Below, piece by piece: positions 1-64,000 of a stretch of DNA of 64,000 nucleotides. Below the pieces are notes generated by a model that was given only the letters and a program-made list of their open reading frames with translations, searched no databases and was not told the origin of the DNA. Numbering within the stretch: position 1 is the first letter of the stretch; each line of letters starts with the position of its first letter. The DNA is from an uncultured Bacteroidota bacterium (GTDB taxonomy: Bacteria > Bacteroidota > Bacteroidia > Chitinophagales > Chitinophagaceae): the NCBI GenBank assembly GCA_903903635.1, contig CAIUZK010000142.1, positions 11,037 to 75,036 on the forward strand. Reading direction: 5' to 3'. A program made the translations under genes and the position numbers.

Positions 1-98
1 CACATTTTTATTGAACCCCAATAATGAAGCAGATGCAGGAAGCCTGAAATATGCGCCTGATTGACTGTTCGCCTTATCTTTACAAAAAAAACAAACCG

Positions 99-1967
99 GT
101 GTCCGACGTAATCCAATTACTATCAGATCATATTGCAAACCAGATAGCCGCTGGGGAGGTTATTCAGCGCCCGGCCTCAGCCGTTAAGGAATTGCTTGAA
201 AATGCTGTAGATGCAGGAGCAACCGAGATACAACTGGTGATTAAGGATGCAGGTAAAGAACTCATTCAGGTTATTGATAACGGCAAGGGCATGAGCCCCA
301 CCGATGCCCGCATGAGTTTTGAGCGCCACGCCACATCCAAGATAAAAAGTATAGAAGACCTGTTTACTATTCGCACCATGGGCTTCAGGGGCGAGGCGCT
401 GGCCTCTATTGCCGCTGTAACCCAGGTAGAACTGAAAACCCGCCAGGCAACCAATGATGCCGGCAGCCGCATCCTGATTGAGGGTACCGAGGTTAAGCTG
501 CAGGAGCCTTGCGCCGTTAATCCGGGCACCAATATCAGCGTCAAAAACCTGTTTTATAATGTGCCGGCCCGTCGTCATTTCCTCAAAAGCACTACTACCG
601 AGCTAAGACATATCCTTGATGAGTTTACCCGTGTAGCGCTGGCATACCCTGCTGTCGGTTTCCGGTTCTGGAACAATGGTACAGAACAGTTTCACCTTGA
701 GCCCGGCAACTTAAAGGCCCGCATAGTCGGGCTGCTGGGCAACAGTTACCAGAAAAACCTGGTTCCGGTTGAGGAGAACACCGACCTGCTCAATATTTAT
801 GGTTTTATAGGCAAGCCCGAAGCTGCTACACGCACCAGAGGCATGCAGTTTTTCTTTATCAATGGCCGTTTTATCCGCAATCATTACCTGCACCATGCCG
901 TAGTACAGGCATACGATGGCCTGCTCGAAAAAGAAAGCTTTCCCTTTTATGTCCTTTTTATGGATGTAGACCCATCGAGGGTGGACGTAAACGTGCACCC
1001 CACCAAGCAGGAAGTAAAATTTGAAGATGACCGGCTCATGTATTCCTATCTTATGGCGGCTATAAAGCACTCATTGGCCCGCTACAATATTGCACCCTCT
1101 CTCGATTTCACACTCAATCCCGAGATTCAGCAATTGCCATCGGTGCAGTTGCCCTATACCAATAAACAACGTGAGGAAACCGAAAAAGGATATTTGTACA
1201 ATACTTTCTCCGGCAAAGATCAGGCGCACTTTATTGAGCGTAAAGACAGCCTGAAGCAATGGAAAGAACTATACGAAATAGCCCAGGCGCCTGCGAGTGT
1301 TCATATAGCCACCAACAGCCAGCCGGAGGAGGAAAATACAGACCCTGTTATAATGCCTTCCCAATCGGGCAGACTGAATACCGGGGCAGAAACTGATGGT
1401 AAGGGCAGCAGCAATATGATGTTACTTCATGGCTCATTGCTGGCAACCACCGTAAAATCGGGCATGATGCTCATACACATCCGGCGTGCACAGGAGCGTA
1501 TCTGGTTCGAAAGGCTTTTGGAGGAATGGAATAGTCAGAACACACCCTCCCAGCAGGTACTCTTCCCCATATCCTACGAGCTTTCACCGCAGGATTCTTT
1601 ATTACTCAACGAAGTGCTTGCCGATCTCGCCAGAATAGGATTTGACATTGCCCCATTCGGCAAAAATACTTTTGTAGTGCAGGGTATACCATCTGGTTTA
1701 CTACCCGGCGAAGAAAAATATGTACTCGATGAAGTTGTAGAACACCTCAAGCATGAATCGCCGGATGTAGTTAATAAACGCACCGAACAATTGCTTGCCC
1801 ATATGGCTCGCCGACTCTCCCGCAACAAGCATGCCATTATGCAACCTGAAGGACAGCAGGCACTGATAGATGAGCTCTTTGCCTGTTCACAACCTGAATA
1901 TACTCCTGATGGCAAAAAGGTATTTGTAATGCTGAAAAAGGAAGAGTTGGAGAACATGCTGGGTTAG
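99..1967 (+). CDS. mutL: DNA mismatch repair protein MutL
   Basis: NQIAAGEVIQRPASAVKELLENAVDAG, DNGKGM, GFRGEALASI and DVNVHPTKQEV motifs; C-terminal MutL_C. Likely GTG start at 99 (ORF track starts at 51). Confidence 0.98.
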   Translation: MSDVIQLLSDHIANQIAAGEVIQRPASAVKELLENAVDAGATEIQLVIKDAGKELIQVIDNGKGMSPTDARMSFERHATSKIKSIEDLFTIRTMGFRGEALASIAAVTQVELKTRQATNDAGSRILIEGTEVKLQEPCAVNPGTNISVKNLFYNVPARRHFLKSTTTELRHILDEFTRVALAYPAVGFRFWNNGTEQFHLEPGNLKARIVGLLGNSYQKNLVPVEENTDLLNIYGFIGKPEAATRTRGMQFFFINGRFIRNHYLHHAVVQAYDGLLEKESFPFYVLFMDVDPSRVDVNVHPTKQEVKFEDDRLMYSYLMAAIKHSLARYNIAPSLDFTLNPEIQQLPSVQLPYTNKQREETEKGYLYNTFSGKDQAHFIERKDSLKQWKELYEIAQAPASVHIATNSQPEEENTDPVIMPSQSGRLNTGAETDGKGSSNMMLLHGSLLATTVKSGMMLIHIRRAQERIWFERLLEEWNSQNTPSQQVLFPISYELSPQDSLLLNEVLADLARIGFDIAPFGKNTFVVQGIPSGLLPGEEKYVLDEVVEHLKHESPDVVNKRTEQLLAHMARRLSRNKHAIMQPEGQQALIDELFACSQPEYTPDGKKVFVMLKKEELENMLG

Positions 1968-2112
1968 TCGGTGCTATATTTCAGCCTTTAAGCAACCTGT
2001 TTTTCCAAATCTGATCACATTTATGTATATTAGATTCTCAAGATAGTTGAATCAATACAATAGTAATTGGCTCATTCGGGGTTTAGTGTTTTTACTATAT
2101 TTGCACACTTTT

Positions 2113-3201
2113 ATGTCTCTGCTCAAATTCTACCCGCTTAAAGTAAAGGATGTTCGCCCGGAAACGGCCGATTGCGTATCAGTAGCGTTAAACGTTCCTG
2201 ATGACCTTGCCGATAAATTCAAATTTATTCCGGGCCAGTATGTTACTTTCCGTCACAAAATTGGCAATGAGGAAGTGCGCCGGTCTTATTCTATTTGTTC
2301 GGGCCAGAATGATGGAGAACTGAGGGTGGCTATTAAAAAAGTGGATAACGGACGGTTCTCCACTTATGCCAATGAGGCGCTGAAAGCAGGAGATGTGCTG
2401 GATGTTATGCCACCCACCGGCAATTTCACTATTAAGAACCGAGATTCTAAACGCAAGGAATACCTGGCATTTGTTGCCGGTAGCGGGATTACGCCGATTA
2501 TGAGCATTATTAAATCGGTACTAGAAGGTGATAACGAAAGTTGCTTTACGCTCATCTATGGCAACCGCTCGAAGAACAGCATAATATTCAGGGAAGAATT
2601 GGAAGCGTTGAAAAACAAATACATGCTCCGGCTCCGGCTTTACCATATCATCAGCCGTGAGTATATGGATATTCCTCTTTTCAATGGTCGCATAAATGCG
2701 GCTAAATGTGCTGAGTTTTGCCAATCGCTGGTAGACCTGAAGAACACAGACGAGGCATTTATATGTGGCCCTGAAGAAATGATACTCTCTGTAAGGCAGC
2801 AACTGATAGACCTCGGCATGCCATCCGGCAATGTTCATATTGAGTTGTTCACTTCACCCGATCAGCCTAAGGAAAGCCATGAAAAATGGGTATCCGGCCA
2901 TAAGGAAGATACCGAACACAAGAGCAAGGTCAGCATTACTCTCGATGGTGTCACTTTCGAGATGGATGTGCCTTTCAACGGTGTAAGTATTCTCGATGCT
3001 GCGCTTAAGAGTGGCGCCGATCTGCCCTATGCCTGCAAAGGTGGTGTATGCTGTACCTGCCGCGCCAAAGTACTGGAGGGAGAAGTAGAAATGGAGGTGA
3101 ATTATGCACTGGATGAACATGAGGTGCAGGATGGATATGTACTCACCTGCCAGAGCCACCCCAGAACCGAAAAGGTTGTGATTGATTTTGATGCCCGGTA
3201 A
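2113..3201 (+). CDS. paaE: Phenylacetate-CoA oxygenase reductase subunit PaaE-like (FAD/NAD-binding plus C-terminal 2Fe-2S ferredoxin)
   Basis: RRSYSICS, GSGITP, CGPEEM, and ferredoxin motif YACKGGVCCTC...LTCQ. Likely ATG at 2113. Confidence 0.85.
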   Translation: MSLLKFYPLKVKDVRPETADCVSVALNVPDDLADKFKFIPGQYVTFRHKIGNEEVRRSYSICSGQNDGELRVAIKKVDNGRFSTYANEALKAGDVLDVMPPTGNFTIKNRDSKRKEYLAFVAGSGITPIMSIIKSVLEGDNESCFTLIYGNRSKNSIIFREELEALKNKYMLRLRLYHIISREYMDIPLFNGRINAAKCAEFCQSLVDLKNTDEAFICGPEEMILSVRQQLIDLGMPSGNVHIELFTSPDQPKESHEKWVSGHKEDTEHKSKVSITLDGVTFEMDVPFNGVSILDAALKSGADLPYACKGGVCCTCRAKVLEGEVEMEVNYALDEHEVQDGYVLTCQSHPRTEKVVIDFDAR

Positions 3202-3243
3202 AAGCAGGTCAGAATTTATTCCAAATAAGATTATTTTTGTTTT

Positions 3244-6200
3244 ATGAGTTTATTCCGCGCTGCCTTTTTGCCCGCTTTTGCCCTGGTTTTTTTGGTTTTC
3301 AATGTCATGGCTCAAAAACCCAGGGGAAAACAGGCTGACCCAAATGGCGCTAAAAATAAGTGGATAGACAGTGTGTATAATGCGCTAACTCCTGAAGAAC
3401 GCATTGGCCAGATGTTTATAGTACAGGCTTATTCGGGTGGTAAAAATTATAACGAAGAGCAGGTCGCTAAATTGATTTCTGCCCACCAGGTCGGGGGTAT
3501 CATTTTTTCTCAGGGCGGGCCTGTGCGCCAGGCCGATATGACCAACAGGCTGCAGCATCTTGCCCAGACACCATTGTTTATATCTATGGATGCCGAATGG
3601 GGCCTGGGAATGCGCCTGGACAGTGTGAAACCATTGCCTCGGCAAATGATGATAGGCGCAACCCGTGATACTGCTATTGCCTATCGTATAGGTGCAACTA
3701 TTGCAGCGCAGTGTAAACGTCTTTCTGTAAACATTGACTTTGCACCTGATGTAGATGTTAATAACAATGCACTCAACCCGGTCATTAACTCGCGTTCATT
3801 CGGGGAGGATAAAACCTGGGTGGCTAAACTTGGCCTGGCATTTATGCATGCCCTTCAGTACAATGGGGTAATTGCCTGCGCCAAACACTTCCCTGGCCAT
3901 GGCGATACTAATGTGGATTCTCACAATGACCTCCCTGTTATTCCCAGGTCACTGGCTCAGCTTGATTCTCTTGAACTCTACCCTTTTAAGCAATTGATTG
4001 CCGGTGGCGTGAAGAGTATTATGATTGCCCATCTTGATATACCGGCCCTTGATACTGCAAGCCATGTCTCTGCTACGCTGTCAAAAAACGCGGTAAATCA
4101 ACTTCTGAGAAATAAGCTGGGGTTTAATGGCATCATCATTACCGATGCACTGAATATGCAGGCCGTAACCAAATATTTCCCGAATGGTGAGGCTGAATTG
4201 AGAGCATTTATGGCCGGCAACGATATCCTGCTCATGTCGCAGGATGTGCCTGTGGCTATTACCAGGATAAAAAATGCTATCGACAGTAATCTTGTACCGG
4301 CTAATCAACTGGAACAAAGTGTGAAGCGAATTCTTGCCGCCAAATATGATGCCGGCCTGACTACATGGAAGGATATTAATACCAAAAACCTGACCAATGA
4401 CCTTAACCAGAATGTTGATGCGCTGCGCAACCAGGTTGCAAAGGCTGCGGTTACGCTGGTGAAAGATGATAATCAGGTAATGAGGAAGATCAATGAGAAT
4501 ATGCGTATTGGTTATGTAGGAATTAATGCCACAGGATCTACACCTCTTTATGAGGCTCTTGATGATAAATTCAACAACATTACCCCTCAGTGGCTGGTAA
4601 AAAACTCTACGCTCGACAGCGCGCAGAAAGTACTCGAAAGTCTTGCAAAATATGATGCGGTAATTGTTGCGGTTCATAATCTCAATTTCACACCAGGTAA
4701 CAATTATGGTCTAAGCAATGAGTGCGTTGCATTTCTTCAGTATGCCGGTTGCCGCAATAATGTAATGGTGGTTTTAATGGGCAATGCCTATGCCATGCAG
4801 TATTTTTGCGGAAGTAATTCGGTAATGGTGGGTTATGAAGATGATACAATAACTGAACGTACAGTTGCAGATATTCTGCTCAAAAAAATCAAACCCAAAG
4901 GCAAACTCCCCGTTACTGCCTGTATCAACGGTAAGAGTGTTTGCCCGCTGCCCTCCAGGCTACCCGAAATGGCAAATACACCGGTATATGACCTCCGAAA
5001 AACGCTTTATCCTAAAGAGGCCGGGGTTATTGACCAGAAGTCCCTCGACAGGCTGGATATGTTTATAGCACGGGATATTGCCGATGGTGTTTTTCCCGGA
5101 TGCAGGGTTCTGGCCGCAAAGGACGGAAAGGTTTTTTATGATAAGGCATTCGGATACATGAAGTATGATAAAGAGCAGAGGGTAGATACCAACACGCTCT
5201 ATGATATGGCTTCCTGTACCAAAATACTCTCAACTACTTTATGTGTCATGCGCCTGTATGATCAGGGTAAAATAGACCTTGATAAAACATTGGGCGATTA
5301 TCTGCCCAAGGCCAAAGGAACTAATAAAGCCGGTCTTAAGGTGAGGGATGTATTATTGCACCAGGCCGGTTTGAAAGGATGGATACCTTTTTATAAAGAA
5401 GTTGATGATGATGAAGGCAAGTTGAAACCTGCATTATTCAGGACCACACCTCAGGAGGGTTTTAAGATACCGGTAGCACGTAATGTATACCTGCGCAATG
5501 ATTACATAGATACCATGTGGAATAAAGTTTATGCCAGCAACCTCGACAATGCAGGTAAGTTTTTGTACAGCGATCTCGACTTCTATTTAATGATGGCGCT
5601 GGTGCAGCAGGTAACCGGCAAACCTATTGATAAATATGTGGAGGAAGAATTTTACAAGCCTATGGGCCTGAAAAGGATCACCTACAATCCGCGGAACAAA
5701 TTTGATACCACCCAGATAGCGCCTACCGAATTGGAACTGAGTTTCCGCACACAGGTATTACTGGGCTATGTACACGATCAGGGGGCTGCCCTGCTGGGAG
5801 GTGTTGGTGGCCATGCGGGTATTTTTGCTACGGCGCATGATGTCGCTGCCATATTCCAGATGCTGCTTAATAAAGGCAGCTATGGCGGCAAACGATATTT
5901 TAAGGCATCTACCGTGGATCTGTTTACAGCATATAGCAGTAAGATCAGCCACCGTGGTATAGCTTTTGACAAACCAGCTACCGATATTGATGATGGCGGA
6001 CCTGCAGGCGACCGTGTGAGCGGCTATGCTTTCGGACACCAGGGCTTTACGGGTACTTGTGTCTGGGCTGATCCGGCAACAGGAATTGTTTTTGTGTTTT
6101 TATCCAACCGTGTATATCCATCAGGAAATAATGGCAAGATCAATAAACTGAATGTGCGCACTACTGCCCAGGATTACATTTACGAATCGCTTGGTGTGCC

Positions 6201-6255
6201 GGTAAATCACGACCGGATGAATGTGTATAAGGCACAAATGGGTATAGTGAAGTAG
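3244..6255 (+). CDS. GH3 beta-N-acetylglucosaminidase fused to a beta-lactamase-like serine hydrolase
   Basis: Signal peptide; GH3 motifs DAEWGLGMR, KHFPGHGDT, TDALNM; C-terminal SCTK (SxxK), YSD and GHQGFTG. Confidence 0.92.
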   Translation: MSLFRAAFLPAFALVFLVFNVMAQKPRGKQADPNGAKNKWIDSVYNALTPEERIGQMFIVQAYSGGKNYNEEQVAKLISAHQVGGIIFSQGGPVRQADMTNRLQHLAQTPLFISMDAEWGLGMRLDSVKPLPRQMMIGATRDTAIAYRIGATIAAQCKRLSVNIDFAPDVDVNNNALNPVINSRSFGEDKTWVAKLGLAFMHALQYNGVIACAKHFPGHGDTNVDSHNDLPVIPRSLAQLDSLELYPFKQLIAGGVKSIMIAHLDIPALDTASHVSATLSKNAVNQLLRNKLGFNGIIITDALNMQAVTKYFPNGEAELRAFMAGNDILLMSQDVPVAITRIKNAIDSNLVPANQLEQSVKRILAAKYDAGLTTWKDINTKNLTNDLNQNVDALRNQVAKAAVTLVKDDNQVMRKINENMRIGYVGINATGSTPLYEALDDKFNNITPQWLVKNSTLDSAQKVLESLAKYDAVIVAVHNLNFTPGNNYGLSNECVAFLQYAGCRNNVMVVLMGNAYAMQYFCGSNSVMVGYEDDTITERTVADILLKKIKPKGKLPVTACINGKSVCPLPSRLPEMANTPVYDLRKTLYPKEAGVIDQKSLDRLDMFIARDIADGVFPGCRVLAAKDGKVFYDKAFGYMKYDKEQRVDTNTLYDMASCTKILSTTLCVMRLYDQGKIDLDKTLGDYLPKAKGTNKAGLKVRDVLLHQAGLKGWIPFYKEVDDDEGKLKPALFRTTPQEGFKIPVARNVYLRNDYIDTMWNKVYASNLDNAGKFLYSDLDFYLMMALVQQVTGKPIDKYVEEEFYKPMGLKRITYNPRNKFDTTQIAPTELELSFRTQVLLGYVHDQGAALLGGVGGHAGIFATAHDVAAIFQMLLNKGSYGGKRYFKASTVDLFTAYSSKISHRGIAFDKPATDIDDGGPAGDRVSGYAFGHQGFTGTCVWADPATGIVFVFLSNRVYPSGNNGKINKLNVRTTAQDYIYESLGVPVNHDRMNVYKAQMGIVK

Positions 6256-6401
6256 TTGTACTGTATTTCATTTATTGGTTAGGTCTTGCTAATATGGTAG
6301 TGAGCCAAAATGCTTTCTCCAAAAAGACATTTCCATCAAACAACCCATATCTGAAACTAGCTATAAAAAAAGTCAGGGTTATAGTAGCCCGTAATTGCCT
6401 A

Positions 6402-6947
6402 TTATAATGCACTTATTAATAATAGCGCTATGATTGTAAAAAGTAAGACTGCACTTACCTCAACAATACCAATAACCATACCGGCTATTGCCAATGATCT
6501 GTTTTTCGATTCCCCGATTCCTATTGCTCCGGTAATAATAGCGGCAACACCAGAAAAAAAACTTAGCAGGAACAATGCAAAAAGACCCAGTCCACCGGAA
6601 GCAGCCAATAATAACAATAAAGCATAGGATAAAAGAGAAACACCAGCCAGACCTAATGAAACAACACCCAATGTACCATCTCCGGAATTAGCACGCATTT
6701 TTCTTGCTTTCATTACTTCGCGAACCACTTTAAGTTTACGGAAGAAAGAAAGGTGGCGATGGTCTTTTACTGATGATACGCTTTCGGCTGGTTTGATGTT
6801 ATCAACCGGGATAACAGATGTTGCAGCTACAATGGCTTTTGCCTTTTTGGAAGGTAGTGCAGCCCAACTCTGACCTGCCAGCAGAACGGAACAAAACAGC
6901 AGGATTAAAAATGGCACGAAGGATTTATAGAGAATGGCTTTTTTCAT
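6402..6947 (-). CDS. Hypothetical membrane protein (signal peptide plus C-terminal hydrophobic helices, DUF4190-like)
   Basis: 181-aa ORF; N-terminal signal; hydrophobic C-terminal third with AIAGMVIGIV. Confidence 0.7.
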   Translation of the reverse strand: MKKAILYKSFVPFLILLFCSVLLAGQSWAALPSKKAKAIVAATSVIPVDNIKPAESVSSVKDHRHLSFFRKLKVVREVMKARKMRANSGDGTLGVVSLGLAGVSLLSYALLLLLAASGGLGLFALFLLSFFSGVAAIITGAIGIGESKNRSLAIAGMVIGIVEVSAVLLFTIIALLLISAL

Positions 6948-7075
6948 TTAATAAAGATATTTGGTTTTAGTTACAAAAACTAAATGTACGAAGTAACCAA
7001 TTCACCAGTTTGCGCATCTTCGGATTTAATTGCTCTTTAACATTTACATTAAACACCCTATATTTACAATCAGTT

Positions 7076-7576
7076 ATGGACATCAAAAAATTCAGGGTTA
7101 CAGCAGCCCGTAAAAAGAATTCGCTTTCCCTGTTTCTGGATAAGCTGGATGAAATTGTGCCACATGATATGCCTGAATTAGTAGCCCGACTGGATGCCGA
7201 AATGTGGAAGGATGTGAATTGCCAGGAGTGCGCCAACTGCTGCAAAACCATGACACCAACTTTTACACCTAAAGATGTAAAAAGGATAGCGGCCCACCTG
7301 GATATGAAGCCCAAAGAATTCAGGGACAAATGGTTGAAAAAGGAAACAGATTCGGAGGACTGGGTAAATAGTACACAGCCATGCCAGTTTCTGGTAAACA
7401 ACAAATGTTCTATTTATGAGGTTCGGCCGGCCGATTGTGCTGAGTTTCCGCACCATAACAAGAAACCTTTTGATGCCTACAACGATACCTTTAAAAACAA
7501 TCTCATTCACTGCCCTGCCACCCTGATTTTAATAGACCGCATGAAGAAAGTAGTAGAGCGGGAGTATGAATGGTAA
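7076..7576 (+). CDS. YkgJ family cysteine cluster protein
   Basis: CQECANCC, PCQFL, CSIYEVRPADCAEFP. Likely ATG at 7076 after a TATATTTAC promoter box. Confidence 0.9.
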   Translation: MDIKKFRVTAARKKNSLSLFLDKLDEIVPHDMPELVARLDAEMWKDVNCQECANCCKTMTPTFTPKDVKRIAAHLDMKPKEFRDKWLKKETDSEDWVNSTQPCQFLVNNKCSIYEVRPADCAEFPHHNKKPFDAYNDTFKNNLIHCPATLILIDRMKKVVEREYEW

Positions 7577-7663
7577 GGAACGATGACTAAATAGCATTCA
7601 ATTTTTCTCATAATACCTAACTTTGCGGTTGGATAATAAATCGTAGAGGCTAATTGATCTGAA

Positions 7664-8599
7664 ATGGCATTAAGGATACGCAATGCATATGATACAATAG
7701 TTGAGACCTGCATTGAGTTCTCGGACGACCATGCTACCAAGCATAGCGCCTCACTGGCCTACTTTACCCTATTCTCGATAGGGCCCTTGCTGCTGGTGCT
7801 TATTACATTGCTGGGTTTCTTTTATAAAAAGCCCTATGTAACAACAGAACTTTTCGATCAGTTGGGAGGAGTAATTGGTAGTACCGGCGCAAAAGAACTA
7901 CAGGTGATTTTGGAAAACATCAGCCACCAGAATCATTCAACACTATTTGGCATAGCAGGTGGTGTAATACTGGTATTTGGAGCTACAGGAATATTCACCG
8001 AAATGCAAAGCTCCATAAACTGGATGTGGTCTATCAAGGCAATACCAAAGAGAAGCTGGCTTAAGTATATTACAGACCGGCTATTATCTTTTGTAATAGT
8101 GCTGGGCATGGGGCTACTGCTGTTTGTAGCATTACTTGTGAATGTGGTTATTGATTTCATTTACCGTCATCTGCATAATTTTCCCGGACACATCAACGCA
8201 TGGATGCTTAAAGCCACCAATATCGGGGTATTGTTTTTTATGGTTACGCTGATATTCTGGATCATTTTCAAAGTACTGCCGGATGCGCGCATCCATTGGA
8301 AAGATGCACTGGTGGGGGCTGTCTTTACGGGTGTTCTATTTCTTATCGGCAAATTTCTTATCAGCTATTATCTGGGTATTGCCCGCAGCATAAGCGCCTA
8401 TGGCGCCGCGGCCTCCATCATTCTGCTGCTATCGTGGATCTATTATTCCAGCCTCATTGTTTATTTTGGCGCTGAGTTTACCGATGTCTATGCCCGCAGA
8501 TGGGGCAGGGGTATAACAGTGAACGATAATGCCGTATTCATCATCAAACGAGAAGCTAAAGAGCTGCCGAATCTTAAGCATCCTGTTCAGGAGAATTGA
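7664..8599 (+). CDS. YihY/virulence factor BrkB family membrane protein
   Basis: ASLAYFTLFSIGPLL, YGAAASIILLLSWIYYSSLIVYFGAEF. Confidence 0.92.
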   Translation: MALRIRNAYDTIVETCIEFSDDHATKHSASLAYFTLFSIGPLLLVLITLLGFFYKKPYVTTELFDQLGGVIGSTGAKELQVILENISHQNHSTLFGIAGGVILVFGATGIFTEMQSSINWMWSIKAIPKRSWLKYITDRLLSFVIVLGMGLLLFVALLVNVVIDFIYRHLHNFPGHINAWMLKATNIGVLFFMVTLIFWIIFKVLPDARIHWKDALVGAVFTGVLFLIGKFLISYYLGIARSISAYGAAASIILLLSWIYYSSLIVYFGAEFTDVYARRWGRGITVNDNAVFIIKREAKELPNLKHPVQEN

Positions 8600-8692
8600 G
8601 GAGCAGAGATAATGGGGTTACTATAAATTTATTCAGGATTGAAATACAGCGTGTTTTTTGCCAAGGGCAAACTGTAGCTATTAAGACGGATC

Positions 8693-9961
8693 TCAATTTT
8701 TAGCCGGATCCTTTAATGCATCTAAATACATGTTGCGCTCAGTTTCAATGTTTGCCTTCCATGTATAAAAGGTATCAACGAATTGCCTGGCCCTGGCACC
8801 AACGGTTTTTTCGTTATCAGCATACCATCTGAGCGTTTCCGCAACTTCTGTATCCATTTCTTTCCGGGTGGCTTTACCAGCCAGTTTTACAACAAAACCA
8901 ATTTTATACTTGTCCAGATAATCGCCAATTTCACCAGTGCCTTCTTCCAGAATAACAGGTAACCCGGCACTTAGATATTCACCGAATTTTACGGGCTGAT
9001 AAAAATCCTTAAGGTCTGAGGGAACACGGAATAAAATACCCATATCCATAGCGCTAAGATAGTCGCCCACCAGGTCTTGAGATACACTCAATAACCGGAC
9101 CTTGTCCATATCAATATTACCGGCCTGAAGCATGGCTTCCATCTTTCCTTTATTCTGCGTGATAAACACACCAACCGCTCTATCGGATTGGGCTATTGCA
9201 GACTTAAAGAATGGTATTACCATTTCTTCAAGGTTCTGATATTTCTGGGTACCACCCAGATATAATAAGGCAATTTTGTTTTCCAGATTAAGTTCCTTTC
9301 TTATTTTGTCCCTGTTAGCGCCGGGAATAGTTTCTTTTACACAGCAGGGAATAACAACAGTAGATTCACTTGCATTATCGTGCCGTATCAGGTAGTTACG
9401 AAGTGGCCTGCTTACGGTGCATACCCGGTCGGCAAGAGCCATAGCGCTTTGAAGCCTGTTTTTGTAATGACCATATCTTTCCTTTTGATCCGCAGTCATG
9501 TCCTTTATGAAATAAATATCCTCATCCACGAATTTCTCCATGGGCCAATATCCCCTTATGTCCAAAATGAATCTATCCTGAGGAAAAAGTTTCCTCAATA
9601 ATATTGTTTCGTATAAACTTGATTCACCTCTGCAATGATATACAACTCTTCCTTTGATGCTGTTCCTGAATTTTTTTAATAGCGCCTTCCGGGGCCAGTT
9701 ATTAATCCTTCCTATACCTCCTACCAATTTTATCTGCACATCCGGGCAACGGCTTCTGAGTTTGTCGATAATGATTTTTGAATTTTTATCAAAGTAAGCC
9801 TCCCGCATTGGTAATATGATCCACACCTGCACGGAATCGGGCTTGCCAGAACCTTGTATTGTTGCTTCCATCTGGGCTCTCTCAAACACCTGAGTTGCCA
9901 GCAATGGCGCTTTATATTCGCCACTTGTAATAATGTGCACAAGTGAATATCCGGTTTCCAT
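8693..9961 (-). CDS. Glycosyltransferase (GT-B fold, family 4-like)
   Basis: YLGGT, DYLSAMDMGILFR, PVKFGEYLSAGLPVI nucleotide-sugar binding motif. Confidence 0.8.
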   Translation of the reverse strand: METGYSLVHIITSGEYKAPLLATQVFERAQMEATIQGSGKPDSVQVWIILPMREAYFDKNSKIIIDKLRSRCPDVQIKLVGGIGRINNWPRKALLKKFRNSIKGRVVYHCRGESSLYETILLRKLFPQDRFILDIRGYWPMEKFVDEDIYFIKDMTADQKERYGHYKNRLQSAMALADRVCTVSRPLRNYLIRHDNASESTVVIPCCVKETIPGANRDKIRKELNLENKIALLYLGGTQKYQNLEEMVIPFFKSAIAQSDRAVGVFITQNKGKMEAMLQAGNIDMDKVRLLSVSQDLVGDYLSAMDMGILFRVPSDLKDFYQPVKFGEYLSAGLPVILEEGTGEIGDYLDKYKIGFVVKLAGKATRKEMDTEVAETLRWYADNEKTVGARARQFVDTFYTWKANIETERNMYLDALKDPAKN

Positions 9962-10044
9962 TATTGTATCTTAAGCCTCCTGATTATTATTGTAAATCGT
10001 TCTGTTTTTTGAGCTTCTGTTGTATTTATATTACTGTTTACAGA

Positions 10045-11196
10045 TCATGCAGTAATATTATAACCGGTTGGTAAAATGCTGGTTTTTTCAGATTTTTTGT
10101 TTGCCTTATTATGGTAGTGATATATTATCTGATCAATTATTTTTTCACCTGCACGGCCATCACCAAAAATATATGTATCGAAGTCTTTGTTGGTGGTGTC
10201 AAGTAAAGCGAAATTTTTCAGAATCTCGTCTTTCATTATTTTTGAATTAAGACAATACCCTGCGCTTACCAATTCAGGCCAGAAAGGGCTTTCAAGCAAA
10301 CATAGGCTCGGACGTTTAAAAAAGTAGGCTTCTCTTACTACTCCTCCCGAATCGGTAATTACATATTTTGAGCCCTTTACCAGTTGGATCATGTCGAAGT
10401 ATCCCACTGCATCAATGCATGTAAAATTCGCAGTTAAGCCATAATCGATGAGCTTATTCTTTGTTCTCGGATGAATAGGCATAATGATCGGAATGGTTTC
10501 ATTTATTTTATTCAGAGCGCCAATTATTTCGGTTAACATTTTCGGGTCATTTGTATTGCCCTCTCTATGAACCGTACAAAGCACATACTCTTTGTTCCTT
10601 AAATTCAGATCATCCAGTATGGTGGATTTAGCATCCGATATTTTCTCATAAAATAAAGTGGCATCATACATTACATCGCCGTAATTGTATACTTCTGCAT
10701 TAATCATTTCTGTACCAAAACCCTCTTTTCTAAGATTTTCCTCGCCTAATGATGTACAACATATATTGATCTCGGCCATTCTATCTACAAGGTAACGGTT
10801 GATTTCTTCAGGCATTAATTCATCAAAATTCCGAACGCCAGCTTCAATATGCACAATTTTTACGCCTATTTTCTTCGCAGCAATTGCCGGGGCAAGCGTA
10901 CTATTGGTATCTCCAAAAACCACCAGATAGTCGGGCTTTATTTCCAATAAAAGTTTTTCTACTTCTTCAATCATTCTTCCGGTCATTGCTCCGTGGCTTA
11001 AACCACTAATTCCCAGGAAATAATCAGGTTTGGCAATTTCCATTTCTTCAAAAAAGATCTCAGACATGTTCTGATCGAAATGCTGTCCGGTATGAATCGA
11101 TATCTCGGTAACTTCAGGATGTAACTTAATGGCTCTTGAAAGAACTGCGATCTTTACAAATTGTGGACGCGCACCTACTATTGTTGCAATTTTCAT
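10045..11196 (-). CDS. wecB: UDP-N-acetylglucosamine 2-epimerase (non-hydrolysing)
   Basis: GARPQFVK, HTGQHFD, GDTNSTL, HIEAGVR, TDSGGVVREAY. Confidence 0.95.
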   Translation of the reverse strand: MKIATIVGARPQFVKIAVLSRAIKLHPEVTEISIHTGQHFDQNMSEIFFEEMEIAKPDYFLGISGLSHGAMTGRMIEEVEKLLLEIKPDYLVVFGDTNSTLAPAIAAKKIGVKIVHIEAGVRNFDELMPEEINRYLVDRMAEINICCTSLGEENLRKEGFGTEMINAEVYNYGDVMYDATLFYEKISDAKSTILDDLNLRNKEYVLCTVHREGNTNDPKMLTEIIGALNKINETIPIIMPIHPRTKNKLIDYGLTANFTCIDAVGYFDMIQLVKGSKYVITDSGGVVREAYFFKRPSLCLLESPFWPELVSAGYCLNSKIMKDEILKNFALLDTTNKDFDTYIFGDGRAGEKIIDQIIYHYHNKANKKSEKTSILPTGYNITA

Positions 11197-11577
11197 GTTT
11201 ACTCTATTCTAATTTACTACAAAACGATTAATAAAACATTGGGGGTAAAGCTACTACAACAATAACATTTATACCTCTTTAAGGGCGAATATTAATTAGA
11301 ATTATTTGATCTGTATTATGATATCCAAAATTGAAGTTAGTTATCTTAAAGCTTATGTTTCTTTGCGGTTATATATGTATCACAGAGCAACAATTTTTAC
11401 TATAGAGGCAAGAATTAATTCAGGAGGTAAAAGCAGCCATAAATATTGCTTACTTCAGCTAACTGGTGTGAAAAAAATCGGGTAAAAATAAAGCTGCTTT
11501 GGCTTCGATCTTTTAGTATCAGCCCAAGGAAGAATCGGGCAAAAATATGTTCATTGGTTTTTCTGTATTTTTACAAC

Positions 11578-13392
11578 ATGTCTACAGGTCCTTCAGCCGG
11601 TGAATTAATTGATTCGGAAAACTATGTCTTTCAGAAGGCTGTTGCATTTGTACAAGATACCAACCGGAATCTTTTTCTCACAGGCAGGGCGGGAACCGGA
11701 AAAACTACGTTTCTGAAATACATCAGGGGCAATGTGAACAAACAGTGTGCTGTTGTGGCTCCTACAGGAGTAGCCGCCATTAATGCAGGTGGGGAAACAA
11801 TACATTCATTTCTTCAATTACCCTTCGGCCCCTTTGTGCCGGGTACGGCGGGCGGTTTTGGAAGACATAGAGAAGGCACACAGGATAAACATTCGCTGCT
11901 GGAAAATCTGAAACTGAGAGAAACGAAACTTAAACTGCTACGCAAACTTGAGCTGCTTATAATAGACGAGGTGAGCATGGTACGAGCCGATTTGCTGGAT
12001 AGCATGGACCTTGTGCTGAGGCATGTGCGGAAGAACTGGAATCAGCCATTTGGCGGGGTACAAATGGTATTCATAGGGGATCTGTTTCAACTGCCTCCGG
12101 TGGCGCCTGAACAGGACTGGGAAATATTGCGCAACTACTATGCCAGTCCTTATTTTTTCGACTCTGTTGTGCTTCGCCAGAACCCACCATTGTATATAGA
12201 GCTGAAAAAGATCTACAGGCAAAAAGAACAGGTGTTTATAGATATACTAAACCGCATAAGGAGCGGACTTGTGGAACACGATGATATTGCGAAGCTCAAT
12301 ACACTTTATGACCCGGCACCACAAAAACAAAAGGGGTATATTATTCTCAGTACGCACAACAGAATAGCAGACACCATTAACCAGGAAGCGCTCGATAAAC
12401 TTAATGCTCCTGTTCATAGTTTTAAGGGAACTATTAAAAATGAATTCAATCCTAAAAACCTGCCAACAGATGAGGTGCTGCTGCTGAAACAGGGTGCGCA
12501 GGTAATGTTTGTAAAGAATGATCTGCAAACACCAAGACGATATTATAACGGTAAAATAGGTACGGTAGATAAAATAGATGCTGAGGGTATATGGGTTTCT
12601 TTTCCCGGTGAAGATGATAAAGATGCTGTGCTGGTGGACCTCGAAACCTGGAAGAATATGCGCTATACGCTGAACCAACAAAAGGGTGAAATTGAAGAAG
12701 AGGAAAGTGGCAGCTTTACCCAATACCCTTTAAGGCTTGCCTGGGCTATAACCGTGCACAAGAGCCAGGGGCTTACGTTACAAAAGGCAGTGGTAGATCT
12801 TAACCAGTCGTTTGCTCCCGGCCAGGTATATGTGGCGCTGAGCAGGTGTACTACCATGGAGGGTTTAGTGCTGCGCAGCAAACTAAATATTGACAATGTA
12901 ATAGTTGATAGCAGGGTGAGCGACTTTGCGCAGATGGAAAATGATGATGATGAACTGGATAACTTGCTGGATCGCAGCAGACGGGAAGCAGCAGCCACAA
13001 GGCTTTTCAGAATATTTGCGTTTGCAGAAATCATAGCACATACAGAGCAAATGCTGCCTGAACTTATGAAACGCAAAACGGGTCCCAAGGAAAAAAATCT
13101 GGAACTGCAGGACAGAATATTGAAGACCATAATAAAGGCGGAGGGTCATGCCAAAGGCTTTCATAAAGAAATACAGCAGCTTACTGAACAGGCAGAATAT
13201 GCACGCCTGCATGAGCGCAAAAGCGCGGCGGTAAAATACTTTACCGAACAGGTACTTGCTCCATTAATAATAGCTATAGATGCACACGTCACATCACTTG
13301 GCACACTTACTAAAGTAGCCAAACATGTCAGATCATGGAAAGAAATGAGTGATTATCTGAAACAAAAAGATAAAGAAATAAAGCTGGCGTAG
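11578..13392 (+). CDS. PIF1/RecD-like superfamily 1B helicase (AAA family ATPase)
   Basis: LTGRAGTGKT, APTGVAA, IIDEVSM, GDLFQLPPV, AWAITVHKSQGLT, YVALSR. Likely ATG at 11578. Confidence 0.92.
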   Translation: MSTGPSAGELIDSENYVFQKAVAFVQDTNRNLFLTGRAGTGKTTFLKYIRGNVNKQCAVVAPTGVAAINAGGETIHSFLQLPFGPFVPGTAGGFGRHREGTQDKHSLLENLKLRETKLKLLRKLELLIIDEVSMVRADLLDSMDLVLRHVRKNWNQPFGGVQMVFIGDLFQLPPVAPEQDWEILRNYYASPYFFDSVVLRQNPPLYIELKKIYRQKEQVFIDILNRIRSGLVEHDDIAKLNTLYDPAPQKQKGYIILSTHNRIADTINQEALDKLNAPVHSFKGTIKNEFNPKNLPTDEVLLLKQGAQVMFVKNDLQTPRRYYNGKIGTVDKIDAEGIWVSFPGEDDKDAVLVDLETWKNMRYTLNQQKGEIEEEESGSFTQYPLRLAWAITVHKSQGLTLQKAVVDLNQSFAPGQVYVALSRCTTMEGLVLRSKLNIDNVIVDSRVSDFAQMENDDDELDNLLDRSRREAAATRLFRIFAFAEIIAHTEQMLPELMKRKTGPKEKNLELQDRILKTIIKAEGHAKGFHKEIQQLTEQAEYARLHERKSAAVKYFTEQVLAPLIIAIDAHVTSLGTLTKVAKHVRSWKEMSDYLKQKDKEIKLA

Positions 13393-13411
13393 TTATGTAG
13401 TCAAAAGTTCA

Positions 13412-13783
13412 TCAGCCATGATAAACCCTTGATGCAATGATAGCCCCGTTTCTTATTTCCAACACCTCTGCAACAAGCATGTCTGGTTCATCTTTTACGC
13501 AACGGATATACTCCATGAATACACGGTGTTCATTTTCGGTTAAGGAAGTAGGTGTGTATTTGAGTGTGGGCAAGCGGTCGAATGCATCCTGCCACCAGGC
13601 CCTGAGTGCGGTTTTGCCAATAACGAGGCCATTTGTATGTGGTTGTCGTATTTTCAATTTGGGGCTAAAGTGTCTGGCATCATCATGATACAGACTCAAT
13701 AGTCTTTCGAGGTCATGTTCATTAAAGGCATCAAACCATTCGGCAGCAATAAAATTATTATATTGTTGTGGTGTCATAAACAA
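13412..13783 (-). CDS. SnoaL-like / nuclear transport factor 2 family protein
   Basis: WFDAFNEHDLERLLSLYHDDA...GKTALRAWW pattern. Confidence 0.85.
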   Translation of the reverse strand: MFMTPQQYNNFIAAEWFDAFNEHDLERLLSLYHDDARHFSPKLKIRQPHTNGLVIGKTALRAWWQDAFDRLPTLKYTPTSLTENEHRVFMEYIRCVKDEPDMLVAEVLEIRNGAIIASRVYHG

Positions 13784-13837
13784 ACAGTCTATAGTTCTCT
13801 TAAATTCAGTGAGCTAACTGGTGAAAATAAAAACAAA

Positions 13838-14230
13838 CTAATTCAGCTTAGCCGGAGCAATCAAAAGAAATTCCGGTATAGCTACCTTTATGATCTTCTT
13901 GTTAAAAAGATTTTCAAAAAGGTAACTGCCATACATCTTCCCGATATCGCTATGAAGATTGGATGCTGAAGAATACTGATAACTATCGCCAGGCGCAATA
14001 ACAGGTTGCTGACCAATTACACCTTCGCCCTCCACCTCGCGATGGGTGCCATTGCTGTCTATAATATGCCAATGGCGGCTAAGCAATTTCATGGGGAAAG
14101 CGGTAAGGTTTTCTATGGTGATCCGGTATGCAAAAAGATATTCAGAGTTAAGAGGATTGGAATGGGCAGGCTGATAGAAGTTTTCCACCATTATATTAAC
14201 CCCCTCTGTTACCTTTTGCACCATAAACAA
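13838..14230 (-). CDS. apaG: ApaG
   Basis: YLFAYRITIEN, LLSRHWHI, EVEGEGVIGQQPVIAPG. Confidence 0.95.
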   Translation of the reverse strand: MFMVQKVTEGVNIMVENFYQPAHSNPLNSEYLFAYRITIENLTAFPMKLLSRHWHIIDSNGTHREVEGEGVIGQQPVIAPGDSYQYSSASNLHSDIGKMYGSYLFENLFNKKIIKVAIPEFLLIAPAKLN

Positions 14231-14292
14231 TACTATTAGAAATACAAAGCTATGATAAGAATTGCTCTTAATTTCAAAATTACTGAAAAGTT

Positions 14293-14805
14293 CTATTTTT
14301 CGCTTGCTTTTTTCATTGTCTCATTTATCAGTGTCATTACGAGATCTCTTTCATATCCCTTCTGAACCAGGAATTTATAGAGCTTCATTTTTTTAACTAT
14401 TTGATTTCGTTCACTTTTTAATTCTAATAATTTTTTATGTGTTATTTTTACGAGTGTTTTTTCATAATCAGCAGCATCTATTTCCGCCATTCCCTTCCTG
14501 ATGCAATAATCAGATATTTTGCGCAGTTTCAATTGCTGTTTTATTTTCTCCCTACCCCATTGCTTCATCCTGAATTTTCCACCGGCATATAGTTTTGCAA
14601 ACCTTTCTTCATTGAGTGTGCCACTTTCGACCAGATTGGCAATATGCTGCTCAACTTCAGATGGTTTACAACCCAGCTCGTATAGTTTATTCCTCACCTC
14701 CACATGGCAACGTTCCTGATATTTACAATAATGAAGAATAGCCGGGGCAACGCCCGACTCCTTTATTGGCTTACCATCATTATCTATATGCTGAACACGC
14801 TCCAT
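14293..14805 (-). CDS. recX: Regulatory protein RecX
   Basis: YCKYQERCHVEV, LNEERFAKLYAGGKFRMKQWGREKI, LVQKGYE. Confidence 0.92.
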   Translation of the reverse strand: MERVQHIDNDGKPIKESGVAPAILHYCKYQERCHVEVRNKLYELGCKPSEVEQHIANLVESGTLNEERFAKLYAGGKFRMKQWGREKIKQQLKLRKISDYCIRKGMAEIDAADYEKTLVKITHKKLLELKSERNQIVKKMKLYKFLVQKGYERDLVMTLINETMKKASEK

Positions 14806-14859
14806 TTTCCTGATTCTTGTTTGGGCAATAAGTAACGAAACCCGGTAGTATAAAACACA

Positions 14860-16728
14860 CTACCTGCCCATAAATACCATTAAAATCTGCACATCGCTTG
14901 GGTTAACGCCACTAATGCGACTGGCTTGGCCAAGGGTTCTTGGCTTTATTTTACTTAATTTTTGCCTTGCTTCGGTGGAAATGGCTGACAATTTATCATA
15001 ATTAAAGGATTCTGGTATCAGCAATTCTTCCAAACCAGACATTTTTGTTACCAATTCATGCTCCTTTTCGATATAGACATCATACTTTACCTGTATCTCA
15101 ACCTGCTCCAAAACCATAGGATCAGCATCTCCAATTGCCTCATTTAGTGAGGGAATAGCCAGAATCATATCTTTTAAGCCTATTCCCGGCCTTAGTAACA
15201 GCTTTGTTGCCCTGATTTTTTCATTCAGATCGGGTGAATTATTGCTTGCCAGTAAACCCGCAGCCATATCTCTATCTACAGTAAACTCAGTTAATAACTT
15301 TTTAATCCGGGCAACATTTGTTTCCTTTTCAGTCACCAGTGTCAGTCGCTCATGGGATGCCAGACCAATATCAAATCCCAACCGGGTTAGACGGAGGTCG
15401 GCATTGTCCTGGCGGAGCAATGTGCGGTACTCTGCCCTGCTGGTAAACATGCGGTAAGGTTCATCGGTCCCTTTATTGATCAGGTCGTCTATAAGCACAC
15501 CAATATATGCATCGCTCCTCTTTAATACAAAAGGCTCCTCTTCCTTTGCATTCCTGCTTGCATTAATTCCTGCCATTAGTCCCTGGCATGCAGCTTCTTC
15601 ATAGCCGGTAGTACCGTTTATCTGCCCGGCAAAGAAAAGATTGGCAATAAGTTTGGTTTCCAGGGTGAATTTGAGCTGAGTTGGCGGGAAATAGTCATAT
15701 TCTATGGCATATCCGGGACGGAAGAACTTACAATTCTCAAATCCGGCTACCCTTCTAAGCGCTTTGAACTGAACTTCTTCGGGTAAAGAGGTACTGAAGC
15801 CATTGACATATATCTCGACGGTATTCCAACCTTCGGGTTCAACAAACAACTGATGACGGTCTCTTTCGGCAAACCTGTTTATTTTATCTTCGATACTTGG
15901 GCAATACCTTGGCCCACTTCCTTTTATCCTGCCCTGATACATAGGCGACTGTTCGAAACCTGTTTTGAGAATTTCGTGTACTTCGGGACTGGTATAAGTG
16001 ATCCAGCAGCACCGCTGGTCCTTTGGTTTTACTTTTTTAATAGGGAGATAAGAGAACCCTACTACTTCATCATCACCATTCTGAACTTCCATTTTGCTGT
16101 AATCGAGGCTACGACCATCTATTCTGGGGGGTGTTCCTGTTTTAAGCCGGGCCGAATCGAAACCTAATTCAACAAGTTGCTCGGTAATACCTGTTGCTCC
16201 CTTTTCACCTATTCTCCCTCCACCGAATTGCTTCTCCCCGATATGTATTACGCCATTGAGGAAGGTTCCGTTGGTAAGGACAACACATTTAGACCTGATT
16301 TCCTGGCCCATACCGGTAACAATGCCTTTAATTGTTCCACGTGAAACAATTAAACCTTTGACCATATCCTGCCAAAAATCGATGTTTTGTGTTTGTTCCA
16401 GTTTTTCGCGCCAGGTATTAGCAAATAATTCGCGGTCGTTCTGAGATCTGGGACTCCACATTCCCGGACCCTTTGATTTATTGAGCATCCGGAACTGAAT
16501 AGTACTCAGGTCGCTCACGATACCGCTATAACCGCCCAGTGCATCAATCTCCCTAACTATCTGTCCTTTGGCAATGCCTCCCATAGCCGGGTTGCAACTC
16601 ATTTGGGCAATGGTGTGCATATTCATGGTAACCAGCAACACTTTTGATCCCATATTGGCAGCAGCAGCGGCAGCCTCACATCCGGCATGACCGGCACCAA
16701 CAACAATAACATCGTATTCAGGAAACAT
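14860..16728 (-). CDS. mnmG: tRNA uridine-5-carboxymethylaminomethyl(34) synthesis enzyme MnmG (GidA)
   Basis: VVGAGHAGCEAA, MSCNPAMGGIAKG, GPRYCPSIEDK, AGQINGTTGYEEAA, FTSRAEYR. Confidence 0.99.
   Translation of the reverse strand: MFPEYDVIVVGAGHAGCEAAAAAANMGSKVLLVTMNMHTIAQMSCNPAMGGIAKGQIVREIDALGGYSGIVSDLSTIQFRMLNKSKGPGMWSPRSQNDRELFANTWREKLEQTQNIDFWQDMVKGLIVSRGTIKGIVTGMGQEIRSKCVVLTNGTFLNGVIHIGEKQFGGGRIGEKGATGITEQLVELGFDSARLKTGTPPRIDGRSLDYSKMEVQNGDDEVVGFSYLPIKKVKPKDQRCCWITYTSPEVHEILKTGFEQSPMYQGRIKGSGPRYCPSIEDKINRFAERDRHQLFVEPEGWNTVEIYVNGFSTSLPEEVQFKALRRVAGFENCKFFRPGYAIEYDYFPPTQLKFTLETKLIANLFFAGQINGTTGYEEAACQGLMAGINASRNAKEEEPFVLKRSDAYIGVLIDDLINKGTDEPYRMFTSRAEYRTLLRQDNADLRLTRLGFDIGLASHERLTLVTEKETNVARIKKLLTEFTVDRDMAAGLLASNNSPDLNEKIRATKLLLRPGIGLKDMILAIPSLNEAIGDADPMVLEQVEIQVKYDVYIEKEHELVTKMSGLEELLIPESFNYDKLSAISTEARQKLSKIKPRTLGQASRISGVNPSDVQILMVFMGR
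16333..16348. promoter_or_regulatory. parS site inside the mnmG coding sequence
   Basis: TGTTCCACGTGAAACA matches the parS consensus TGTTNCACGTGAAACA. Confidence 0.85.
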
Positions 16729-16805
16729 GGCGGCAAAGATACAAAGAGCCTGCCAATATATAAGACGGCATTATCCTATTGATAATATCTATGGCATAAT
16801 CAGCT

Positions 16806-16821
16806 TGTTCCACGTGGAACA
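16806..16821. promoter_or_regulatory. parS site upstream of mnmG
   Basis: Perfect palindrome TGTTCCACGTGGAACA, extending to 18 bp at 16805-16822. Confidence 0.88.
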
Positions 16822-16879
16822 AAAATATTTTTAATGACTTAACAATAAAGTTAAGAATATTGCGTTATTTTGTATAGCA

Positions 16880-17533
16880 ATGCACACACCACACAAAATA
16901 ATAACTTTAACAACACTATTGTGCATGGTGTTTGCATCTGTGTGCCTGAGCGCTAAAACAAAAATAAAAAACCATAAAAAGAAACAACCAATTACCATTG
17001 GTTTCCAAACAGGTAAAAGCACAAAGATGTTTATGCCGAGTATGCAATCCACACACCACACAAAAGGCTACCTCAATAGTCAAAAAGTGGTTTTTAATAA
17101 AACGATCAATCGCCACTTTAAAGCAGAAACAGGTTTAGGGTACAACCAAATACAATCCTGTTACCCGAATAATGGAATCAACAACATAAACACACAGACC
17201 TTCAGGAAAACAAACCAAACCTTTATCCCGGTATCTATCCAGTATTTTCCTTTGTCGGAAAAAACAAGATTGCATCCTTTTTGTGGGGTTGGCATTCAAT
17301 TCAATCCAAATTTAAACACCAATTTTACTTCTCCATTTAATAATAGTGGCGATAATTATCAAAATACAGGCTATTCTCAACAAGGCACCAAGTACATCAG
17401 TATTATTTTCACTCAGGGTGTTACCTACGAAATAAACACAAAAATACAGATTACACAGTCCTTCCACTTCCTGCAGAATAATATTGAAAACACCCTTGGC
17501 ATTGATGTGGGTGTAGAATTTTCATTGCCATAA
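16880..17533 (+). CDS. Hypothetical exported protein, probable outer-membrane beta-barrel
   Basis: Signal-like N-terminus; alternating beta-strand patterns (LHPFCGVGIQF, GIDVGVEFSLP). Confidence 0.6.
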   Translation: MHTPHKIITLTTLLCMVFASVCLSAKTKIKNHKKKQPITIGFQTGKSTKMFMPSMQSTHHTKGYLNSQKVVFNKTINRHFKAETGLGYNQIQSCYPNNGINNINTQTFRKTNQTFIPVSIQYFPLSEKTRLHPFCGVGIQFNPNLNTNFTSPFNNSGDNYQNTGYSQQGTKYISIIFTQGVTYEINTKIQITQSFHFLQNNIENTLGIDVGVEFSLP

Positions 17534-18096
17534 TCTATTCGAGGTTATTTTAGTTTTATTTGCCTGATTCAATAAACATCAGGAAAACAATATTCCAAGA
17601 TTAAGCAAAAATTATTTGATACAGGAGAATTACTCTAAACCAAGATTGGAGCGGAAGTTAACCCTCTAATGACAATACCCTTTAATTCTGGTATCGGGAA
17701 TTAAGAAACCTTGCAGAAAAACTGATCGAGTGTAGAAAACATAATTACCGTAACGGACTATCCTCAGAGTTATTCTCTTCCAATCGATCTGCGCTTTACA
17801 CCAATATAACTGATTGGAGAAAAAACTCTGCGACCGCTGAAGATGCTTGTATATCACGAATTCAGGGAAAAGATAGACAAATAGAAAGGAAAAAGGTTGC
17901 TTTTTCGAAAATATTCCAGAATAACTGCTCAGCAGTATCCTATTAATGGCTAATAACCTGTTTTATGTAAAGAGTGTCTTTTCAAAAAAGGCATACAAAC
18001 ACTTTGTTATGTTACATTTTATTTATATTTATTCCATAGGAGTTTACTTTGTTAGGCGCTGAAATATTAAAGGAAATCTACCCTAAAAGGAAAAAA

Positions 18097-18124
18097 TTTA
18101 GGCTACCCAATTGGATAGCCTAAA
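18097..18124 (-). terminator. Rho-independent terminator of the T9SS cargo gene
   Basis: TTTAGGCTACCCAATTGGATAGCCTAAA hairpin preceded by an A-run on + (U-tract on -). Confidence 0.75.
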
Positions 18125-18148
18125 CAAACTAAATCTTATAAGAAACAA

Positions 18149-20155
18149 TTATCTGATAACTGTAAATTTCTTAAACATCTGCCTGCCATTAGAAACGGCA
18201 ACCAGGAAGTAGTTACCTGGAGTCATTTTGCCAGTAGCATAAGTGAAATTATCAGAAAGCATTACGTTATTATGTGTTTCTTTAGTAATAACACGTGCAG
18301 TTGCATCGATAATTGTGTAAGTAACAGTACCTGCATTATTCTCGAATGACAGTGATGCATTAATCACTTCAGAAGCAGGGTTAGGATACAGGTCAAACTT
18401 AGAGAATGATTTAGTACCACCATGAACACCAACATGAGATGCCGTATCAGGAGTATAATTGGTAGTAGTAAAAGCAACTGAAGGTATCAAACCTTTCTGA
18501 GAACTGAAGTAAACAGAATCCACGGTATAATAACCACCAAAGTTACAAGGAGCTAATGCAGAACTTGGGAAACCAACCTGTGGGTTAGAACCAGTCAGAC
18601 GTCCACCAGGCCAGATAGCTGAAGGATACTCGAGGTAATTGTTGAACATATTACGTCCATAGGTACGAGGATATGTATTAAGGTAACCATCGCAACCAAG
18701 GAACCAACCATTAGGAACTTCAGGAGCTACAAGATACCAGTTGTTTGAATCTACATGCACATTCATAGGATTTCCTAAAGAGTCACCAACCGTAACATTA
18801 AAGAAACCACCCGAAGTATCTCCAGGATTAGTAGAACCTGCAAAACTCTTAACACCAGCACCTAACAAAACAAGCTCTCCGTTTTCAACGAAGCTATCGG
18901 CAGTTCCACCGACACCATCAACCCATTTGAAAACATAAACGTTTATTGAAGCCAAAGAAGCAATGATATGACCTGTATCTGTGTTAGAAGACATTGACCA
19001 TTGAACATTACAGAAATTACCACCACCCTGAGCAATGTAATACATAGGGCCCCAGATATAAAGGTCACCACTTGGTACTGGTGTAGTAACCAATGCAGCT
19101 GCCTCATACATGTTAGCTAAAGGATGCTTGTTTGCAAAATCATACCGGCCTTTAGAATACAGACTATCTGTAGTATAGAAAGAATAACTGGTTGTATCAT
19201 CACCCATATACTGATCAGCGCTGTCTGAATGTATGGTATACTTAACAGTTACTTTACCAGAACCGGAAGTAATACCAGTAAGGTTATGCTGAGGACCATA
19301 GAATGCCCAAATTGAATCTATTGCAGGGAAAGAATTCAATATTGTAGTATCGTTGTGAATAACAGTTGGCGCACCAACAGTTGCAAAACTAGTTGTTGAA
19401 AATAACTTTACATGACCAGGATTTCCTGTACCAAAGTTACCAATGAATGCACCATTCTGAGCCATATAAGCCATTGGGTGAAGACCAGAAGTCAACTGAT
19501 GGTAAGGAACAGCATAATCATGCCAACGGGCAATACCCTGAGGAATAAATCCAACGTCATAAGTATTACCCTGACCCCATAAAGTGATAGTCATGCGGGC
19601 AGTATCGCCAGCTACACCACTATGGTATTTAGCATCGATAGCATCACCATCAGCTTTAGTAATCATGAATACAGGACAACCAGTAAATGTTGTACTAGCC
19701 GACATACCAATAACACCATTAGGGTTATTGTTTACAATAACAACAGCAATGGCACCAGCCGCATAACAACGGGCAGCTTTATCGCTAAAGTAGATACCAC
19801 CACCTCTGTAACATAAAGCAATTTTACCGTTCATAGAACCGGCAGGCAGAGAGGCAGCAACAAGACTATCACCACCGGCTGGCATAACGATAGGAACATT
19901 GACAATAGGAGTAGTAACAGGAGCTCCCCATGAAGATCCACCATCATAAGCAAAACTATATTGCTTATCGCCAGCTACAGAAATAGGACTTAATACCTCA
20001 AAACGAACACCAACATAATCCTGATACCAGTTACTGGTAGTAGATGTACCTAACAATCCATAATGTACAGGATGAGAGGTTTGTGCATTAACAAAACCTG
20101 CAGCACTAAGGAATGCTACAAGCAATAAAGTTTTAAACAAGTCTAATTGCTTCAT
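18149..20155 (-). CDS. T9SS type A sorting domain protein with an N-terminal PA domain
   Basis: Signal peptide; PA domain GKIALCYRGG...KAARCYAAGAIAVVIVNN; C-terminal FDLYPNPASEVIN...GNYFL...KKFTVIR. Likely ATG at 20155. Confidence 0.9.
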   Translation of the reverse strand: MKQLDLFKTLLLVAFLSAAGFVNAQTSHPVHYGLLGTSTTSNWYQDYVGVRFEVLSPISVAGDKQYSFAYDGGSSWGAPVTTPIVNVPIVMPAGGDSLVAASLPAGSMNGKIALCYRGGGIYFSDKAARCYAAGAIAVVIVNNNPNGVIGMSASTTFTGCPVFMITKADGDAIDAKYHSGVAGDTARMTITLWGQGNTYDVGFIPQGIARWHDYAVPYHQLTSGLHPMAYMAQNGAFIGNFGTGNPGHVKLFSTTSFATVGAPTVIHNDTTILNSFPAIDSIWAFYGPQHNLTGITSGSGKVTVKYTIHSDSADQYMGDDTTSYSFYTTDSLYSKGRYDFANKHPLANMYEAAALVTTPVPSGDLYIWGPMYYIAQGGGNFCNVQWSMSSNTDTGHIIASLASINVYVFKWVDGVGGTADSFVENGELVLLGAGVKSFAGSTNPGDTSGGFFNVTVGDSLGNPMNVHVDSNNWYLVAPEVPNGWFLGCDGYLNTYPRTYGRNMFNNYLEYPSAIWPGGRLTGSNPQVGFPSSALAPCNFGGYYTVDSVYFSSQKGLIPSVAFTTTNYTPDTASHVGVHGGTKSFSKFDLYPNPASEVINASLSFENNAGTVTYTIIDATARVITKETHNNVMLSDNFTYATGKMTPGNYFLVAVSNGRQMFKKFTVIR

Positions 20156-20247
20156 AAATATTTGAATTTTGATGCTAAGATACATACATCCCTCAAAATA
20201 AAAAAAATTTGTTTATTTAGTGGGAAATATTTAAATTTAATATTTAA

Positions 20248-21237
20248 TTAACCTACGATCCCTAAATCCTGACTCATTTTCATCATACGATCGATAGGAA
20301 CCTTACTTTGTAACCGCAATTGTTCATCCATAATAATTTCAGGTAATTCATATTTCATACACAGGTACAATTTTTCGAGTGTATTTAACTTCATGTGAGG
20401 ACAATCGTTGCAAGCACACGAATTATCAGGAGGAGCAGCTATTAAAGTTTTACCTGGAGCATTAGCCTGCATTTTATGAAGTATTCCTGCTTCGGTGGCA
20501 ACTATATATACCAGAGCATCATCTGTTTGGGTATATTTTAACAATTGTGTTGTAGAACCAATAAAATCAGCAATATTCAATATTGCTTCTTCACATTCAG
20601 GATGGGCTATAATCTTAGCAAGGGGATGTCTGACTTTTAGTTTTGTGATCTTTTCTAAAGAAAATATCTCATGCACCATACAGGCACCATTCCAAAGTAC
20701 CATATTCCGGCCAGTTTTTTTATTTATATAGGATCCAAGGTTCTTATCGGGAGCAAAAATTATTTTCTGATCAGGAGGTAAACTATCAACAATTGCTTTA
20801 GCATTGGAAGAAGTACATATAATATCGCTTAAAGCCTTAATACCTGCTGAACAATTGATATAAGAAATAACAAGATGGTCGGGATGTTTGTCCTTAAAAG
20901 CTTTGAACAGACCCGGAGGACAACTATCACTCAGGCTACAACCTGCTTTCAGATCAGGTAAAACAACTTTCTTTTCCGGATTCAGAATTTTGGCTGTTTC
21001 GGCCATAAAATGTACGCCTGCGAAAACAATCATATCAGCAGTGGTACCGGCAGCTTTTTGAGCTAAACCAAGACTATCGCCTACATAATCAGCTACATCC
21101 TGAATATCAGGTTCCTGGTAATAATGAGCCAGAACAATGGCATTTTTTTCCTTTTTTAATTTATTTATCTCTTGAAATAAATCCAAAGAAGGATCGATCT
21201 CTATATTCAGAAAACCGTCCACATTAATATCTACCAT
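20248..21237 (-). CDS. nadA: Quinolinate synthase
   Basis: [42 protein letters not shown]. Confidence 0.98.
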
Positions 21238-21339
21238 ATCAAATTGATGAATTGAGGCAAAATTAATGATTTACGATGAGGTAATACCAGAATAAACCTA
21301 CAACTCAATAAAACAATGCAACCTCTCTAAAAGCAAAAA

Positions 21340-21725
21340 TAATTTTTCCACGAGCGAGTTATCCCCGCTATTCACAATTCTATTAATAACCTTTAAAGTT
21401 TTAAAAAAATTTAACCACTACTATTAGGGCTGTGTATTTGGGGGAATTAAGGTAGTTATTCCTATAGGAAAATTGAAAAACCCACTTTATTCACATCACA
21501 TTGAAGGTTACCCACACTAAAAAACGACGGTTTTAAAGTAAACTAACATAAAAGCTGTGGATTGTGGATAGAAAACCATGTGGGTAAAAAAACGATCGTG
21601 GATATCGTAGTAAACTGTGGAAAACGAAAAAAATTATGGGATAACCAGCCTTCACCATTGTAGTTTATTTAGTTATGAGATTTAAGCACAAAAATATACA
21701 GTTATTTTCCACAGTTATCCACAAC
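21340..21725. other. Probable chromosomal replication origin (oriC)
   Basis: DnaA boxes: TTATCCACA 21715-21723, TTTTCCACA 21705-21713, TTATTCACA 21487-21495, TTACCCACA 21508-21516; reverse boxes at 21563-21571, 21579-21587, 21597-21605, 21616-21624. AT-rich tract 21376-21414, nearby parS and mnmG, and a strand-composition switch. Confidence 0.85.
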
Positions 21726-22282
21726 AAAAAATGCGAAAAAGGGATCTGTTTAATGGCTTTACACCGATGTGGCCTTATAAACAAAAAATATAATTATCTA
21801 TAGGCGGTTAATGAAGCTACAAAATAATTACTTTCAAGAAGAAACATAAGGAAAATCGGTTTGCTTTTTTGTTTCTTCTTGTACTTACAACCTGTAATAT
21901 ATAAGCAGGCATTGTGCATATTAATAGTACGAGGTTTATAACGGGAAACAAGTGCTGTACAGAAATATGGTATGCCATACCAACTGCTGATAAAGGGATA
22001 TTATTTGCAGGTGAGGTATATGGAAATCCAACCGGGAAACTGGCATATATTATATAGAGTGGAATGGCAACAGGGATGTGCGGAGAATGGGCCGGTTTGA
22101 AAAATTGTAAATGGAACGTAAACCCCCATACAAAGACGGCGTAAATAACTAAAAAAGGGCAAAAACAAATAACACGAAGTATTATATTTAATAAAATTGG
22201 GGATAAAAGGTGAATAACGTTACGAAATCACAAAATTTCCCATAAATTTGCCGTCCTTAATAAAAAACATAACAAACCTGAA

Positions 22283-24475
22283 ATGTCTGTAATTCAAACT
22301 ATCAGAAATAAGTACGGAAAAATAGCCGGAGGAGTGATTGCTGTCGCGCTGGTTGGCTTTATTGTATCTGACGCCCGTAATGGATCGTTTGCCAGTTTCT
22401 TTGGTGGCAAAGATACCAACGTAATGAAGATCAACGGCAACAAGATAGATCCTAAAGATTATCAGGTGCACCTGAAGGAATACGAAACATTGTATACAAT
22501 GTTTAATAAGGGTCGTCCGCTGGATGATGCTACCCGTGCGCAGATGAGCGAGCAGGTTGTGCAGATGATCGTTTATGAAAACATTGTAAATGAGCAGTGC
22601 GCGCGTTTGGGAATTGCTACTACCGAAGATGAAAAGAAAGGTCTGATATATGGCGAAAATGCAGACCCACTGGTAAAACAATTCCAGATTGAAGGGCAGC
22701 CTGTGTTTATGAATCAACAGACGAATTCTTTTGATCCGGGGATTATTAAAGAATTTGAAAAGCAACTCGCATCAGATCCGGGAAGGATAGATCCTACCGG
22801 AAAGGTAAGAGAGCAGTGGGAAATAGTAAAGTCTTATGTAAAGCGCATGAGCGACGTAAATAAGTACAATACGCTTTTCGGCGGATCGATGTATGTGCCC
22901 ATGTATATGGCCAAGCGCCTGGTAACCGACCAGAACTCAATGGCATCTCTGAAGTATGTGAAGGTTCCATTTACTTCTGTACCGGATAATGAAGTAAAGG
23001 TAACAGATGAGAATATCAAGGAGTACATGCAGAAGCATGCAGCCTCTTATCAGGTAGAGTTGCCAACCCGCAGCATAGAATACATTTCATTTGATATCGT
23101 ACCATCCCCGGCAGATACCAACAGGCAACTTGAAGCGCTGAATGAACTGAAGGCTGATTTTGCTGCAACCAAGGACAACAAGACTTTTGTGAACAACAAA
23201 TCAGACGAAGCGAACTCCTATAACGAAGCCTACCTGAACAAGAGGACTTTTATGTCGCGTTACGCTGATACCATCAATACTTTGCCTGTAGGCGCAATAT
23301 ATGGCCCATATTATGAGAATGGTGGTTATAAACTTTCGAAAGTAGTAGACAGGAAAACTTTACCAGATTCAGTAAAGTGCCGCCACATACTTGTAAGAAC
23401 ACAGTTCCAGGGTAAAGATATTATTTCGGACACCGCCGCACAAATGAAGTTGGACAGCGCAATAGCCGCACTGAAAAGCGGAGCGAAATTTGATTCTGTT
23501 GCAGCAAGATTTTCGGAAGATGATGGCAGCAAGAATAAAGGTGGCGAATATACATTTACCTTGCAGCAAAGGCCAACCATTTCGAAAGAGTTCGGTGATT
23601 TTATCTTCGAAGGAAAAGCAGGCGAAACAAAGCTGGTTAAGGTATCGAACGATAACTACCATGGTATTCACTATATAGAGATCATGGAACAGAAAGGAGT
23701 CGGTCCATCGGTGCAACTGGCAACTATTGTTAAGAACCTGGCGCCAAGCGACAGCACAGTGAATGCTATATATGGCAAGGCAAATGAATTTGCTGGTAAG
23801 AACCCAACAGGAGCAGAATTTGATGCCACAGTGAAAAAACTAAATCTGGATAAGCGCTTAGGAGACAATGTAAAAGTAACTTCGTTTACTATTCCCGGCG
23901 TAGGCCCTGCCCGTGAGGTAATCAGGTGGATTTTTGACCATAAGATCGGTGAAGTTTCAGGAGTATTCCAGTTGGGTGAGCAGCGTTATATAGTTGCCAA
24001 ACTTTCGAGCATAGATGAGAAAGGCCTTCAGGCAATAACAGCAGCCAACCGCCCGATGCTGGAGCAAAAGGTAAAGGATGAAATGAAAGCAGATCTCATC
24101 AGCAAAAAGTATGCATCAGGCGGTACTGTGGATGCAATCGCACAGGCAAGCGGTCAGGCAGTACAGCAGTCGGATTCAGCAACATTGGGTAATGGTGTAC
24201 CGGGCATAGGTTATGAGCCAAGACTTACTGGTTATATTTTCAATCAGGGTTTTCAGTTGAATACACTTTCACCTGGTATTAAGGGTAATGGCGGCGTATT
24301 CTTCATAACTGTACTCAACAGGAATATCAGCAAGATTGATGACAACATCATGAACATGATAGCTCCTCAGCAGCGCAGGTCGCAGGAAGGACAGTTGAGA
24401 AATGCCATGAACCAGCAACTGCAGCAGAGCGTGATAAAGACAGCAGATGTGAAATACAATGCAAGTAATTTTTAG
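22283..24475 (+). CDS. Peptidylprolyl isomerase, PpiD/SurA N-terminal domain protein
   Basis: MSVIQTIRNKY, one N-terminal TM, parvulin motif VKCRHILV...FSEDDGSKNKGGEY. Confidence 0.9.
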   Translation: MSVIQTIRNKYGKIAGGVIAVALVGFIVSDARNGSFASFFGGKDTNVMKINGNKIDPKDYQVHLKEYETLYTMFNKGRPLDDATRAQMSEQVVQMIVYENIVNEQCARLGIATTEDEKKGLIYGENADPLVKQFQIEGQPVFMNQQTNSFDPGIIKEFEKQLASDPGRIDPTGKVREQWEIVKSYVKRMSDVNKYNTLFGGSMYVPMYMAKRLVTDQNSMASLKYVKVPFTSVPDNEVKVTDENIKEYMQKHAASYQVELPTRSIEYISFDIVPSPADTNRQLEALNELKADFAATKDNKTFVNNKSDEANSYNEAYLNKRTFMSRYADTINTLPVGAIYGPYYENGGYKLSKVVDRKTLPDSVKCRHILVRTQFQGKDIISDTAAQMKLDSAIAALKSGAKFDSVAARFSEDDGSKNKGGEYTFTLQQRPTISKEFGDFIFEGKAGETKLVKVSNDNYHGIHYIEIMEQKGVGPSVQLATIVKNLAPSDSTVNAIYGKANEFAGKNPTGAEFDATVKKLNLDKRLGDNVKVTSFTIPGVGPAREVIRWIFDHKIGEVSGVFQLGEQRYIVAKLSSIDEKGLQAITAANRPMLEQKVKDEMKADLISKKYASGGTVDAIAQASGQAVQQSDSATLGNGVPGIGYEPRLTGYIFNQGFQLNTLSPGIKGNGGVFFITVLNRNISKIDDNIMNMIAPQQRRSQEGQLRNAMNQQLQQSVIKTADVKYNASNF

Positions 24476-24510
24476 TACCTGATAACCGGGTAATGAACAT
24501 ATTTTAATTG

Positions 24511-24549
24511 AAGAGGTTGTTTCAAATAATGAGACAACCTCTTTTTTTT
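24511..24549 (+). terminator. Rho-independent terminator
   Basis: AAGAGGTTGT(TTCAAATAATGAG)ACAACCTCTT followed by a T-run. Confidence 0.8.
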
Positions 24550-24610
24550 GTGATATTTCCATCATCTTTGTATCTTGGTAAGGATTATTATTATTAAGTA
24601 AAATTCAGTG

Positions 24611-25135
24611 ATGAGTGAGCGTATCATAACATTATTCGGCGAAGAAATAGTACCGGAACAGTTGAAAGCGGTAGGTAAAAGCCGGGCGAAGAAAAAGCCG
24701 GCAGAAGCGCCAGCCTCAACCTCTGAAGAAATAACCATAGCAGAACCTGAGCCCGAAGCCCCTATCGTGGAAGAGGTAAAAGAGGAGGAAACCCTCACAT
24801 TGCCTGATGACTGGCAAGGCGATAAGAAATATTATTCAATAGGCGAGGTTGCCAGGTTTTTTAATGTAAAAACCTCGCACATACGGTTCTGGACCAATGA
24901 ATTTAAACTCAAAGTCAGAACGACCAGAAAAGGGGACCGGCTGTACACACCCGAGCAGGTGAAGGAGCTAAGAACGATATATCATCTCGTTAAGGAGCGG
25001 GGCTTTACACTTACCGGCGCCAAGACAAAACTAAAAACGCAAAATAATATGGATGTGGCAACGATTGATCTGAAACAATCTTTGCTGCAATTGCGCAATA
25101 AGCTGATGACGATCAGAAACCAGCTCAACTCGTAA
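24611..25135 (+). CDS. MerR family HTH transcriptional regulator
   Basis: YYSIGEVARFFNVKTSHIRFWTNEF...RLYT...ERGFTLTGAK; acidic N-terminal extension. Confidence 0.9.
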   Translation: MSERIITLFGEEIVPEQLKAVGKSRAKKKPAEAPASTSEEITIAEPEPEAPIVEEVKEEETLTLPDDWQGDKKYYSIGEVARFFNVKTSHIRFWTNEFKLKVRTTRKGDRLYTPEQVKELRTIYHLVKERGFTLTGAKTKLKTQNNMDVATIDLKQSLLQLRNKLMTIRNQLNS

Positions 25136-25231
25136 TAACCACCACAAACCAATTTGATGTATTTGGGAATGTGCAGAAGGAAATGAATTCAATTTGGTAG
25201 CAGAGCGATATAAACTACATAAAAGAGGAAA

Positions 25232-25762
25232 ATGAGAGCAATATTGTTGGTACTGGCGGTAATGATAAATTTTAGTACAATGGCACAATGGACTTACAAA
25301 GTGACAACGGACTCACCTGATGGAGGAAAGATATTTAATGGCCTGGTAACTTTTGATGACCTGAAGCGGGAAAGTACTTTTGAGTGGATGACAAGCGGGA
25401 TGCAGAGCTATAAACCGGAAGACAAGTCGATGAGCCTGTTGAAATTTTACCTTAGGCAGTATGATATGGTGGTATTTCTGGGAACGTGGTGCGATGATTC
25501 GCATAACCTGATACCTAAGCTGGCCAAAGTATTGGAATTACTGGATTTTCCGCCCGCTAAGGTAACTATGTTTGGCGTGGACAGGGCCAAAACAACCACC
25601 GGAGGCGAACAAAAGAAATACCATATTACCAATGTGCCCACCATAATACTTTTTAAAGACGGGATTGAGACGGGTAGAATAACAGAAAATGTAAAGGTGT
25701 CGGTGGAGGGGGACTTGTCGGCGATATTGCAGGATGAAATGAACGGGCATGAGCCAAAGTAG
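25232..25762 (+). CDS. Exported thioredoxin-like protein
   Basis: Signal peptide; FLGTWCDDS single-Cys active-site variant; ITNVPTIILFKDG. Confidence 0.85.
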   Translation: MRAILLVLAVMINFSTMAQWTYKVTTDSPDGGKIFNGLVTFDDLKRESTFEWMTSGMQSYKPEDKSMSLLKFYLRQYDMVVFLGTWCDDSHNLIPKLAKVLELLDFPPAKVTMFGVDRAKTTTGGEQKKYHITNVPTIILFKDGIETGRITENVKVSVEGDLSAILQDEMNGHEPK

Positions 25763-25879
25763 GTGTATAGCTCCGCTAAAAAAAATTTTTTGTTATCATT
25801 TGTATTGCCCTTCTTGTTAGTTGTGAGGCAGAAAGAATAGGAATATGGCCAATTATTAACGCATAATTAATATTTAGAT

Positions 25880-25896
25880 TTGGCATAGAATTTGTG
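25880..25896 (+). promoter_or_regulatory. Possible sigma54 (-24/-12) promoter
   Basis: TTGGCATAGAATTTGTG resembles TGGCAC-N5-TTG and lies about 30 bp before the ATG. Confidence 0.45.
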
Positions 25897-25928
25897 GTAT
25901 ATGAAGCACATCATTTAAAACTTATCTT

Positions 25929-26600
25929 ATGAGGCACATAATGCTTTCTTTACTTGCCATTGCGATGATATTTTCGGCATGCATGAAAAAAAACAGCACA
26001 ATAATACCTGTTGATGCAGGGCTGAAATCAAACTTTAGTTATAAACCAGGGAGCTACTGGATCTATAAAGATTCGGTAAGCGGCGCAACAGATAGTGTAT
26101 ATGTGACTGCCAACCAGACCGAATATTACCTTGCCGGTGGTTGTGTAATAGAAAAGAATGCACCTGAGATAGAAGCAATTAATGTATTTCTGTCATTTGC
26201 AAAAACCAATTCATCAGATACCGAGCAATGGGCTTACCGGATGGTAGGTGATAAATTCTATCTGGGCATGTATAATAATTCAGATAAGGTAGAGTCAAGA
26301 GCGAGTTTTAACCTGTTCACCTGGCCCTTAGCCATAGGCCAATCGCAAAATTCAGGATGTGTACTTAATTTCGATAGTGGTGCGGTTACAGACATTATTC
26401 CTGTAGTATCGTTGGGTGGGCAATCTTTTGCCAATGCAGCCAGATCGGAACATTCGCAAAGGACATTTGATACCAGTAAGACCTACAATGATTGCTTTTA
26501 TGTAAATCAGTCGGCGGGAATTATTAAGGTGGTATTCGACCATCCTACCCTATCTGTTCACAGGGTATTGGAGCTGCAACGTTATCATCTGGTGCGATAA
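25929..26600 (+). CDS. Hypothetical lipoprotein
   Basis: Lipobox IFSAC; FSYKPGSYWIYKDS motif common in Bacteroidota lipoproteins. Confidence 0.75.
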   Translation: MRHIMLSLLAIAMIFSACMKKNSTIIPVDAGLKSNFSYKPGSYWIYKDSVSGATDSVYVTANQTEYYLAGGCVIEKNAPEIEAINVFLSFAKTNSSDTEQWAYRMVGDKFYLGMYNNSDKVESRASFNLFTWPLAIGQSQNSGCVLNFDSGAVTDIIPVVSLGGQSFANAARSEHSQRTFDTSKTYNDCFYVNQSAGIIKVVFDHPTLSVHRVLELQRYHLVR

Positions 26601-26682
26601 GTAAATGAAACATTGGGCCTTTGGTATAGTGTCAGCCGATGCAAAAGGAAAAGTTTGTATCTTACCATTTGATTGGTAAGAT

Positions 26683-27378
26683 ATGAAGCGTATCCTGCAT
26701 AAATTATTTTTGGGCAAGGCGGAGTATAACACACCGCAGAAAATATCGGCATACAGAGCTTATCAAACTAATCTCGTAAAGATCTGGAACAATGAAAAGC
26801 ACCACGATGTGGGATTTGAAAAGTTGCTCAGGCTTTTATTGGTAGGCATACAGCCGATTTTCCCAGGTATACATTTCAGAAATATAGTAGGCCGGTATGG
26901 AGTAACGAAGAGGAATGTAGCTATTGAGTTTTATGTGCTTTTTAAAACCATGCTGCCTTTATTCTTTTTATTTTCCGGCCTGTACCGATATCGTATTACA
27001 GTTGCAGTATCGAGCTATTTGCTGATTGAAACGATAGTATATGTAGCCTCTCTGATTTTTGTGTCGGATATCTTTGTAAAGCCTCGTTCCTACAGGCGGA
27101 ATATACTGATGCTGTTTCTGAATTACATGGAGATCGCGCTAAGTTTTGCAGTAGTATATGCAGGGCTGCACCTGCTGGGAAACCAGCCGGGTAGTGTAGC
27201 AGATTATATCTATTTCAGTATTGTTACCTCAACAACGATAGGTTTTGGAGATTTTCACCCGGTAAGCAGTCTCGGAAAAATGATTGTTTGTACGCAGGCA
27301 ATCGTAGTTGTGGCATTCATTGTATTGTTCCTCAACTTTTTCGGATCGAAAGTAGAGGCTTTGCATCAGGAAGAGTAG
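26683..27378 (+). CDS. Potassium channel family protein (Ion_trans_2)
   Basis: YIYFSIVTSTTIGFGDFHP pore/selectivity-filter motif between TM helices. Confidence 0.85.
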   Translation: MKRILHKLFLGKAEYNTPQKISAYRAYQTNLVKIWNNEKHHDVGFEKLLRLLLVGIQPIFPGIHFRNIVGRYGVTKRNVAIEFYVLFKTMLPLFFLFSGLYRYRITVAVSSYLLIETIVYVASLIFVSDIFVKPRSYRRNILMLFLNYMEIALSFAVVYAGLHLLGNQPGSVADYIYFSIVTSTTIGFGDFHPVSSLGKMIVCTQAIVVVAFIVLFLNFFGSKVEALHQEE

Positions 27379-27576
27379 ATTTTGAATTGATGGTTTACAA
27401 TTGGTGTAAAACAAGCCCAAAGCGGGTTAAAATTAATGGCTATTTGTTTGTTGAAGGACCCAAACTCAATATTTAATGGTGAATTATAAATAATATTGTT
27501 TCCTTAACAAACTTATTGAGGATTATCAAATATTTATTGTATCTTTGTTCTTTCTTAATCAATTTATTTAAACACA

Positions 27577-27768
27577 ATGCAAGAAGGAACAGTAAAATTT
27601 TTCAATGAAACAAAAGGATTTGGTTTCATTTCTCCATCAAACGGTGGACAAGACATCTTCGTACATGTATCAGGTCTTTTGGATGAAATCCGCGAGAACG
27701 ATAAGGTAAGTTTCGAAGTTCAAAATGGTAAAAAAGGTTTAAACGCTGCTAACGTTAGAGTTATCTAA
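27577..27768 (+). CDS. Cold-shock protein
   Basis: GTVKFFNETKGFGFI, DIFVHVS (RNP1/RNP2). Confidence 0.97.
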   Translation: MQEGTVKFFNETKGFGFISPSNGGQDIFVHVSGLLDEIRENDKVSFEVQNGKKGLNAANVRVI

Positions 27769-27796
27769 TTTTAAATATCGCTTAAAGATGATTGCC

Positions 27797-27824
27797 AAAA
27801 GCCCCGTAATTACGGGGCTTTTTT
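27797..27824 (+). terminator. Rho-independent terminator
   Basis: AAAAGCCCCGTAATTACGGGGCTTTT. Confidence 0.85.
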
Positions 27825-27969
27825 CATAAATAGCAGTAAAGGAAGGAGAAAATAATACAGGCTATCTTAAACTAAAGTTTTCGGGATTAAATATTATTGT
27901 TTATTTTGCGATGCTGTAACTAAAATAAATCGCAGGAATTATTACTTTTACCTTTAAGAAATTATTTTT

Positions 27970-28446
27970 ATGATGAACAATATGCTCAAAAAGATTCTTT
28001 TTGTATGCCTGATGGCATTACCAGCCGGAGCTTTCGCTCAACTCGGAATGGAAAGCAGGCCACCTAGTAATACGGAACCAATTAACAGGTATGAACTTCT
28101 GGATAAGACCTGGTACTTTGTAGCAACAAAATGTCCGGATAAGATTGGCGCTGAGACGCATTATATACATTATTCTATGACATTGAAGATGAGCCCAACC
28201 AATGCCAACAACATTAACTACGGTACTTATAAAAAATTTACCCGCGATATGAGTGAAAGCCCAAATGAAACCGGTAAATATTCGCTTACTACTGATGATG
28301 CAGGCAATGTGGTTCTTACTCTTAAAAAGGATAAGAGCAAAATGGTAGCTAAATACAATGTTCCATTTGTAGAAGCAAACCATCTTACACTCATCAGGAT
28401 TGATGAAGGTGACAAATGCAATATTGCTTATGCAATAGCTCCATAA
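27970..28446 (+). CDS. Hypothetical exported protein
   Basis: Signal peptide ending AGAFAQ; beta-rich lipocalin-like pattern. Confidence 0.7.
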   Translation: MMNNMLKKILFVCLMALPAGAFAQLGMESRPPSNTEPINRYELLDKTWYFVATKCPDKIGAETHYIHYSMTLKMSPTNANNINYGTYKKFTRDMSESPNETGKYSLTTDDAGNVVLTLKKDKSKMVAKYNVPFVEANHLTLIRIDEGDKCNIAYAIAP

Positions 28447-28469
28447 TAATAAAACAATTCAAAATAATT

Positions 28470-28494
28470 AAGCCCTGCATATTGCGGGGCTTTT
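28470..28494. terminator. Hairpin terminator between convergent genes
   Basis: AAGCCCTGCATATTGCGGGGCTTTT. Confidence 0.65.
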
Positions 28495-28587
28495 CAATTT
28501 CAGGTAGTTCAGGAACAGCCAATGGAGATTGTGAATGGCCAACAGGAAACAAAGTGATTGAAAAAGATGATAGCCAGGGTAATGAAC

Positions 28588-29535
28588 TTAACAATCAGCA
28601 TCTGCACAGGGCAATTCGGCTGATTCAAGTTCGATAGTGGCATGATGGATATTGTTGTGGAGCAATTCGTGTTTGATCTCGTGTACAAGTTTCATTTTTT
28701 CAGAGAAGCTCAGCGTTTCGCTGAGTACGAGATGAGTAGTAAGTGCATTCTGGGTGGTACTCATAGCCCATATATGTGTGTGATGAATACTTTCAACGCC
28801 TTTGAATTTATTGATGACTCCGGAAACGGTTTCCACATCAATGCTGTGCGGCACAGCATCTAATGACAAACGCAGACTGGCAGTAAGTAAAGACCATGTG
28901 CCCAGTAATATAACCAGCAAAACCACAATACTAACTGCCCCATCGAGCCAGTACCAGTTGGTGTACCGGATAATAATACCGGCGATAACAACGCCCAGCG
29001 ATACCATAGCATCGGTGAGCAGGTGCAGGTAAGCGCCTTTGGTATTAAGATCATGCTCTTTATTGCGGAAAAACAACAGGGCGGATCCCAGATTTATAAT
29101 GATACCAATAGCGGCCACAATAGCCACCGTGCCACCTTCTACCGGTTTAGGGTGAAACAGCCGGTTAACGGATTCGTAACCCAGCATGCCAATCGTAATC
29201 AATAAAACCACAGCATTGGTAAGGGCGGCAAGGATGGTTGTTTTTTTATAGCCATAGGTGTAGGCCATGCTCGGCTTTGTTTTTGCCAGGCGAAAAGCCA
29301 GCAGCGACAAAGCAAGGCTTGCCACATCGCCCAGATTATGCCCTGCATCCGACAACAGAGCCATAGAATGTGTGTAAAATCCGGCTATAACCTGGATGAT
29401 AACATAGGCGCCATTGAGTATAATGCCGAAAATGAAGGCTTTATTGGCAACATCGGCGGCAGTAACCTCGTGATGATGGTGAGGGTGGTCGCCATGACTG
29501 TGACCGTGTGTATGACTATGATCGTGAGTTTGCAT
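28588..29535 (-). CDS. Cation diffusion facilitator (CzcD/ZitB-like Zn/Co/Cd exporter)
   Basis: His-rich N-terminus; ALLSDAGHNLGD, AYLHLLTD, HHTHIWAMST. Confidence 0.95.
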   Translation of the reverse strand: MQTHDHSHTHGHSHGDHPHHHHEVTAADVANKAFIFGIILNGAYVIIQVIAGFYTHSMALLSDAGHNLGDVASLALSLLAFRLAKTKPSMAYTYGYKKTTILAALTNAVVLLITIGMLGYESVNRLFHPKPVEGGTVAIVAAIGIIINLGSALLFFRNKEHDLNTKGAYLHLLTDAMVSLGVVIAGIIIRYTNWYWLDGAVSIVVLLVILLGTWSLLTASLRLSLDAVPHSIDVETVSGVINKFKGVESIHHTHIWAMSTTQNALTTHLVLSETLSFSEKMKLVHEIKHELLHNNIHHATIELESAELPCADADC

Positions 29536-29588
29536 GAATCCGGAAAGCGGCTGCAAGCTACGAAAATTAAATTTTATGCATTTTCAGC

Positions 29589-30578
29589 CTAAACCCACCA
29601 ACCCGAATTATGCGCACCACTTACTTCTGTGGGCACTCCTGGTTCAGGCAGGAAAGGGGTGATCTGTTTTTTATCGGCAAAACCGAGGAAATGTTCCACC
29701 GGTTCGCGCCATGAATGGAGCGCAAGATTGAAAGTGCCCCAGTGAATAGGCATCATTACCTTTCCCCGCAGCGCTAGGTGGGCATTGGTGGCATGATCGG
29801 GTCCCATATGGATATCTGGCCAGCCTTCGCCATAAGTGCCAATTTCGAGCATTGTGAGGTCGAATGGACCATATTCGTCGCCAATATCTTTAAAGCCGGG
29901 AAACCAGCCTGAATCGGCGCCAAAGAATATGTTATGCTCAGGACCCTTAATAACCCAGGATGACCACAGGGTTTGATTGCGGTTGACAATGCCTCTGCCT
30001 GAAAAGTGACGTGCAGGGGTAGCGGTGATGGAAAGCCCAGGTACCGATGTTGCTGTATGACCCCAATCCAGTTGAGTGATTCTGTTTTTGTTTACTCCCC
30101 ATTTTTCAATAATAGGGCCCACACCTATGGAACAAAATATGGGGACATTGCCGGGAGCCAGCTTTTTGATAGTAGGATAATCGAGATGATCGTAGTGGTC
30201 GTGAGAAAGGATGATGGCATCCAGCTCTGGCAGATCCCTGAGCGGCAAAGGGGCAGGGAAAAAGCGCTTAGGTCCGGCAAAATTCACAAAAGAAGCCCTA
30301 TGGCCCCACACCGGATCGGTGAGGATACGTTTGCCATCAATTTCTATAAGCAAAGAAGAGTGACCCATCCATGTAATGCGTAGTCCTGTGGCAGGTGCGT
30401 TGTGATATATTTTAGCATCTGTATGGAAAGGTCCCAACGGGATTTTCGGCACCCTTTCATTTTTTGATGTCATCATTTGCCACAGTATCTTGGGCATGCC
30501 ACCTTCTATACTCTGGCTGGTAGGTATAGTGTTCTGATAGACTTTCCCTTGCTTTTTGGCTGGTTGTATTTTTGGCAT
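29589..30578 (-). CDS. MBL-fold metallo-hydrolase (NAPE-PLD/RomA-like)
   Basis: TWMGHSS, ILTDPVW, SHDHYDHLD, PARHFSGRG, PIHWGTF. Confidence 0.92.
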   Translation of the reverse strand: MPKIQPAKKQGKVYQNTIPTSQSIEGGMPKILWQMMTSKNERVPKIPLGPFHTDAKIYHNAPATGLRITWMGHSSLLIEIDGKRILTDPVWGHRASFVNFAGPKRFFPAPLPLRDLPELDAIILSHDHYDHLDYPTIKKLAPGNVPIFCSIGVGPIIEKWGVNKNRITQLDWGHTATSVPGLSITATPARHFSGRGIVNRNQTLWSSWVIKGPEHNIFFGADSGWFPGFKDIGDEYGPFDLTMLEIGTYGEGWPDIHMGPDHATNAHLALRGKVMMPIHWGTFNLALHSWREPVEHFLGFADKKQITPFLPEPGVPTEVSGAHNSGWWV

Positions 30579-30798
30579 TTACAGTGAATTATACTGCAAA
30601 GCAATACCATGGATAATAAATGGAACAGCTAAAATCGGTGAATGGGGGAAGCAGAATCGGTAAATGGGGGTAAAAGGAGAAATAGGCAGAAGGATGGCCT
30701 GCAATATTCATTTTCCTGAAATTTGAATATAAAACTAAACTTTAAGCTTCCCACTTTTGACTTTTAACTTAGTTTTGCACCCTTATTATAATTATACA

Positions 30799-40034: not shown

Positions 40035-40495
40035 TGAAAGTAAAAAACCATAAACTTGTTGTGCGGCAGTGGGATAGAAAAATAAGCACCGGCACCTTGT
40101 TACATCCTGTAGAATATGCAGAGGGATGGATACACTCATTGCGATTAACGTTGAATATGTCGCTGAGGCAACTTGGCAACAGAATGGGAATCACACCGCA
40201 AAGTGTACGGGATATACAGCGGCGTGAAAAGGAAGGTACCTTAACTATAAAAACATTAAGGGATGCAGCAGAAGCGCTGGATATGAAACTGGTTTATTCT
40301 TTTATTCCTAAAGATGGGACATTGGAACAAATGATAGACCGAAAGGCGAATGAAATGGCTACAAAGATTGTAAAAAGAACATCGACAACCATGCGGCTGG
40401 AAGATCAGGAAAATACTGATGAAAGGATACATGAAGCAATCATGGAATTAACCGAAGACATAAAAAGAAACATGCCAAAAAAACTATGGGACTAG
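40034..40495 (+). CDS. Mobile mystery protein A (XRE HTH regulator)
   Basis: GWIHSLRLTLNMSLRQLGNRMGITPQSVRDIQRREKEGTLT...TTMRLEDQ...KKLWD. Confidence 0.9.
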   Translation: MKVKNHKLVVRQWDRKISTGTLLHPVEYAEGWIHSLRLTLNMSLRQLGNRMGITPQSVRDIQRREKEGTLTIKTLRDAAEALDMKLVYSFIPKDGTLEQMIDRKANEMATKIVKRTSTTMRLEDQENTDERIHEAIMELTEDIKRNMPKKLWD

Positions 40496-40587
40496 CTCTT
40501 ATTTATGATTATGGGCAAACTCCGCTTGATGATGATGAAATTTGCCAGATCATAAGTTCAGTATTCTACTATTCTAATAAGCCATAG
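40486..40587 (+). pseudogene. Truncated mobile mystery protein B (Fic family); N-terminal stub only
   Basis: MGLALIYDYGQTPLDDDE overlaps the 3' end of A as in intact pairs; similarity ends near 40539 and a stop follows at 40585-40587. Confidence 0.8.
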
Positions 40588-40621
40588 ATAAAGTATATTT
40601 ACTTACACTAATACCTGAAAA

Positions 40622-41293
40622 ATGAAGCGGCTCATCTGTTTATTGGTTTTTTGCTTGTTTTGGCAAACTGGATTTTGCCAGGGAGGCTGTGCTATTCAGC
40701 TAGATAAAATGAATATCCTTATTTCGGGTATTGACAATCCCATAACCGTCGCAGTATATGATACAAAAGAATCGTCAATATTTTTGACTACTAATAATGG
40801 TAAAATTACAGGAACAGGAGGGCACTGTACAATCAGGCCCGATAGTACAGGTGAGGCAGTAGTAGAAGTTTGGAAAAAGACAACTAAAGGATCACATAAA
40901 GTCGGAGAATCAAAGTTCAGAGTGAGGCGATATCCTGATCCTGTGCTAACATTACAATATAAAACAGGAGGTAAATTGGATGCTGCACTTGCACGTGCCC
41001 AGATTGCACCCGCTGCGAGATGGACTGAATATTATGGAATATGTGCACAGGCTAAAATAACAGGCTTTGCGCTTATAATTTTAAGAGACAATAAATTATT
41101 TTTCATGGGCAGTGCTCATAATTCAAATTCAGTAATATTTAGTGACAATAAAGATGTTGCTCAGGCTATGGAATCACTCATCCCTGGGGATATATTGCTT
41201 TTTTCAGAAATAACCGCTAGGGTGACAGATGGTAAAGAACGCCATTTGCAACCTGCTGAGTTTCTGATAACCGACAAGGACGAAAAAGAATGA
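40622..41293 (+). CDS. GldM C-terminal-domain-like exported protein, paralog 3
   Basis: Signal peptide; LDKMNILISGIDNPITVAV, FRVRRYPDP, PGDILLFSEITARVTDGKERHL, the clearest GldM resemblance of the three. Confidence 0.8.
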   Translation: MKRLICLLVFCLFWQTGFCQGGCAIQLDKMNILISGIDNPITVAVYDTKESSIFLTTNNGKITGTGGHCTIRPDSTGEAVVEVWKKTTKGSHKVGESKFRVRRYPDPVLTLQYKTGGKLDAALARAQIAPAARWTEYYGICAQAKITGFALIILRDNKLFFMGSAHNSNSVIFSDNKDVAQAMESLIPGDILLFSEITARVTDGKERHLQPAEFLITDKDEKE

Positions 41294-41476
41294 GCAGAAT
41301 AATTTCCACACTATGTAATATACAACAAACACACAACTCACAATAATATTTAAACATATTTATTTTAGCCGGAAGAATATTTTGTCAAACAACCTGAAAC
41401 GCAATGCTGGAACGGCTATTATTCTGATGCTGAATTGCTGCTAATTTCACTAATTTAGCACTCAAATTCCATTTAA

Positions 41477-42172
41477 ATGAATAAAGTTGTTGCTGACGCC
41501 GATGAGGCGGTAAAGGATATACCTTCAGGAGCTACGATAATGCTCGGTGGTTTCGGGCTTTGCGGCATTCCTGAAAATTGCATTGCTGCCCTGGTAAAAA
41601 AAGGCATCAATAATCTCACCTGCATCTCCAATAATGCAGGGGTCGATGGTTTTGGCATAGGACTCCTGCTTGAAAGCAAGCAGGTGAAGAAAATGATCTC
41701 TTCCTATGTGGGTGAAAATGCTGAGTTTGAGCGGCAGTTGCTCAGCGGTGAGCTGGAAGTAGAATTAGTACCACAGGGCACGTTGGCTACCCGCTGCATG
41801 GCTACCGGTTATGGTATGCCTGCCGTTTACCTGCTTGCAGGTTATGGCACCGAGGTGGCTGAAGGAAAAGAAGTGCGTAATTTCAACGGCAAGAACTATC
41901 TGCTGGAGTATGCTTTCGATTCCGATTTCGCCATTGTAAAGGCATGGAAAGGCGACCGGACCGGCAACCTTATCTTCCGCGACACTGCCCGTAACTTTAA
42001 TCCCATGATGGCCATGGCCGGCAAGATCACCATTGCCGAGGTAGAAGAACTGGTGGAACCAGGCGAACTGGACCCCAACAACATTCATGTTCCCGGCATT
42101 TATGTACATCGCATTTTTGAAGGTAAGAACTACGAAAAACGTATTGAACAGAGGACGACAAGAAGAAAATAA
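41477..42172 (+). CDS. scoA: 3-oxoacid CoA-transferase subunit A
   Basis: [38 protein letters not shown]. Confidence 0.95.
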
Positions 42173-42733
42173 TGCGACAATGTGGATGAATGCGTTAATG
42201 TGGGGTCTGAATATTATCATTCCTGATTACCTGAAAACCAGCTGATCCATGAAAAAAGACTTTTCAAATAATCCGCTAATAAGGCATGCTGTAGAATTTT
42301 CTATTATGGTAATAGATTATACTGCAATATTGGAAAGTAACAGAAAGTATGTAATAGCAAATCAGGTATTAAGGAGCGCAACATCTATTGGAGCATCAGT
42401 GATGGAGGCACAAAGTGCTGAGAGTAGAGCAGATTTTATACATAAACTTAAGATTGCCGATAAAGAAGCGCATGAGACCAAATATTGGCTTTATTTGTGT
42501 GAACAAACAGATAGGGCCAATTATAGAACTGAACTAAATAATAAACCAGATGAAATCATGAGGCTTTTGAATTCAATTATTCTATCATCAAAAAAAACAG
42601 CTACACCTAATCAATGACAATGATTATGTTCGGTTATTCATGATTTATCTGAAGGTCGAATACTACAACATTTTTAAACTTTAAAATATTACGGGAAGGC
42701 ACATTGCCGCATTTTTTCCACATTATCGCATTA
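42170..42733. mobile_element. Putative four-helix-bundle cassette bounded by imperfect inverted repeats
   Basis: Left arm 42170-42202 TAATGCGACAATGTGGATGAATGCGTTAATGTG; right arm 42700-42733, whose reverse complement is TAATGCGATAATGTGGAAAAAATGCGGCAATGTG. Confidence 0.6.
42249..42617 (+). CDS. Four helix bundle protein (TIGR02436 / 23S rRNA IVP / Avd-like)
   Basis: IANQVLRSATSIGASVMEAQSAESRADFIHKLKIADKEAHETKYWL. Confidence 0.95.
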   Translation: MKKDFSNNPLIRHAVEFSIMVIDYTAILESNRKYVIANQVLRSATSIGASVMEAQSAESRADFIHKLKIADKEAHETKYWLYLCEQTDRANYRTELNNKPDEIMRLLNSIILSSKKTATPNQ

Positions 42734-42740
42734 ATATATT

Positions 42741-43397
42741 ATGGCACTAAACAAAGAACAAATAGCAAAACGTATAGCTCAGGAACTGAAGGACGGTTTT
42801 TATGTTAACCTGGGTATTGGTATTCCTACACTTGTGGCAAACTACATTCCTGAAGGGGTAGATGTGGTGCTGCAAAGCGAAAATGGCCTGCTAGGCATGG
42901 GGCCTTTCCCATTCGAGGGCGAGGAAGATGCCGACCTCATCAATGCAGGTAAGCAAACCATTACCACCATCCCGGGATCAGCATTTTTCGATAGTGCCAT
43001 GAGCTTCGGTATGATACGGGCCGGAAAGGTCGATCTCACGGTACTCGGCGCTATGGAAGTGGCGGATAATGGGGATATTGCCAACTGGAAGATTCCTAAG
43101 AAAATGGTGAAAGGCATGGGCGGCGCTATGGACCTTGTTGCCGCTGCCAAAAACATAATTGTAGCTATGCAGCACACCAACCCAAAAGGCGAGAGCAAGT
43201 TATTGCCGGCATGCACATTGCCACTTACCGGTGTTGGCTGTGTGAAAAAGATAGTGTCTGACCTCGGCGTTTTTGATGTCACTCCCGATGGATTTGTCTG
43301 CATAGAGTATGCTCCCGGCGTTACCATCGAAGAAATTAAGGCTAAAACTGCTGGCAGGCTTACTATAGCCCCAGATGTAAAGGAAATAGCTGTATAA
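42741..43397 (+). CDS. scoB: 3-oxoacid CoA-transferase subunit B
   Basis: VNLGIGIPTLVAN, LQSENG, DLINAGKQ, VKGMGGAMDLV. Confidence 0.95.
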   Translation: MALNKEQIAKRIAQELKDGFYVNLGIGIPTLVANYIPEGVDVVLQSENGLLGMGPFPFEGEEDADLINAGKQTITTIPGSAFFDSAMSFGMIRAGKVDLTVLGAMEVADNGDIANWKIPKKMVKGMGGAMDLVAAAKNIIVAMQHTNPKGESKLLPACTLPLTGVGCVKKIVSDLGVFDVTPDGFVCIEYAPGVTIEEIKAKTAGRLTIAPDVKEIAV

Positions 43398-43753
43398 TGG
43401 AATCTGTAACCATTTACCACAATGCCCGCTGTGGCAAAAGCCGTGGGGCACTCGAAATATTGCAGCAACATAATATTCCCTTTACCATCAGGTGGTATCT
43501 TACCGAGCCATTGAATAAAAATGAATTGAAAGCACTGGTCAAAAAATTGCAGATTCAAACCTCTGGCCTGGTTCGTAAAAATGAATCCTTATATAAGGAG
43601 CAATATGCAGGGAAAGAAATAATCGAAAAAGAGTGGATCAGTATTTTGGCTGAGCATCCGGTACTTATCGAACGCCCTATTGTGGAGACTGCGGACAGTG
43701 CGATTATCGCGAGGCCGCCTGAACTGCTTTTGGAATTTCTGAAACTAAAATAA
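43397..43753 (+). CDS. ArsC/Spx/MgsR family protein
   Basis: IYHNARCGKSR, HPVLIERPIV; TAATG overlap with scoB. Confidence 0.9.
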   Translation: MESVTIYHNARCGKSRGALEILQQHNIPFTIRWYLTEPLNKNELKALVKKLQIQTSGLVRKNESLYKEQYAGKEIIEKEWISILAEHPVLIERPIVETADSAIIARPPELLLEFLKLK

Positions 43754-43845
43754 TTATAATATTACTCTGCGTTCATTTTAACTATTTCTGCCACGCTTGC
43801 TGGTGTAAAATGCATAACTTTATAGGTTGCTAATCATGCGCTTTA

Positions 43846-45177
43846 ATGCGGTACCTGCTTTTATTCTTTCTCCTGTGTATTTGTTTTCCAACCTTTGCAG
43901 GCAAGCATAAGGACAAGAGAGGTTTGCCCAGAACTGAAGTAGGACTGATGAACAACGTATTAGGTTGCCTCAGCAATAAAGATTCTGTCAACTATTTCAA
44001 TCTGTTTCCCCCTTTCGATTCGCTCTGGCAACTGGTGATACATAACCCCAACCACTCGCCCGAGGCTACGGCTCAGCTCAATAAACTTAAAGAACATCCA
44101 AGGGCCTTAATTGAGTTTGACCCTGCCTACAATCACAGCATCATGACCAGGTTTAACGATTTGCTTCGCAAAGGTGAAGATTCCGGCATACATTGGAAAG
44201 AAATTGTAATGCAGCGCTACGAACTCAGCAGGGAGGTCATCACCAGCCGCACACAAACCGGGTATGATATCATTGTTCCTGAACGCTACAAAGGGTATGT
44301 GTTTGTCAGGGATGTGCTTGGGCGACTCACATTTTGCATCAGCATTACCGAGATCCAGAAAATCAATGGTTATTTCTTTGGCGGACAGGTCCTCAATATC
44401 CTCGAAGCTTCCAGCATCGACCAGTTTCTTCAAAAAGAGGCTGAAGAACAAAAATACTATGAATGGCTTGTAATGAATGCGCAGCTTGATACTGCCAGAG
44501 CAGATTCTGTGCAAAAGGGACTTCTTGATACCACTTCAAAAGATACACTAAACCCCGGCAAAAAACCCGATAATCTCAATGTTGAGCCGGTAGAGGAAGA
44601 TACTTTCAGGAAGAGAAGAGAGATTGTAGACCGGCGATATTATGAGGGTAAATTCGATGAGGAAATACCTGTAAAGCTGTATGTAAGGTATATGAGAGAT
44701 TTGCGCACCAATAAGATCACCGGCTACGATGGACTGTACAAATTTGGCGACCAGGTACAGTATGCCAAACTCAATATCACACGCAGCCCCGAGGGTATCT
44801 GGACCATGGATGACGATCCGCCCATTGGCACAATGGAACTAGAACTGAAATACAAAGTGTATACAGGCTCCTGGACCAATAACGAAAACCAGACAGGTTA
44901 TGATGTGGTCCTGACACAAAAAGATATACCTTCCATAACTCTGGCAAAACTGGATAGAATACTTGAAACAGGTTTGGTTGGCAGGGTAGACGACGAAACC
45001 GGCCCTGTAAAACCAGCCGAACCCATAATTGAGGGTATGGAAAATCAGCCAGATCCCGAAGCGGCAAAAACACCACCGCCTGTAATTAAGAAGAAAAAGA
45101 AAAAAGAAGCCGATCCTGAAGATGAGGAGCCACAACCCAAAAAGAAGAAGGTAAAGAAGGAAGATGAGAACGAATAA
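43846..45177 (+). CDS. Hypothetical exported protein with a Lys/Glu-rich C-terminal tail
   Basis: 443-aa ORF with signal peptide; no family recognised. Confidence 0.75.
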   Translation: MRYLLLFFLLCICFPTFAGKHKDKRGLPRTEVGLMNNVLGCLSNKDSVNYFNLFPPFDSLWQLVIHNPNHSPEATAQLNKLKEHPRALIEFDPAYNHSIMTRFNDLLRKGEDSGIHWKEIVMQRYELSREVITSRTQTGYDIIVPERYKGYVFVRDVLGRLTFCISITEIQKINGYFFGGQVLNILEASSIDQFLQKEAEEQKYYEWLVMNAQLDTARADSVQKGLLDTTSKDTLNPGKKPDNLNVEPVEEDTFRKRREIVDRRYYEGKFDEEIPVKLYVRYMRDLRTNKITGYDGLYKFGDQVQYAKLNITRSPEGIWTMDDDPPIGTMELELKYKVYTGSWTNNENQTGYDVVLTQKDIPSITLAKLDRILETGLVGRVDDETGPVKPAEPIIEGMENQPDPEAAKTPPPVIKKKKKKEADPEDEEPQPKKKKVKKEDENE

Positions 45178-45212
45178 TATTGAGGATTGGATTTTTAAAA
45201 CCAGTTACAACC

Positions 45213-46727
45213 ATGATGCATAAACATGATATTAAGGATTTTGGAGCGCTAAAAAGATCAGGATATTTACCTAAACCGGTGAAGGATGAAATCCGGACAA
45301 ATCTTATAAAATTTATCCAGACCAAAAGCAACCCGTTCTATACCATTCTTGGTTACGAAGACACGGTTATCCCTGATGTGGAACGTGCATTGCTTTCCAG
45401 GCATAATATACTTTTCCTTGGTCTTCGTGGCCAGGCCAAGACCCGCATGGCACGCGAAATGATCAACCTTCTCGATGAGTGGATACCCGTTGTAGCTGGC
45501 AGCGAAATTAACGATGATCCGTTCAGGCCCATTTCGCTCTATGCACGCATGTTGCTCGAAGAAAAAGGGGACGACACACCTATAGCATGGCTGCACCGCA
45601 GTGAGCGCTATGGCGAGAAGCTCGCTACCCCCGATGTTTCTGTCGCCGATCTTATTGGAGATATAGATCCAATCAAGGCCGCAAATATGAGGCTCAGCTT
45701 TGCCGATGAGCAGGCACTGCATTATGGTATCATTCCCCGTTCGCACAGGGGCATCTTTGTTATCAATGAGTTGCCCGACCTCCAGGCGCGTATCCAGGTT
45801 TCTTTATTCAATATCCTGCAGGAGGGCGATATACAGATCAGGGGATTTAAGTTGCGCCTGCCGCTCGATATTCTGTTCATCTTTACTGCAAATCCTGAAG
45901 ATTATACCAACAGGGGAAGCATTGTCACCCCCCTCAAAGACCGCATTGAGAGCCAGATAATTACCCACTATCCCAAAACCATTGAGGTCTCCCGTGCCAT
46001 TACCGGTCAGGAAGCCAATCTGCTGCCCGAACAGGAAAAGAACATTGAAGTTCCCGAAATCTGCTGCCTGCTTATCGAGCAGATAGCCATGGAGGCACGT
46101 AAGAGCGAATTCGTCGATCAGAAAAGTGGCGTTTCTGCAAGGCTCACTATTTCGGCTTACGAAAATCTGGTCAGCACTGCCGAACTGAGAGCGTTGCGTA
46201 ATGGCGAAAAAAACACCATGGTACGTATCTCCGATTTTATTGGCGTAGTGCCCTCCGTCACCGGAAAAATCGAATTGGTTTACGAAGGAGAGCAGGAAGG
46301 CCCCCTCAATGTAGCTTACCGCTTGCTGGGCCTGGCCATACGCAACCTGCTGACCAAGTATTTCCCCGATCCCCAGGCCGTAAAAAAGGGCAGGGATATT
46401 CAGAAAGCCAAAGCAAAAACCAGTCCTTACCAGTCGGTTATAGATTGGTTCGGCAAAGGAAATGATCTGGTACTGTTGCAGGGGCAGAGCGATGCCGACT
46501 GGCTGGCAAACCTCTATAAAGTCGACGGATTATATACCATTGTTAGTCAGCATTACCCCAATGCCGGTGAGCAGCAATCTGGTTTACTCATGGAATTGCT
46601 GCTTCATGGTCTTGCAGAGTTCTCCCTCATCAGCAAAAAAGGAATTGAAAAAGGAGGATATGCATTTGGCGATATGCTGGGCAGCATGCTGAACTTTAGT
46701 CCATCTGATGATGACGATGATTTTTAG
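45213..46727 (+). CDS. AAA+ ATPase, magnesium chelatase subunit I-like
   Basis: LGLRGQAKTR, GDIDPIKAA, INELPDLQARIQV, TANPEDYTNRG, PLKDRI. Likely ATG at 45213. Confidence 0.9.
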   Translation: MMHKHDIKDFGALKRSGYLPKPVKDEIRTNLIKFIQTKSNPFYTILGYEDTVIPDVERALLSRHNILFLGLRGQAKTRMAREMINLLDEWIPVVAGSEINDDPFRPISLYARMLLEEKGDDTPIAWLHRSERYGEKLATPDVSVADLIGDIDPIKAANMRLSFADEQALHYGIIPRSHRGIFVINELPDLQARIQVSLFNILQEGDIQIRGFKLRLPLDILFIFTANPEDYTNRGSIVTPLKDRIESQIITHYPKTIEVSRAITGQEANLLPEQEKNIEVPEICCLLIEQIAMEARKSEFVDQKSGVSARLTISAYENLVSTAELRALRNGEKNTMVRISDFIGVVPSVTGKIELVYEGEQEGPLNVAYRLLGLAIRNLLTKYFPDPQAVKKGRDIQKAKAKTSPYQSVIDWFGKGNDLVLLQGQSDADWLANLYKVDGLYTIVSQHYPNAGEQQSGLLMELLLHGLAEFSLISKKGIEKGGYAFGDMLGSMLNFSPSDDDDDF

Positions 46728-46742
46728 TAGGCATAAAGACCA

Positions 46743-46782
46743 AAATAAACAGCCGTCCGGTATATCGAACGGCTGTTTATTT
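46743..46782. terminator. Bidirectional hairpin terminator
   Basis: AAATAAACAGCCGT-N12-ACGGCTGTTTATTT. Confidence 0.85.
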
Positions 46783-46965
46783 CGGTCACCAAGTCATCCC
46801 TGATAGGTTGCTCTCCAGCAGAGCCCACTTCCGTTTCGCTTGATAATATAAAGGTAGATAATGTCAAAAATCAAAAGAAAACTGGCATAAAAAAACAGCC
46901 TGCTTTTTGTCCATTACGCCAAATTCCAAAAAACAATATTGATATGATACTGGTTATGGCAAAGC

Positions 46966-47331
46966 CTACTTGCCAATAACCGCTTTCCGATGTGAACGGC
47001 CCCAAAGACGCAATTCATTGATAAGGCGCTCTAGTGAACGGCCATGCTGCGTAAGTTCATATTTCACGGTCACAGGCCGACTTTCCATGACGGTTCTTTT
47101 TACCAGCAGGTTCATTTCCAGATCCTGAAGTTCTTTCGAGAGCATTTTTGCACCAATGCCATCAAGTATACGCTGTATCTCCAGGAATTGTAGTGCACCG
47201 CCGCAATTAAGCGTGGTAATGAGCTGTATCTTCCATTTGCCACTGAGAATGGCGATGGTGTCCATTGCTGCTATCAACTCATCATCCTTGGTGCAGGTGA
47301 TGTCGAGGATTATTGGTTCTTTCTTTTTCAT
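46966..47331 (-). CDS. HxlR family winged-helix regulator
   Basis: LSGKWKIQLI, GIGAKMLSKELQDLEMN, VKYELTQHG. Confidence 0.93.
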   Translation of the reverse strand: MKKKEPIILDITCTKDDELIAAMDTIAILSGKWKIQLITTLNCGGALQFLEIQRILDGIGAKMLSKELQDLEMNLLVKRTVMESRPVTVKYELTQHGRSLERLINELRLWGRSHRKAVIGK

Positions 47332-47484
47332 TGTTCCTTATTCGCGTGTAACAAATTTAGGTGAAAGAAATGGGCTAAATCAGTTCCCTCTGGTAAAGTG
47401 CTTTCCCAAATGGAAGCTCAATGAGTTGCGATGATGGGGTAGTTAACTTTGCTGTAATAAAACAGTAACCATAAAACTTAATCT

Positions 47485-47814
47485 ATGTCAGTAATACTAA
47501 CAGACTCAAATTTTGAGTCCCTTATATTGGGTTCCGAAAAACCAGCTATCATTGATTTCTGGGCCACATGGTGTTCGCCATGTATTGCCCTGGGACCAAC
47601 AATTGATGCCCTGGGTAGAGACTATGAGGGCAGGGTAAATGTAGGCAAGTTGAACGTAGATGAGAACCCCGATACATCTCTGAAATATGGAGTAACAAAT
47701 CTGCCCTGCATTCTGTTTTTAAAGAATGGCAAGATAGTGGACAAGCATATAGGTGTAGCGCCAAAAGCAGTATACGACAAAAAGATAAGGCGGCTGCTGG
47801 AGGCAGGGAATTAA
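47485..47814 (+). CDS. trxA: Thioredoxin
   Basis: IDFWATWCSPC, VGKLNVDENP, LPCILFLKNG. Confidence 0.93.
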   Translation: MSVILTDSNFESLILGSEKPAIIDFWATWCSPCIALGPTIDALGRDYEGRVNVGKLNVDENPDTSLKYGVTNLPCILFLKNGKIVDKHIGVAPKAVYDKKIRRLLEAGN

Positions 47815-47929
47815 TTCTTATGGTGGGAGTTATTTTCTTCGTTCCTAAGGGTACTGACCGTCCTGTTTTAGCCTGATTTTTTGTCCATCAATTCAGTTAA
47901 TGTTTTATGCTCTCCGCCTTAATTATCTG

Positions 47930-48234
47930 CTTTCATAGCGTTTTGGTACACCAAATAAATTACACGAGAAAATTTTATAGAAGTAAGCCAGACTATACGC
48001 TTACAGCGGTTACATATCGATTAATCAGTTGGGCGCATAAAAAGTACAAGAAGTTACTGGGAAGGTTCAAAATGCATATAAAGGGGTACGAGGGTTACAA
48101 AAATCCAATCCCAAAACTATTTGTTCATTGGGCATAAATGCAGCAAGGTCTGAATAATAAGAGTCGTATGACGAGAGATTGTCAAGTACGGTTCTGTAAG
48201 CGGCTTTGGGTGAAATTCACCTTGCCTGCTCGAT
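47930..48234 (+). mobile_element. 3' remnant of a group II intron (maturase X-domain tail plus RNA domains V and VI)
   Basis: Peptide NYTRKFYRS...WAHKKYKK...PKLFVHW; domain V GAGTCGTATGACGAGAGATTGTCAAGTACGGTTC at 48161-48194; domain VI ending CTCGAT at 48234. The 5' boundary is approximate. Confidence 0.88.
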
Positions 48235-48364
48235 AACACCAATTTCCGAACAACTTAAAAACAAAAAAACTGTGCAAATACATAATAACAACATAGCATT
48301 TTTTTATATTTGCAGTTGTCGGTTCTATTTTGCACAATAGATTACAAACCCATAACCATGATAT

Positions 48365-49072
48365 ATGCCTGCACCATTATTGCGAGATATAAAAAATAGT
48401 ATTCTTCATCTGTTTTATCCCAGGCTCTGCGAAGGGTGCAGCAAGCCGCTGGTTACCGGTGAGGAAATATTGTGTCTGGGTTGCAGCATGGAACTACCGG
48501 AAACCAATTACCACCTGATAGAAGATAACGAGGCAGCTATGCGCTTTGCCGGCCGTATGCCATATAATAAGGTCACATCCTACGCTTATTTCACTCATGA
48601 AGGTTTGTTGCAACATCTGCTTCACCGACTCAAATATCAGGATAAAAAAGATGTTGGGCTATATCTGGGCAGGCGGTTGGGTGCCCGGTTAAGAGATTCG
48701 GGCTGGGCTGATGGAATAGATATGATTGTTCCGGTACCTCTACATAAAGCCAAAGAAGCCAACCGTGGATACAATCAAAGCCGTCTGATAGCACAGGGAA
48801 TAAGTGAAATGCTGGGAATACCTGTTGAAAGCTCCGTTTTATGCAGAGTCAGAGATACGGCCAGCCAAACCAATAAGACAAGATCAGAACGAATTAGCAA
48901 TATGTCGGAAGCTTTTATGATAACGGATAAAGCCCAGGTTAGGGGCAAACATATACTTTTATGCGATGATGTGCTCACCACAGGCGCCACTCTGGAGGCT
49001 TGCGCGTTGGCGCTGATGGAAGAAGAAAGTACGAAAATAAGTGTTGCGACCATTGGTATTGCTGTTTCTTAA
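48365..49072 (+). CDS. ComF family phosphoribosyltransferase-like protein
   Basis: N-terminal CxxC..CxxC, VPVPLH...RGYNQS, LLCDDVLTTGATL. Confidence 0.93.
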   Translation: MPAPLLRDIKNSILHLFYPRLCEGCSKPLVTGEEILCLGCSMELPETNYHLIEDNEAAMRFAGRMPYNKVTSYAYFTHEGLLQHLLHRLKYQDKKDVGLYLGRRLGARLRDSGWADGIDMIVPVPLHKAKEANRGYNQSRLIAQGISEMLGIPVESSVLCRVRDTASQTNKTRSERISNMSEAFMITDKAQVRGKHILLCDDVLTTGATLEACALALMEEESTKISVATIGIAVS

Positions 49073-49190
49073 CTACTATATTTGCAGAGTTTTTATTCAT
49101 GGTATTGGTTTTATAAACATTTCGCCATACCTTAACCGATTAAAAAGAAACTTCGGCTTCGATAAAACAGCTTATTTAATAACATTGTTT

Positions 49191-50432
49191 ATGAAGAAAC
49201 ACGTTTTAGCAGTATCACTTTTGTTGTCAGCGGCTACCACTTTTGGTGCGGGCTACCAGCTTAATCTGCAAGGTATAAGGCAGCTTGCCATGGGTGGCAC
49301 CGGTGTGGCCTGGCCTTGGGATGCATCTACTATATTTTATAATCCGGCTGGTTTAAGCAGGATTAAAAACATACAGGTTTACGCTAGTGGTGTACTTATT
49401 GCGCCTACTACTGCTTTTGGTAATCTTCAGTCTTCTGCTGTTACTGCTCCGCAAACATTTACTCCTTTCAATGTTTATGTTGGCGGTCCTATTCAGCAGG
49501 GTAGCAAGTTCGGTATTGGTCTTGGCGTATATACTGCCGCCGGTATCGGTCTTAAATGGGATGACCAGTGGATAGGCAGATACCTCATCCAGTCCATCGA
49601 CCTCAAAGCGGTTTGTTTCCAGCCTACACTTAGTTACAGGGTTAGCGAATTGCTGTCTGTGGGTGCCGGTTTTGTTTATGGCACCGGTTCACTCGACCTC
49701 AGGCAATCATTACCCATCCATGGCATCTACGGCTCGGGTGGGTATTCAGATGATGTCGGCGAACTTCACCTGCATGGCAATGCCAATGGTGTAGGTTTTA
49801 ATTCCGGCATACAGATTAAACCCAGCGATGACTTCCAGATTGGTATCACTTACCGCTCTCAGGTTAATATGAGTATTAGCAATGGCGCTGCTACATTCAC
49901 AGTTCCGCAATCAGTTTCTAAATTATTCCCTAATACCAAATTTGATTCACAACTTCCTTTACCTCAGGTTGCATCAATTGGTTTTGGTTACCGTACTATG
50001 GAAGAGCGACTGACACTTCAGTTCGATCTTAATTATACCGGTTGGAATTCTTATGATTCGCTCAGGATTAATTTTACCGATCATACTTCTTCACTTCAGG
50101 ATAATCATGCTCCAAGGCATTACAGGAATACATTGACACCAAGGGCTGGTGCAAGCTATAAGCTGAGCAAAGTAATAGCATTTATGGCAGGCGCGGCTTT
50201 CGAGCCTACACCTGTAGTTAATGGCTTTGTTTCTCCTGAATTACCTGATGCCGACCGTATTGTTATGTCTTGCGGTATCACAATTAAACCATTCCCCCGG
50301 TTTACAATAATGGCTGCTTACGAAGGTGTTTCTACAGTAACACGCAGTGCCAGCTATAATTATGGTGGATTTAGTGGTACTTACAAAACTCAGGCAGCTA
50401 CAGCGGGTATTGGCGCTTATTTTAATTTTTAA
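49191..50432 (+). CDS. OmpP1/FadL family outer membrane transporter
   Basis: GYQLNLQG...AMGGTG...DASTIFYNPAGL; C-terminal Phe. Likely ATG at 49191. Confidence 0.9.
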   Translation: MKKHVLAVSLLLSAATTFGAGYQLNLQGIRQLAMGGTGVAWPWDASTIFYNPAGLSRIKNIQVYASGVLIAPTTAFGNLQSSAVTAPQTFTPFNVYVGGPIQQGSKFGIGLGVYTAAGIGLKWDDQWIGRYLIQSIDLKAVCFQPTLSYRVSELLSVGAGFVYGTGSLDLRQSLPIHGIYGSGGYSDDVGELHLHGNANGVGFNSGIQIKPSDDFQIGITYRSQVNMSISNGAATFTVPQSVSKLFPNTKFDSQLPLPQVASIGFGYRTMEERLTLQFDLNYTGWNSYDSLRINFTDHTSSLQDNHAPRHYRNTLTPRAGASYKLSKVIAFMAGAAFEPTPVVNGFVSPELPDADRIVMSCGITIKPFPRFTIMAAYEGVSTVTRSASYNYGGFSGTYKTQAATAGIGAYFNF

Positions 50433-50452
50433 TATCAAATAAAAACAGAAAA

Positions 50453-51844
50453 ATGAGAAAAATATATAGTATTGGTGTTGCGCTGATTTTATTAGCATCG
50501 TGCAGGCCCAGTATAAATATTAACAAGGATGCCACTGCTGGTAATGCAGAGTTTACCAACTATCTGGCAATAGGTAATTCACTTACCGCCGGTTATACCG
50601 ATGGTAGTCTTACTGTCACAGGTCAGTTAAATTCCTATCCCAAGATGTTGTTCGATCAGTTTTCCATGATTAAGGTTCATGGAGCAGTTGGTAAGTTTAT
50701 TCAGCCGCTGCTTACTTCTGATAATGGCTATCCGGGTCCGAAATATATTCTGGCAATGACCTACAATCCTTGCAATCCGGCTGATTCATCACTGGGGCCT
50801 GTTCCTTATCCATATCCGTTAAACAACTCGGCTGATGCTACTTATTCTGCAACTGTAAATAACGGGCAGATCAATAACATCGCTGTTCCGGGTATTCGTG
50901 CGGCCGATTACAAAGTAGCTGGTTATGCGCAATTTGCCGCCGCCGGCAATGCGCCTTATGCATTGAGGTTCTATAACAATCCTGGTACTGCTTCTCCCAA
51001 CGATGAGCTTTTATTCATGGTGCATAACCTCCATCCTACATTCTTTACAATGTGGCTCGGTTCAAACGATGTACTTCTTTATGCTACAAAGGGTGGACAG
51101 GGAATTGGCGATGGCACTGCGACTCCTGCTTTTGGCAATTTCTACAATCCTGCTGATATTACTCCTGTTTCAGCATTCGATTCCTGCTACGATCTGGCTC
51201 TGAATTCTGCCATCAGCACAGGTGCAAGTGGTGCGCTAATCAACATACCTGATATTACCAGCATACCTTTCTTCACTACAATACCTGCAAATGGCATGAC
51301 TTTGTTACGCCAGGGTCAGGCAGATACCCTGAAAGGATACTATGCTTCAAAAGGTATCACTACATCTTTTGAAGTTGGTTCCAATTATTTCATGATCCAG
51401 GATCATAAAGGCCTTACAAGGCAGGCTGTACCTGGCGAGTTGATTTTACTTACTTGCCCTAAAGATTCAATCACTTGCCGTGGCTGGGGTACTACTAAAC
51501 CAATTCCTGACTCACTGGTTCTTACTACCGATGAAATTCAAAATGTTCAGAAGGCTGTTATAGCATACAATGCATTCATCAAGCAGGAAGCAGATCTGCA
51601 TCACCTTGCTTATGTAGATATGAATACCTATTTTTCTAAAATGCCTGCAGGCATTACTTACAATGGCATTACTTACAGCACAAGTTTTGTTACAGGTGGC
51701 GCTTTCTCTCTCGATGGCGTACATCCTACACAACGTGGTTATGCCCTCATAGCCAATGAAATTATCAGAACCATCAATGCATTTTATAAATCCAATATTA
51801 CATCGTTGGATGTCAATAAATACAACGGAGTAACTTACCCATAA
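50453..51844 (+). CDS. SGNH/GDSL hydrolase-like lipoprotein
   Basis: Lipobox LLASC; IGNSLTAG, WLGSNDVL, FSLDGVHP. Confidence 0.88.
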   Translation: MRKIYSIGVALILLASCRPSININKDATAGNAEFTNYLAIGNSLTAGYTDGSLTVTGQLNSYPKMLFDQFSMIKVHGAVGKFIQPLLTSDNGYPGPKYILAMTYNPCNPADSSLGPVPYPYPLNNSADATYSATVNNGQINNIAVPGIRAADYKVAGYAQFAAAGNAPYALRFYNNPGTASPNDELLFMVHNLHPTFFTMWLGSNDVLLYATKGGQGIGDGTATPAFGNFYNPADITPVSAFDSCYDLALNSAISTGASGALINIPDITSIPFFTTIPANGMTLLRQGQADTLKGYYASKGITTSFEVGSNYFMIQDHKGLTRQAVPGELILLTCPKDSITCRGWGTTKPIPDSLVLTTDEIQNVQKAVIAYNAFIKQEADLHHLAYVDMNTYFSKMPAGITYNGITYSTSFVTGGAFSLDGVHPTQRGYALIANEIIRTINAFYKSNITSLDVNKYNGVTYP

Positions 51845-51861
51845 TTATTGATGAAACGCTT

Positions 51862-51897
51862 AAATAATAATGCCCCGGTTACGGGGCATTATTATTT
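51862..51897. terminator. Bidirectional terminator
   Basis: AAATAATAATGCCCCG-GTTA-CGGGGCATTATTATTT between convergent genes. Confidence 0.9.
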
Positions 51898-51911
51898 TCA
51901 GGACCTGGAAT

Positions 51912-53036
51912 TTATTTTACGCATTTCATCATGCTTTCCCATAGCTTTCGCGCCGATATTTCCCAGTCAAATTTCTTTATCTGCTCACGCGCATTAATGA
52001 TGAGTTTATTACGCAATGCCTCATCCTTGTAAAGTTTATGCATAGCATCGGCAATGGCAAGATGATCGGTAGGGTCAACCATTATTGCCGCATCACCTGC
52101 TACCTCAGGCATTGATGAGGTGTTGCTTACTATGGCCGGCACATCACATTGCAACGCCTCCAGTATCGGAATACCAAATCCTTCAAACAAGGAAGCATAC
52201 ACAAGGGCATAAGAGGCTCCTATCACCTTCGACAGTTCATCAATATTCATGTACCCTACCCACTTTACATCGTCTTTAAACGGCATTTCCGAGCGCATCT
52301 GTTCTACCTCTTCATATTTCCAGGCCGGCCGGCCGGCTATTACCAGCTTCATATTGGTGGGCTGCCGGGTTTTAAAGGCCACAAACGCCTTAAGCAGGTT
52401 AACGATGTTTTTACGTGGATGCAATGCACCTGCAAAAACAAAATATTCGCAACCCTCCGCATATTGTTTTTTCACAACTTCCCGTTCATCAAATGTCAGC
52501 GGACGATATTCATTATGAGCGCCATTATATACCACATCAATTTTATCGGCAGCTATGCCATACCGTTCACTGATGTCTGTTTTGGAGAAGGTAGATACCG
52601 TAGCTATCCGCTTTGCCTTTCGGGCAAACAATGGCGAATAGTGCCGCCAGTATAGCCGGTGGCTAAGTACAAAATGCTCAGGATAATGCTCAAATGCCAG
52701 GTCATGTATTACCAGGCACGTAGGCACCTTGGTACTCAGCGACATATAACTATCCGGCGATAAGAACAGATCAGCTTTATACTTGCGAAGCATATAGGGT
52801 ATGCTCCATTCAAACCACAGGTAGAACAAAACAGGATGCCTTGCCTGCGGATGAACCACTACAGGTGTAACATTGGGAGCAAAAACAAATAAAGGATCGT
52901 ATGGCCTGTCGAAAAAGAATATAAACTCATGTTCGGGATGATCCCGCACAATCCGTTCGAGTGTTTGATAAGTAAACCAACCTATACCTTCCAGCTTTCC
53001 TTTTAAGAGTAACCGTGTATTTACAGCAATTCGCAT
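51912..53036 (-). CDS. Glycosyltransferase family 4
   Basis: GIGWFT, VIHDLAF, HPRKN, SLFEGFGIPILEA. Confidence 0.93.
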   Translation of the reverse strand: MRIAVNTRLLLKGKLEGIGWFTYQTLERIVRDHPEHEFIFFFDRPYDPLFVFAPNVTPVVVHPQARHPVLFYLWFEWSIPYMLRKYKADLFLSPDSYMSLSTKVPTCLVIHDLAFEHYPEHFVLSHRLYWRHYSPLFARKAKRIATVSTFSKTDISERYGIAADKIDVVYNGAHNEYRPLTFDEREVVKKQYAEGCEYFVFAGALHPRKNIVNLLKAFVAFKTRQPTNMKLVIAGRPAWKYEEVEQMRSEMPFKDDVKWVGYMNIDELSKVIGASYALVYASLFEGFGIPILEALQCDVPAIVSNTSSMPEVAGDAAIMVDPTDHLAIADAMHKLYKDEALRNKLIINAREQIKKFDWEISARKLWESMMKCVK

Positions 53037-53091
53037 ACCTTATGGCAACAAAAATATACTTTTACTGCTTTATTAGCCATTAAATATCCGG

Positions 53092-54582
53092 ATGAGCCGC
53101 TTTTTTGTAAAAAATATTCTTTTTGTAATAGCTGTAAACATACTGGTTAAGCCCATTTGGGGGCTGTTTATCGACCGGGTTGTACAAAACAGGTTACCAT
53201 CGGCAGATTATGGAACTTATTCGGCATTACTGGCTGTGAGCGTTATTTTCCAGACATTTCTTGATTTTGGTATTAGTAGTTACAACAGCCGTACTATAGC
53301 GCAAAACCCTGATAAACTACCTGTATTGTTTCCCGCTATGCTTTCAGCCCGGTTAGTGTTGATTGCCGTTTATATGTCACTTGCATTTATATATGGCTAC
53401 ACAATTGGCTACCGGGGTTGGGAATTATCGCTTATGATTGGTGTTTTGTGCATACAGGCTATCAATTCATTGGTATCATTCATCAGAACAAATATAGCCG
53501 CGCTCCACAGGTTCAAGACCGAGGGCATATTGTCTATTACCGACCGGCTGCTGATGATAATAATATGTGGATTCCTGCTTATTTATCCACCCACTGCAAG
53601 GTTATTCAGTATTCAGTGGTTTGTGATAGCGCAGATAGTATGCTATTTCATTGCAGCTACCATTGGTTATCTGATATTAAGGCGCTTAGGCAATGTAAGG
53701 CTCCGGTTCTCGTTCAATGGCCGGGAGATATACAAAATTGTAAGGCAGAGTTTCCCTTATGCACTGCTTATTTTCCTGATGTCGGTCTACAACCGCGCCG
53801 ATGTAATGATCATGGAACGCATATGCACTGATGGTAAAGATCAGGCAGGTATCTGGCAAGCCGCATTCCGGCTCCTGGATCAGGTTAATATGTTCGGCCT
53901 GATGTTTGCCACCATATTACTGCCCATGTTCGGTCGCATGCTTTCGCAAAAGCAGGATGTGCAGCATATTATCAAATTATGTGTCAATATGCTTTTGCCT
54001 ATTTCCTTCATGGTAGCTATAGCAGGCATATTTTTCAGTAATGATATTATGCATCTGTTGTACCATACCGGTAAGCTTTACCAGGCGCCAACGATGTCCG
54101 TCAAATACAGCAACGTGTTTGCCATACTAATAGCCTCTTTCCCCTCATGGTGCCTGATGTACATATATTCTACCCTGCTCACCGCCAATGGCAGCCTTAA
54201 AACGCTTAATATTATTGCATTTGCAGGCGTTATTCTTAACCTTTCGCTCAATTTCATTCTGATCCCTCTTCATAAAGCCGAAGGGGCTGCAGTTACCTCA
54301 TTTATTACCCAGACCTCATTGGCCTTTGCATTTATGGTTTTTGCATCCAGAATATTCAGGCTGCCGTTCAATCTGAAATGGATATTGGCCCACCTGGGTT
54401 ACCTGATTATTATTCTTTCAATAGGATATGGTGTGGTATCGTTTATGGGTAAGGTGCAATGGGGAATACAATTGGTGACTTTTGGTATTATTAGTATGGC
54501 GCTTATGTTTGTTTTCAGGTTTGTATCGGTAAATAGTTTCTACCAATTGCTGAACAGGCGTATGAATCCTGATGAAGCTTAA
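53092..54582 (+). CDS. Wzx-like oligosaccharide flippase
   Basis: Many TM segments; FLDFGIS, YNRADVMIM, GIWQAAFRLLD. Confidence 0.88.
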   Translation: MSRFFVKNILFVIAVNILVKPIWGLFIDRVVQNRLPSADYGTYSALLAVSVIFQTFLDFGISSYNSRTIAQNPDKLPVLFPAMLSARLVLIAVYMSLAFIYGYTIGYRGWELSLMIGVLCIQAINSLVSFIRTNIAALHRFKTEGILSITDRLLMIIICGFLLIYPPTARLFSIQWFVIAQIVCYFIAATIGYLILRRLGNVRLRFSFNGREIYKIVRQSFPYALLIFLMSVYNRADVMIMERICTDGKDQAGIWQAAFRLLDQVNMFGLMFATILLPMFGRMLSQKQDVQHIIKLCVNMLLPISFMVAIAGIFFSNDIMHLLYHTGKLYQAPTMSVKYSNVFAILIASFPSWCLMYIYSTLLTANGSLKTLNIIAFAGVILNLSLNFILIPLHKAEGAAVTSFITQTSLAFAFMVFASRIFRLPFNLKWILAHLGYLIIILSIGYGVVSFMGKVQWGIQLVTFGIISMALMFVFRFVSVNSFYQLLNRRMNPDEA

Positions 54583-54645
54583 GCGCAGCCAACCTGAATT
54601 ACTTTAAATTTGTTACATCAACCTTCCTCAGGGATAGATAAGTCG

Positions 54646-55767
54646 ATGAAACAAGAAAGCACCAACCGCCAGCGTAAGATCATTCATATTGATATGGATG
54701 CATTTTATGCATCGGTAGAACAGCGGGATAATCCTGATTACAGGGGAAAGCCGATAGTTGTAGGCGGCCCGCCGCAAGGCAGAGGAGGGGTGGTTGCAAC
54801 AGCCAGTTATGAGGCACGGAAATTTGGAATAAAGTCAGCAATGCCCTCAAAAAAAGCGCTGGAACTATGCCCGGAAGTTATTTTTGTAAAGCCGCATTTT
54901 GAAGCCTATAAAGAAGTTTCCACACGCATACGCGAAATATTCAGGCGATATACTGATCTTATCGAGCCTCTGTCGCTGGATGAAGCCTACCTCGATGTAA
55001 CAGAGGATAAACAAAACATAGGTTCGGCTATAAAAATAGCGCAACTGATAAAGGCTGCCATAAAGGAGGAACTGCACCTCACTGCCTCGGCCGGGGTTTC
55101 ATTAAATAAGTTTGTGGCCAAGACAGCTTCTGATATGAATAAACCAGACGGCCTTACCTTTATTGCACCAGAGGCCGTGTCTGAATTTATGGAGCAGCTT
55201 CCTGTTGAAAAATTCTTTGGAGTAGGCAGGGTAACGGCTGAAAAAATGAAAGGAATGGGCCTTCATACCGGTGCAGATCTGAAAAAACTGGATGAAGCAC
55301 AAATGGTGAGATACTTTGGGAAAGCAGGCAGGTTTTATTATCAGATTGTGAGGGGAGAAGATAACCGGCAGGTAGAACCGCATCGGGAAACAAAGTCGCT
55401 GGCAGCAGAGGATACATTTGCCGCCGATCTTACCGGTGTGGCAGACATGAATGCCGCATTGGAGAAATTAGCTGGTACAGTAAGCAAGCGGCTGGAGCGG
55501 TATCAGTTGAAAGGTCGCACCGTAACATTAAAGATCAAGTACAGCGATTTTAAGATCATTACACGCAATCATTCCTTCCCTCATCCTGTAGGCACTTTTG
55601 ACATAATACTTGAAACGGCTAAAAACCTGCTTGCCGCTACAGATTTGCACGACAAAAAAATCAGACTGCTGGGTATCAGCATTTCCAATTTCGGAGAAAT
55701 AGTGAGGAAGCAAAAAAACGATAGTACCGGCCAGCTATTGCTATTCACCGATCAGAGTTCGCAATAA
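54646..55767 (+). CDS. dinB: DNA polymerase IV
   Basis: IIHIDMDAFYASVEQRD, ASYEARKFG, EPLSLDEAYLD, KPDG, IRLLGI. Likely ATG at 54646. Confidence 0.97.
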   Translation: MKQESTNRQRKIIHIDMDAFYASVEQRDNPDYRGKPIVVGGPPQGRGGVVATASYEARKFGIKSAMPSKKALELCPEVIFVKPHFEAYKEVSTRIREIFRRYTDLIEPLSLDEAYLDVTEDKQNIGSAIKIAQLIKAAIKEELHLTASAGVSLNKFVAKTASDMNKPDGLTFIAPEAVSEFMEQLPVEKFFGVGRVTAEKMKGMGLHTGADLKKLDEAQMVRYFGKAGRFYYQIVRGEDNRQVEPHRETKSLAAEDTFAADLTGVADMNAALEKLAGTVSKRLERYQLKGRTVTLKIKYSDFKIITRNHSFPHPVGTFDIILETAKNLLAATDLHDKKIRLLGISISNFGEIVRKQKNDSTGQLLLFTDQSSQ

Positions 55768-55769
55768 TA

Positions 55770-56279
55770 CTATTTGGGATTATTGGGTATCAGGGCCTTG
55801 GAATTAAATGGCTTGAAATACTTCATAATAGACAAACCGAAAAAAGTAGTTGAACTGGAGGAATATAAACCACTGTAATAATACTGCCCGAAATAAATAT
55901 TTATGTGAATAAGCGGTGTATAGGAATACTCAATACCAGAAGTCACTTCGGTCATAAAATTCTCCTTTGCATTGAAAATAAATCCAACTCCGGTTGTAAT
56001 GGTATTGGTAAATTTTCCTTGCTGAAAAATATTCAGGTTTGGCCTAAGTTCAAGGTAAAGGGTGGTATCCCTGCCCACTACCTTTGCCATACTTGACTTG
56101 CCGATATCCACACCCAAACTGAATACATCCCATTGTCGGCCGGCCTCAAATGAAAGGTTGGTCTTATCTGCTAATGTACCGGGGCTGTTGGTAAGGCTGG
56201 GAACCAGCGAAATATAGTCCTGGGCAAATACACAGGGAGTAATAAAAGCAGAAAGTAAAAGGAGCAGTAAGTATTTCAT
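55770..56279 (-). CDS. Hypothetical exported beta-strand-rich protein
   Basis: Signal peptide MKYLLLLLLS..VFAQ; amphipathic strands. Confidence 0.7.
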   Translation of the reverse strand: MKYLLLLLLSAFITPCVFAQDYISLVPSLTNSPGTLADKTNLSFEAGRQWDVFSLGVDIGKSSMAKVVGRDTTLYLELRPNLNIFQQGKFTNTITTGVGFIFNAKENFMTEVTSGIEYSYTPLIHINIYFGQYYYSGLYSSSSTTFFGLSIMKYFKPFNSKALIPNNPK

Positions 56280-56327
56280 TTCTTGGTTTTGAAGCAATAA
56301 TATTAATAAGAAAATCCTTCTTGCCCC

Positions 56328-57956
56328 TTACTTTTTATCCACCCTTGTGATATCGATTATGTTTACCGGATTACTGCGAAATCCGGAAAGGTTGTTTTGG
56401 GTGAAATGCAGGAGCTTCTCATAGTAAAGTGGCACTATAGGAGCATAGCTCATGGCCAGGCTATCCATTTTCCTGTATAATACCCATCTGGCAGTATCCG
56501 GCAGATTCAGGCTTTGTTCATACCATTCATCAAAAGTAGCATTATGGAAACGGGTATAATTCGGTGGTGCCGGAAAATGACTATTGAAGCATACCAGGTA
56601 AGTCTCGGCATCCGGATAGTCGGCCAGCCATTGCGCTCTGAAGCATACCGCCTTTGATCTGCTCATCTGTTGTTTGAGCACATTAGGTTGTATCAGTTCA
56701 ATTTTTAGTGTTATACCCACTTCCTGCAATTCGCTACCTATAAAATTCACTATGTCTTCGTAATTGTTGGGTACCAGCACTTTTATGGGTTTCAATCCTG
56801 CTCCATTCGGATGGCCGGCCTTAGCCAGCAGTTCCAGCGCCTTAGCCGGATTGTAATGGTACCCATATTGCGCAGCGCTATCATAACCGGGCATGCCGGC
56901 AGGTATGAATCCCCTGGTAGCAGGTTCACCAATTCCATTCTTAAAATAGGTTACTATTTTCTTCCGGTCAATAGCAAAGTTTATCGCCTGTCTTATTAAA
57001 GGGTTCCTGGTCGGCTCTTCCTGCATTATATCATTGGTACTGTCTGTCAGGAAGCCCAGGTATTCAGTATTAAGATAGGTGCTTTTGTCCATATGGAATC
57101 TTGCCGCAAACTCATGTTTTAGACTCCCGTCTTTCGACAGGATAAGGTCTTTGGATGAACCATCAATTCCGTTTACAAAATCCACCTTGCCCTGCATGAA
57201 TAACAAAAACTCAGAGGCCTTACTGTCTATGAAGGATACCTGCACCGCATCAAGATAAGGCAGACTTTTACCCACGTTGTCCTGTTCCCAGTAATGAGGA
57301 TTGCGAACCAGGCACAGGGCATTGCCTTCATCCCAGTATTTAAACATAAACGCGCCTGTACCACATGGATGGCTCCTGTAATCCTTACCCCAATGATTAA
57401 CCACCTCATGAGCCACGATATTGCAATAAGACATGCCGAGGATTTCAACCAATGGTCTGAATGGCTTTTTCAGAATTATTCTTACCGTACTATCATCTAC
57501 AGCAATAAAAGGCTCCTTATCGGCCACATGTCCGTTGAATATCCATGCACCCGGAGAAGCTGTCTTTGAATCTATAAGCCGGTTGAAACTATATACAACA
57601 TCAGCGGATGTAAATTTCCTCCCTTTGCCTTTTTCAAATGCAGGGTCATCATGAAAAAATACATCCGAACGCAGGTGAAAGGTGTATACCAGTCCATCGG
57701 TACTTACATCCCAGCTCCTGGCAAGTGAAGGTATAATATGTAAATGTTCGTCAGTTTCAACAAGGGTATTGTATAGCATGTGGTCAATCCACATCATATT
57801 GAGATCTCTTGAAAATGCAGGGTCCAAAGATTCAAGGTAACCTGTTGATATATTGAGATGGAAGACCTTTTTACCAATGCCGCTATCTGATGTGGATTTA
57901 CAGCCGGCAAAGATAAATAGTAGTAAAAATGTACCTGCAAAAATTGCTTTGGTCAT
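56328..57956 (-). CDS. ABC transporter substrate-binding lipoprotein (family 5)
   Basis: Lipobox FAGC; SLDPA, YNTLVE, LARSWDVSTDGLVYTFHLR, GTGAF, RQAINFAIDR. Confidence 0.93.
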   Translation of the reverse strand: MTKAIFAGTFLLLFIFAGCKSTSDSGIGKKVFHLNISTGYLESLDPAFSRDLNMMWIDHMLYNTLVETDEHLHIIPSLARSWDVSTDGLVYTFHLRSDVFFHDDPAFEKGKGRKFTSADVVYSFNRLIDSKTASPGAWIFNGHVADKEPFIAVDDSTVRIILKKPFRPLVEILGMSYCNIVAHEVVNHWGKDYRSHPCGTGAFMFKYWDEGNALCLVRNPHYWEQDNVGKSLPYLDAVQVSFIDSKASEFLLFMQGKVDFVNGIDGSSKDLILSKDGSLKHEFAARFHMDKSTYLNTEYLGFLTDSTNDIMQEEPTRNPLIRQAINFAIDRKKIVTYFKNGIGEPATRGFIPAGMPGYDSAAQYGYHYNPAKALELLAKAGHPNGAGLKPIKVLVPNNYEDIVNFIGSELQEVGITLKIELIQPNVLKQQMSRSKAVCFRAQWLADYPDAETYLVCFNSHFPAPPNYTRFHNATFDEWYEQSLNLPDTARWVLYRKMDSLAMSYAPIVPLYYEKLLHFTQNNLSGFRSNPVNIIDITRVDKK

Positions 57957-58114
57957 TTATTGCAGATTAAATATTAATGATAAAAGCCCTCACTTCTCCA
58001 GTTTCATGCAATGTCTTCATTATAACCAAAAATACAAAATAATTGATGACAAGGAGTTTAGTAGGGTGCAATTCAAATCTTCGCATAGTAAAAAACACAA
58101 TGATTAATATAGAT

Positions 58115-58196
58115 AGCCTGAAAGGCTTAAATATCAATAGCCGTGGGTGAAACCCACGGACAAATAAATCATTGAGCCAACCCTGCAAGGGTTGAA
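58115..58196. repeat. Composite REP-like palindrome element
   Basis: Three hairpins: AGCCTGAAAGGCT 58115-58127, CCGTGGGTGAAACCCACGG 58141-58159, AACCCTGCAAGGGTT 58179-58193. Confidence 0.7.
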
Positions 58197-58298
58197 TAAA
58201 ACCGCGAAGATTTGAAATGCACCTGGTTTAATACAAATTACACAGTTGCCTGTTGCAGAACATAGCGGGCTATTACAATAAGCGCTAATTTTGTTCCA

Positions 58299-59012
58299 AT
58301 GACTAAACTCTCGGTTAACATAAACAAAATTGCCACCCTGCGCAACAGCCGTGGTGGTAATAATCCGGATGTAATTCAGGTTGCGGTAGATTGCCAGAAA
58401 TTCGGAGCAGATGGTATCACAGTACATCCCAGGCCCGATGAGCGGCATATACGTTATAGCGATGTATACGGGTTAAGTAAAATTATTACTACCGAATTCA
58501 ACATAGAGGGAAATCCTAAAGAAGACAAGTTCGTTAACCTGGTACTCGATGTAAAACCCCACCAGGTCACCCTTGTTCCTGACGATCCCGGTCAATTAAC
58601 ATCTAACCACGGATGGGACACCATTAAGGAAAGTAATTACCTGAAGGATATCATTCAGGTTTTCAAAAAAGCAGGTATCCGGGTTTCCATTTTTGTCGAT
58701 CCTCTTGAGCATATTGTTGCTGCTGCTGCCGCAACCGGAACCGACCGCATAGAGCTGTATACCGAAGACTATGCCCGTAATTATAAATCAAATAAGGAAC
58801 AGGCTGTTGCTGCCTATATCAGGGCTGCAGCGGTGGCTTCCCAAAATGGTTTGGGTATAAATGCAGGTCATGATCTGGATTTGGATAACCTTGCATTTTT
58901 TAAGCAATCGATACCCGCCCTTCTTGAAGTATCCATAGGGCATGCCCTTGTTTCCGATGCTTTATACTTTGGCCTGGAAAATGTAATACAGTTGTATAAA
59001 AGAAAATTGTAA
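58299..59012 (+). CDS. pdxJ: Pyridoxine 5'-phosphate synthase
   Basis: LSVNINKIATLRNSR, GITVHPRPDERHIR, RIELYT, NAGHDL, EVSIGHAL. Confidence 0.98.
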   Translation: MTKLSVNINKIATLRNSRGGNNPDVIQVAVDCQKFGADGITVHPRPDERHIRYSDVYGLSKIITTEFNIEGNPKEDKFVNLVLDVKPHQVTLVPDDPGQLTSNHGWDTIKESNYLKDIIQVFKKAGIRVSIFVDPLEHIVAAAAATGTDRIELYTEDYARNYKSNKEQAVAAYIRAAAVASQNGLGINAGHDLDLDNLAFFKQSIPALLEVSIGHALVSDALYFGLENVIQLYKRKL

Positions 59013-59051
59013 GCAGGAAGTTCGTAACTTTATGGTGTAATAAATTATATA

Positions 59052-64000: not shown

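Follow-up and report, generated by a model that had tools for sequence, protein, structure and literature searches.

A four-helix-bundle gene between inverted repeat arrays at the scoA-scoB junction of Chitinophagaceae, with a layout like that of 23S rRNA intervening sequences

Introduction

Since the 1990s it has been asked where rRNA intervening sequences with a small ORF come from and what purpose they serve, and what the heptamer and octamer arrays that litter many bacterial genomes mean. In Coxiella burnetii the intervening sequence (IVS) of 23S rRNA carries the ORF S23p, enclosed by a stem of 28 bp with tandem heptamers, and RNase III cuts this stem in vitro (PMC4990558). Heptamer arrays, of GGGAATC in Xanthomonas and of GGGGAYT in Nostoc, form some convergent inverted pairs, and most of them are transcribed (PMC4692102). 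These two reports, together with passing mentions in surveys of cas and DGR systems, are the literature nearest to the class of cassettes described here, in which a four-helix-bundle (4HB) gene lies between inverted repeat arms. We found no description of this class in the searchable literature.

The cassette studied here lies between scoA and scoB. It resembles the ORF-bearing IVSs of 23S rRNA (Leptospira; C. burnetii helix 45, PMC4990558) in that a PF05635 ORF is combined with an inverted-repeat stem of about 28-30 bp and with tandem short repeats at the stem (heptamers in Coxiella). Like them, it has neither a promoter nor a mobility enzyme, and it would be part of a host transcript whose function has to be preserved. 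It differs from the 23S rRNA IVSs, which occupy helix 25 or 45, in its host, a protein-coding junction (scoA/scoB, and also rpoB/rpoC). Further, its arms abut a stop and a start codon, and its repeat unit is AATGYG with a spacing of 8-11 nt.

Anatomy of the cassette

We analysed a window of 64,000 nucleotides (the whole stretch of DNA under study) from an uncultured bacterium of the Chitinophagaceae, and all positions refer to this window. The features of the junction are as follows.

41477..42172, + strand: scoA, 3-oxoacid CoA-transferase subunit A (PF01144, E 2e-76; TIGR02429, E 6e-79)
42170..42203, + strand: left arm, TAATGCGACAATGTGG-ATG-AATGCGTTAATGTGG, base-paired to the right arm in both predicted structures (MFE and centroid)
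42204..42248, + strand: leader without repeats, from the left arm to the 4HB start codon
42249..42617, + strand: 4HB gene, 122 aa, 23S rRNA IVS protein / Avd-related family
42618..42699, + strand: trailer without repeats, from the 4HB stop codon to the right arm
42700..42735, + strand: right arm, GCACATTGCCGCATT-TTTT-CCACATTATCGCATTAAT, the left-arm units reverse-complemented (CACATT / CGCATT)
42741..43397, + strand: scoB, 3-oxoacid CoA-transferase subunit B (TIGR02428, E 3e-97)

The left arm is made of two double units, TAATGCGAC-AATGTGGATG-AATGCGTT-AATGTGG, with the core AATGYG. The single notable ORF between the arms encodes the 122-aa PF05635/TIGR02436 protein; it is co-oriented with scoA and scoB, and the cassette fills the gap between both neighbours. 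The three bases of the scoA stop codon (TAA, 42170-42172) open the left arm and its first repeat unit. For annotation this means that in cassette-bearing genomes the repeat itself supplies the scoA stop codon. The scoB ATG (42741) lies 5-8 nt beyond the right arm or stem, depending on where the arm is taken to end. The original prediction had described imperfect inverted repeats of AATGCGnn-AATGTGG units, which adjoin the stop codon of scoA and the start codon of scoB around an ORF, and both the arrangement and its coordinates were correct. It had also stated that no mobility enzyme is encoded, and we found neither a transposase nor an integrase in the cassette.

The assignment of the ORF to the four-helix-bundle family held as well; this family, first found in rRNA intervening sequences, also occurs in Bacteroides thetaiotaomicron. 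The protein scored above the curated cut-offs of PF05635 (E 1.4e-21, 77.1 bits, cut-off 33.8) and TIGR02436 (E 9e-24, 83.8 bits, cut-off 24), and it matched PDB 2RLD (E 1.8e-23). The PF05635/TIGR02436 family has a conserved motif of the type RxxxSxxxNxxE in the helix 2/3 region (PMC3936711). The corresponding stretch of our protein, LRSATSIGASVMEAQ, retains R, S and E, with Ser at the position of the expected Asn, and was counted as carrying the motif; near relatives read SIGANxxEAQ. Among orthologous 4HB genes dN/dS was 0.03-0.055, with saturated dS. The ORF is thus under strong purifying selection, unlike the Coxiella ORF, which was judged to be decaying (PMC4990558). No anti-phage defence family of PADLOC matched the protein at E 0.01 or better.

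Predicted RNA stem and transcription signals

Pairing of the arms in the transcript had been proposed, and the predicted fold bore this out with a closing stem of 30 bp. For 42160-42745 the MFE and centroid structures both contained these 30 pairs (z -4.96). When the two arms were connected through a short loop and folded by themselves, the energy was -41.8 kcal/mol (z -8.0). Between 41300 and 42760 we detected no TAnnTTTG promoter motif (Bacteroidota -7), leader included, and no intrinsic terminator on the + strand, trailer included. Lacking both signals, the cassette would have to ride on the operon transcript. Rfam gave no match to an rRNA or any other family within 41400-43500, nor within 41300-42760.

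We favour the reading that this is an IVS-like 4HB cassette within an mRNA operon, that is, a promoterless and terminator-less PF05635 gene between inverted AATGYG arrays, and we consider the case for it evenly balanced. scoA, 4HB and scoB would be read as a single transcript, in which base pairing between the arms would give a stem of about 30 bp that loops out the 4HB cistron. The stem would then be cut by RNase III, by analogy with the 23S rRNA IVSs of the same gene-plus-stem layout. Such cutting is documented for the Coxiella IVS in vitro, while the cassette described here is known from its sequence and predicted fold; the genome encodes an RNase III. Alternatively, the stem could be opened by a ribosome that ends translation of scoA on the stop codon at its base. 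Either cutting or opening would free the start region of scoB, and the operon would tolerate the insert. The 4HB protein would most likely recognise the unit of its own cassette, both within the arms and in gene-less arrays elsewhere in the genome. In this reading co-transcription, pairing and cleavage are all predicted. We put a role of the arms as an RNA stem at slightly below even odds, and specific binding of the protein to its unit is a more tentative suggestion.

RNA helices under selection usually have a clear excess of G.U over A.C mismatches. No such excess on the sense strand was seen among the arm mismatches of the genus and order samples (G.U against A.C: 22 and 21 for the genus, 8 and 3 for the order sample, 30 and 24 in total). 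Therefore the pairing may matter as DNA, or copying, and not selection on base pairs, may keep the two arms similar. These counts lean against pair-by-pair RNA selection. Arm pairs of the same species scored just modestly above cross-species pairs, and pairing was weak in G009 (z -2.3). Cross-species pairing is a weak test of covariation here, because one unit is common to all arms and cross pairs can pair too.

The missing G.U bias is also consistent with a DNA-level mobile cassette. The arms would then be ssDNA hairpins or cruciforms for a recombinase supplied in trans, the gene-plus-arms unit would be inserted and excised at cistron junctions in the manner of integron attC sites or REP/IS200-type hairpins, and RNA pairing would be incidental. 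We regard this as unlikely. One observation against it concerns promoters. In a sister clade without arms, TAnnTTTG was found 27-32 nt upstream of 6/6 genes, compared with 3/24 armed genes; this contrast ignores shared ancestry, and the six arm-less genes are one clade. Since the arm-less relatives have a promoter of their own, the arms seem to be tied to life in a host transcript.

Orthologous cassettes at the scoA-scoB junction

We identified 15 orthologous cassettes at scoA-scoB in Chitinophagaceae (Flavipsychrobacter, Taibaiella and others), with arms of the AATGYG unit. Their left flanks contained 58 AATGYG units against 2 in reverse orientation, and their right flanks 60 CRCATT units against 0 in reverse orientation. 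The duplex z-score was -3.5 or lower in 13/15 cassettes. The first unit started -4 to +2 nt from the scoA stop codon in 13/15, and the last unit ended 3-13 nt upstream of the scoB ATG. The leader (42204-42248) was not conserved among the orthologs. Arm unit, orientation and complementarity persist across lineages with saturated synonymous sites.

The identities of the 4HB proteins were consistent with the scoAB tree (G009-G066 92%, G051 about 80%, G000 72-75%, G017 66-71%). An identical cassette was present at the same site, over 620 nt, in five other independent assemblies, among which no strain-level polymorphism was seen. The original prediction had regarded the element as a recently inserted minimal mobile element. 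We reject recent insertion, as the 4HB tree agrees with the tree of the host genes, dS is saturated and several genera carry the cassette. The long tenure of one site and the identical copies in five assemblies also count against mobility at the DNA level. TAAT does occur at both ends of the cassette, as had been noted; its interpretation as a target-site duplication did not survive, because it belongs to the palindrome at the end of the arm, and as a direct repeat it was absent from the orthologs G009, G066, G051 and G017. A DNA-level element would thus have left no target duplication.

Most Flavipsychrobacter species have lost the cassette. Filled sites were scattered over the scoAB tree, which required at least 5 changes, and in G013 the cassette was lost cleanly, leaving a spacer of 8 nt. 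Both observations would also fit excision and insertion of DNA. Gene-less relatives with the same repeats had been named as evidence against the element; such relatives do not retain both arms, and four empty sites (G012, G008, G019, G022) kept right-arm-like units only, CACATT/CGCATT before scoB. Judged from these comparisons, the cassette has occupied the scoA-scoB junction of Chitinophagaceae for a long time, passed on by vertical inheritance and lost many times.

Other 4HB loci

Inverted flanks were looked for at other family members in the genome, the genus and the order, and they were present at all three levels. All four other 4HB genes of the genome, full or decayed, had the same layout, with inverted arrays of different units; one of them sits between rpoB and rpoC, and its arm unit is TAGTAGATAG. 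Armed loci numbered about 24/30 in the genus and about 10-17/27 order-wide. The scoA-scoB cassette very probably belongs to this class of armed 4HB cassettes, with the inheritance and loss described above.

Each cassette had one unit common to both arms, and the units varied between cassettes. The clades of the protein matched the arm units (8 changes on the tree, compared with a shuffled mean of 21.3), so protein clades follow the arm unit and not the insertion site. Locus L036 had AATGYG-type arms like the scoA-scoB group and 66% identity to it, at another site. L030 lies at scoA-scoB of another family and has AATTTGAAAAT arms. Its best matches (63%) were AATTTGAAAAT-armed genes elsewhere (L038/L041), compared with 49-52% to the scoAB group described here. 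The scoA-scoB junction was colonised by two different cassette lineages, and gene and arm type have travelled jointly between sites over long times.

Joint changes of site and the double colonisation of one junction are what mobility at the DNA level would predict. Other features of the same loci oppose it. There were no near-identical copies in the genome: its 4HB cassettes differed in arms, internal sequence and proteins, and only short units recurred, so no recent transposition is visible. As the arms vary between cassettes, a single sequence-specific enzyme is unlikely. No candidate enzyme was linked to the cassettes either; near the 4HB genes we found no reverse transcriptase, and the two RVT_1 hits of the genome were on contigs C57 and C39.

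Comparison with described mobile systems gave a similar picture. Integron gene cassettes (an ORF with an attC hairpin) likewise combine a promoterless single ORF with an imperfect inverted repeat in which structure, not sequence, is common. They differ in that an integrase and an attI platform are both missing here, the two halves of the repeat stand on either side of the ORF and not behind it, and the cassettes are scattered singly in operons. With REPIN-RAYT systems and MITEs the cassettes have in common dispersed, short palindromic or repeat DNA of intergenic regions whose abundance is linked to one matching single-copy gene. In contrast to these, the fold of the 4HB protein is neither that of a nuclease nor that of a transposase, the repeats are tandem arrays of variable length where REPINs and MITEs are of fixed length, and there is no target duplication.

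Gene-less repeat arrays

The repeat AATGCGNNAATGTGG occurred 33 times in the 5.27-Mb genome, where about 0.16 occurrences were expected and the reversed control gave 0. All five arm units of the genome were also found as gene-less arrays. Among gene-less AATGYG arrays, 8 began at most 22 nt past a stop codon in sense orientation (9 with the left arm of the cassette), and 3 lay directly upstream of a start codon in antisense orientation. The genome contained about 170 strong short-period arrays. Arrays were assigned by core motif, as single-linkage clustering merged all of them into one cluster. Across 53 genomes, arrays were commoner where the matching gene was present (p = 6e-5 and p = 1.2e-4; these statistics ignore shared ancestry).

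Avd relatives are nucleic-acid-binding pentamers. The arrays could be operator-like DNA or RNA sites of the 4HB protein, with the inverted pair as an autoregulatory copy, the gene-less arrays as working targets throughout the genome, and arm pairing irrelevant. The unit sequence conserved in both arms of the 15 orthologs, the protein clades that track the unit, the gene-less arrays of all five units after stops and before starts and their co-occurrence with the matching gene all agree with such a binding-site system. It is opposed by array-rich genomes that have no matching gene (14 arrays in G010, 31 in G007, 24 in G059), and at least four array families of the genome under study occurred without any 4HB gene. 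A one-to-one mapping between array families and 4HB genes therefore failed. The 4HB gene on C187 is a pseudogene, yet its unit still had 43 hits. Further, convergent inverted pairs of the same unit within 1.2 kb were found almost only around 4HB genes in the genome, which a pure operator model does not predict. We consider it improbable that binding sites explain the whole arrangement.

Our arrays resemble those of Xanthomonas and Nostoc (PMC4692102) in being intergenic, with units of 7-9 nt, and in lying at most 50 bp past stops in sense or before ORFs in antisense orientation. They are unlike them in that the units lack regular G-tracts and a 4HB gene lies within the inverted pairs, whereas for the published arrays no gene family was named and a G-quadruplex explanation was given (PMC4692102). 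This positional rule, which the gene-less arrays described here partly obey, raises the question of coincidence. With the G-rich strand just past stops and the C-rich strand just before starts, two independent arrays could make any small gene in a spacer look bracketed, and arms and gene would form no unit; the large number of arrays in the genome adds to this. Coincidence does not account for the same unit in both arms of every cassette with units differing between cassettes, nor for G066, in which a species-specific unit, GGAATCNGA, was found in both arms. The arrangement was also kept in 15 orthologs, and protein clades tracked the unit across sites. Among the non-spurious convergent same-unit pairs of the genome, 4/5 enclosed a 4HB gene. 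Coincidence is therefore disfavoured and, in our estimate, very improbable. An inverted-pair candidate on C134 was spurious, as one half lay within a coding region. A gene-less hairpin of AATGYG units was found on G017:C7, and it would fit mobility at the DNA level.

Meaning of the cassettes

To return to the favoured IVS-like cassette, the results describe the gene-plus-stem module of the IVSs within everyday operons, some of them essential (scoAB, rpoBC), where it was long kept under strong selection. The locus links three orphan observations, namely IVS elements, the PF05635 family and dispersed arrays. Through this link, cutting or opening of the stem, binding of the unit by the protein and the effect of cassette loss become questions that can be tested at the bench, and the shared packaging of relatives offers a testable handle on the roles of both the gene family and the repeats. 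A wider and rather doubtful proposal is that PF05635 4HB proteins are sequence-specific readers of their own unit. Gene and inverted arrays would then form a self-maintaining module at cistron junctions and rRNA helices, and the many gene-less short-period arrays that bacterial genomes have past stop and before start codons would be working sites or footprints of lost cassettes. If true, protein and repeat would together make up a genetic system of a new kind, able to do without a transposase.

The fold of the 4HB protein is homologous to the four-helix bundle of the DGR protein Avd (bAvd, PDB 4DWL; PMC10053308). Unlike Avd in DGRs, the cassette has neither a reverse transcriptase next to it nor a template or variable repeat. 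A 4HB paralog in the genome gave a weak match to the bAvd-like family PF22296.

Structure of the scoA-scoB cassette

We found in the window the whole arrangement described in the original prediction, that is scoA, an arm, a four-helix-bundle (4HB) ORF, a second arm and scoB. The features were as follows.

41477-42172: scoA (PF01144, TIGR02429), stop TAA at 42170-42172
from the scoA stop TAA (42170-42172): left arm, TAATGCGACAATGTGG-ATG-AATGCGTTAATGTGG
42249-42617: 4HB ORF, 122 aa (PF05635, E 1.4e-21; TIGR02436, E 9e-24)
up to 42735: right arm, GCACATTGCCGCATT-TTTT-CCACATTATCGCATTAAT
from 42741: scoB (TIGR02428)

The scoA stop TAA doubles as the first bases of the left arm, and no further credible ORF was detected between the arms of this cassette. 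The solved structure nearest to the 4HB protein was 2RLD (E 1.8e-23). The expected pairing of the arms was obtained: 30 pairs between them closed both the MFE and the centroid folds of 42160-42745 (z -4.96), and the isolated arms folded at -41.8 kcal/mol vs -18.3 kcal/mol for shuffles (z -8.0). Just upstream of scoA we observed an HTH_3 (XRE-type) regulator gene (40034-40495), placed between two paralogous secreted or lipoprotein-like ORFs (39181-39933 and 40622-41293; 250 and 223 aa) with similar N-termini, MKRLIxLL.

Conservation and history of the cassette

We searched 53 genomes of the genus and found close 4HB orthologs (66-75% identity) in five others. Four of them (G009, G066, G051 and G017) carry the gene in the scoA-scoB junction with AATGYG-type arms, and in G061 it lies elsewhere, between arms of this type. 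Empty scoA-scoB sites, which the original prediction had proposed to look for, were present in about 20 sampled genus members as gene-less spacers of 8-161 nt, unrelated in sequence; four of these (G012, G008, G019, G022) retain right-arm-type units, CACATT/CGCATT, directly before scoB. Filled sites were scattered over the scoA+scoB tree, requiring at least 5 changes. The 4HB identities mirrored this tree (G009-G066 92%; G051 about 80% to both; the genome of the window, G000, 72-75%; G017 66-71%), and therefore the simplest history is vertical inheritance with recurrent loss.

Scanning a single genome for each GTDB species, we found nine more scoA-scoB orthologs outside the genus set, in F. 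stenotrophus, Taibaiella soli, another Flavipsychrobacter MAG, and Chitinophagaceae and Bacteroidota MAGs. By our tally this makes 15 orthologous cassettes (the window, four genus orthologs and nine from the scan). Their left flanks contained 58 AATGYG units, 2 of them reversed, and their right flanks 60 CRCATT units, none reversed. In 13 of the 15 the start of the first unit fell between -4 and +2 nt relative to the scoA stop. This stop codon is contributed either by TAATG (TAA) or by AATGTGA (TGA). Across the 15 cassettes the scoB ATG followed 3-13 nt beyond the end of the last unit. The arm-to-arm duplex had a z-score of -3.5 or lower in 13/15. Synonymous sites of the 4HB orthologs were saturated (dS either not computable or greater than 1.3), so that the arm unit, its orientation and its pairing potential have been kept over a span that would randomise neutral sequence. 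The dN/dS of the gene was 0.03-0.055, near the values of scoA and scoB; this low ratio despite saturated dS marks the 4HB protein as functional. The cassette was 100% identical at the same site in five other metagenome assemblies, and no strain-level polymorphism of it was seen among them. Recent mobility, as first pictured, is contradicted at this junction by the apparent vertical descent and the saturated synonymous sites.

In the G066 cassette (locus L033) the region of the right arm contains a tandem duplication, two copies of the 48-nt block ATGAGGGAAACCACATTGTCCGATTCCATCACATTAACACATTGAATTT. Both arms share the species-specific unit GGAATCNGA, which shows that they evolve in concert. Six gene-less spacers (L013, L014, L019, L021, L023 and L005, from G004, G023, G010, G024, G002 and G021, respectively) contain a different paired element, namely the small hairpin CCCCTGAAGGGG directly after scoA and CCCCTTTAGGGG(TTT/ATTTAGGGTTT) directly before scoB, about 100 nt apart. 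Small structured inserts seem to favour this junction.

Other 4HB cassettes and dispersed arm units

There were six PF05635 matches in G000. Besides the scoA-scoB cassette, four of these genes were directly flanked by convergent inverted arrays, each with its own unit, in agreement with the inverted flanks anticipated for other family members.

G000:C221:65208-65585 (L063 2209-2559, minus strand): cassette filling the rpoB-rpoC gap, GTAGTAGATAGTCG-type arms; protein of 116 aa, PF05635 E 5e-39, weak bAvd-like match
contig C172: cassette, arm unit GTTGATAGGTTGAAT
contig C219: cassette, arm unit GGTAATAGGGTGAAAAG
G000:C187:16736-17224 (L064): decayed, frame-broken gene split into 89- and 51-aa pieces; intact arms, unit ATTGGAAATTGG

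The arm unit of the scoA-scoB cassette is itself a dispersed repeat. We detected 33 occurrences of AATGCGNNAATGTGG at 17 loci of the 5.27-Mb assembly (about 0.16 expected; reversed control 0), and about 25 clusters when up to 2 mismatches were allowed. Most clusters were tandem arrays of an 18-19-nt double unit in one orientation, without a 4HB gene. Eight gene-less arrays in sense orientation began no more than 22 nt past a stop codon, and three antisense ones lay directly ahead of a start codon; these are the positions held by the cassette arms. Inverted heptamer arrays of Xanthomonas and Nostoc, for which no gene or gene family was named, obey the same positional rule (PMC4692102). The four other arm units also had gene-less arrays elsewhere in G000 (184, 12, 43 and 22 matches vs 0-3 for reversed controls; the 43 matches of ATTGGAAATTGG were at 26 loci).

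Convergent same-unit pairs up to 1.2 kb apart were almost absent outside 4HB cassettes. One was set aside as a spurious match; the other was a complex locus (G000:C144:18650-20200; L061 2150-3700) with convergent AATGYG arrays around about 1.1 kb. No 4HB gene is present at this locus. The interval contains a DUF3630 ORF, encoded on the opposite strand, and a directly repeated stretch of about 200 bp in which one of the arrays lies; a third array lies directly after the asd stop codon. In G017 we observed a gene-less hairpin of AATGCG/AATGTGG units directly after a stop codon (C7:165354-165489; L062 1355-1490), with convergent arrays about 40 nt apart, representing either a cassette that was emptied or a hairpin alone.

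Association of the 4HB gene with its arm unit

We placed arm-unit labels on a tree of 31 4HB proteins. Eight changes were needed, the minimum possible (shuffled labels: mean 21.3; 0/200 shuffles reached 8), a signal that is mostly orthology, with two cases separating site from unit. In G061 (L036) AATGYG arms occur at the other site with a protein that groups with the scoA-scoB clade. In G029, which belongs to a different family within the order, the 4HB gene in scoA-scoB (L030) has AATTTGAAAAT arms, and its protein was closest (63%) to Flavipsychrobacter genes with AATTTGAAAAT arms at another site, with 49-52% identity to the scoA-scoB group. The two cases show that two cassette lineages settled in the scoA-scoB junction, and that over long times a gene and its arms travel together.

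We then compared array counts between genomes with and without the matching gene.

Matches to arm units in carrier and non-carrier genomes (one-sided MWU, ignoring kinship between genomes)
AATGCGNNAATGTGG, own arms removed: 6 carriers, 30, 11, 7, 4, 2, 1; 47 non-carriers, median 0, maximum 14; p 6e-5
AATGGCTNAATNGCT, arms of the second cassette lineage: 6 carriers, 158, 47, 39, 27, 23, 3; 47 non-carriers, median 1, maximum 31; p 1.2e-4

For AATGGCTNAATNGCT, p was 0.002 once 10 own-arm matches per carrier were subtracted. Three genomes were exceptions (G010, G007 and G059), being rich in arrays without a matching gene.

Expression and the level at which the arms act

We found no Rfam match and no plus-strand intrinsic terminator in the cassette region of the window, and no TAnnTTTG, the consensus of the Bacteroidota -7 promoter motif, across 41300-42760. 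As promoter motif and terminator are both absent, the cassette would depend on the operon transcript for its expression. In an arm-less 4HB clade nested beside the scoA-scoB clade, TAnnTTTG lay 27-32 nt upstream of the gene in 6/6 members, vs just 3/24 armed genes (hypergeometric p about 1.4e-4). This contrast ties the arms to life within a host transcript, though the arm-less set is one clade and hence one evolutionary event.

Action at the RNA level is favoured by the absence of an own promoter and terminator, by the arm-less relatives with their own promoter, by the base of the stem falling precisely on the stop and start codons, and by an RNase III gene encoded in G000. Sense-strand G.U mismatches in the arms were not in excess of A.C: the ratio was 22:21 for the genus and 8:3 for the order-wide sample. 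This counts against the RNA level, or at least not for it. One candidate RNA mechanism is that RNase III would cut out the middle cistron. Alternatively, the stem base could be melted by a ribosome that ends translation at the scoA stop, which would make the start region of scoB accessible. This second mechanism would matter because, to our knowledge, Bacteroidota lack Shine-Dalgarno-led initiation and rely on unstructured start regions. The two are non-exclusive, and would account for the position of the arms right beside the codons.

Relation to known systems

The closest described system is the ORF-bearing 23S rRNA intervening sequence (IVS). Both share the protein family, an enclosing stem and tandem short repeats, and neither has a promoter or an enzyme. 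Unlike the IVS, the cassette lies in an mRNA operon, outside the location that defines an IVS. The original interpretation held for the architecture and the IVS analogy; its recent mobility and target duplication did not, and no such duplication is present. An identity as a diversity-generating retroelement was rejected, as no reverse transcriptase is linked, and a MITE or IS was rejected in the absence of target duplication and repeated copies. PADLOC gave no match for the 4HB cassette. PF05635 genes have been described inside cas operons (PMC3936711) and PF05635 proteins as Avd homologs (PMC10053308); our literature search found no paper joining PF05635 genes with inverted short-repeat arrays. 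New here are residence at one junction on the time scale of a family, at very low dN/dS, a host stop codon drawn from the repeat, the second cassette in rpoB-rpoC, two site-independent protein-unit linkages, the armed/arm-less promoter contrast, the replicated gene/array co-occurrence test and the null G.U bias. The cassette turns the old puzzle of IVS, 4HB proteins and short repeats into a directly testable one.

Array families without a 4HB gene

In a TRF survey of G000, 87 of 171 strong short-period arrays fell in the five arm families. Several other array families have no 4HB gene in G000, e.g. AGGTTAAA/GGGTAAAG, GTGTTACGTGGCC, AAAGTCGAAAGTA and the 12-mer CTTCTGGTTTTG, and the mapping of array family to 4HB gene is not one-to-one. 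The GTGTTACGTGGCC-like family is a dispersed 14-mer array with no associated 4HB gene in G000 (C137:60536-60627, C48:22933-22986, C211:62010-62056, C19:3452-3492, C225:25049-25088). The 12-mer family (CTTCTGGTTTTG / AAAACCAGAAGT), dispersed and unrelated to every 4HB arm, forms 46-nt arrays of four copies at at least 14 G000 loci (e.g. C12:25117-25162, C256:56643-56688, C223:63741-63786), with the third unit consistently variant.
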